This document shows, piece after piece, positions 1-64,000 of a DNA stretch of 64,000 bases. The notes beneath the pieces were generated by a model, which saw nothing but the letters and a program-made list of their open reading frames with translations, made no database searches and was not told where the DNA came from. The DNA comes from Yuukianura sp. NJ FZ-2021 (taxonomy: Eukaryota): assembly GCA_046563655.1 (NCBI GenBank), contig CM102285.1, positions 11,284,001 to 11,348,000 of the forward strand. Reading direction: 5' to 3'. Made by a program: the position numbers and the translations under genes. Each line of letters begins with the position of its first letter. Position 1 is the stretch's first letter.

Positions 1-1259
1 CTCCTTCGTCAGCTAAAAAATGACAAACCATGTGAGGGTGAAAGCAAAAACTTTCACTCCCTCCGCATTCCGTTCTTCGCTTTATTTCAGTTATCAACGT
101 GCCCAGAAAATAAGCACGCAAACTTAGTATTCACACTTGAAAAATTTTGCAATTGATTCTGGGTCTTGAAAACAGCCAGAAGTTTTCTATCCGCTCAGTC
201 TACTGGATTTACATGTTAGTGAAGTTACAGCTCAAGTTATATGTTAGTGAATTTAGTCAGATTTGAATTTGAATTCCACTGGCCTTTGGCTACAAGATTT
301 TGTGAAAGCAGAGGAACGTGCCGAGTGGATGAAAGCGTTAATCCCATTGAGAAGGTTCCCGCAGGAAGCGGTTCCATTGTTGTCTCCTTTTCTTTTGTTT
401 GAGCCACTTTCACATGAGGAAAGCTCCATCCACTATCTACGCCATCAAAGTTCTCAAGGGGGAATTGTGGGATTCGGCAATGAGGAGAAGGAAACTCATA
501 AAAATAGTTCCTGTGAGTGTGAGAAACTTTTTAGGAAAAAAAGAACAAAATTCAAGTGTCAAATCAAACCATTCCTATTATTGTGGGATAGAAAAATCAA
601 TTAGAAAGTAGCGTCGAGTTCATTTGCCAAATGATTATGGACAAGCACGCTTGAGAAACATTTTGAAATGTTACGACTTGTTCAAATCCAATCCTTTCTA
701 AAATGACTAACTCCTTTTGTTCTAAATTGTTTGTGACAAAGATTAAAGTCAAAAGTGCAGTTAACCACGTTCCAAAATAATCTGTTGTGTAGTTCTCATT
801 TTTACAAAAGCCAAAGATCCAGGTCACAGAGGTCACGGAGATTAAGCGGTGACCGAGTGAGGACAGTTTTCAGATTAACTAGAATGGAGCGTCGCAATTT
901 GACATTATTTTGGCAAACTTTGTTGCAAGGAGGGAATGAATGAATCTTTTTAGTTTCTGTTACATGTAATTCAAATGTGCATTTGCGAATTTTATCTCCG
1001 TGTGTCAAGTGGCCTAATCAATGCTCTCCAAGAGTTCGGGGTCAGTTACATCGCTACAATTATCCCAACTCGAAGAAATGACTTTAACCTTGTTCAGAAC
1101 ACTAACCTTTGAATTTTTAAACTTTTTAGAAAAACAATTTTGGATATTTTATATATGTACTACTTTGCAAGTCATTTCTAAAAATAAATTTCCTCAAATG
1201 AAGGAGATGGAAAAATATTTTAGTTTGGGTTGACGTGGACGATTGATAAATAAGCAATA

Positions 1260-2900
1260 TTTATTTTCTTTTTAAAGCATTTTAGGAGAAAGCATCGAAA
1301 CATCAATACAATAATTAACTATTTATATTAGAATAATTAAGATTAATTAAACTTAATTTCAAAATACGTTTTTCATGTTTTGACATTGATTTACAACAAA
1401 ACCATTCGTGCAGCTTTTAAAATCATTTTTGCACTAATACGTGGATTTTGTTTTTCAAAAATATTTTTGGCGTTAAGCCAAACCAGAACTTTTACAATTT
1501 ACGTCAAAGTTGTTTTTAAAATACAAGATACGATTACAGTTTTAAATTGTTCTAAAAATTAACCACTCTACTAACTATGCTATTTACCAACGTTAAGTAC
1601 AAAGTCATTACCTTTAACGGCCAAATTTAAAATCGTGTAAGTACTCATTGCAGGAGTGTCGGAAGTGTTTTTGTACACTTCTCTATTTCCTCTACTAGGC
1701 CTAAAATACAACAGTAACCTTTGTTCTGTCATAACCATGCATCAATCTGTGACCATTAAAAGAAACCCAAAGTGTTGAAATGAAGGATAACAGTTAAAGG
1801 TTCTAAAAGTTGAAACTGAAGATCATAAATTTTAGACTTTGAGAGAATTGACACGTTTGACACAAAACAACACGAGAGGAAGAGGGCTTTTGTTTCATTG
1901 CAAAAAAAAACACAAAGTTAAAGTTACTGTTAAAGCAAATTACGATTTCGCTGCAACAATCTCATAAAAATTGCAACAAAATACGAAGACCTCTTCAACA
2001 GCTTGAGTTTGACGACAGATAGCCTTACGCAAAGCTTTTCTGAAATTAAATTACATTTGGTAAACTGGGATTTTTGTTAGCTGGCGTTAAACTAATACAA
2101 AAGAATTAAATAAGTTTAAATTTATTCTGAGGTCATGAACTCTTTGTGTACAATTTGTGACCAAGTAATGTACTTCAGCGTTTTGAACTTTTTTAGTTTT
2201 TAAAGATTATGGCAGCTTTAGTAGAGAAGAGAACACTTAAGGGGATAAAATAGAGCCCTCACGTTATGTTAAGGTTAGTTTAGTAATGGAGAGTGATTGA
2301 ATTAGGGTTTCGGAAAGAGGGGAAAGCTTGAATAAATAAATTAAAGTGACCACACGCACTCTTAGCCTTAACTTTCTCCCATTCACTTCCAGTTCTCATA
2401 CTTTCACTCCAGTGTCAATTGACATGTCACTCTCCATTTCTACAAATCCAATTTCATCATCCAAAGGCACTGGAAGGAGAGGCTATTCCTCTACTACTCA
2501 CTGTACAGTACTAAAATTCAATTAGACTTAAACACTAACTTCCCTGGACAAGTCTGGACATCGTCAATAGAATACCAATTTTGAAAAAGAATCGGAACTT
2601 GAAAATTTTGGAGTTCCAGTTTTTGATAAAGGAAGGACATGACATACAGGAAAGAGACTTAAATTCCGATTTTAAACTTTCAAACTCCTTGCGAAAAAGA
2701 AAGTTGGGCTGTTTTGAAGGTAAATTTTTGTGAGAAAGAGAAAGTTAAATTGTAAATGGATTTTGAAGATTTTGAATTGGGGAATGTCGAATGCACAATG
2801 CAGTTTTAGGTAAAATTTAATTTTTTAGATTTAAAATTTTAATAAATATAACATTTTCTGCTGATTGTCGGTGTTCTTCGTAGCAGAGACGCCCAAGAAT
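1260..2900 (-). other. Probable long 3' UTR of the Maf gene
   Basis: Non-coding stretch downstream of the stop codon. Minus-strand AATAAA at 2126-2121 and 1265-1260, and a very AT-rich block near 1300-1380. Confidence 0.45.
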
Positions 2901-4439
2901 TTACCTTTCATCTTTCCAGTAGCAATTGGATGGTTCAGGTGAGTCTGGGTGGGGCGTTGCCTGGTTACCATGAGGCAGCCCACCACCTTCCCCTGCCGTT
3001 CGTACGTCTTTCACCGTCGAAGAGACAATTGGTTGTGACTGAGTCGGTGGCATAGAAATAGGCTCAGCTGTAAATTCAATTACCTTCGTACCAAGGTGGG
3101 AAGACAGGACTCCGCCTCCTCCATTATTGTTGACTCCACCTACCCCGTGGGGCCCCGTGATCAGATTGTTGTTGTGTACAACATTGTTGTTATTATTGTT
3201 TAGCTGGGAAGGATGAGACCTCCGTGGTGACATGTCGTACTTTCGCTGCTGCTTACATGTCATCGCTTGCAGCGTCTCCTTCAAGTAGATGTTTTCACTC
3301 CGAAGATTTTGGCAGTGGTCATTCAGACGCTGCAGTTCTCTCCGAATCCTCCGATTTTCTTCTTCCAAAGCCCTTCGCTGATCGACGCGTTTCATGCGAC
3401 AGTTTTGAGCATAACCACGATTTTTCAGCGTCCGTCTTTTTTGTTTGATTCGGGTGATTTCCGAACGATCCAGTCCGTGCAAAAGTTTGTTAAGGTCACG
3501 AACCGTCATATGCAGCAAATCTTTGTCGCTGATTCCACCCGGATTGGGCAAATGCGGTGTCCTCCGACCTTCAGAACTTTGATTTCGACTGTGGGATCGA
3601 ATCGAGTGCCCATGCGCATGAACGCCTTCAGCCATGTACAGTTGCGGTGAGTCCAGGCAAGGTCCGTACTCCTGTTTCCGGTGGATCCAATGACCACCGT
3701 CCTCCATACTGTCGGAACCCACAGAGCTGAGGTCAAGCGGATCTTGGTACCGGAGCTTGTCGTATCGTAGGTGTGGAATGACTCCATTTTGCATTCCATT
3801 GTCCATCCAAATCGGAATGTTCCTGTTCAAGTGACCTTCGTGATGTACTTGCTCAGGACATCTTTCTGGCGGTCCATTGGACATCAACGGAGTCCGAGCT
3901 TCCTGGAGACTGACGTTTCTGTACTCTGGAGACGAAGGCATCTGGGAACAATGGGTCGGTGACTGTTGTTCTGTTGGGGAACACGGACTCATGATCTTCA
4001 CAATTTGAAGTTGGTGACGAGCGTTTCCGTTGGGAATTGGCATAGTTTCTTCTGTCGGGGAGTACATGATTCCATTGTTGGCGACATTTTGGGGAAGCGA
4101 TTCTGGAAGGATGTGGTGGGACGGAGGTGGCCCACCGAGTCCCTCTTCGGAACTGTTGCTCGAATTGTTGTTGATAGAAACGCTTTGGAGTTGGTGATGA
4201 ATCAAATGATGTTGTTGTTGAGCGTGTTGCTGCTGTTGAATGTATGCAGCAGCAGCTTTACGCTGACGCTGATACTCGTTAAACTCATCCCCATTTCGAT
4301 TCTCCGTTTGACAAAGTTCAAGATTGAATTCGTTCAAGTATTCAACCCCCAGCCCTTCGTGATTATTCGGTTCAATTCCATGACCCATGCTTCTAACACC
4401 ACCAGCAGCAAGTCCACCGCGCATTTCTGAGAGAACCAT
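2901..4439 (-). CDS. tj: Large Maf bZIP transcription factor (traffic jam / MafA-MafB-c-Maf type), 512 aa, single coding exon
   Basis: ORF 2901..4490 with first ATG at 4439 (MVLSEMR...). Maf extended homology region and basic region [49 protein letters not shown], followed by a leucine zipper. The long N-terminus with a YLNEFNLE acidic motif, Gln/His tracts and S/T-P sites marks a large rather than small Maf. Confidence 0.93.
3121..3200 (-). repeat. Imperfect (AAC/AAT)n coding repeats giving poly-Asn tracts in Maf
   Basis: Plus strand ttgttgttattattgtt and similar; translates to [13 protein letters not shown] and VNNNGGGG. Confidence 0.7.
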
Positions 4440-5009
4440 CTTTTTAAACAAAACAAAAATTTCGAAATTAAAAAAAAAATGTAAAAGCATATTTCTCTCT
4501 CAAAAATATAGTACAAGGAGAAAGTTCGAAAAAAAAAAGTTACTAGAGATAAGCGGAATTGCTGTCCACTTTAAAGAGACAATTTATCGCCGTTACTTTA
4601 CTTAATTTAGCTAATGCTAATTTTTACTTTTGTGAATTTCTTACGTCACAAGTCCTTATCTCCGATGGTCCAGTTTTGCACATCAACAAAGTTGCTAATT
4701 TTTTTGAGATTTTGCAAAAATGTTTCACGGTACGACACAAAAAATTGGGCAAACTGTCTAGACTGTTGAACAACTTACAACTTTTTTTTACTGATGAATC
4801 TTCAGTCAGCACTGTCAGATTTTTGCAAACGAAGTGCAGACGCCTTACTTTTGAGTTTTTGCAAATGACACAATTTTGGCACAAAAGTGATTAACGGTGA
4901 GATGAAGACGACCAGAGTAGAAGTGGAAGTTGGTTAAGTTGGTTTTGGAGCTGTGAACGTCGTGGGTAGTAGAAATCGTTTGGTAAGGTTCTGTGTCCTG
5001 GCGGGTAGA

Positions 5010-5094
5010 TTTTATAACCCTGGAGTAAGTTGGATTTGAACAGAAGCAGAGGAAGATGAAGATGAAGTGAAGATGCTGCTGGGCGAGAGCCAAT
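5010..5094 (-). promoter_or_regulatory. Candidate core promoter of the Maf gene (TATAAAA plus CCAAT box)
   Basis: Minus-strand TATAAAA at 5016-5010 and a CCAAT pentamer at 5090-5094 in a GC-richer patch about 570-650 nt upstream of the ATG. The TSS would be near 4985. Motif evidence only. Confidence 0.4.
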
Positions 5095-8000
5095 GCGCTG
5101 AACCCGGGGAGAGATCACTTTGGTGTAGTTAAGTTTGAGATGGACCGTTGGATGCTGGGATGCTGGAGGAGGATGATGGTGTGGGCTTATGGGAACCAGA
5201 AGGAGGTTGGCAACTTCTAAATGCTCCCAGCCAGAAGGAAGGACTTTCTAAACACGCCTTCAAATACCCGGATTCGGAGGAACCACGCAAGTGACAAAAC
5301 CCAACCCTTCCACAACGAACGAACAGGTTCCCACTCTTTAAAATACAACGTAATTCTCTTTTTCCAAAATAAGTCACGGTAGATTTTGAATAGCAATTCA
5401 CGATTGTACAACAACTAAGTCTTAAGTGGTATTTACGAGAGAAAGGCTCTTTCTATTACAATTTGAAGGAAATGATTTGATGATTTGTAGTTTTATTCAA
5501 AATTGGCAAATTGTGTAATATGACGCACATGAACTAATTTTTTCTACAGTTTGACTTTAAAAACTTGAACAGGTTCCTTTAAAATGGACATTCGACTTTA
5601 TCGTTCAAAATTTTCCAGAGTCTCGTACCTGTTCAGAAATCAAACCTTAGCTCAAAGTTGTTTACCAAATTGCATTCTGTTTTCGTATTGTTCCGAATCA
5701 AGATTAACGTGTAATTTGACCTTTCATGGGCCATCAAGGGTCAACCTTGTTGATTCGATTAAACTAAAGCTAAAACACTGATTTAGCACTAAACCTTGAA
5801 ATAAGGTCATTAGATTAAACCAGTAGTTTCGAAAACAGTTCTTGTCTAGGGTTACACTTCATTTTAACGACCATGACGAACAATGTTTTCAGAGGTGTTA
5901 AATTATAAGGCGACTTAAAAGACTCAAATTTATTTAGCTCAACACTTGATCTGTTGCTGGTTCCAAAATAAAAACTTTTGAGACATTGTTCGAAATCAAG
6001 ACGTGTTTCTCAACAAAACTACGATTTGTTGATGTAATTGATTGTAAGTTACACATGTCATTTGTTGCGCAACAAAGTCTGTCAAAACGTTTTGCAATTT
6101 AATGCACCTATTTCACGAATTAAACTACAGTTTGTTATAGTGCTTTCTAGTTGTTCTACAATCCACTGGGAATGAAAATTGTATCATTTATAACTACTAT
6201 TCGTTTCATGCACACAGTTTATTCGCAGATGTATGATTTCGTAGTATTTATTTTCGGTTTTTGGTGTACCAGTGGAGCGATGAAAAGTGTTAGAGAGGGT
6301 GAAAGTTGGGGATAACTTTCGTTTTCCTACGCGGGTTCTTTTGATTCTTGAGACGAAGCGTATCGAGACAGTCGAAGGTCTTCCTACAAATAATGCTGAC
6401 TTCCCCAAAAAAATGTTGAAGTTGCAATTTCTCATTTGCAACCGATAGAACCTGTTGAATTTTGGACCAAGTTTTTCGCAAAAAAAAAAAATCAAACAAA
6501 ACAAGAGTGCGAAATTTTTTTCGGTTACGTGTTTACACGGCGTATTGATTGAGTCCTAACGAACAAATCTAACATGAGTCGTAACGGCTAAGTAGTTTTG
6601 CACGAATTGTGTCCCAATTTTTACACAAATTGTAAGAAAAAGTACACCAATTCGCAGAACTGGTTAAATTCGCGAGTTTGTTTTTGCAACTAACTTAAAG
6701 CAAAGGAGCAAAAGATGCTTGTGAAAAATTAATTTGCGAAATTACACTTTTGGGATTAAAATTGATTAATTGATCTCGAAAGTTTTGCTATTCCATAAAC
6801 TTCTTTTTTACTGAGGTTCATATGAATCCCTCTTAAGTTAATTGTCATTTTTAGGAAATCGACTAAAATATAAGATCATGGTAGTATCCCGTTAACGAAC
6901 ATATTGTTCAACGTCCTCCATATGTCAAGTAATTGGTACTAAAGTTCAAGAAAGTTCTGAATTTCTGGATAATAAATTGTACGGAACAAGCGTCCTTGCC
7001 TACTTTCTCTCACTTTCACCCTAACATTTCTAAGTAATTTTCTAGTGTTCCTCCTATTCTTCATCGTTTTATGTCATTTCCTTCAGAAGAATCGTATTAA
7101 TAAAACGGAAACACATTCTTTTATTGTAACTTTGCACTCCATTCTAATAGCTTACCTTGCACAAAAATTAAAAGGAGTAATTCGCCAAGAAATCACAAAA
7201 TGCTCTCTAATCCCATTTTATTATAGTGTTCTCTCCATTGTTAAAGTTACTAATTTTATAGTTTTAGACATTCAGATCAATTTCATTTAGAAAAGCACGA
7301 AGAGCGTTTTAACGTTAGTGAACACATTCCGAAACCTTAAAAGATCGAGAACCTCCGCTCCCATTCCAGAGTCCATCGGCCAAGAAGTCAAAGATGGCTG
7401 ACAAAAATTTGATGATCTTTTCATTTTTCCTGTTACTAGGCAGTAGAACTCCTCCTTGTTGAAGTGGATTGATTAGTGACTAGTAAACTGGATGTGGATT
7501 AAAAGTTGAATTCTAGAATTCTAGAACGAGAGCAATGGCACCATAATGAACCTCCCACCGATGACGCTTGTTCAAGGAACTTTTAGAACTGGATTTTAGT
7601 ATTTGAAAAGATAAAAGAAGTGATATTCAAGAGATTCCCAGTAGAGCCAAGTTTCTGTTCAAAACAGGGAATCTCTTTTGCTCTTACTTGGGAAATGAAG
7701 AAAACAAAATTTACTAATCGTCAGCAAAAATTTCCTGATTCGAGGAAAAGCTCGTGATTTAAAATTTTGTAAGTTTCTTGCGTTCTGAACCCAGAAAGAA
7801 ATCAAAAACAATTTTCAGCACACAGCTTTAGTTGAGTAAATATTGTAAATACATTAAAATAATATTATTATTTCCTTATTTTATATATAATTATATTATA
7901 ATTCAATATATGCTTACAAAGTAATGATATATGTCTTACTAATTCGCCACGAAAATAAATTTTAAGTTAGTCCAAGATTACAGTGAGTCTCGGTTGGTGC

Positions 8001-8129
8001 ATAATCACAGTCTGATTGGTGTATGATTGTTATAGACTGTAGTGCCAAAAATGAAACCTCTGTTTTCGGCCAAAGCTATTCGGGGATTATACAAAGCAAA
8101 AGGGTTCCAACTTTTTTTCCACTTTCTAG

Positions 8130-8215
8130 TGACGTCATCTACGTTTCTTGTGACGTCACTTATCTTATCAGGAATTCCCTTATCTCGCATTCCCTTTCTC
8201 GCGCATTCCCTTTCT
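8130..8215. promoter_or_regulatory. Compact candidate enhancer with 2 CRE palindromes, 3 GATA sites and a kB site
   Basis: TGACGTCA at 8130-8137 and 8151-8158. TTATCT/TTATCA at 8160-8165, 8165-8170 and 8180-8185. GGAATTCCC (GGGAATTCC on the minus strand) at 8171-8179. Duplicated cgcattccctttc follows. Confidence 0.5.
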
Positions 8216-11200
8216 TCACAGTATCGAAAATAAAAATTAATTTTTATGCGGCGTTTGGTTGTAGCAATGAAATTTTCAGTTTTTCTTTCTAGTTTTTTCA
8301 ACTCTCTATACGTTTTTTAACTTTTCCAACCTCTAAACACAAAAAAATTAATTTCAAAAAGTTGTGAGCACGTAGCTTCACTGTTTTATTCAACACAGTA
8401 ATTAATGCTACGAAGCTCTCCGCAAAACTTCGGAAAGAGCAAAGCAAGTTTTTGCAGTTCGAGAAAATTTTAAAGTTCGAAGCCACTCGCTTCATTGCAA
8501 TTGTGAACATCTAACTGTTTGGCTGGATTGTATTAGATTAGTCTGTTTCGTTTGTTGAAAATTGACAGGAACATATTGCTTTCAAATTAGTTTTTAAAAA
8601 TTAATAAAAATATAGTTAAAAAATGAAAGTTTCTTTTTTTAAATTGAATTTTCAGCGATAAATTAAAAGTTTTTTTTATTTTCTTCTTTGCTGCAACCTC
8701 ACGCCATACAAAAAAATATTTTTAATTTTGGTAGAAATTTTCCACAAAAAAAATACCTGGGAAGAGAATTATTAATAATTCAACGGCGTCTAACTTTAGC
8801 AACAAGAATTTGAGTTTTTTTTACGTTTGAAGTTTAATTAAACTGAATTCATTTTAAAATACTCAGACAAATGTATTGCAAACTTTTTCTTGTGAACGAA
8901 TCCTAAAATTAGATGCTTTTCGTTGCTTTCGTAATCAACGGCTAGACTTACGCCTCCTTACAATAAACGTAATTTTGGAATGATGATTTTAGTCTGCCCT
9001 TTAAAAAAAGGAACTAAAAGATTCTTGAAGTAAGAGGGGAAAGTGTGACATTATTAAGTTGATGCTGAGTGGATAAGCCACTAATCTGTCCGTAGGGAAT
9101 CTCCACCAACCAGTACGAACAGTAGTGACAGAAGGGCAATCCAGCGTTGTGAAATACCCGCACTTTCCTCAGATTACTTTCTCCCTGGATCCACTCTACT
9201 TGATGCTCCAGGCACTTCCAGGACATTTCCCACTGCGTCCTTTCCCTCACCAGCTTCCAAATCCAACATTTTCTTCTTCTCCAAAACTTTTTTCGAACTG
9301 AGAAAATATTTAATTCTGGAACATCCGAGTATAATTTTTTCTAAAGTGACAGTGACAAGAAGAACGTGCGAAAATGGTAGAATCGGAAGCTGGGAGCCTT
9401 ATTTACTATGCTATGGTTGAAGAACTCAGCTGTCAAGGATCGGCGGAGGGTTGGCTGGGGCTTCTAATGATGCTGCGGGAGATGACAAGGATCTTGATCA
9501 TCCATCCAGGAACAAGGAACAAATCCCAATGTGATCTCTTCCAATTAGGCCACATCACACAAATTGTTCCGTTTCCATCGTCACCTTCTGACAGGTCACC
9601 CTCAAGCCCCACCCAACCTGTTCCACTACAATTCTCAAAATTCAAAACTCAAAAAGAAAATCATGTTGTGCTGGATTGTAAATGTCAAAAGTGTCAACAA
9701 ACTACTTTGTCTTTGTACAACCCAAGATGCTTTCACCTTATTTCTAAACACTTGACAAAACCAAGTGTTGGACAGATGTGAATAGAATTTCTGAAATCAA
9801 TGAGTCTTAAACATGGTATAACCTAAGAAATTCCACGTAAGATGATAAGTTTGCCAAAATTAAAATAACGTGGCCTCCAGAACGTTCAAACGGGTCAACT
9901 AAAATTGCGAATTGAGGTCAAGGATTGAGCATCAGAATTTTTTTTGAAAGTTCTGGTGAAAGGCTTAGAATACTAATGCTTTCTCCCACAGATCGATTTT
10001 AAAATTGGAGAGAGCCTTAACGTGACCAAGGAAAGCGTGCCCGTTAGTGTGGTGAATGGTGATTGACTTTCCAATCAAAGACGCTGTATCGAAATGCATC
10101 TTTGGTGTTCGTCTCTCCTATTGTGATGTGTGATGGGACGTTAGGGTGCAAATCAGATTTCCTTTTGGGAGAACCCAATCAGCCGTTCAGAGGATTTAAC
10201 AAGGCGTGAAAATCTGTCCCTGCTTTCTCCTCCAAACTTTCTCTTTATTTCCAGCCTTCTCCCTTCCTTTCTCCCTTTGGTCTTCATTGACTTGTCTTCT
10301 TGTCCAGGATTGATGGACATCACATGCATGATCACTGGAGAGGATGACCATTCAGTCCAACCGGAAAAAGCAAGAATCCAAACCACTAAACTGTTTCAAT
10401 TCAATAAAGTGCTACAAAGTGTCAAAATTGAAAAAAAAAATTCCAAAACTGTAATTCAACCTGCTCAATGTGTTCACAAAATCACAGTTTTAGTTAAATC
10501 AAACAACATCCGGGGTTAACACGAAGTGTTAAAAAAACAAAAGGTTAGATTCTAAATTGAAACAGTGGTGTAAGATGAGACAATGAATGGAAAGTAGCTG
10601 AATTAACGTAAAAGTGCATTCATTGATATTGGACAACACTGGAGAGAATGAAAGGGAGTAACTAATCAGTATTACAAAGTTCATTTGAGAATGGTGATGA
10701 CCTAACGGAAGGTTATAACTCATGCATAAGAGTGTCAACTCTAATCAATCACGAATTAACTTTCTAAACTTAATGTTAATGGAAGAGTTCATAACGTACA
10801 ATTTCATACTTTTTTTGAGCTTATGAAAATTTGTTGCAACTTGACTACTTGCTATGCCGTAATGTAGCTGGAATTTCAACGGAGAGATGAAATCTCATCA
10901 AGAAATATTTTTTGCAAAGGTGTCATTCCATGGCGTTTGCACGTTTTTGGCAAGAATGCAAGTCAAGCAATTTCCAAACGAGATGCATTTCCAGTGTTTT
11001 GTTTGGGGAAATGCAGTTTCAGATGCAGCTTGAAAGTGGATAAGGCACGCTGAGAATCAATTCTTCTAAAAACAAAAGAAAAAGTAAATTAAAATCGAAA
11101 GATTGCAATTTTTTTTGCAATATTTTTGAGACCACAGTGGACTCGTCATGCTTTTTCTCCTATTTTGGACTAACCTCTCATAACTCGAAGGAAGCAATGC

Positions 11201-12366
11201 AGATGAAACATGAATGAAGATGCACTCTCGTGTGCCCTAACAAGGGTATCTCAAGAGCATAAACATGTGCAATTGGTAACGATGGATGATATGCGCTTCC
11301 TTGTCAATTCACAGAATGAAATAGGTTGACCCCATGACCTTTGGTCATTTTCTCGAACTGAACCTAGAAACAACATTGTAGCATTAAGCAAGTAGTGTTC
11401 AGTGACAAAGATTCATAATTTTTATCAATGTTCAACAGAATCGCAATTTCCATGCTCTGAAAGAGTGATATTTTTGAGCAAAAATTCAATTTACGGTAAA
11501 TTTTGAGAAAGGAAGATGGAAGAACTTTTTCAAAACCCACTTTTTCAAAAAATCTGTTCATCCAAGTAAGATGCAACTTTCTCGCAGTAATCTTGTATGG
11601 ATTTGCTCTAAAATTGAATGTTCTTTTGCTATGAAAGAGGAGACTATGGGAACTTACGAAGCTTTAAGAAAATCTAGGATTCCTTGGAACGTTATTGGTG
11701 GAGTCCAACTTGAAGTCCGAAAAAGTCGAAGTTTGGAGGGGATTATGTAAGAGGACAGAGGATACTTTTCTACTTGACCAAACTCATGACAAGCAATGAG
11801 AAAGCAGTTGATAATTTATTGCGAAACTCGTTCACAATGGAAAAAACGAAGAGAAAGTTTTCTCCAGGGAAAAATTGAAAATTCCGAAAAAGAATACAAA
11901 ATGGGATGCACTACAAGGAGTTTATAATAACAAGAACTCAAACCAAAAACCCTAATTAATAGTTTACAAAAAATAGACTAGTAAAATGGATTTAAGTACT
12001 TGGTTTTATGCTGACTTGCAAAACTTGTCATTTCACACAGGGGAGCTCCCTGAATACACCGTAGCTCCTCATCTGGGTTTCACTGACGGTGAAAGTCGGA
12101 CTATTTAATACGTACTAGTACATACGCAGCTTGCTGCAGCGTTCTACGTCTGTTTCAGCGTGAAATTTTCGTACCAAGCGTCCTCTCTTTTCGAAAAGAA
12201 TCATCTTCTAAAGACTCGCTCCGACGAATTCCAGGAACAGGTTTCAATATCGGGCAACAGAGGATATCAGCGATTGAAATTCATTCAGCTCCAGCTCCGT
12301 AATAAATTCCACTTGGAGAAGTTGACGATGAAGGTTCAACTGACAACCGGATTGTAAAGTTCGTTT

Positions 12367-13233
12367 CTACTTCTGTGATCCTTCAACGGCTAGCCGATCA
12401 GCTTCGATGTTTCCGTGTAAGCCGGAATGAGCAGGGACGTAAGACTAAAAACGAAAATGAGGAAGCTTAACAGTGGTTTTGGCAATTACTAACTTCTACG
12501 GGTTGAGTTTGTAGTGTTGGCTTACCCAATCAATTCTTATGCTTCTGGCGGCTGCGAATAGCTTTTCCAACTCCTCCCGATTTTTCACAGGTTTTCCACT
12601 GCTAAGTTTCCAGTTACTTCTTCGCCATAAATGAATCCATTTTGTCATGCAGTTGATTAGAAATTGGGAGTCCGTGTTCAACTGTAATTTTGTTATCCCT
12701 GTAAAACGAAAAGGAAAAGCAAAAGAATTGTGACAGGCGTTCACGTTCAAACAGTATTTGCGAATTTGCAGAAATAGTTAACATAGTATTTGATGTACCA
12801 GCTCGTTTTGCTACTAAAATCGCTCTCTCGGCCGCTTGAATTTCCGCAGAGTTATTCGTGTGACGTAGACCTTGAATTGGTTCCGAAATGTTCCTAAAAT
12901 GAGAATAATTTTATATGTACCTCAGTAATAGAAACCAAGAATTAGTGTCTAATCAAATAGCTTATCGTGGTGCACTGACATTGGATGCTGCTCTCCGAAC
13001 CAAACTCCAATACCCGCTTTGGCCGCTAACGTACCATTGGCTTTGCAGGCCCCATCAGTGAATGCGACAACATAGCCATCTTCATTTTTAGTAAAATTGA
13101 GTGTATTAGAGTCTCCGTCGGGAACAACTGCCTTGAAGCTTTCATTGGTGCTGTGATGCTTTGTCAACGATGCTCTTTTTTCGCCCAACGTGAGCCAGCG
13201 TCTACTCAAGGTTCGACCAAGAAATTGCAGCAT
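12367..13233 (-). CDS. rnh1: Ribonuclease H1-family protein, 199 aa; coding exons 13233-12980, 12893-12799, 12698-12526, 12444-12367
   Basis: All introns are GT-AG with consistent phases (2,1,0), giving a 600-nt CDS. Motifs: VAFTDGACKANG...AKAGIGVWFGEQHPMNISEP, TNNSAEIQA, NTDSQFLINCMTKWIHLWRRSNWKLSSGKPVKNRE, WSYVPAHSGLHGNIEADRLAVEG. The catalytic D-E-D-D and the His loop are intact. The start codon choice is less certain because the frame is open back to the acceptor at 13306. Confidence 0.9.
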
Positions 13234-13528
13234 CGTTTGGTTCGGTGTGTCGTTGTGTGGCGCGAACAATCTCCGACGAGGATTAGGCAAATTAGGAATG
13301 TCAGATCTAAAAACACAAAACAAAATGAGTTAGTTAAGTGCAAATAACACTTAAAAAAGTTACTAAACTTTCTTTCCAAATGTGAAACAAAATGTCTAGA
13401 TTTTTATCTCAAGGCACTCGATGCGTGAGGTGCACTACAAACAACGCTGTCAGGTTGAGTCACTTTCACAGGAAAATAGGGCAATGAGTGTACTGCGTAC
13501 GGTAATATCATTCATCCAGAAAACTATT

Positions 13529-13602
13529 TAGTTCATAAGTGGACGAACTGATTAGATATCCCCGAGCCCGAGTTTCGATATCTAATCATTGATGATGAAC
13601 TG
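13529..13602. repeat. Inverted repeat / hairpin (12-bp perfect stem plus outer stem)
   Basis: tgattagatatc (13549-13560) pairs with gatatctaatca (13577-13588) around a 16-nt loop containing cccgag twice. Outer agttcat/atgaact pairing at 13530-13536 and 13595-13601. Confidence 0.7.
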
Positions 13603-15023
13603 CAAAATAAAAAGGAAAAGTACCTATAAATGCTCACCACCACAAAGACAGAAAGGTGTGCGAATGCGAGTAATCTTGAACACAATGAGGGGAAAACAAT
13701 ATAATTATTATTGCATGTTTACAGCTGAATCTAAAGATTAGATTCTAATCTGATGGTGAAATCTAGAACGATGGCGTTGAAATTAATTTCTAATCATCTA
13801 ATCTGTCTTTACGTACTGATGAGGCCAGCAAAATCACGGAACTGTGTTTGTAAAATAACCTTATTTCATCCCCGTTTGAGTTGTATCAGGTCAACAGTGA
13901 TATTGTTTGTTCGCATACATTTTGCTCTATGATTCCCTGCTGGTACTGGTGTCTCCCTCCATATCGTCGCGGTGCAGCCTACAACAGAGAAAATTGACAG
14001 TGACTATGAGAGTTAGTGAAAGGAGAAATTGTACAACGTACCATGTAATCAGTGCTTTTGAAATTCCATTTACTTATTACATGTATTGGATGCTCCGTAA
14101 AATCCAGGGGCACACCAGCTTCGATCTCCAAAAATCGTAAACCTCGGTTAGCGGATATCCTCAATTACTTCAAGTAAGTGTTATTTTTGAAGATGATTAA
14201 TTTGACAGTTAAATGTTAAGTTTTGATTAATCAGCTGTGACTTCTTCGTGAATGAGTGATATTTCATTGCAATGTGATTTGTGCCAATGTAAACAAAACG
14301 GTTTTTCTCACAGTTCCTCACAAACCCCTTGCATAGGAAGTAAGCCCTGGGCATTGTTTCACTTTTTAAAATAAAATTCATATTTGTGTAGCATTAGGTC
14401 CCATATTAATTAGATTTGTTAAATTTAATTATTCTAAAAAAGATAACTGTTTTATTAGTTTTTTTAGTAATCATATTATACTTAAATTAATTAAATCATT
14501 AAAAAAAATTTTTATATTCTGCCCATATATGTCTGCAACTTGGGTGAAGTTAGAAGTAGCTGTTTCTAGAGTTTTGCGGAATTTAATTTTTAAAATTCGC
14601 GGTGAAGAGTTTGAAAAACGTTTTTCCGCCTTCATCCTCCTTGAGTGCGGTGGTTTTTCTTGACAGTAATCGAAAAAATAATTTAGTAATTCACATATTA
14701 AACTAAATTAAGTTAATCACACATTAAGTTAAGTGTAAATGACGGTGTTTGAAGCTTATTACAAGTGTTGTCGTTTTATTAACGTTGGATTAAACGGGAC
14801 CGTCATAGTTTTATTTTTCAGCCAAGGGAATGTGTAAACACTGGAAGTGACTCTCCGTGGAACCACGTGATCATTGTTGTGCTTCATCATTCGTATTTTT
14901 TTCAGCGAGAGCCATTTGTTTTTCATTGTTGCTCTTTGTTTACGTTAATCTTGCTCTCTTAATCATTCGCCAATCGATTTACTATTTCGACGTTAATCAC
15001 AAGTGAGAACACAAACACGACGA

Positions 15024-15117
15024 ATGTACGAGACATTAGAGCCAACGATTAGTCACCTAAGAAGTTCCAAAGTCGGTGCCATCAGTGATGATCTTCTAAT
15101 AAGAGGAGAAGGTAAAG
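15024..15117 (+). CDS. ush: Alternative first coding segment of ush (MYETLEPTISHLRSSKVGAISDDLLIRGEGK), NuRD-less isoform, 1365 aa if joined to 55601
   Basis: ATG at 15024 with an open frame to a strong donor AAG|GTAAGC at 15117/15118, phase 1 and compatible with the acceptor at 55600/55601. A second in-phase donor AAG|GTAAAG lies at 15111/15112. Confidence 0.55.
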
Positions 15118-16267
15118 GTAAGCCGTAAGGGTTAATTGAAGTCAAAATAGCCTCTAAGGACATCATCTTCCGTATCCGTTGTTGACAATTGACATAACGT
15201 TAGGATTCCGGAATGCTGAATGACTCGATCCCTGTTCCCTGCGCGTATTATATTCCGTTTTTCCATCCCCTTCTCAATCTCTCTCTCAAAGTGTCTTTCT
15301 CTTTCACTCGCCTCAGTCTTCGTCTGTAATCGTTACTGGCAACATCTTCTATACTGCTCTTAGCTCTGAACCGGCAAAAACGTGCTCACGATTAACAACA
15401 ATCATTGCGTAAGAAAGTGCTCTGTAATTTAATTTCTTTGTCCCTACAAATTAGCCGTGGTCTTAGATAGGTTGCCCTTGCCGTTTATTTTCTGACGAAG
15501 GAACGTCATCTTTTTAAAAATCGTTTTGTTGGAAAATGGAATTCGGTGTTAAGCATTGTATAGTATGTTGTAGTATTTCTGTAAATTAATTTGTTGTTTT
15601 CTTTTGTTTCTTGCAGTGCACAGAGTGAGGTGAGATGCAACAAAGCTGAATTCACCGAAACACATCACTACATCGACACCCAGATCCAACGCCTTCCAGC
15701 GTTCCAGCAACCAATAAACAGTTCCCCAATCATCAGTGTCATCAGTGACTCATCCGACACAAGACAACGGTACTTTTTTGATTATGTGAATTGAACTCAG
15801 TTCCTGAAGTGACAAGTCGTACACCTTTGGCGTGTTTCCCTTCCGAACAACACTAATTTACGTATCGGCACCTTTCTCACCACACCAAACCGCGAGCGTC
15901 TCCTTGCAAATTCAGGAAAACAGTATTGTGATCTTAATCTCTTGATCATAAACCTTCTGCGACGAGAGACAAAGGGGAGTTTCCGTTCTGAGAGACAACG
16001 AAGATAGGATCAAATCGATCCGAATAATTCAACAACAAAAGTGAAGTCTCTCATAAAGACTAGTGCAAGAGACACGCTGGTTCCGGGATGTGGATGTGCA
16101 AATACAATCATTATTATCCAAAACTAATAAACGTTGGACTATCTACGATCTTAATGACGAGGACGACGACGCCTTTGTAGCGATTAGCCAGCAGCGCTTA
16201 AATCAATACGACGAGGACACAATAGAACAAAGGAAGTCGACCAGAATTTAACAATCGCTCAACAAAA

Positions 16268-16307
16268 ATGTCACGACGGAAGCAGAGCAACCCGAAGCCT
16301 CTAAAAT
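16268..16307 (+). CDS. ush: ush coding micro-segment encoding the NuRD-binding motif MSRRKQSNPKPLK
   Basis: caaaaATG context, 13 codons plus T, then consensus donor GTAAGT at 16308. It lies at the 3' end of an exon with an acceptor ttttgtttcttgcag at 15616/15617. Confidence 0.9.
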
Positions 16308-19300
16308 GTAAGTACTACCGAATTTTAATTGATTCTTCAGCTTATGAGCTAAATCGCATTATTTTCTGTTTCTAATACTTAACGTTTAACGACTTTCATT
16401 GTTTAAATTCAATATTGCTTTGTTATTTCATGCTTCTTGCAAACGGGTTTAGTAGATTTAACTTTCGATTGATTTGATTATTCAATTCAAAAAATAAGTA
16501 TTGATTATGTTCCCATCCATAACGTTAACGCTACTGAAAGAGGTCATCCGATAACGACTCTTACATAAGCTTGTCTTTAAAAATCGCAATGAATGTCAAC
16601 TTTAAGATTTCTTGGCGACAAATCAGTTATTTTTGATACAAAATGACAAGTATACTATTTATTTCATTTTTTTTGTGTGTGTAAAAGCGCTCATGCTCAT
16701 GGCGCAATCTCAGTGAACGCAATTATAAAGAATTGTGTTTTCGCTTCATGTTTAATTAGCAAAACATTCGCACAAAAATTGTTGACAGTTGCAATAATTT
16801 TTTCTTGATTTTTGCTTGGGTTGAAGGGGGTGGGACATTTTATTCAGGAACAAAAGCAAAAGTTTAAAATCTCTCGCAACTGTACGTGTAAATGGCGTAA
16901 TATTCCCTCTAAGCGTAACCAATTTATAAGGTGCTTAATTACTTATCAGTGACTCTCATTCAGTCACCATCGTATTTCTGAAATGCTTGTTTATCTGTCA
17001 TGAGAAGTTTATACGTACTTATCACTTCCGTATTGTCAGTGATGCGATATGTATCAAGTATCTTTTGCACAAAAAATGCTGCTGCTCGTTTCGTCAGTAT
17101 GAGCACTGCCAACTAACAACAGTCAGTAGAGGCTAAAGTGTGTTAAGAGTTTAGTATTTTCTGGTAAGTTAAGTAGTGTTTGGTTTGGATTTTATCACAA
17201 AATGTATTTTATCTTCTGGGAGAGGTGGGCAGAGTGCCAAAAAAGATGAACGATAAGATCAGTTTGTATGAGAGAAAAAAAATCGCATTGTGGAATGAGA
17301 GATCACGAATTTTGTGGTGACTAAAAAGTATGCTTTTGCCGAATCTCTGGCGACGACAAATAACAAAAGAAATTATTTTTGGCAGGTTTGGGTTGACTTC
17401 CTCCCTCCAAATAGTTTAGATTGGCGAATAATTTTCTACGTTGATTTTACACTTATCACAGTTTTGGGTTAGGTTTTACAAGTTTCAGTAAATGTAGGAT
17501 TTGGTTTCGCTTGGGTTTAGATTTTTAACAAAAGATTGAAACTTGGATTATTATTTTGTGTCACTTTTGAGAGAAGGGGGAACTAAAAACTGCTTTTTTG
17601 GTTTTTAATTATAGGAACTAGACTGAAGGCTCTTATACAATTTTAAATTTTAGTTTGATAGAAAACTCTATCATTTAATTTAATTTGACATCTGATATGG
17701 TTGATATCGGGGTTCAGAATTCATTTGGAATTGAAACAAAAGCTAAATTTGACAATTGTGATGGCAGTGAACAATGGGACAGGTTCGTAACTCCTATCGT
17801 TTCCTATTGATATTTTGTTACATGAGACACATTTGCAAATTATCCCTCTCACTATTTCCCCCGAATTTACCGGTTTCCTTTATTTTTTAGAACTACAATT
17901 AACTTGACTTTAACTCATGTTTTTGTGGTTACTATCATCATCGAAAATCTATTGTTGTTGCATATTCTATCAGTTCCGAATCAACCTTGCGTTTGGCTTT
18001 GAAAAAACCCTGCTTTCGTAAACACTTCCTCACTTTAGTACTCTAATTTTCTGTTATTTTTCGAAATGGAGAAAACCTTGAAAAATTGGACAGGACAGAG
18101 ACGCACTAAAAGTCGAAATTCTGAATTGCAATCGCGTGACTCCTTGATTCAAGAGATATTCTCATGGAGGAGGAAAAATGAATTAATGTTATTTTTCTGT
18201 GGGACAGGCAAGGCTAAAGTTTCAAAAAAATTGTATAATCAGTGTTAAAAATCTTTTATAATACTAAAATATACATTACATAAAATACAAAGGCATTAGG
18301 CAAATATAGTAACTAGTGTGGAGAACAAAATGAAGCAAGTGACCACCACAGTGAAGTGAGTGAAAAGGAAATCACGTCTCATGATTTAGAGATTTGATTA
18401 CGTTAAGAAATGTTAAAATTCTAGATAATTACCGCAAATGAAACTTCGTTTTACCTTCATTTTTATGAAAGTTATCATTCTTTGGTATGGAAAAAAAAAG
18501 CATTTCCTTTCCTAGAATTTGACGAAAAACTGGATTTTGGGGAAAAAATGTGTTAAAAAAAAATTATAATTTTGACACACAACTGCCATAATTTTTGCTA
18601 AAGTTTGTTTCCATTCATGCGAATTGTCAGCTTACTTTTCCGATTTCAAGGATTTGAATACGGAAAATTTTCCAACTGGCGTGGAGGTTTTTAATTTTTG
18701 AAAGTGAAAAGTACGATGGACATTTAAAATCTTTATGTGAAAATTAAGTTTTCGTTCAACTTTTTTGTTTTGGCTGTGTTTAGGATTGAAATTTTGGCTT
18801 TTCTTTATGTCCTTGATTCCTTATGAATTTGAAATTGACATGTGCAGTTTATCACCTTCTGGCAACGTAGCAAAGTGCAGCGCAGAATTCACAGAAATAT
18901 CAAGTCTAAACCAGTGGATTGACGATAGGTTGGCATTAGGTAAGGCTTAATATTGTTTCATATTCCTTAATGTTCTTTTCCTATCGTGTGGATAAGGACA
19001 CATCATTTCTTTGAGCAGTGGTTTACCCGCAGATTAGTTATTAAGTGGCTCTTCATCAGTTGGCGGTGGTAAAGTGATATGCGGAACGAGGAAAACAGTA
19101 TTGGAAGTGATGCGGAGAATAATTTATTATGTAAGACGACAAAAAATATTAAGGGAATATCAAATTATGAAATGCTTTCGAAATCAGCTTTTCTCCCGAC
19201 TTCTTTCTTGTAATCATTTACTTGCTTTCTTTGTTTTCTCCTTCAAAATTTTTAATGTGTTTTGAACACAAAACCTCGCTGGATTCTTCTATTAATCAAA

Positions 19301-22300
19301 TTCAAAGCTACCGCGGTTGCCATTTTTTAAAACCAATTACATTAGCCGAGGAGTAGAAATTTTTAAGAAATTAAATGTTCAAAATTCCGCCTCTCGCTGG
19401 GCTGACATGGCTGATGTTCTTGTACATTTTTTTTTTCGTTTGCAAAAAAATTAAAAGTCCATAATTCATTAAAAATTGAATCAAATATTCAGTGCAAATG
19501 GACATTGTGGGATATGGTAAACACAGACATTAGAGAAAGTTAGGGAGTCTTAATCAAGGAATAGAAAAGTTGAAGGATATGAAATTGTAGAGTGACGTTG
19601 TAAACTGCTAGGTTTAAAGAATTTTTTTTCCTGAGCTCTATTTCCAAAGAAGATAAATATGATTAAAGTTTTCATACATGTCCGATTTAAAAATCAATAT
19701 TATCCAACACACATTGGAAAAAAGTGGACAAGTGGAAATAATAAGTTTAGCACATGAAATGTAACAAGTCGAGGAGAAAGCTTTCTCTTTTTGTCCTCTC
19801 ATATAGTAGGCCTGGTAGTATGTAATTTCATTTTGAACGACAACGGCTATAATTTACATTTATTTTCTGTTTTTCCTGTTTTTGCCAGGTGATTTCCGTA
19901 GTTCTTTGTATTCTCTGTCGATACAGGTCTTGTGTTTGTAAATTATTCTTAAAATGAAAAAAAGAAGTTGTGTTTGATGAACTGCGAAGAAGTGGATTTT
20001 GGCAGTAATCATTGGAAAAAGTATCGGTGTGTCATTAGATCGCTTTTAAGTAAAGTTCACACAATGGTAATTTTCTCTTGGGAGAAAGTAGTAACGACTG
20101 ATGACATTTTTAATAATATGACGATCAACCTACTGCTAAGGGCTTTTGAGTTGGAGTATCTGATGTTAATTTGGGTGGACTGGAAAGTTCAAATTATAAC
20201 AATAATAATTAGGCTTTTTCGGTTTGGGTAGAAGTTCACCTGTGAAAAGCAATGAAGGTTTAAATTAGAACTATTGGAAAATTGGATGCCCTTAATAAGT
20301 GGTTCTAAAAAGTGAAAATTAAACTCAATTTAAGTTGTGCTTTTGAAGTAATGAAAGTTGTCCAGGGACACCAGGGCTGTATTTTGTACAGTTAGCCAAG
20401 GGAGGGGACCCTTGAAGGGCCTCTATACAAATGGACTTAAGTGACAGTAATACTGTATTTAAGGAGGGATCTCCTGGCACTTTTCTTCAACTAACGATTT
20501 ATAAAGTGTAATGATGTCGTGTTCTTTTTCAAGTTAGGTTTTAGCCTAACGTTTTGTCTATTTTTCTATATGTTTTTCAAATGTAAGTGTGTGGCTGTTC
20601 TTCCTCATTATCACATTGAGGCCTATTTACAATCGCCTAAAGTCTATGATATCTAGATAGAGATCACTGTTGGTTTGGTAGGACCTTTGGAAGTGCATAA
20701 GCTCCTTTTCCTAAGTGGGAGACTTGACAATCGAGAAGATCTTTCCTGGAGGGGCATGTTAGGCTCATGGCCCTTTTGAATTAATCAGCACTTTAGGAAC
20801 AGGGCCCTTGGAATATTACAGAATATACTGTCCATGTACCCTTAAACAGTTTCAAAGGGCCCACACCCTCTTAAACCACTACTTACTGTAGGTAACTCCA
20901 AACAACAATGAGAATTCAACAAGTTCAAATGATTTCCAAAGATTCCAAAGGGAGATTGAGCGAGACTTTTGAAGAGGATCATGGACTATTGCTTTATAAT
21001 TAAATTTTTTCTACCGTTTAGTGATGACAGGCGTTTGTTAGTGGATTTGGAAGAGTGATGAGGTTTTGTTTTTATTCAGAAAAGAGCCCTCCCAAAGATC
21101 AATTCTCTCGGAGCGTTGGGAAGATTTTGTGTTGAAAGTAGACAAAAGAAGTTTGGAAGAAGATGGGCAGGTCCTATGATGTCTGATGGCTGATTTATGG
21201 TGACAATATAATGACTAAGGAGAGCATCAGACTCAAAGTTTAAGGAGAAAAACTATTATCCCCATTGTGATTACTTATAGAAGATTTTGAGAGAGATTGG
21301 AATTGAAATATACCTTGGGTGTTAAGGGAAAGCGTGAGTGGAAAATTTAGTTTTTTCTTCATTTTGGAAGTGATAATTGCAACTTTTGTATTAGAGAATG
21401 ATTGGAGATTGGTAAAATGGTAATTTTGGAGGCGGGTTTTTATTTACATTATCCGAAGTGGTGGTGAGAGGGCAAGCAGGGAGGTTGATGGCATTACGAT
21501 TTATCTCCAGATCACACCTTGTCAAAAGATTCCTTTAAGTGCAAGTTTCACACTTAATTTATTAGGAGGAGGTTTGAGATATTTGAAAGGTGTAGGTTCC
21601 CTAACCTTAATGGTTCTAGTTAACTGGCTGTGACGACAGTAATCAGATGATGATTTTCTTCTGGAAGTGATTGTTTTTCAGTGGGCAGAGTTGACATGAT
21701 GGGGCGGAAAAAACGGGCTCAGGAACATGGTTCTTCCATAAAAGTTGTTTCTTTCAAAAGTCCAATGTAAGTCTATAGCACTTGCTTAGCGAGAACTTCT
21801 GGCTTAAAAAGTTGGTTCGTCGTCTTTTCTTTCGTCAAAAGTTTTTTTTTTGAGGATATTTGAAATCGAGGTTTAGCGATTTGAAACCGGATATAGAAGA
21901 AAATTCTGCTGGTGAAAGTTCTGACTTTCTATGATGAGTTCCCAAAGTGTCAAAGTGGGAAAATACTAAGTTTTGGATGGAAGAGAAAGTGTGCGAATTG
22001 AAAAAAATGAAGGTTGGATGGGGTATTGGTAAGATTGGAGTTGAACGGTTTGAAGAGGATATTGAATTGAATGGACAGATAGAGATAATGGTGTGCTGAA
22101 AGAAATTGTATTGCTTTCTCTCTTCTTTTTTATATAAACTTTTACTTAAAACTATTTTTTCTACTTTCACCCCCTTTTTCGGAAAAAAAAACTTACCCCC
22201 TTCATCACTTTTACTTGTTCAAGAAAAGTTTTTTTTTCATTTTTTCTGCAAGCGAGCTTCTTCGTTTTCGTAAATGAAAAGAAAAGTTTCATATCACTAC

Positions 22301-25300
22301 CATCATCATCAAATCCCATCCGACAGGACGCTGAGCTCCTATACAAAACTTTTTTTTTTTGCTTTCTCTTCTTCTAATTTGACAGTTGTGGGGTGAATGA
22401 CAGTCGTTAGAGATTTTTTTTGGCTTAGGAATCAATATCTAGTGTTCTCAGTATTGCTGGATAAAATTTTTGTTTCTAGAGGTACGATTTTCTTGCGGAG
22501 AAAGTTAGCTATAAATACAGGGAGTACTTTAGGTAAAGGATAAATTTTGGCGTTGGTTTAGCTGTTAAGCGTTGTATGACAGGGAATTTTTAATGAATCT
22601 CCGTTTTTTTTTTACTTAAAAAAAGTTAATCAAAGGTTTGACTCTGGGAAAAATTAATTTAAGGGAGATGATATTCCCTGACCTGTCAAAAAGCTTAAAA
22701 GGAAACGCGGGAGTTGAGCGTCTCAAATCTTGAAAAGTTTTTAATTGAATTTTTTTCACTTTGAACTTTGTCAGAATACGGTAAAAACTAGGATCAAATT
22801 TTGGAATTTCTAGTTTTTTTTTGTCGGACGAGTAGTATTCAAACTTCGCATATTCAAAATTTGAAAATTTGAAAATTTCATTTTCATCGATTTTTAAAAA
22901 TTTTTTGGTCCTTTTATTAAGTAGTAACTCACGATTTTAAATTCTCTGAGCTGGGCAAGGCAATAAGTAATGTCTACTTCAACTATGAAATGTTTTTGTG
23001 TGGACTAAAATTTGATTTTGTACATAAAAAGCAACGGCGTTAAGTGCACGAGTGGAAATTAAAAATTCTGAAATAGTTTTTGAGTATGGTGGGGAGGGAT
23101 GAATATCATTTTGAAAATAATCAAAATCCGAAAGATCCCGGAAATGAAGGAAGTTGAAGAATGACTTTCTCCGGGTAGTATCATCACACATGAATCTCAA
23201 ATCTCTGGGAACAAAAGACAATTTGTGCTGCTGTTGCTATGAAGTGATGATGAGAAGAGGGGTTGAACTCCCCCGGATTAATTCCACACGGACGGAGTAG
23301 AATTGTGAAAGTCTCGTCGCTTCCTAACTTTTGGCTCAGTTTGGTCATAATCTTTTAGTGTGGAGCGTTAAGGTCACACTTCCCAGGACATTTTGTTCCT
23401 CTGCTCCTCTTGATGCAATTCGAATTCAACTTATTATAAATTCAGAACGAGTTTCAGAAAATGGAACCAAACCTCCTCGTCTTCCTTTTGATCATCTCAT
23501 ATTCTGAGCTAGTCCTTTCCGTTTTACACCAGCAGATGCTGTCAGGTCATAATGGATTTTGTTATTACACCTCCTTGATCTCCGCGTTCCTAGTTTCTGT
23601 ATGTGAAACTGACGCCAATCTAAGAAATTTGGCGGCGTTAACAATTCTTTACTTTCTCCACATTTTCAGAAATGCTTTTGAAAATATTTCCGAAATGAGG
23701 TTTCAACATACTATTTAGAGATTACAAATTGAAACTGAAATTTCACTTCTACGCTTGAAGCCAGGACTGTGCAAAGGAGATATTGCAGAACCCTGTGATG
23801 ACAATGATAACGTTGGAATTGTTTTCTGATAGAATGTGTACCCAGTCATTCCCTATTGAGTTTCACCAGTTTTCATTTGTTTTGGACTCCAAGTGAAGTT
23901 TAAGGGGACATTTTGGAAGATTTAGAAGCGTATGTGGAAAGCGTGTTTGTGAACGCTGAGGGGAGATTATGATCATTTATTGTTTGGACCTTATAAGGAG
24001 GACTGTTCCCTATAATTTATCTGAGTTATGGCTGATGGCGTCTGGATAAGTCCCCTTGATGAAATGGGCGTATTTAACAGGAATCCTTGTATCAATATCA
24101 TGACTCTTGGTTTAAGTCCCCCTCGCTCCCAAGTCCCCACTTTTCAGTGGTTCCATCAATCACAATAATCCAACTTAAGTGAAAGTCATTTTCTCCATCG
24201 GGAGCCAAATTAGAGCGGAGTTATTGACAGCAAACGGCTGTTTACTTTAACAAATTGAGAATTTCCAAATTCATTTTTTCTGAACTTCACACTACTTTTA
24301 AGTTAGATTTTAGTATGTTTTTGACAATAGTTCGGCTAAGTGGTTATTTTCCTAAGACTCTTAAGACCTAAGTTTATGTTTATGGTTGACGTAATGTAAG
24401 AATCAGTTAAACAATCGAATTTTATTTTTCTATCTAATAAATGGTCATAAAAGAAGCAAGTTGTTGACGTGATGCGCTTCTGGTGTTGAAATGCCTCCTG
24501 AATCATTGTGACAATTAAAGTTGGTGAGTTAGAATGCTCTTGTGGTTAATTGAATTAAGAAGAGGTTTTTAAGCTGAGTAGTTGTTTCAAAGGGGTAGAA
24601 GTGTAATAAAACTTGCCCTTCAATGTTTTTAATCAGCCATTAAGTGTTAAGTGGAGAAGGCAGGCATTCATTTGATTTGGGAAGCTGATAGTTCTACTCA
24701 ATTCGACGCTTTGTTAGTGTTTCTGAGGTGAACGAAACTCACGAAAATGATTTCAAAAGCTGTATTTTAAAAATTAAAACGTAAAAACTGCACCAAGTTT
24801 TGGTATGGTGGTGGAGCAGAGGAACCGCCGGAAGGTGGGTGCTAATTAGAGCTCCATGACTTTATGTAGGATCTGAGACTTGCAAAGGAACCGCAGCAGT
24901 AAGCTGTTTGTTACGTTAGCTCAAGCAAGTATTGTAGAGCTGTCATTATAATTATGGAAGCATAGGAGCTTGATGGATTAGGGCAAGTTGGCCTTTGACG
25001 TTTCGCAGATACTCATCCTTGAAACGAAAGGCTTTTCCACTCGGAGAGTTTTGTAAAATATACAACGAAGGGGTTGTTTAGAGTTGGTTTTCATTTAGAA
25101 ACAGTGGGAGAAAGAAATGTAAACTTTAAGGGAGCTATAAGTTAGCTAGGTGTTTTTGCAGGGTATAGATCCATGGCGATGCCAAAATAATGAATTATTC
25201 CATGATTTTCCTAAGATTTACGTTCTTCACCTCCTCTTTGATGTTGATCCTACTAATTACTTAATTACTAATCAGAGATTCGACTCAAAGTTGTGCTAAG

Positions 25301-28300
25301 TCTACACTTTTCCGGCGTAGTTCAGTGCTGACGAGTTACGTATCAATTTTCTTTTTCGTCACGGTTCCTAGGTTTAAGGTTACTAATATTTCACCATTAG
25401 CCATCTCCTTGCATTATTTGTGTTAAAGCTACTCTGCTGAAGGTGCTGGGCAGGGTTTTCATAAAGGTTTCTAGATTTTATCTTCAGTTTTCACGACCAG
25501 GGAAAGGAGAAAATGGCAATATTCGGTTTCGTCCTGTTCAAAAGGTTGTTCAACATTTCAAAATAACCTTAAAAAGTTTTTTGAACTTCACTTTTTCTAA
25601 TTGGAAATACAAATTTTGCATTTTAGGGTTCTCGTGGACATTTCAAAATTTTGAGTTTTTGAACTCGGTTCTTGATCGTTTAGGCACAAATTTTACATTG
25701 ACTTCAGGTAGTCACATTTTTTTTCCTAAAAATTAAGTTTAATTTTATTGCCGTTTACAATATTTCGATGGTTTGGGGCAAATTTATTCCTATATGATAA
25801 AAAAAAGTTGCGGATGTAGTGTCGTGTTTTAATCGGAGAAATTTATGGAATTGACTCTTTAGACATTTTCAATAGTATAAAATTAAGAAATATAACGTTT
25901 TTGAATAATGTTTATTTTATTTTTTTTTGTCCTGCCATGCTGGTTAGATTTGTTTGAATTGATGAATCCTGAAAAGTGATGGTTTTAAGTGTTCTGTACT
26001 CTTTTGGGACTAGGGAGAATGATGGTAGAAGTTTAGAAAATGGAAACTTTTTATCAAGATGCTAGATAAAGCAGAGTAAAGTGCATCGCTCTGACTCTAC
26101 TTCTTTAGACGCTGTTCCTGTTCTGGTTATTGTTGTTCAAACCCGGTTTCAATGGCACGTTTTACAGTACGAGCTCATTTTCCCTTTAAAAGTATTAATG
26201 TCTCTCTGCAGTTGCAAAAATGATTTCGGAAGAGGATAAGGTGCGTTTTAGATCTTATAAGTTGAGTGGATGAAGATGTATTCTTAGAACTTGAATTCTT
26301 GAAAGTCTAAAGTAAGACTGCGTTCAGAATTTTCTCCTCTGACGTCCATTTGGAAGAGGGAGATAAAGGGGGAAGAAGGCGTTTTCTGAACGTATCCAAC
26401 AATTCATTCTCCCACATTCATTATGTACATTAACTGAGCCGGAATCTTCTTCAAGTGCAAAAGATAAGGTTAAGAAGTACCAAAGTTGGTTGAATTTGTG
26501 AATGGAATTAGCACTCCAAAGGGGTTTTGTGATCTTAAACAATAATGGTGTGATTACAAAATAGAAATGAAGGCGTAGGAAGGAATCTGGGTGATCTTTG
26601 TGAAAGTCATGAGCATGGCAGGGAGTAAGAAGTTTGGCTTTATTGAAGTTTTTGGCAAAATAGAATTTTCTTAGGTTAGGGCACTATAGTATCCATTAGT
26701 CATTTTCAAAACAATGGGAGAGGAGAAGAAAGTCAACCACTTGTGAAAGCATTCATGACTTTTGGCTAATTGCCTTTTTAGTACAAAGTCGAAAAGTTGA
26801 GTATCAGCTACTCACTACGGAAAGTTGCGTACAACATGATAGTAGAGTAAGAAATATCTTCAAGGAAGTCTGAGAATGATGTGAACAAATGGGTATTGTT
26901 GGCAAGTTCATCATCCATCCCAGAGTGCACTTGATCTCAAGATAAAGTTGGTGGTTTTATAATGGGCTTAACATGGACCTAGACGTAAATGTGTATGTGA
27001 CTTCCTGTGAACAAGTTGAAAAAGATTTTGGATTTGAGAAAGAGTTTTTGTTGTGCTTTAGACTCTCCTTAGTAATTATGTGTGAAGATGATGTGCTAAG
27101 ATCTTCTACTTATGATTCATCCTACTATGCTTTCCACTTTTATCACTTTCACCATCAGTTCCAAACTGACTTGTCTATCTGCCGCTTCCTGTCTGTTTAG
27201 GTTCATTTAAGTTTCTTGGAATTACTGCTCTTGAGGTTGAACTTTCAAGCCTAAACTTAAGAACTTAGCCAGCTCAACGTATATCAATGTTAACAAAGTC
27301 TCACACTAATTGAGCATAAATTTTTTTTTATAAAAAAAATGTGCATTTGTGAAATAATCATTCGTGAATTTCACCAGAAAAACACCAGCAAAAGAAAGTT
27401 TTGTTACCTTTCAGTTTTTTTTAAATTTCAAACCAGATTTAAGAATTTTTGAAAAGTAAATGGCGCAAATGTCCTTCTCACATTTTCGAAATTGTTTTTG
27501 AAAATCTGTCGGTGGGTGTGGCGAAAATGTGCTTGGGGAAAGCAAGAGTGCGGTTGTTTTTTGATTTTGAAACATGTTTGAAACACGGTGTACTTTTTGT
27601 ACTAAAATTTTGTGCTTTTGTGCTAAACAGGAGTTGGAGAAAGTGTCCATTTGGAGAACATGAGAGTCGTTGCCATTAGGTGAAGTGTGATAAATTGTTG
27701 TGGAAGGAGAAAGGAGTCTATTCTTTGTAAATTTCTCTATCAGTAGGAGGTTCTGTTCGTCTTCTATTATTTGGTGAAGACAGAGGAGAGAAAGACAGTA
27801 TCTTGGTAGTAGAGTTTCTATTGAAAAGAAAAAGAAATCTAGTTTTATCAGAAGGGAACAGATTGAATATATTTCATATGATGTTTTTCAATACAATGTT
27901 TGTCGTTACTCCTTTCCAAACAGACGTAAGGAGAATGTTCAACTAACATAATAATTTTGTTGCTAACATCAGGAGGCAGGGAGGGAAAGGAGAAAGAGAG
28001 AGTTCTTATCGCTGGGATAGCAGCAGGCTTTCTGCCAGTGTTTTCACTTTTCTCTTTTCTTCATTTTTTGTCGATATTCCCACTGTTACTTTTTTTTTGC
28101 TGTTAAAGGAAAAGTGAAAGGACGTAGGAAACTGTCCTGTGTTTTGGGATGAAAAATCTGGGAGCAATCGAGTGTGGATATCAACGGCAAACACCAAACA
28201 TAAATTCCATGTTAGACTGGCTCATGGTTTCTTTCGTAACAAGGGAGGAAAGGGGAGAAAGTACTACAACTTTCACTTTCGTCATTTTTTGGAAAGAGGG

Positions 28301-31300
28301 AATTCCTTATGGCATTGTGCAGATTGTAACAAAAATGGAGTGCTTAAGAGGAATCTGAGGCTGATGATAATGGTGATGTTGATGTATCATCATCGTCTTC
28401 TTCATGAATTGGCAAACGGATTGCAAAGTATTATCGACAAAATAAGGGCCATCATCTTCCGCTGTGCTGTTTTCTTTAGCAGTTTTGTTCGTAAGTAGTG
28501 GAAGAATGCTCAAAAAAAGTTCACTTTTTTGGAACTTACTTCTTAATTTTATTTTATTCTACAGAACAGAAAAATGGGCTTAACTTTGTATTGTGCTTTT
28601 GGTTTTAAACCAGTTTTTTGTGCTCTCTCCTCCAAACCAAGCGCAATGAAATTTTTCGTGCAAACGTCTGGAAGCTGCCAATTTTGTCTAAAATTTAAAG
28701 GTAGATCTGTTATCGTAGTTGCTCTCGTTTTTGTTCTTTGCGTGTTTTGTTGCAGGCGGAAAAGACCTTCGAATAACCATGAATATCGCAAACATTAATT
28801 ACCAGAATTGCGACACTGGGGTTCCTTGGTTTAACTTGGAGATACCATTTTCTGATGACGGCAAACACCCAACACTTGTGATTAGAGACTATTCTACGTG
28901 TATTATTCAAAACGGACACGTTATGTTTCGGGAGGTAGGATTTTACACAATTTACAGGCGTCACGCCTGGGATTTGATTAGCTTGTGAAGAGGATCCGGA
29001 TTCGAGTAAAAGGAATTGCATTTTTTGCACTGGGATAATTACACGAGCTCAGGAGTGTGAATGAATTAATTCGAATGCACATTATTAAGTTTTCGTTCGT
29101 TGCAAAATGACTCGGTTTCGACGGCACGTTTTTGCGCTAGTTTTTGAAAAAAAAAAATAGGAGCGTTGCAGGGAAATAGATTTTGAAATATTTAGTCATT
29201 TGAACTGGAGAAAGTCAATTGATTTTTAGGCCGATCGATTTTTGAAAAATTCAAAGATTTTCTGTTGACAAATTTAGAACTAGATTTTATAATGGTAGTG
29301 TCATTTTCTTAGCATTTTGCAATCAATTTGGAATACCGAATACAAAAGAACTTGTGACACTGACTGAATTTGTGACGAATTGAGCATTGAGAAAGCCATA
29401 GAGTTACCCAAGAGTCTGTTTGCCAAAGATTAATTGAAAGATTTAGGAGAACAGCTTATCTTTTGATCAGCCCAAAATGAAAGTATTGCATGTTGTAATT
29501 TCCGATTTTCCTCTTCATATGTTTTACGAAGGGATGGATATGGGTTTCTAGTTTCATTTGGAGCTGAAGTTGCTTTGCTGCTGCCATCAGTGACCTTATC
29601 TCTTTCACCATGGTTTGCCCAAGATCTAAAAGTATATTTTAGAACAGGAAGAGCAGACGGGGTGAGCCCTGATTGTCGTGTCCCTTAAGTCCCTATCGCA
29701 TTTCCCCGGTTTCTCCAATCCTTCCTGGAACGAAACGGCGGATGAGAGATGATGGTAAAAAATTGAGTCATGGAGGCTACATCTCACACATCTATCTCTC
29801 TTTCTCTTCATTCTTTTTTTTTGGTTCTAGCAGATTTATCAGTTGACATGTTTCCACTGCTTTGACTTTTTTGTCATCTCCCTGTCTCTGGTCCGATGAT
29901 GATTTTTTCTTGTTATCTCTTCCTAGGAAAACTCCTTATGATCCTGTTTCAAAAAATCTGAAGTAAAAAGTATGGATTTGTGACCTACTTTCTTCAAAAT
30001 TTTCTGGGATTTTGACAGTATCGTTGGAAATTCCAGGTTTCAGGTTGAAAGTTGTTTTCCTTGTGTTTTTTTCGAATTTGGGAAAATTGACGTTAGCAGT
30101 TTGTAAATTCTGGTTTATGAAAATTTTGAGTGCGTTGGACGCGTAATTCGAGGAACAAAGATTATGAGGGGAGACATAAGTTGAAGTGGTTATTTATTTG
30201 ATGTTAGATTTCACGCAGTAATCGTACGAGAACTGAACGGTATTCTACACTTTTATCTTGTGTATTGGACTATGATAAAGTCCTTAATTTTTTAGTTATA
30301 AATCAATAAAATGAGAATGTCATGATCTGTTTTGTAAAAAGTAAACAAACTCACAAATCTAAACTTGTTGAAGAGGATTTTTATCAGGAAATTTATGGGA
30401 TTTTGCCTGTAAAGTCAAGTCCAAACTGAAGTGATCTCGGAAATCATTTTTATTTTCAAGATTTCCTAAGTAAAGTCTACATCATCATCCTTCTGCTACT
30501 TTTTTTTATCAAATAAAGTGGGAAATGTGATGAAATTTATCAAGAACATTTCCGAATAAAATCTCAAACAAACTGTTCTCGACTGGTAGTGGTTGAGGAT
30601 GAGACGGAATTTTAGTATCACGAGAGATTCGAAACACTTGAACAGATTGACCATTTTTTTTTGCTTCTTCGTTAGTTTGCACAAGGATTCTCATCATCAC
30701 GGTTGCTTCTTTTTTTGTGCTGGTTTTTTGTTGAATTAGGATGATTACCTGGGAATTATTACGACGTTTTTCTGACTATTTATCCTTCAGAGTGTGAGAT
30801 ATTGAGATGAAAAACACTTATGAAGATGACCATGGAATAAATTTTTTTTGATACAACAAAAAAGTTCTGTCACATCATTTAGAGCTTATGCAACATGAAA
30901 AGACTGTATCGGAATATCAAATTTTCATCATTCACGCACCTGTATTTGCCCTACTGTTTTCTCATTCAAACATTTTTTTAGGACAAAAAGAGAACTTAAA
31001 TCATGGCAAGAGGAAGAAAATCATCATCCTTGTTTTCTTATTCATTGATTCATGAATGATCGACCCAAAAATATGGATTTTGATTTTCAGTTTTTTTTTG
31101 AGTTTTTGAGGAAGAACGCAGTAAAAATGAGAATTTGAAATTTTTGTGGCCTTTATGGAGGGAAAAGTGAGTCAAAGGACGCAGGAATTCTTCGAACAGA
31201 GTTTTCATGTCAAACCTATTAAGGAAATCTTTGAAGATTATTTTCTCATAACCTTAGTTAGTTAGTACTGTCGTTGTTGGTTTAGTTTTGTTGATGATGT

Positions 31301-34300
31301 AAGGACACAATAATGAGTTTGATAGTGGAGAGGCCGATAGAAGTCGATTAGGTCACCGACATGGGTGTTATCCTCCTTTTGCATGACAGAAACTGGAGGA
31401 AACTTGATTTTGAGTTCTAGAGATTCTACTATTCTAATGACAAGATGAGAGAGAGGAATAGGTGATTGTTTTTTGATTATGGCTAGAATTGTAGTTTTTG
31501 TAATGTAATTTGTAGAATGATAGAAGTTTATGGGGGTTTGTGGTACTGCGTACTGTGTAAGTATGGTGTGAGAGGATTTATGAGATGCTGGTCACAGCAA
31601 ATTAAGTATATTGTTGCTTGTAGTTATGGATTAGGCGTAGGATGGATGACCCTTAAGGTTAGGCTATGGGGGAGGGGGAAGAGGTTGGTGGGGGTGGGAA
31701 GAAGCTCTTCTTCTTTATCATTGCAGAGATCAAGAAGACGAGTTCAGGTTTTAGGTTTTACAGAGGCTCTAATGACCTAACAAGGGTTTGACGCCATAGG
31801 AAAACAGAACAAAAGAATTAGGAGGTGCAGACAATTATTATGAGAGGGAAAAAGATCCAAAAGGTGTAATTTTTCTCACTTTCTTAAGATTTGGAGATTT
31901 TGCAGTGTAAAGTCGAAATAGTCCTTGTCTCAACATTTTTTGTTGAAAAATAAACAAAAATGCAAAAATCGGAACGAGAAAATTGATTTTCAAAGCGCCA
32001 AATGGACGAGTATCTTGAGAAATCACTTAAATTCTTCTTTGCTCTTTGACACAAAATTTGTTGAACGGCGTTTTAGTACACAATGTTAAGTGTAGTTTTA
32101 AGTGTAAGTTTTTAGACTCCTTTTGGAATTCTATTGTATACACTAATTAGTTTTGTTTTTTTATATATGTTTTTTTTTGGTTTAGTATTATTTATGTGAG
32201 TGTATGAGATTTGATGAGTGAGATTTGGGTTGGTACGTGATTGAAACCTGTTTTGAGTATTTTTTCTCACTTTGAAAGTAATTACTCAAGAGGCTTAAAA
32301 ATCGGATGAGTCTGAAACTTTATCAGGCGATCTCATTTGACTGGAAGAGCATATGTTCCTGCCTGAGTAATAATGATGAAGGTCATACTTGTTTTTAGCC
32401 TCTACGCTGTTGTGTTTTTTCCGTATCCTATGGTACTTATTGTGTAGTCGTGAGGGTGTGAATTCATATAAATTAGATCGTTAAGTATGCAAGAAGTGCT
32501 TCGCCAAGTTCCAAGGCTCTCTCGTTAGATAGAGGAAGCGAGATAGAAAAATTAGACAATTCCCTAACAATTTTTTTCTTGTTTTGTTTTGAGAGAGGAA
32601 GAACATTAAGAATCTGATTTTTTACTGATCTGTATCAACTGAGTTCAAACTGAACGGAGGAGGGAGGAGGTTTGAAGGGAATTTTACGATTGGTGTGATT
32701 TTTATAAAGAGGAAAGAACCTGTTTTCAACTTAATACTTTATGAAGACGCGCCAGAGAGTTATGAGTGCAAAAAATAGTGTAAGTTGGTGGTTACTGTTT
32801 AATTACAGAAATTTATTGTTGCAGGGTTGAGGATTTAGGTGCAATATTTTTACGTTACTTTTTTGATGAGGAGTACGTGAAGGGGAGGTTGATTTTCTGA
32901 TTGTACTTAGGGATAAGTTCTCATTCAATTAGAAATTGAAATCATGGAGGTAGGAGTTGTTTTGAAATCCTTACTAAAGTTTAAGTTATGTAACTGATTT
33001 AGATTTAGATTAATCAGTGCAGGGCAAATGATGAGTGGGTTGGAGTGGAGAAGCTATATAGTCTTCAACGTATCATTATTTTGAATCTGTTTTATAGTTT
33101 GATGGAGTAGCTGCTTCAAAATTTCAAGAGCTAAAAAAATTGAGAGTCGAAAAAAATCATGATTTTCTGCCTTTTGTTACTGAAAAATATCGTGATGAAG
33201 TGGAGGAGTTTTTGAAACCAAGTGGATTCGGATGCGGCATGGGAAATGCTATGTTGTTCTGCCTCCTGCTGCGTTTGTGTTGTTCAATTAAGTTTATTGT
33301 GTAACTCAATCCAGAGAGAAAGTTTTTGGAAAACTTTCGTTTCGTTGACAGAATCAAACGTGGATGATTTTGAAGTTGTTTTCACAATCAACTTGTGTAT
33401 TGTTTTAGGTTTCAACTTTATATGCTGAAGAGTTCCACTAATTTTGATGTTAAAATTGGATTAAGAGTTTGATGATATTCGTTGACTTGAGAATGCACTG
33501 TTGTCATCGTCATCACCACTGGTGGAGAAATAGTTTTAATCTAGGGAGAAAGTCAAGGATTCCAAAATTCCTGCGTCTTAATAACGCTTCACTTGACTCG
33601 AAACCTGTTTTTCGTATTCCGTCGAATTCGTTTTGTGTTGAGGGATATTGGAGGCAAGGAGCGTCAAATATTTTGATGTTGGCGGGAGATGACATTAGAA
33701 TTCAGCTCAGGTCACCGACAGAAGGATCATTAATGAAAGAATAGGAAATGTTTTACTTTTACCTTATGTTTTGTTCCGACTGGAGAGAAGTAGAAGTGGG
33801 TGGTGCGGAATGAAGAAGCCCTTTTGACACATGTCATTGTCATAGAAATTGAAGGAATGAATTTATCCAGACACACATCCTGGGCTTTCTCCAATGTCCT
33901 AGAAGATGATGGGGATTTGGAAGGGAGGGGAAAGTGACAAGCAATTTCCTTTGGAAGAAACTTATTTGAGAGACACTGGGCTCCTTTAGTAAGGATGAGG
34001 AATAAGGAAACTGACTTTCTCCGCCTCCTTCTTGACATTTGACAAACAAGTCGTATTTAGAAGAGGATAATACTTAGGCAGAGCCCAGCAAAAACGAATT
34101 GAATATGAAAGTGATAGGTGGAGGTTTTAGGAACATGCAGAGGCAAAGAGAAACTTGATCCGGGGCTATTACTCTTTCTTTTGGTGGGGAAAGTTGCGAG
34201 GAAGAAAGTTAATGCAATGTAAACTTTTGGATTTAAGGAAGGGCGGGAAAGTGATGTTTTAGGCTCATTAGAGTCATCATTTGAGCTCATTTGTATCAAG

Positions 34301-37300
34301 TGACACGAGGCATGTTGCTTTAATAGTATAAAGTATGGTACGGGTTAGAGAGCGTGACCTGACAGATATTTAGCACGTTATTTTTCACCATTAGCCTGTC
34401 ATTTCCTTGGGTCTTTGCACAAAATTTTAAAGAAAGTTTAAAACTAAAGTCGTTTAAAGAGAAAGTTTTGAAAAACGGACTTGGCGCAGGCTTGTCATGA
34501 GATTTAGGATTTCGGAGAAAGTGAAACTTTTTTCTTCCAGATTTTGAAGTGTAGGTGTAAAAAGACGTGTAAGTGAAACTAAGGTTATTACGTTTTCCAA
34601 AGTTATGAGCAATTTTGGATTTTGATTACGTTTATGGATCTAACTTTGTTTTCACGAACAAGTATACAGTATGTAAATACAAATTTTAATTCTGTGAAAA
34701 TTCAATGCCGCGTGAATTTTTTTGTTCATATTCACTCTTTTCTTTTCTTTTTTCGTAAAAAGTTGGGGTTATGAAATAGTGCACCATGCTTTCTCTTCGA
34801 TTTTAACTGGAAATTGGAGAAATGAGAAACCGATTTTGAGGGTTGTGGTTTTAAAGTTGACATGTGGTTAGGAACATGTCCCGAACTTTAATAACTTGTA
34901 TTCTCTCCTTTCACTTGCCAACATTTCCCCATTTTAGAACCTCCACACTTGAAACTCTCCACAATCCCTTCTCGCCTGCTGCCTTCCTCTTCAGATGCAT
35001 GTCTTGAAGTTACATTAAAATGCAAAGCACTTATTTGGAAGTGACATACACTTGACAGTTTAATATTTGAAATTATGTGTTTGGAAAAGTGGTTGTCTCT
35101 GTACGTTGTCGCCTCCCCTGACAGTTTCTGTGTATTATAATACATTTTGAAGTTACTTTTTGCATAATTGAAGGTATTTCACTGTTTAGGTTTTGCAGAC
35201 GGGGATTGTATACATTTAGAAACAGTTTGACATTTCACAACAACCATCTGACTCATTTGCAATTTTCACACATCTTCATTATGTCGAATGAGTAAAGTAC
35301 GGGAAGGGGTGGAACTGGAATTGCAAATTTTGTAACTTAAAAATTCATACTTTTGTAAAAACATCTTCAGTCAATTTCTCAATTCATTTTAATAACTTAA
35401 TTTCTCAATTCCGCTTCCTTTGAAACAAGTTGTTTGAAATTAGGAAATTCTTGAAGTTAGAGAATTGATTTTTGAAAATTTCGTCTTGAGCATTAAAACT
35501 TGCGGGGTTGTTGAAATTTCTTCTTGTAAGCAACATTTTTCGGAGAAATTAGGCAGATGATTTGGAGGTCATTAGCCGCTTCCTAAAAATATCCTAAGTT
35601 AGACTTACAACTTTATCTTTCCCGCATGCTGACTGAGTGCATGGACTTTTGAATCTTGAAATGTGTCTCTATCTTGGTTCAGTTGCTGAAGATAAATTTC
35701 GAAGCACCCAATGGAATCATTTAATTTGATTACGGAAAAGTTCAACTTGGATGATTCTCATGTGACTTTTCGATGGAAGTTTGAAGTCTTGTTTATTTTG
35801 ACGATGAGTTCATGTGTCATCTCGGTCAAGTCATCTAGGAAGGGCTAGGCAATGATTTTTTAAGATTGGAGGATATGAAGAGGGCTTGCCTTCATCTTCC
35901 CATGAATTTAATTGACTCCAAAAACTTTGGACTTGATCTGACGAAGAAATCATGTATCAACTGCTTTTTTTTTCTTCTTGTGCTAAGACCTTAAAAGTTG
36001 AAGAAGATTATGACAAAGTCATCTTGTTTTTCCTGTTCGGTCAACTTGATTATTATGACAGTTTATCACTTCTGATGGGTCTCTTAAGCTCTTTTAGAAG
36101 TTTTTAGTATCTTGGCGTCTATCTCTTAGTTAAGAATTTTGCGGCACAGGGAGATTGCGATATTTTGTTGGCAGCAACTGCTCTGAACTTTGGAGGATTA
36201 GAGAAGAAACAAGTCGAAGAGATTTCATTAGGGATGGAATAATTAAAAAGGTTGGCAATAATCTTTAAAGTCATGGACGTTCAAAACGTGGAGCGAAGTG
36301 TCCGTTAGGTTAACATGGATTTGGGCTTAATGATCTTTGAAGAATGGAGTTGAGGGAGAGGATGGGTGGTATACAAAGTACAAAGGAGGCAGAGAAAACT
36401 TTGGTCTGATTTTGAAAGATGATAAAAACGTGGGAGATGAAGCCTTGTGCAGAGAATAGAACTGAAAACTAAAGGAAAGTCCTTGCCTTTGAAGTTTTTT
36501 CCGGGAGAAAAGCAAGTCTTATCAGGTTGAAGATTTGGAGCGCCGATAAGTTTTTGGTCTTTGACTAAAACGTTGAAGCTGAAGCAGAGAGAATCGAAGT
36601 CTTTTGAAAAAGGACGTTCGTTGCTGCCAGCTTACGCTGACTATGACCTATGCTGTTGAAGTGGTGAGAGATAGTGAAGAGGATGCTGTTGGAGTTCTAA
36701 TCTTCCAAAAATCCGAATCCCGGGGCCTTTGCTTTTTTTTGCTTCGGGAGACGCGGAATAAGCATCTTCTTGTGTACTAGTTTCAATCTAAAGTGATCTT
36801 CTATTATAGTAAAGCCGAAGTTTGGAAGGAGTGTGTTATACTTTATACAGTAGAAAATGTTGTACTTTCTGTAAGCATTTTCTAACTTTGAATTCAATCT
36901 ATCTCTTCGTCTCCTTTTTTTCTAAACACATCGTCAATCTCTTTGGCTCATCTACAATGAATGAGTGAGCCTATTCGGAAGTTCGACTTGTGTGTGCGGA
37001 CTTTGATGGAGGAATCAAGTGACTAAAATGCATTCAAGATTAGAAAGAATCGAGGCAGGAGAGCCGTAGACTTTGCTAGTTGGGCGAGAAAGAAAGTTTT
37101 TTTTTTATTCTGTTACACTTTATCTCTTTCGCAACGTCTTTTTCCACTACAGACTTTCTCTTCTTTTCTCTTCACTTCCAATGTGTGATTCTTTGAACTT
37201 TTGACTGCTGATGTTGATTGATACTCTGCTAAAAGAGAAAGTTTAGAAGACAAGCTCGCACAAAAGATCATTACTGTTTGGCTTTTTCAGTTTTTTGTGT

Positions 37301-40300
37301 AAACTGAAACTTGAAATTAGATTTCTGATTAAACTTGAAAGAAAGTTTGAAAAAAAGGGAAATGTGTAAATTTTGGAACTATAGAATGAAACTATAGTTT
37401 ATTTAAAAAAAAGTTATGCTAAGGCTAAAAAGGAATGTCGTTTTGTAATTTATTTGGAGAATATGCGTTTTGGTGGTTATGTTTCTCATTTTGAAAGACT
37501 AACCGCAGAGGTGAAAGTATAATTTGCTGACAAAGGGGGAAAGTGCTTAAGGATGTCATGTTATGTTCCAAATTAGAGGTACAAGTTCGTTCTGACACTT
37601 GGTTGACAGGGACCTCGGTTAAGGGCTCCCTATCGTTCCAGAACTTTCTCTTTCCGTTACGCTATGTGCTTTCCCTTATGTCAGACTGCCCTAAGTTTGA
37701 GCACTGCCTCATTTAACTTTGCCTTTTAGAGATTGTGATCCGGGGTCCTTACTATGTGACAAACAAAGTGAAAATTTGCATGCCTAAATTATTCGCTCCA
37801 CTTGAGAAAATTCTATCTCGTTTTCCCGTCTTCCGGAGAAAGTTTTAGCTTTCCATCAGGTTCACCTCAAGCGTGTTACACTAGTTTCTCCATTTCCTGA
37901 TTGTTGGAATACGACTATTCCAGGCACAAAGTTTTGTCTGGAAAGCTTGGTTCTTCTGGAGGAAGTTCTGGCCAAAAAGTAAAACTGAAATCTTGTCTAG
38001 AAAAGCAAAGGGAGACTATAGAAGGAAAAGACGAGTCAAAGAAGCATTTATCCTTCGTATCTTGGTGGATTCTGAAAGGGCTGAAGAAGACGAAGTTGAT
38101 GTGATAGAAGGGGCTGATAAGTTAGAAATGGATTGTATATTGATAAAAGTGGCAAGCAAGTCTTTCTTAAGCTATCGCAGAAGCCGCAGTCACTTGGACT
38201 CTATTTCCAGCAAGCAGCTAGCAGAACTGTACTTATTTTATATATGCATTAAGGCTAAAGCCTTGTGCACTTATCAATCCTTGACAATCTAAACGGTAAT
38301 GTGACTTTTTGGAGAGATTAAGCTTTTTCCTATAAGCTTCTTCTTCTTTGGTTGGATTGACTGATGGAAAAACTCCAAGGAGACTCAAATCTTGTCTCTG
38401 TCGTGATGAAATGGGCTTTGCAAGGCGACACGGTGTTTACCTCAGGCCTTTGATTTTTAAAAAATAACCTTGGACTATTTCACACTACTATGCAGTGTGA
38501 CTCTGTTTAATTCCCAATCTTGATATGGTTGTAAAACCTGAATTAAGTAGTTGTATTGGAAGTGAATGTGTGAATAATACTACGAGAAATAAAGATTTCA
38601 ATCTCTAAACTTAGGACGTAGAACAGAGGAACCGATTTGTCCTACTTTTTGTGGATATTAAAATCCTGAGGGTCTAAAATGTTGTTTCCGTTATAATTTT
38701 TTGTATTTTTAAGTTTTAGAATAATTGGGTGAAGATTGAAACGAAGTGGGCTGTTCTAGTATAGGAAGAATCGGAATAATCATTTCCCAACTTCCTTTGA
38801 TAATGGATTCGGGCGAAGTTAGAGTGAAAAGGCCTTGGAATAATCTCAATCCTGTTTTCTTAGAATTACATCCGATAGTGAATTGTTTCTAAAGCGAAGT
38901 TGCCAAAATTGCGAGTAAACTGAGCAAAATGGTGAAAGCTGGGTTTGTAAACTTTGCTTCTGTAAGAGAAATTTCCGAATGAAAATAGAGACAAGTTTTG
39001 GAAGGTTTTTGTTTTTTGTTAGTTTCGAAGAAAGGGAAATAGTAAAAGTTAAGAAATCATGTTTTTATGGCAGAGATGTTTCGACTCGATCTTTTATTTA
39101 GGACGCTCGAGATTTTTTCGTCAGTAGTCATTTCATTTTTTGAATTTTCAGCAAATTTTTGATGATTTTTTTTTTGTCTTTTAGTGAGGAGTTTTTTCAC
39201 AAAATTTTAACAGTTTTGTCTCTGTACTTACGTAAGACATTACACTGCAACAAGCTAAATTTTATTAGTTATTTTATATTTTTTATAAAGTTGAACATAA
39301 AAGTTTTCGTGAAAATCACGTACAACTAAAATTTTTGATGTCGGAATAGGCCGAAACTATAAACCATTTTTCTCATTTTTTTTGCGAAAAGTCAATTTGG
39401 AAAAACTTTCGAAATTTTACATGATTAGTCAAATTTTGTGAGAAGGTGGGTGTGGTGCTGGTCCTGTGGTCTTTGGAGATATGTCATTCATCGTTCCATA
39501 AAGCTTAGAAAAATTGCCATCCCGACTTATTAGAAAGTGACAGTGGGGAAATCGCTTTCACTTCTTAGAAAAATGATCCTGACATTTTTTAAGCTTCTTC
39601 CAAACTTTTTCTTGGTTGATAGTTGGAAGATAATATGGAAATCTAGTGGCACTTTTTTCTTTTTTGGTTAAAAAAGAAATTGAATTTTGGTCGTACTACT
39701 CTTCTGGGTGAACAAAACTTTCTTTTTTTCGGTGTGGTATTTTCGGTTAAGGTTTTTGTGGTTGGATGGAAAAGCTAGGGAGAGTTACACACTAATTTCT
39801 GACTTGAATTTGTAAATAGGTCTACACGCCTTTTTTGACAGGCAGGGGATAATTTATATTCTTCGCCTTTTCCCAACCTTTTCTTATTCTTGAGCAGAAC
39901 TTTTTATGATTCGTTTTTTCTCTCTCTTTTGAGTCTGAACTTTTTTTTTTGGTTAACTGAAAGTACCACACGACTCGCGTTCAACTTGAACTTTCTCTCT
40001 GGCGTTCCTGAATTTCGATTTTGGCGTGACTTCTTGTCTGAATTTCGGATTTTGGATGAAATTCAAGTGTTTTTGGTTCTGGGTAGGTTAGGTTTTTGTT
40101 CTTTGGATTTGTGGGAGTGATGACGAGAAACTATTGTGGCGTCTGGGTATCCAAAATTGATCAATGATCTCTGAGGGAAGACAGTTTTGAGAATGAGCCT
40201 AATCTCTAAACTCTGTTCAGTTCAAATCTGATTGTTGTCTATTCATGAGTTTCCCAAGTGTAGAGTTGCTATTCCTTCGAATAGGGAGCATGAGCCAAGG

Positions 40301-43300
40301 CAAGTCCATTGTCTTTGGCCTCTCTCGCAGCGATTTCCGCATTATCCGAGCTAGAGATAGAAGCCTCCCCGCCAGGAAGGATTGTCGGAGAGACAATAGA
40401 ATTTTCTTTGGATGGATTTCCATTTGCTTCAAAGTTTTAGTGAGAGGCCTGATGTATTTTGATAGGGAGAAGCTCCTCTTCTGTTGATGATAGGATCAAT
40501 ATCCTATGAAAGAACCTAACAGAGTTTGTGTAACAAAACAATAAGAGTAATAATGTATAGTGATGTGATTTAGCAGAAGATATGGACCAGAACAGTATTA
40601 GATCCTCGTTACGTCAAGTCCGTAGGGGTTCATTCAATGCATTATGATTCGTAAGGGCCTAAAAAACGCTGGAGCCCTTATCAGGCCCTGCCAAACACTC
40701 TGCGGTAGACCCGAGGCCTCCCATCACTTTTGGGTGACATCGGACGGAAAAGTGTCAACTGGAGAGGGAGGCAATGAAAAATTACAAAAATCAGTATGAG
40801 GCAAGACGATTTTTTGGATTTGCTTGAGTTGGTTAGGCTTCAGAAAGTTGCTAAACTTGTAAAAAAAAGTTTGAGGCTGTGACTTTTTTGGGGCCTTTAA
40901 AGGCTCGTTGGTTCCATATGCTTTCACTTGCAGATAAAAACTTTTTTCCTCACTTTCACTTTTTTTTTGAAAAAAGAAAGTCCGAAGTGAAAATAGAATC
41001 TGTTTTTCAATATAAAAAATAAAGAAAATTTTGGAGAGAGGGTAATCTCACCATCCCAGGCACCTATTTGAAGTCGACGAGGTGTGGAGTTGGTGCTAGA
41101 GAGAGGACAATGGACCGAGTTGCTACAAAGTGGATGGTTTTAAGTTTATATAAACTTTCCAATGAGCTCTCACTACTTTCTTATTTTTTTTAACACGTTT
41201 TGCACTCCTCTCCCTGCTTGACTGCTCAATCCCAAAATGACTTTCTCCCTACAATGTTGTACCCAAGATAAGAGTTTAAACCATATTTTTTCTCCCAATG
41301 AATTTTCTTGATCCTGTTTGACATTGTGTTTTGTTACTTGACTCGAAGGAGAAAACATCAAAGGATTCAGAAAAGCAATAAAGAAAAATGGAGTATATGA
41401 TTTTGGAGTTTTTGGCTTCCAGGTATTGTGAAAGCTCAGATCGCTCAAACTCTTCTGGAAGGGCGTGATAAAGCTGTTTAGGAAGTTAAACGACTTCTGA
41501 GCCAACAATAGAATCTGCGTCTGGTCAATTGTCACCTTTTTTCAAATCTAGAAAGCCATTTTTCAAAAAATTTCTCTAAAAATACTTGAAATTTTTATTT
41601 ATGGGAGCTATGGAATTTGAGCTGGGGCTTTCCAAAAGATGTTGAGGGAGATCAGGTTATTTTTTTGTTTCTGAGAAGTTGTGAGACACTGAAGCGTAGT
41701 GGGCCGAGCTGAAACAATAAATTGCTACTTTGGAAGACGGAGGAGGAGATAGGAATTTTAATGAAAGAAGATCTGATTGTGATCTTAAAAGTGTGATGAT
41801 GGTATGAAGTGCAGTGTAATGTTTAGGACGAGATTCGAAGACACCTTGGGGAGACAGGATTTGTGTTAAATCTATCTCTAAAGTCAAAGGGATATGCAGA
41901 ACTTACTTCGTTGTTGTGTGAAATGTTACGTGGAGAGTTGGCAACAGTTCCAAAGGGGACAGGAAGACAAATCTATTGTCTATTTTCACTTGGTGAAAAG
42001 CAATTGAGTGAATCTTTTATTGTTTTTATTTAATGATACGTTTTATGTTGGAAGTGCATAGTGTTTCCGTTGAATTTTTGAGCGAGCTGTAAATATAATA
42101 TGAACTGAGAGGTATAATGGTTTCTTTGCAGTTAGGAAATTTAGCACCCAGCACCATACCGGTAGGGCACCCGCGTAGATTTGCCAGATAATGAAATCCA
42201 CCACCTTCTCCATTTCTTTTGTGGTTCTTCTGAACGTTTCAAAAGGAAACGGAAAAAGAGCGGGAGAAAATCTTGGAAATCTAACATTAGAGTTTACATT
42301 AGCAAAGTGTCAATTTGACTCCCTCTGGGTTGGTTCACTTAAAGGGCCCCAGTAGGCCCTTCTTTGGAAAATGGCAAAAAGATTCGATAGTGTCAATGTT
42401 CTGTGATGTATAGACATCCTGATAGGACTCTTTTTTTTACGTAACTTAAGTTACGACCACCACCACTACGACCAAAACTACCCTCATCTCGAGGCTTCTG
42501 TCGTTTCTAAAGTTGCTATTAGAAAGTCTTTCTAAACTGCATTTTAACTCAGGGAGAAAGGCAGGTAGTATCTGCCTTGGAGCTTAGCACTTGTTCTCAA
42601 TTCATACGACCAACCGATTTATGACTTTCTCCTTGTTCCTAGCAGTTCCTGCCTTTTTTAAGGTTTTAAAGACTTTATCTTCATCTTTTTCTTTTAAAAC
42701 CATATTAAAGGAACATGAGTCCCAAATCGGTTCCCTTGTCTTCCGCTAGTACTTTGGTCCTTAAAGTCCTTTAAGCTGCATTCAGGATGAACATGAAGAA
42801 AAAAGTGCCAGGAGGAGAGAAATTACGGCTTTCTCTCATTCTCCCCCGTTTTCTTGAATCTAATCTTCGATTGTACCTTGGGGTCTCATAGCTCAAACTT
42901 TCACTCTCTGACGCAAGTTATAGTGGAAAGAGACGCCATAACCTTAGTTCGAGTAGGGTTTTTAGGAAATATGGTAGTTGCTATAACAGATTTTGAGGAA
43001 GGAAGTGGACCAATTACTCATCGATGAAGCTAAGAATTTCCCAAGAGTACTTTGTACTCTCGTATGCAAAAAGTTGTGAGCATTTTGGATTCCAAAATCT
43101 TAAAGTGGAGATGAGCATCCTTCAAATTATAATGACCGTCGTGTGTCATGAACATGATAGTAGGCAGTATCGAATGTTTTCTTATTCATCCAGTACAAGT
43201 AGTCAGAGGATGCAGAGATGATGAGCAAAATGACTTGAAGATAAAGAGCATCATTTGGTTGGCAGGAAATTTTGGGATGATATCTTGTCACTTACTTTGT

Positions 43301-46300
43301 AGAGAAGAAGAGTTCCACGAACTCTGCGTTTCTGAGCTTAATTTTTTTTGGGGAAATCATATCAGTTTTTCTAGAAAGGCAGAAGTTGTGTTGTCCATCT
43401 GTAACTTTTCTGAAGTGGAGGATTGATTCATTTTGAAAACCACAAATTTTGATTGTTATGAAAGGAGAAAGATGGGCAAAAGTGAGCAGGAAACTGAAAT
43501 CTGGTGATGAGTAATCAGTCGAGCAGTAGTGTAAGGAAAACATAAACTGCGTAACACAACACTTGAAATCGAAAGCTTCCTTCCTTCGTGATTTCTGTTT
43601 CTTGAGCTAAAGCAGTTTAGTCTGTTGGTTCTGGATAACATTTTCTTGGTTATCTTACCAACACTAAACTCTTGAGAGCGGAAGTAAGATGGAGTTAAGG
43701 AAAAGTTCATCTTGAAAATAAATAAACCGAAGCAAGTGTAACGCATGTACTGCAGATAATGAAATTACAGTAACATGAAACTAACGGGGATCATTTTTTT
43801 TGTCAAGTTGGCCTAGGTCAATCATGAGGGCATTGGAAGATTCGTGTTGCTTTATCCAAAAAATTTGGTTAAAAAAAATTCTAAATCGGTCACGAATCTA
43901 AAGGAGAAAGTATTTTCCGAAATTCATTTCAGGAATATTCACCAAAAAAAAATGTTCTTTGGCCCTAAATTATTGGAATGGCTTATAACCTAGTAAAACG
44001 TGAAAAAAGAAGAAAAATAACTTATTTATTATTATTTTTTTTTTTTTTTTTTCGAAAAATTGTTGTTTTTGTTTCAGACCCGAAAATTGGATGGTGGAGT
44101 TCGAAACTGAAAAAAAAATTTTTTTTTGCTCATTTTACTTGTCATGGTGTGAAAAGTTTTAATGTTTTGCTAAAATTGTGACAAAAAAAAAAAGTAAAAA
44201 AAAAATAAAAATAGTAAAAGGAAAAGAAAAGCAAAGCTGCTCCGGCTCCTGTTTTTAAGAGGATAAATTAAACGACTTCTGTTGCGTTTCCATCTCTGAA
44301 TGGATATGATAATAAAAACTTTTAAGAAAGTGAAAAATTGTAAACAGAGATTGCAAAAAATTTTAACCGAAAAACTTGCGCCTGGTTCAGTATCACCGCG
44401 GAAGTGAATTTTGAAGCATTTAAATTTTTTTGAAATCTACAACTCCTTTTTGCGTTTCTGTTTTTCGATAAAAAATTTCTGTTGATGCTCGCAAAATTGT
44501 AGAATGAAAATCCACTTTAGTGGTGCTTTTTGTGGATGTTTAATGATTAAAAAGCTCTAAATTTAGGACCACTGTTGGGTAGGAAGCCATAAAAGTGAGC
44601 CTAAATCCCAACGAAGTTTTGGTTTTTGCCTAATGGCACGTCATTATCCAGGATCTAATCAGAGCAGCCTCTCTCTCTGACTTTCTGCCTAACCATTTCT
44701 GCCTGACATGATAAAAATAATAAATCACCGATACTTTCTCATATCTTTCTCTAGCTGCTTTCTCTTTGTGCCAAACTGTGCCACCTAGGTCTATCCATCT
44801 TAGCATCTTTTTAGTCTGGAGGGGGAGCTTTCTTGCAGATTTCTAAGTGCCATTCCTTCCTTCCTTCCGTCTCATCATCTCAGCTTTAAGCTTTCACTTC
44901 CAAAAACATAAAATTTCGAGTTGCGCTTAGGTTTTCGAATTTTGTTTTAGAGGAAAATCGTGTCATTTTCTCCAAGAATTGAATTTCCTATTTGAGTTTT
45001 TGAAAGTGATTGTAAAAGTCATTGGCAAATTTGTGCTTCCCAACTCTACTTATTCTCATCGGAATTTTGAAACTGCTTTGGAAATTTTTTGCACATTTGG
45101 TAAGAAACTAATTTTTAGTGTGGCTGACAAATTGACAATTTGTGTGGAAAGTGAAGATGAAGCAGTTGAGAAATTGTTTTATGAATTTGGAATGAGCATT
45201 TGTTAGGTTTTTTGTTGACGGGGAATGTTGTATTGCGTGTGCGAAAGTAGTTTTTTGGAGCTAGAATGAAAAAAGTTAGGGTTTGGGATTGGATTGCGTT
45301 GGACATTAAATGGTAATATTAATGGTGTTGGTGGCAGTTAGCGTAATGGTGGTTGGTTAGAAGTTGGTGACTGAAGGGCTTTCATCCTACGATTCCTTTT
45401 CCCTATGAACAAGAAATAGTGCTGGAGGGATACTTATAGTGCTAGGAAAGTTTTCTAGGTAGACATCTGAGATGGAATCGATTGATAGGCTAGTCGGTTG
45501 TTTGGAGATGCTCTGTACGTGATAGGAAGACCCACTTCCCTCGGTTAGGTTTTCTTCTTCTTCCCAACTGTCTCCTCCTTGGAATTAATGAAGATTCTTA
45601 TCCTCAAGAATATTTCCATTCTCAAGATCTACGTAAGATACTCGACTAGCTTTCTTCTTCTTCGGGGAAGCCAGAAGAAGCAAATGGTCTTTGTCGAATA
45701 AGTTATCATGCAATTCCACCTCCTCCAACAATCCCCATAACTCTTACTTCTTCTCCAATATCCAAGACTGAGAAAGGCCGTCGGTGTTTTCACGTACACG
45801 TTAAGCAATTAAGTTATACCAAGGGGTGAGACAAACAAAATGTTAGGCTTTGGAAAATGGTTTCTCGGGTTTGGGTTTAAAGGCCATGTCACGCACACCA
45901 CTACCAAAAAACGCTATCCCTTGTCTTGTCAGTCAGTTTTGAAAAAAGAGGTTTTGGCTCTGGTCAAAACAAAGTCGACAGCTCACCCTTTGCCAAGATC
46001 TGTTCCTGGACCTGCTTTTGGAAATGAAAAGTGGACCTGCGTGCATAAGATCGTAATCTGCCTTTCAAATCTTCTTGACTTGGAAGCGTTTTTGACTTTG
46101 AAGCTCTGGGAGGGAGGAGGAGGAAGGGAGTGCATTATATTCCATTGTTTATAATACTTATTTCATGACATCATCCAGTTTTCTTTTTGGAAATCTGATA
46201 AGGAATTCACATTGCTATAAGAATTGGTTCCATCACGGCTTAAAACATCTCACCTGTAGTTTCCGATTACATCTTTCAAAGCTTTGTCCTTGCCACACAT

Positions 46301-49300
46301 GAGAGCGTTTCTGTTTCTGGGCATCACGAATCAGATACAATTTCCTTTTTAGTTACTTTATTTTTTCATTGAAAAAATGTTGATTTGAAACACAGTGTGG
46401 GTTTTTTCTTCTAATTTTAAGCAGAATTTGAATGCATATGGTGAAGGCTAGGTGTAATTAAAGATTTCAGAATTTTAGGAAGCTGAGAGATCATTTTTAA
46501 AAGTTGGAGGAATGCTTTTCCACCTAATGGATCTGTCTAAAAATCAAATTGATGATAAAGTGAAGTAGAATGCTGTGAATTCGGATGATACAGATGAGGA
46601 ATAGGTTAACTTTTCCGTAGGATTGCGGATAAATATTTTGTGTTAAAAGCTTTCTGTTTAATCTAATCAGAACTAAAGCGCCTCCTGAGATCTTGGAAAC
46701 TTGAAACTTCTTAAAGATTTATATGTTTAAATTCGCCTACAGGAGAGATACAAGAGGTTTTTGTTTAGAAATGGAGAAGAGAAAGGCCGCTGGGTGGAAA
46801 TTACTTAAGGAGAGCATAAGGCTGTTTGCTATGCAAAGAGAGTTATTTTCATTTACTTTAATGTGTTTAAAAACAAGGGAAAAGATTGCAATGAAAGATA
46901 CTGGGTTAAGTAAAAGGAGAAGAAGTTACAATCTTAAATGGAAGAAACATGTTAGGGTGGTGCAGGGGAGGTCATAGTTACATAGATGATGGGGAAATGA
47001 TTAGAAGTGTATTATTTTCTGGTCACTTTTGTATTAAGCATTTAACCCCTTCCGGGGAAGGTTTTTGCAAAAACCTATCAGCTTAAAAGTGTACGAGGGA
47101 ATATGAGTTTTTGGTTCTTCATGAATGCATGACTTATTAAAATCTAACCATCAAATCGTCCTAATCTTCTCATCTTTCAATGAGGTTTTGTGTAAAGTGC
47201 TGTACTGCTCAAAAGTCCAATTTTGAACTGTGACCTTCCAAATACGAAGAAGAAAAATGAGGCATTGAAGTCGTGCCAATACCATGTTGTTGTGCTTTTA
47301 TGACTTTAAATGGCATGAGAGCTAAAAAAGTCATGTGGAAGATCAAATGTAATCAACCTGATCGGAAGGTCAAGCAGCCAATTTTTAATTTTTCAAGAAA
47401 GATTAAGGGGAAAAAAGATTAAATTTTTGTAAGATTTGAACTTTTGGCCTAGAAAAGACTTTGGAATCGTTTTTAATCTTGCAGCCTTTCGACTTGCTAA
47501 GTAGGCGCTTTATCACTTTAAGTCTCATCTCTTTTAGACAAAAAGGAACAAAAATTAAAAAATCTTTGAAAATTAAAAAAAAAGAGTTAAGAGTTTTAAA
47601 ATTTGGTATTGTGAGAAGGCTTTCTCCGAAAAACAATGGAAGAGGAACGAAGCACGTCATTGTGTTACATTTGCATTTGTGAGAAGAAAGCGTGGAGAAA
47701 GGAAGCTTTTCCTCCGGTTGAGTGACTCAGGAAGGAGAAAGTGGAGAAAGTTGGCTTGGAGCCTAGCGTTGTCTGGTGCTCCTGGGCTGCTAATCTTTTG
47801 TTTATAAAGTGATACGGGGATTTATTCGGAGAAGGTTGTTAGTTAAATAGTATTTAGACTGGAGGAGGAGAGTTCTGGAAATTCTGGAAGGTTGGAGATA
47901 GGGTTAAGAGTAGAAATGAGATCTCTGGGTAGAGACGTGTCTCCTTATCAACAGCACTCTCCGTTTCTTGGAGAGGAAGAAAGGAGAGAGAGAGATGTGG
48001 AAGAGCTGGGATGGATATTAAGATATTCTAATGACTGAGGGTTCGATAAGAGAAAGCCTGCAAAATAAAGATAAATTGAAGATAGGGAAAGCAAGTAGTA
48101 TTGGATGGTTGATAAAAGGTTTTGGGGTCTCTGGGAACGAGAGATAAAGGAGCACACAAATGGAACGATAGGGAGGAAGATGAGGAAGAAAAATAGGTTG
48201 GACCTGAGAGCGACAGCGGAGAAAGAAGCAGCGTCTGAGTCTGTCTCTGATGCCTCAAAGATAATAACGCTTCATCAGTTTCCCAAATTCCAAAATGGTC
48301 CAGGAGAAGATAGAAATATTCGTTGGTTGTGCAGGGCTGAACTAAAAAGGGGGAGATATTTGTGTCATCTCTACTCGTTTTGGTCCAGAGATCACTGGAG
48401 CGCAGCATCCCTAATGACGGACTCATCTTCGAAGATTTTCCGGGAAAGTAGGGGGTTGATTTCTTAATTAATGTGATTTGGACTAATTTGTCCAGAAATA
48501 TAAAACTATGAAAAAATTTCAATTTTTTAGTAACCTACTACCCTAACTTTTTGTAGATTCGCGAAGAATTTTTCGAAATTTTGAAAATTCTAGGTTAGGG
48601 TTATAAATACAGTGATAATCTTTTGTTTAAATCTGGAGTTCCACCCAACCTATTGTTTTGGTTTAGGTTAAACTATGCTTCAGTCGTCCTTCTAAAAATC
48701 CTTTAAGTTAGGTTAGGATGTAAATTTGAAGTGGATTGATGGATTGATTGAAAGTGGTGATTGAAGCAAGGGTAAAGAGATGCTTTTTGGAGTCTGTTTG
48801 GACCTTGGCTAGGGTGAATTGAAAAAAATGTGATCTGATACGTTAAGGGGTGTTGGAGACAATGTCGTGAGGGTAGTCATGGATATGGATCAGGCTAGTT
48901 TTTTGAGGCTCTCCGGGATTGGGGATGAGTTTTCTAAATGGAAGATTTGAGAACAGAACGTAGGCATCACCAGGTTGTCAACGCCATAAACTTGGAAGAT
49001 AAACTTTCTTTGGACATCTTTAGGAGATAATGAAGGAGGCAAATGGAAACTAATTGCTTCACGTAAAAGTGAAAATAAAATATATAGTGGTGACCTTTTG
49101 GTTTTTGGAGGTGATCTTTTGTTTTCTGTTTGTTCTGAGACAAGATTGGAGAGATGAGGAATAATAGTTGGACGACTCTGTGTCCAGTCCATCCCCTCCT
49201 GTCAAGATTGGGACAACAAGACTAACAAAAAAGTTGTTTATTGCTCAGGTTGGTATTCAGGTCAGGGATCAATTGACAATTAAGGTTAGATTTTCCTGGA

Positions 49301-52300
49301 AGTAAGCAAGTTGTGATTGTTAATCGATGAAATTTGTGTACTTTGTTTTACTTTTTAAGACTTTTTGACTTTTGTTACTTTCTTGGTACAAAATCGTTTG
49401 TAGAAGATGTACAATTGAATAGATGGCATAAAGTAAGGAGATTAATGGCTGGAAAGTGGTGATTAGAACATGAGCACGAGGAGGTGTAGTCTACTATTTG
49501 AAGGACTTTGGACCATTAAGAGGCTGGAGAGGCAGAAGATGAGGGTGATAATCATTAATGATTGAGGAAGAATAGTGTTATTGGAAGGGAATGAGACTGG
49601 CAATGAGGGTGGGACACATTTGTATTCATGAAAGTCCGAGAAAAGCCTTGTTCAAATCTTCCCTGGACTTTGGGATTTGTTAGGGTGAGTGAGGGCCAGA
49701 GATGCGTATCAAAGTGTCGTTTAACGCAATTGAATGTCACCAATGTGCCATAAAGGACTAAGGGACTTGGAAATTTAGACAATTGATACCTGTTCTTTCC
49801 CTCCTTTTATTTCTACAAACAAGTCTGTCAACACTTCACTAAATAAGGATCAGATGAAACTTAAAGTTATTCCATTCTCCTACTACACCAGACATCACCA
49901 CGTTAGGAGTCATTCTTAAGTCGATAGGATCTCACATTCTGTCCAATTTATTACATTCCTTCCCATTGTTTCAGTTTTTTGTTCTAAAATGGCTTGAATT
50001 AAAACGAATTCTTGTGAGAATTGATGACGAGTGAAAGCAGAAAAGGGCGGAGCTTCGAAATGTAAAGCATGATGTAAAAGGCATTTGAATTTTGCAAATA
50101 TCGGACAAGGGAAATCGGAAGATCGAGATTAATTTGGTGAAATGGATAATTTTTGGTTCATTTATTATAATTATATCGCGTTAATTTGTGATTAATTAAA
50201 AAGAACTTTTTCGGTCTTATCCGTATCATGGTGAAAAATAATTCGGAGACCACAAGATACTTAACTGGGGGATTTTGAGCCCAAGACTTTAATTGCGATT
50301 TGAATCCTCGGTTTAGTAAAAGCTTCCTCGTTAAAGTGTCCAATTGAGAGTCTGATTTTGAGGTTTTCCAGAAGGTTGTTTCCAAGGGAGAAATGAACTT
50401 TTGACCAAAGGCATCTCCTGATTAATCCCTACTTACTGGGACAATCTAATTAACACCAACCAGAAAAAATTAATTAAGTTATCGATGATATTTTTAGTCT
50501 TATGGGCTCAAATATTGCTTTGAGTAGAGTAAGGGACACCGCATGCTGGGAAGATTAAAAGGCCAAGACGATTTCTGAAATCAAAACCAAATGGAGTGAC
50601 TAATGGTTATTAAATATTGCATTGGTATCTTCGTAAGCGGTTCTTTTGTCAAAATCCACGAATCGCGTAACCATAATCAATCAGTGTTGGGTTGCAGAAT
50701 TGGCAAATCAGCAATTCTGCGAGATTTTGGTTGTTTCCGAAGGTCAAATCAATTTTCGGAATGTTTTCCGAATGTGGCTGAAATTTTTAATTTTCTGCAG
50801 GAGAAAGTAGAAAGTCTTTCTGTGTATGGCAAAGACACCAGAATTTTTGAATTTTGAATTAAATTCGCATTTTTGAATCACAGATTCCCCAGTTTCGAAC
50901 CTTGTGCTTCCAATTTTTCTGGAGTTAACTGGAGTTTTGCTCTAACTCATTTTGATTCTTTTTTCAAAAATCAGACGGTAGCTAACTGATGATGTGTTTT
51001 TGTTTTTGAAATGTTGAAAAGATGAGTGATTGTTTTGGTAAGTTTATTATTTTGTTGACAGATAAACTGGTAGGGCTGGGCACTTAAAAAAGATGAAACA
51101 GTTAAGATGGTTTCTTAAGGGTTTGATTTTTGTGTGTCAGGTATGTTTTGCCTGTCCTTATATTTTGATGATCATTGACCACAGATAATGTCACTCTCCT
51201 TTCCACGCCTCTTTTCTCCTTAGATTCTTTAGTGACATGGAAGAGAAAACATGTATGTACTAGTTTAGAAATCCAATATAAATACTAAACAGTTATCGTC
51301 CATCTTTTCTGTATGGAAGGATTGGATATTCTAAACATTTCCGATCAAAAGAGTCAATTAATCCTACCTCATGTCACTGCTCCAAGTTCTGACTTGGAGT
51401 CTTCTTTTAGACAAGTTTTTTACCTGTTTGGAGACCTAAATTTGTTTAGAAGGACAAAATTTGTTTTGATTTTGTCTAAATATTTATTAAGGGCCAGAGT
51501 AATAAAAACTGACGAGATTTGGAATCTTTGTGGCCGTATTTTACGGTGACACGACTTTAAAGTTACGTGGGGCCGTGAAAGTGTTACTACTTTGGGTTGT
51601 GACACATGGAAGATAATTATGTAACATTGAGATGTTTAATTTGGAGGAATGACTGGAGGCATCCTGAAATGAATTGTCTTTACAAAGTTGAGTCTGATAA
51701 GGCTGAATTGTTTTTAGGAAGAAGACATTTTTACTTGTGCTGGAGAGAGTGAGAGAATGTTACACATTTAAAATTTAAAATTGTCAGTTTTTAGTGACTT
51801 TGTGGACGTATTTTAAGGTTGCGTACTCTCATGTTTCTTTTATTTTACTTTCCCCTTGGAAAGATTAATTTGTAAGATAGAGTCTTCAGATTGGCTTTTT
51901 ATAGAAACTTTGAGTCTCCTATTTTAGGCCAACTTCCTTCCTTTATGTTTTTATGTTTGAATGTTAAGTGTACTGTAGTGGAGGAGCGAGGTTAATTAGG
52001 GAAGCGTTTTGATACTTTCCCGGACTCAAATCATGACATTTATCGAGCATATCAAGAACATGGACAGTTGTAACAATGATTTTTAGTACAACTTTTTTTT
52101 TTTTTTACTAATTTCATCACAAGAAGAAAGTTTCACCCAAAACTGCTTTGGCTCTGGCAAAAAAAAATTGTCGAAGGACGAGTCGAAAATGAGAAAATGA
52201 AAGGTGAAGAATAATCTTTCTTCGAAAGATTTGTTTCAAAGACGTTATATTATTTTAAAAACCGAAAACGTCAAAGTTTTGATATTTTTTTTTCGACGAG

Positions 52301-55300
52301 ATCACAAAAGTCGATCTCGACATTTCACTTGCATCTAATAATTCTGAATGTTTTCAACAAAACAAAAGAATCTGCTTACCCAAAATTATTATATTTTTAC
52401 TTTCGTTCCATTAACTCAATACTCAAACTCAACTCCAGTTGCAATTTTTCAAAAATAAATCAGCCTTCTGGAAAACTTGTAGAAAGTTTTCTTCTTCTCT
52501 CGTAAAGTTAATTTGCAGAAAATAAAAAGTAATTTGATGAAAGTAGAATTATAAATTTGAAATTGAAAAATTGGAATTGAGAGTTAAAAGTGTCTAAACA
52601 TAAAGTGGACAAAAATTCCTAAGAAAAATTAAGGCGACTGCTTATATTTCAAAATGTGATTTGAGTTCTGAAGTTTTCCAGTTTGTAATTAATTTGGAAA
52701 AGTTACAAATTAAGACTTGTTGAACCTGTGGTAAGGCCAAAGGGCCAAAAAATCTGGCGGATGGCTTATGAAAGTGGACTTTGAACTAATTTAAGGAATT
52801 AATGATGATAATCAATGGTTATAATGAGTTGTTCCGTGTGCGGGTAAAATCAAACTCAGACGAAAGTGTGGTGTTTGTTAACTGGAACTTCTTAACTGAG
52901 GTTTTGGTTTAAATGATGATTATTATAACGAGAACTAATCGAAGAAATGAAAGTGGGGTTGGGGATTTTAGGTTTAAATTATCAGGATAGGGAAAAGAAA
53001 AATTAGGTTCGATTAGACTTGGTGTCAACTTTTATGGTGAGGTTAATTTAGGAGTCTATCTTCCAAGAATGCCAACTTGGACACAAGATTAGAACTAGCA
53101 AGAGACTAATTTCTATTGTAGTCCAAGATACTTCCAGCATCCATTAGGTTTCTAGACGGAACGGGCTAAAAGTTAGGTTAGTTTGGTTATGTCTTGGCTT
53201 CAAAATGACTTGAAATGACTCAAAATGACTCCACCTTGATTTCACTCACAGATTTCCTGGTTATCATTCATTCATTAGGAGATGGATCTCAGGGCCCTGA
53301 TTACGTCAAAAAGTCTTTTGAGTAATAATTGTGAGACGGGCTGTACGAAACGCCCTTTACAATTTGGGAACTCGGTTTATAATGAACAGTTATCGCTGAG
53401 GAAGATCAAAGTGAAGAGAGTTCAAATCAGAAAGATCAAAATCATCCTTTTAGATTTGACAAGGACTTAATGGAATCAAAGAGTTGTGAATGAAGCGACT
53501 GGGAAATTTAGTACATCCCATTCTATTGTAAATTTAATTTTTGTTACGCTGTTAGGCTAAAAGTTACAACAAAAGAATCGCTGTAATATCAGTGTAATGC
53601 CATGCGCAGCACTTGCTTCTCGCCTGCTCGAAGTTAAAAATTTCAACGGCTCGAGTCACAACACGAAGTCTTAACTTCCTTGGCCAGGGAAACCTATTAT
53701 ATTTTTTTTAGATTTAGATCCCAGAGTAGATAAGTGAAATGGGAAAGAGATTCGTATCTGCTGGGGAGAGCCAAGTTCTAAGCATGATTGTAGAAAAAGT
53801 AAAATGGAAAAGGGTTTAGCGTTGGTGGCTTTGGCTTTAAAAGCTTCTGCTGTACTAACTGTACCACCGCCACGATGGAGTCGGTTGCATTTTGGCTAAA
53901 GTGTGTTACTCCCGGTTCCTTATCGAGATGACGGATGTGTATTGGAGATTGTAGAGTGGATTGCATGTTCAGGAAATCTAAGGCAAGGCTCTGCTGGTTT
54001 TGTTAGGTTGGTATGAACAGAAGTTTTCGCCAAAGCAAACTTTGGACGAAATTTGGGAATAACTGACATGCAAAATGGATTGTGAGAAGAGGAGGAGGGT
54101 TGTAATGCCTCCTGCAAACTATCCAACAATCCATCAGTTCAGCCTAATCAAAGTCACAGGAATTGCTACGAGATCTGTTAGGAAAGATAGAAGTACTTGT
54201 GAGTACCGTAGATTGCCGAATAACGAACTTGGAAAAGGCCGATCAAGTTTTACAATTCTAATTCCGGAAGTAATTCATTTCCGTATTATGTTCAGAATTT
54301 GTGGAAAAAGAAACTAAAATTTTTGAAATGCGGTCGGTGAAAGTTTTGTAGCGCAGTTGGGATTTCTTTTTTAAGTGAAATGAGGAAATCGGGGTTAAAG
54401 ATTAACTGTAAACGGCTATAACTTGAAATTTTACGGTAAAATAGTACTATAATTTTGAAGGGGAGAAACTACAAAAGCGTTCTTAGATGAAAAAAATTCG
54501 AGAAACGAATTGCAAATGCTGCATGGGCAGTATTTGGCCAGAGATAAGCTCCCGTGCATGCAGATCTTTTGCAAAGATTAGGCTGTCTCAGCACTTGTTT
54601 CTTTTCTTTTCTTTTTTTCTGAATCCATTGTTCCCTAATTTAACTGTCCATTTGGTTCATTAGTTGGATTTTCTTTTGTTGAGTTTGAATTTGTAAGGAT
54701 CTCCCCTTCCCATCAGATCCACTTCGACTCATTGTCTTCTATTGTCAAAATTTGATGTGAGTATATCAATAATAAGGCCGCAAGCTCCTTCTTTTTTTTA
54801 TGTGAAAGCACTGTTAAGGCTTTTTTATGTTCACCACAACGAATACGAATTCCCATTTACAAGGAAGAACATTCGTGGAAGCTTCTCGTTCAAAAGATTG
54901 TTATCTTGTCATGAGATGACCCATAACAGCTCTCCAAATGGACACAAGTGCTGGACTCAGCGGTTGGTTTAGTTCTAACTTATACAGTCAAAAATTTGAC
55001 TACTTTCAAAATAGAGTCATAATGCAAGCGATAGAATAAAATATTCAATTTGGAAACTTCGCCACACGCCACAACTGAAATATAAGTAGGATGAATGAAG
55101 GGAGGTGCTTATTTTGTGGATAAGAACACAAAATGCCTTTTTTGTCAATGCAAATAAAATTTTATTGAGGTTCTAATTAAAATATGACATTGAAAGCGTC
55201 ATAATGAGAATAGAGATAACATTTTAGTTTTAGGAGGATGATTGATCAATACCATTGACGATAACTTTCTCTTCGTTCGATGTAAAGCTGGATGGAGAAC

Positions 55301-58300
55301 TTTCACTAAATTTCGAATTCTGACTTTTCTTGAGAATTTTTATTTTTAAACGGGATCAATATCTGGCAAAACTTGTGATATAAACAATTTTTCGAACAAT
55401 TCAACTTGTGAAAACTTTGTTAGTGAAAGTTAACCCCTCGTACTGTTGTTGTTGTTGTTGAGTATGCAGCTCATAAAGTTTAGATTTTCTTGCTTCGCTA
55501 AGTTGATATCGCTAGGTTACTTACAACGAACAGTTTCAAGTGAAAGCGAGATCTAGAGGCTAAAACAGTAACTTTCACTCTCTTTTTTTCTGGTTTACAG
55601 ACGAGGAGAACTGGAATGAAACTGAAGAGGGCGGTAAGAACGCCGAAGTCAAAGAGGAAGGAGAAAAGGACGCCGTGGATGGCTCTGCTTCACCACAACC
55701 TTCATCTTCAATCCTGAAGAATTCAGAAGATCGAGGAGAAGAGACAGATACGAATCCAGAAGAATCTGGAGATGAAGTTTCGTCTGGAAAAGGTGTAAAA
55801 CACACCAGGGGGTCAGAAGATGACAGGGATCTAGTCACTTTCGGAAATTCATTGGAAAAAGTTACAGCAAAGGAAGAGCCTGATGTCAAAATAAAATCCA
55901 CTTCGTCAAATTCTGGAAATGGCAGATCTGGTAAAGGAAAGCAAAAGCCTTCCACCACCTCCACCAAGACCCCTGATGAGGACCGAGGTCACATGTCACC
56001 CTTGTCATCATCAGCATCGGCTCACATGGGAAGTCGAAGAGACAGCCCAGGACCATCAGATTGTTCTAATGGCCCTCCAGATCAGCACTACTCTCATGAA
56101 CAATTAATTCAAGCAGGACTCCCCTACCTTCATTTACTACCACCATCAATCAGAAATGGTAATTTCCTGATACTTAATTACTCCTGATTATAATTTAATA
56201 ATTATTCCTCACAATCTAACTTGTCTTGTCATTACTGTCAGATGCTGCTCGATTTTTCTTCATGCCGCCGAACGTATCTCCAGAATTAACTGCTGCAGCA
56301 GTAGCGGCTCTGTCATCTGGGCCTTCTGCTGAAGCGTCACATTTTCAGCATAAAGGAAAGAAATTGCCACCAGAATCACCAGGACCCAGAGTTGGTAAGC
56401 TAAAAATGATAAACCAAAAATATGTTTCTGGGATTTGAATTTAAAATTTATACGCCGAGTTTCAAAAAATACTTATCGTTCATATTTCTCTTTGTTTTAA
56501 AATTGAGACAGAGAATTTTAATGAAGATTTTCTCTGCAGTCCAAAAATGGATGAAAAAATATTTGTTCAGGGGAACTTACATTTAATGAAGACGGGTAAA
56601 GAGGATGATCATAAAGTGAAAGTATGATTTCGCTTTGTGAAGTTTTTTTAAGATATCAAACTTCAAAGATAGTGCAAGAGGTTCTTGACTCTTTTTGCAC
56701 CAACTTTCTAGAGACTACTGTTCAAATAGTATGATGAAGATTACTAAAAATGCAATTTTATTAATTTGACAGGGCCTGTTTACATGTGTGAACCATGTAA
56801 TATAAAATTTAGCTCCTCCCGGACTCTGGAAGCTCATCAAACTTACTACTGCTCCTCGAGGAAAGAAATGGGTGAGTTAGTAGAGATATTTTAATAAAAC
56901 ATTCTTTCCATTTTCCCATCTCTCTATCATGTTCGGGTGGCTGGAAGAATTTTCACGTTCTCTGGAGAACTGTTGAAAAGGCAAATTGAGAGATCAAGGC
57001 AGAAGAGGCCAAAAAGTCTGCTCCTTTGTTTCTGTTACATTTTATATGACGAAAGTAAAAGTCTCTGTTAAGTTTTTGTTATCCAAGAAAATAAGCGTGA
57101 AAAGAATTTGTCTTGAAAAGCCCCCTAAAACTTTTATTCTACGGCATAGCAAACGCGAGGCGAAAATTGTGTTCAAAATTTTCTGTGAGAAACTTTTCTA
57201 AATGTTTTTCAAACTTTGCTTTTTCACGCAAATTTGAAACGGAAGTCGTGAATTTTAATTTTTGCAATTTTTGCAAGAAATCAATAAAATCTCAGTGGGG
57301 GAATTTTTTGAATTAACATCGCTTGGAAGACTTATGAATGTTAGGTAATAGCCTAAATTGCAAGCGGAAGATGCTACTAAATTAACTAATTGATGTTTTC
57401 CTTTTTACTTTAGCAGAAAAGGAAGTTGTAGAACCCAAAGGAGAAAATGGAGATGAAGATTTACGGAACGAGAGTCGAGATACTCCTTCTGTAGGATCTG
57501 CTAACGGGAGAAAGCGGGAAAGAGACAGTTCTGGCGAAGAGCACGAATTGTACATTGATGAAAACGCTTCTGGAAAGACGGCCGAAGGAGTTTGCACTTC
57601 CGGCGGAAATGCTGGCAGTACAACTTTGCCTACCCCACCGAAGAATGTTAAGACTGGGAAGTTGTACTCTTGTAGCTACTGCAGTTACAGCGCCGACAAG
57701 AAGGTCAGCCTTAATCGCCACATGAGGATGCATTCTGGAGGTCAACCGACCGGAACCAACGGAAATGGGAATTTAAATGGAGAATTAGGCGTGACCTCTT
57801 CAAACAACGCTCCCGGGTCGGCAGTTCCAGGACGAAGTACAGCAGAAGGCATTACGGCTGCAGATCGATACTGTTTCGACTGTGAAATTCAATTTACATC
57901 GCTCAAAACTTACAAAGTTCACAAGCAGTACTACTGTAGTACTCGGCATGTCATGAAAGCAGCACAACTGGGAAATGTAAAAGTCGGTGGGACTGACATG
58001 TCAGTCAAGTCAACTGGTGCACCGTCTCCACATCGTTCATTAACTCCTGGACTAAAAGTATCTTGTGCAGGATCCCCAGTCACTCCAGAAGGAAGTCCCG
58101 TTCCTATTGGATCTCCGATCCCACCGCCGCCATTTGTCGTTCTCCCTACGAATCCTGTAATCATCGTTCCATATTGCTTCATCCAAGGCGCTAGCGTCGT
58201 TCCACCAAATTTACTACCAAGTACGAATGCCCTAATCATTTTGCCGAATGGAGCTGTTCAGAGTCTGCCAGGAACTACGATGCCAATTTCCATGTCGTTC

Positions 58301-60607
58301 CCATCGCCAAGCGGCCCGTTAGGCGGAGCGCCTATGAACTTGGGCCAATATGGACTGGCTGATATGTCTCCCGGAAGTACTACAAATCCAACTAATCTCT
58401 CCCCTCCTGGTCAGCATTCCATTTTTAATGATCCAAAGGATGTCATCAGACGGATCTGCGGAGGTACAAAGAATTCATCGCCCTCTGGGGATACAGTCAT
58501 TTTAGAAACAGGCCCCCATAGAAGTCAAAGGAGTAGCATCAGTGAAAAAGACGGAAGCGACTCTGTAGTGGAAATGGAGGGGTGTGAACGCAGTGGTGAG
58601 GAAAGCATTCCAGCCATTGATCTCACTCTTAGAAATTTCATCAAAAAAGAAGTCGAAGAGGAGGATGAAAAGGAGAATCAAGATGCAGGGCACCGTCGCT
58701 TACATGGAACCCAAAGTCATTTATTTCCACAAGGATCATGTACTGGCGGAAGTCGACAGCGAAATGAACCTGGAGTAATTGCTAGTCAGAGTGACGAATT
58801 GAGACATGAAAGCACCGCTGGAAACAGCCCGTCACGCCAGTCTCATTGTAGTTCTGCCAGTACACACAGTGGACGCCGCACTCCGCGCCCACCTTCAATC
58901 AGTAGCTCTTGTTCCAGCTCTCCAGCTCCTATTTACAATTCGGAACATAAACACAATGGACTCAAATCAAGTCGGCCCCCTGGAATTAATTCACACTCTT
59001 ATCCGACACCTTTGCCATTACATTCAGAAGGTTACCCTAACGGATCAAGGCAAATGATGAAAAAAGGTGATCATGGAATTCTCGTAAATAAATTACGAGG
59101 TGGAACAGAGAAAATGAGTCCCATTACCACTCAGCTCCCTGGAGGTGCAATTCTCACTACGTCAAGTAATCAAAGCCTCGCGGAGTTATTGATGTCTAAC
59201 CCACCAGAACTTACGGAGAGTTTGGCCAAGTTGAATTCTCATCTCATAATGAATCCTGGACCGCCTGGACTACCTCCACAATTTGATCCAGCCACGATGA
59301 TGGCGGCAGCGTCTTCTCTTCCAGCAGATTTAGCAATGACTTACTTGGCCAACATTCAGCATTCCTTTCAACAACAACAACAGCATCACCATCAACTCCA
59401 ACAGGCCGCTAAGCACCAGCAGCAACAGCATCAAGCGACAATGAAACGAGGGGTTTGGAAATGCGTTGACTGTGAAATTGTTTTCTACAAACAAGAGAAT
59501 TTTTTAGTCCATAAAGAGCAGTACTGCGCTTTCTCTAGGTCAACTGGGAATGGCAATGAAGGGAAAGCGAACACCAGCGGCACAAAAGAAAATAACAGTC
59601 AACAGCAGAGCCAGCGAGGATTCAAATCCAAGGAAAGTCAAATATCAAAGTCAGAAGTCATTGTTTCCCGCAGCTCTTCGTCTCAAGGAGAAAGGAGTTC
59701 TCCGCCCCTGGTTTCAAGAAGATCCAATGCTCAACTTCATTCTTCGTCGTCTACAGAAATGAATCCCAGCTCTAGCTCATGTCCTACGAAATCTCCAGCG
59801 CCCGATACAAAGGCTCAAGTTGAAGAGAGTCAATTTAGAATTAAGGCAGAGTCACCCGCCTCGTCTCTCGCATCTCCAGTTCCACATGGAAGTCCAGCGT
59901 CACGGACTGCCACTCCTAACCATATCAAGGTCGAAATGCCAACTTCCACTCAGAGTCCACCGACTCAATACTTATGCCAAAAATGTGGAGTCAAATATAG
60001 CACTTTGGACAATCTGACTACACACCAGACGTTCTACTGTAACAAACGACCTACGGCTCCAGACCAAGCCAGCGGACCTTCCCCGCCGATTGCTCTCCCA
60101 CCAAGGAAATCTAGCCCACCGAATTCCAGCGTTTTGGAAAAATCATTATGTTCTATCGACGGAAGTGGATTCACGAGGTGTGGAAGATGTAATTTGGCTA
60201 TACCTGATGAGCAAATGGCTTTGCATCAACCAGTATGCCATGGACAAACAAATGGGAGTCAACATCTTCCAGGAAGTGGGCCCTCGGCTTCGTCGAGTAG
60301 TTCTGGCTGGAAGTGTCCTTGCTGTGATACCTACAGTCCCACAATGTCAGCCGCTCAGAAGCATCTGGAGACACATACAGGGATCAGAGCCTTCAAGTGC
60401 GTCATCTGTGGATACCGTGGAAATACGCTTAGAGGAATGAGGACGCACATCAGAATGCATTTTGACAAAAGGTTTTCGGATCTCCAGGAAGGAGACTATA
60501 TCTCCTGCATCACGGCCACGGATCTGGAGCCTGTCGGACAACCGCAGTCGCCGCACTCATCAATCACGACTCCTGGAACTGTCAACGGAGCTTTAAATGT
60601 GACTTGA
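16268..60607 (+). CDS. ush: u-shaped / Friend of GATA (FOG, ZFPM family), NuRD-motif isoform, 1347 aa; coding exons 16268-16307, 55601-56158, 56242-56394, 56773-56871, 57414-60607
   Basis: N-terminus MSRRKQSNPKPLK is the FOG/SALL/BCL11 NuRD-binding motif. All introns are GT-AG and phase 1, giving a 4044-nt CDS. FOG-type CCHC fingers (CEPCNIKFSSSRTLEAHQTYYC, CFDCEIQFTSLKTYKVHKQYYC, CVDCEIVFYKQENFLVHKEQYC, CQKCGVKYSTLDNLTTHQTFYC), C2H2 fingers (CSYCSYSADKKVSLNRHMRMH, CPCCDTYSPTMSAAQKHLETH, CVICGYRGNTLRGMRTHIRMH) and a CtBP-type AIDLT motif. Confidence 0.9.
16942..17460. promoter_or_regulatory. GATA-site cluster just 3' of the NuRD-motif exon (candidate enhancer)
   Basis: TTATCW at about 16943, 16991, 17019, 17192, 17209 and 17453, all in the same orientation, plus CGATAA at 17251. 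Confidence 0.4.
47945..48313. promoter_or_regulatory. GATA-site cluster (candidate enhancer)
   Basis: WGATAR at 48069, 48080, 48110, 48142, 48259 and 48308 (+), TTATCA at 47945, CGATAR at 48044 and 48166. Confidence 0.45.
53201..53230. repeat. 3 x 10-bp tandem repeat
   Basis: caaaatgact tgaaatgact caaaatgact; contains TGACTCA at 53216-53222. Confidence 0.7.
55601..56158 (+). CDS. ush: ush internal coding exon (acidic, Ser-rich)
   Basis: Acceptor ctctctttttttctggtttacag, donor G|GTAATT, in frame with ORF 55675..56187. Confidence 0.88.
56242..56394 (+). CDS. ush: ush internal coding exon
   Basis: Acceptor ttactgtcag, donor G|GTAAGC, 153 nt, in frame with ORF 56226..56438. Confidence 0.85.
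56773..56871 (+). CDS. ush: ush exon encoding the first CCHC FOG finger
   Basis: Acceptor tttgacag, donor G|GTGAGT, 99 nt, translating to GPVYMCEPCNIKFSSSRTLEAHQTYYCSSRKEM. Too short for the ORF track. Confidence 0.92.
57414..60607 (+). CDS. ush: ush large terminal coding exon (7 finger-like motifs, AIDLT motif, poly-Gln)
   Basis: Tandem acceptor tttactttag|cag| (start at 57414 or 57417), in frame with the 1019-aa ORF 57548..60607, stop TGA. Confidence 0.93.
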
Positions 60608-63600
60608 ATTTCATTTTTTTGTAAACCTCTTTTTGTAAATTTTTAACTCATGTAGCTTTTCTAATTTATTTCAGAAACGAAGAAATCGAGTTACCCTAGT
60701 GGGGTGAACCTGCTCTCAACTACTTTAAAAAGTCGTTTTCGTGGAGAAGTGGTTTTACCAGACCTCATTCCGAGTTATAAACTTTCAAAGAATGTTCTCT
60801 GCCGGACCTTTTACGAGAACATAAGTCTATAAGTATACATTACGATGGAAGTGCCAAAACGACTTTCTCCAGACCGACTCTACTCACCTCCACGTCTCCC
60901 ACCAGAATCAAATTCAAGTCTCGTTTTACCCAACTTTGAAAGTCATAATTCGAACCAAATTGCAAAGTCGAATTGCCATTAGACCAGACCTTTCCCCACC
61001 GACGGAACGCGATACTTCTCTCTGTCCCTGGTATTTGACTGCCGTAAAATGGTCAGGAGCGTAAGTTACATTCGTTTGTTTTCAAACTCTGCCGAGTGCT
61101 TCGCTAAAAACTTTCGCTTCGCATCGAGTGTCATCCTCTTCTGCCAAAGGAGACCAGCTCATAATATTTCTGTAGAAAGTCAATTGTCATCAAGTGACAA
61201 AGGATGAAAAGTTTGGGTAACATAAGTTTTGTCTTTTGTTCATAGGAAACAAAAGTTTGCTTGTTCAGAGTGCAATAGAATAATGACCAAAAATTCTCTT
61301 GTTTCTTCTCTATTTATAACTCTTTTTTGTTTCTTCTCAGGAGAAAGTTATTTTTGTGTAATAAGCAGTTAAGTTTTATTGTTTAATGCTCTTCCATGTG
61401 TCTCCCGTTTTCTGTAAGGCACATTATATACGTAGTTAGATTAATATAGAGTAAGTTTTTAGATCTAAAGTGCTGAAAAAGGCGTGCAAAATATCATCAC
61501 TTGACTTTAGCCCCGTAGTTGAATCTGTTTAGAAGCTTTATTGCAAATTGCAACCGAAGTTTTGTGAATTTAGGTCAAGTTTTAAATTATTGCCATAAAA
61601 GCAGTCAAAGCCGCTTTTCTCCCTTGGGCGGGTAGCGAGATTCCAGTTTTTGCGGAATCAGTTGTCTCCCCTCTTTTGAAATGTGAAATTTGAAAATTTT
61701 ATCTTGTTCTTTTAAACTGAATATTCATATCTTACTTCTGCTTCGGCAAACTTACTGTTAATGTACAAAGGTTTAATTAATTAAGTTTAACTAAAAAGTG
61801 TTATTCTAAAGTGATACAAATCTAACTGTGAAATATGACACAGAGCTAACTAGCTGGCAATTTCTTTTAAAAAGAAAACTAATCATTTTAGCAATTTTAA
61901 AACTAAAAGTGTTTTGTATACCTAACCAGGAACTATAAGAACCGTGATAGTCACTTTCCCGTGTGCATTAACCTGTAGTGATTTAAATAGACCGTATAAG
62001 TTCTTGTTCTGAACAACTTTTTAGAAAATAGAAATTATTGTGTTTTTTATATTCCCTTTGAGAATGTTGGCTATCGAAATCCCACGTTGATATGTACAAC
62101 GACAGAAGCGGATCTGTTGGCGCCGGAGTTATTTTTGAGCTTGGTTAAGCGACAACAAAAGTTTTACTTTTTAGGAATTACTTTCTCTGCTCTTTTTTCC
62201 GCCGAATCTCTTACTGACAAAATATGGATTTTAGGGAGAAAACTTGTGAAATAAGTCACTCTCACAGACTCAATTACATTTTTACCGTACTGACTCATTT
62301 TACGTAGAAAACGGAGTTCTTAACTTTCATTTTTCTCATTTTCAATCACTTTTCTTCTAGAAAAGTGGGAAACTTTCTATTGTAAATGTGTACCGGTCAC
62401 GCGAACCCTATCCCACTGAACTGTTTTTCACCCTGTTTCCAAACAACCGTTTTTTGGTTTTGATTCTTTTTGACAAATTTTTTCCATCAAAACTTTTTCT
62501 TTTATATTTGGGCCAATTTGTTTCTTCGTCAAAGTGAAAGAGTATTCTCAACCCTATGTCAGTCTCCGGCTATGTGTATCACTTTTTTACTTTTACTTTC
62601 TCCAACTCCATAGCAATCGGTTTCTTTTGTGAGGGAATTGTAAAAGTTCTGAAAAAGAAGCCTTTATAGAAACTCTGGACGGATCCTTATTATTGGTATT
62701 TTTTTGTTTGAGTTCAACCGTAATGCAACACTCATCTGTACTTAAAAGTAGTTGCTAAGCATAAAGCTCCAGTTACGTGACTATTTTTCCGGAAATTGTT
62801 CTTTTGAATTGATATAAATCATACAATTAAGCGGAAAACTTTTCCTTTTTTAATATTATTTTATTATAGTTATACTAACGAGCAAAAGCGGCTTTTCTTT
62901 CCCCTAAAACTTTTCTACGCGAAACGCACGCTGTTCCAAACGCACGGCGGAGCCTTTTACTTCTTTTTCGTTTGATCCGTTCGATTTCTGACTCACTCAA
63001 AAGATTGTTCAATTTCAAATTGAGAAAGTAAAGAGTAAAGAAAATCGGGTTCTTTCATGATACTCAATTTTCTGGATTTTTTTTTCTCTTCTGTGCTTTC
63101 TTCGCACTACCACTCTGGAATGGTTTGGAGAAAGTTGAAAGTTTCTTTCTCAATTCCCAATTTGTGTTCTGTGATACAAGAATCATTTGTAGTAATGATA
63201 TCATCATACAGTTACCAACAGAATCTTCACTCAAACTCAATTTCTCTTTTGAATATTATAGTAACTTACGCAGAAATCCTATTACGTACGGCTTTCTTTA
63301 AAGTTCCGCATCACTAACTTTTCTACACTCACCCTGTTAAACCTGTCTTTTTAGATTTGCGGTGCTCACAAGTCTCCGGCGTATGGCCAATGTTCCGTTA
63401 CTTATTTAAGCTAAGACGATAGATTGAACAGAATTGGAGTGTGTTGACAATTACTGAAACGCGAATACTAAAAGTTGGGATGTTGAGTTACGTTTTAAGG
63501 TTATTGGCTACACAAAGTTAAGCAAAAGCTTTTGAATTTAAGTTCACACGCTAATGCGTAAACTGTGCTTAATTTATTCAAGACTAAACTTAACTTACCT

Positions 63601-64000
63601 AGTTTCTTACGAGTCTTAACTAAGATCCCATATAAATCGAGTTGATGTTTTAAGAGGTTAGTCGCTACTTGATGTGAGTTGGTGTGGCCCATTAACTAAA
63701 ATGTGCCAGAACTTGAAAGTTTACCAAATAAAGACTATTTCATGTTACGAGTTGTTAACTAGGGGGCTGTTAATTCATTTATGAGGGAGAGAAAGCGGAA
63801 TAATGTCATCTTCTGCGACAGAGTTGAACACAGTTACTCCACTCCCATGTTATTGTCATTTCCGTAGGAGTCATGGTCTGGAGATGGGTGAAATTAATCC
63901 TTGGCACTTTGTGGGGACTTTTATTGGGTGAAAGCCATTTGTGAAGTGTGTTAGGTGAGTATCATGGGGAAAGTGCTAAATGGGTAGGCCTAATGTGGAA

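Follow-up and report, generated by a model that had tools for sequence, protein, structure and literature searches.

The u-shaped locus and its neighbours

The stretch of DNA analysed here (64 kb, hereafter the window) holds, as read from its sequence, the 5′ end of a u-shaped (ush)/FOG orthologue of a springtail-like hexapod. The large zinc-finger exon of this gene lies on the + strand within the open frame 57386–60607. A protein search with this frame returned 140 homologues at E ≤ 0.001, and the homologue counts given below are drawn from the best 120 of these 140. Among the best 120, homologues that carry names are mostly called ‘zinc finger protein ush’; the closest named homologues among the matches listed are those of the springtails Orchesella and Folsomia, with 36–41% identity, and two further homologues of the best 120 reach 62–66% identity. 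In the translation of 57416–60604, Pfam finds PF25445 CCHC_ZFPM2 (E 1.3e-11, two stretches) and PF00096 zf-C2H2 (E 4.4e-11). The frame thus carries both the ZFPM-type CCHC and the C2H2 fingers of the FOG/u-shaped (ZFPM) cofactors, and the protein search places it as an orthologue of named Ush proteins.

Two smaller coding exons precede the zinc-finger exon on the same strand. Exon 3 (55601–56158), which we call the common exon, opens with the last two bases of a split codon followed by EENWNE... and ends with ...PPSIRN plus 1 nt, after which comes GT. It matches the relatives P0123 (E 2e-29) and P0124 (E 2e-19), and its junction motif recurs in insect proteins. Exon 4 (56242–56394) starts with DAARFFFMPPNVSPEL..., and the same residues are found in P0123, P0005 and P0008. 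Both exons also match springtail models, and the closest relatives, represented by P0003, P0004, P0123 and P0124, have 49–66% identity to the window in the exons. When exon 3 was searched against 1.84 billion representatives, three matches were obtained, all of them genomic open frames without an upstream exon, and they are therefore uninformative on the N-termini used in close relatives.

Exon 3 is separated from the nearest coding exon upstream by an intron of 39.3 kb (16308–55600, + strand), in which G exceeds C on the + strand over the whole length, with a GC skew of 0.08–0.31 per 2-kb bin between 18000 and 54000, and T exceeds A in most 2-kb bins of the same span. The asymmetry declines near 16 kb and 56 kb. 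This is consistent with a transcription-linked strand bias that approximately delimits the transcribed span.

On the opposite strand to ush, a 532-codon open frame (2901–4499, − strand) matches Pfam bZIP_Maf (E 8e-22); it codes for a bZIP protein of the large-Maf type and represents a neighbouring transcription-factor gene. Closer to ush, short open frames at 12614–13329 (− strand) resemble pieces of a ribonuclease H-type gene by eye; Pfam gave no match for the pieces 12949–13329 and 12614–12910. If this gene is real, its 5′ end faces the ush 5′ region and would limit the position of a distal ush promoter. Rfam returned no matches in 13000–18000. The segment 14700–16400 is unique in the window, with no match other than itself on self-comparison.

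The NuRD-motif exon and its junction to the common exon

The initial annotation had proposed that two start segments, 15024–15117 and 16268–16307, can each splice in frame to 55601, and frames and coordinates confirm this. Both segments end in phase 1, and the common acceptor at 55600/55601 reads ...GGTTTACAG/AC, so that the split codon becomes G+AC (Asp) from the first segment and T+AC (Tyr) from the second. The second segment is the coding part of exon 2 (+ strand). Its ATG at 16268 opens the 13 codons of 16268–16306, translated as MSRRKQSNPKPLK, followed by 1 nt and the donor AAAT/GTAAGT after 16307, just as had been claimed. The start codon lies in the context CAAAATG, which we take to be a favoured arthropod start context.

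Conservation of this exon was assessed in metagenomes and in homologous proteins. A pattern back-translated from the 13 motif residues recovered 13 metagenome contigs, and in all 13 loci the motif codons are followed by 1 nt and then by GT. The 13 residues are identical to those of insect Ush proteins. MSRRKQ[SL]NPKP occurs within the first 40 residues in 35 of the best 120 homologues (of 140) and begins at residue 1 in 30 of the same 120; the window likewise has MSRRKQ..P, the N-terminal FOG repression (NuRD-binding) motif, at residue 1. Directly after the split codon comes an acidic stretch with a tryptophan, EDEEW in insects and EENW here; the EENW of exon 3 is how this acidic-W junction of insect Ush proteins looks in springtails.

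We regard the 13-codon exon with its phase-1 donor as real. Because both the end of the motif exon and the acidic-W junction are conserved, we accept the junction 16307>55601 and take the NuRD-motif isoform as established by homology. Exon 16268–16307 provides the N-terminal FOG repression motif, joined to 55601 over the 39-kb intron, and this phase-1 junction, conserved in the metagenome contigs and insect proteins compared, gives the protein predicted to bind NuRD. NuRD binding is here predicted by motif identity. For Drosophila Ush-B and for FOG1, binding to NuRD and to GATA factors has been shown (PMC7891773, PMC2785561).

The region upstream of the motif exon

A strong acceptor had been claimed at 15616/15617, and one is found there: ...TTTCTTGCAG/TGCACAG, with 17 of 20 pyrimidines and CAG. 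If a strong site is defined by YAG and 17 or more pyrimidines out of 20, there are 19 of them on the + strand across the 64 kb (0.30 per kb), and 15118–16268 contains two, 15617 and 15317. The acceptor coincides with an abrupt change in composition. From 15500–15599 to 15600–15699, GC rises from 0.28 to 0.47 and (A+C)−(G+T) from −0.32 to +0.16. Downstream of it, the block 15617–16307 has a GC of 0.44 with A>T and C>G, like exon 3 and unlike either flank. In composition, 15617–16307 thus looks like an exon whose 5′ border, near 15600, is sharp, and at 0.30 such sites per kb a strong acceptor is unlikely to fall exactly on that border by chance. The 5′ leader within exon 2 (15617–16267, + strand) measures 651 nt, in agreement with the earlier estimate that the MSRRKQ ATG lies about 650 nt into the exon. 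Ahead of it, 15118–15616 (+ strand) is T-rich and would form a putative intron 1 of 499 nt, with its pyrimidine tract before the terminal CAG. Within this putative intron, a second acceptor-like site at 15316/15317 (window positions 15294–15317) has 18 of 20 pyrimidines, reads CAG/TCTTCG and sits in a CT-rich stretch; it may represent an alternative acceptor, or an initiator-like start when taken as TCAGTC.

The acceptor and the composition edge could also mark the edge of a promoter. The core CAGT at 15614–15617 resembles what we take to be an arthropod initiator, and the edge at about 15600 is also compatible with a transcription start. A rival reading has two promoters with alternative first exons, in which exon 1 (to 15117) splices solely to 55601 and exon 2 starts near 15600, leaving the acceptor-like site unused. 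Alternative promoters belong to the Drosophila ush gene model (PMC7891773). In addition, 12 of the 13 other metagenome loci show no acceptor-like site with 16 or more of 20 pyrimidines within the 1.5 kb or less of upstream sequence that they offer. Other lineages may thus have the motif exon as their first exon, and its internal placement does not appear to be general. However, 17 of 20 pyrimidines plus CAG exactly at a composition edge would be an improbable coincidence for an unused site. Inspection by eye near 14890, 15315 and 15615 found no convincing set of core-promoter motifs (initiator, TATA, DPE), an observation given no weight in either direction. We consider the arrangement with two promoters very unlikely. 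Comparison of the 13 metagenome loci with positions 14000–17500 of the window (blastn, tblastx) gave, beyond the 13-codon exon, just short pieces at chance level. The first 60 residues of all homologues but P0002 were also compared with these loci, and no alternative N-terminus was found among them; there were just two non-motif matches, at E about 0.06.

For a leader exon ahead of the acceptor at 15617, the first of the two start segments is the candidate. As claimed, its ATG at 15024–15026 opens a frame starting MYETLE..., which runs for 94 nt to 15117 (31 codons, phase 1) and would form the putative 3′ part of exon 1 (+ strand); an in-frame TAA lies upstream at 14994. The donor after 15117, AAG/GTAAGC, has 8 of 9 consensus matches, and a tandem donor after 15111 (AAG/GTAAAG), 6 nt before it, is also in phase 1. 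Use of the latter would remove two codons of the MYETLE frame and leave the junction codon unchanged. Neither strand of the exon 1 and leader region holds a longer open frame.

These features may also be fortuitous, with the 15117 donor and the 31-codon frame being chance features between the upstream genes and ush, and with exon 2 either the first exon or fed from elsewhere, for example from a donor at 14173. Donors that fit the consensus at 8 or more of 9 positions number 17 in the 64 kb (0.27 per kb), among them 15117 and 16307, and the one at 14173 is as good as 15117. Open ATG frames ahead of donors are common as well: between 13400 and 55560, 66 donor-like sites have at least 7 of 9 consensus matches, and 15 of the 66, about 1 in 4, are preceded by an ATG-opened phase-1 frame. 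No homology was seen, either in the 13 metagenome loci or among public proteins of 71–2000 residues, in which the 40-residue in-frame stretch 14997–15116 gave 12 word-sharing candidates and none at E ≤ 10, a result that is weak evidence. On the other hand, the + strand of the window has just two copies of AG/GTAAG, of which one is at 15117, 500 nt before the strong acceptor; the composition, moreover, is exon-like from about 15000 on (15000–15117). A spurious exon 1 is somewhat unlikely in our judgement. The donor-like site at 14173, CAA/GTAAGT with 8 of 9 matches, precedes the MYETLE start by about 0.85 kb; a ush leader exon farther upstream could end there, or an unrelated transcript could.

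For a leader exon joined to exon 2, the splice-site strength and composition make the upstream part (exon 1 and the acceptor at 15617) plausible, and we consider use of the junction 15117>15617 slightly more probable than its absence. On this joining the MYETLE frame would read on as VHRVR and end at TGA 15631–15633, which bears out the earlier description of a 36-codon uORF. The exon 2 leader holds five ATGs of its own, at 15635, 15784, 16088, 16094 and 16154, which open four short frames. With the leader taken as 15617–16267, the motif start would stand behind these five upstream ATGs in four frames, and joining of exon 1 would add the 36-codon frame from 15024.

This bears on the model put forward initially, in which a single ush promoter upstream of 15024 serves both forms and exon 2 (15617–16307) is a 691-nt cassette. 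Its inclusion would add the NuRD-binding N-terminus and make a 36-codon uORF of the alternative protein start, its skipping would give a MYETLE-started Ush without the motif, and one splicing decision would set both cofactor choice and translational yield. All splice sites that the model requires exist, are strong and are in phase. Moreover, 38 of the best 120 homologues (of 140) reach the acidic-W junction behind a different, unconserved N-terminus, including models of several insect orders that RefSeq names ‘isoform X’; some of the motif-less models are genomic read-through of the acceptor and carry no weight as isoforms. Against this, the in-frame fit of the MYETLE ATG to 55601 is at chance level. 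We place little weight on it because 15 of the 66 donor-like sites qualify by chance, and a motif-less protein could just as well start from 12 further segments of the same span, not counting those of the two MYETLE donors and of the MSRRKQ exon. The context of ATG 15024 is poor, with C at −3, and the MYETLE peptide has no match among the public proteins searched. Nor is the uORF coupling specific: given the five leader ATGs, the NuRD-motif mRNA would be under uORF influence with or without exon 1. The coupling is thus weaker than proposed, the five leader ATGs being present whatever exon precedes them. We rate the cassette model as improbable, and use of the skipping junction 15117>55601, taken by itself, as doubtful. 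The parallel with insects makes it possible that the leader exon sometimes bypasses exon 2 and so yields a motif-less protein.

Of the single readings, the likeliest has a leader exon followed by a 5′-UTR intron of 499 nt and a long uORF-rich leader ahead of the conserved NuRD-motif start; as an overall explanation, a motif exon with a putative leader exon ahead and a uORF-rich leader has, we believe, about an even chance of being right. In this arrangement exon 2 most probably begins at the acceptor 15617, with a short leader exon ahead of it whose donor is at 15117 (or 15111). In the main mRNA, ATG 15024 would open the 36-codon uORF, followed by the four further short frames of the 651-nt leader, and ribosomes would get to the optimal-context ATG 16268 through leaky scanning and reinitiation. 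Of the initial interpretation as a whole, the u-shaped/FOG identity, the conserved MSRRKQ exon and the strong splice sites hold up. A single promoter for both forms, skipping of exon 2 and translation of MYETLE are hypothetical, the in-frame fit does not go beyond chance, and the uORF coupling is not specific.

Ush and FOG isoforms with and without the NuRD motif

Drosophila ush has alternative 5′ exons and promoters and gives three proteins, Ush-A, Ush-B and Ush-D, whose differences are confined to short N-termini (Lenz et al. 2021, PMC7891773). Ush-B alone binds dNuRD, its first nine residues being the FOG repression motif, which Ush-A and Ush-D lack (PMC7891773). The background on which the initial annotation drew, including Drosophila Ush isoforms with and without the NuRD motif, is correct. 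The window resembles this system in belonging to the same gene family, in carrying the N-terminal motif on a short 5′ exon, with MSRRKQSNPKPL identical here, and in a junction into the common exon that corresponds to that of insect Ush proteins. A pair of the Ush-A/Ush-B type would call for a second 5′ exon that joins the common exon in phase and bypasses the motif exon; segment 15024–15117 could do this, and so could the 12 other ATG-opened segments. The window differs from the Drosophila case in that the isoforms here are deduced from genomic sequence, and the putative MYETLE... start peptide is unrelated to that of Ush-A; the common exon lies behind an intron of 39 kb in the window.

The RefSeq models named ‘zinc finger protein ush isoform X1/X2/X3’ offer a broader comparison. 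Among the best 120 of 140 homologues, the 35 with the motif near the start stand beside the 38 with another short, lineage-specific N-terminus, and the split codon falls at the same place as in the window. These are mostly computed gene models. In beetles, the models P0030 and P0034 have motif-bearing and motif-less N-termini that both continue with DPHEKLPLDFR... before the acidic-W junction; this suggests that in beetles a further small exon, absent from the window, separates the motif exon from the common one.

In mammals the same outcome is reached differently. In mouse, leaky scanning to an internal ATG of the same FOG1 (ZFPM1) mRNA gives rise to the NuRD-less FOG1S, and the FOG1 5′-UTR contains a conserved upstream ORF (Snow and Orkin 2009, PMC2785561). 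The likeness to mouse and human FOG1L and FOG1S lies in NuRD-binding and NuRD-less forms from one gene, the pair in the window being putative. The difference is that the short form of FOG1 starts at an internal ATG and does not arise by exon skipping as proposed here; in the window, the first in-frame internal Met comes about 150 codons into exon 3.

A NuRD isoform switch has been shown in Drosophila blood-cell development (PMC7891773) and, by a different route, for mouse FOG1 (PMC2785561), so that a NuRD switch through the choice of N-terminal isoform with a uORF-bearing leader is already published. As matters stand, this is the 5′ end of a developmental regulator gene, well conserved, organised in the ordinary way and with a long leader rich in uORFs; whichever reading holds, the locus is a probable springtail-type counterpart of the Ush-A/Ush-B arrangement. 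If both forms are made here, the recruitment of NuRD by particular Ush/FOG isoforms would go back beyond the insects: this layout, present in a springtail-like animal, would point to a pair of Ush forms with and without NuRD binding that predates them. The NuRD switch would then have been reached by at least three mechanisms, namely alternative promoters, exon skipping and internal initiation, and the presence of both forms would be a modest extension of known biology.
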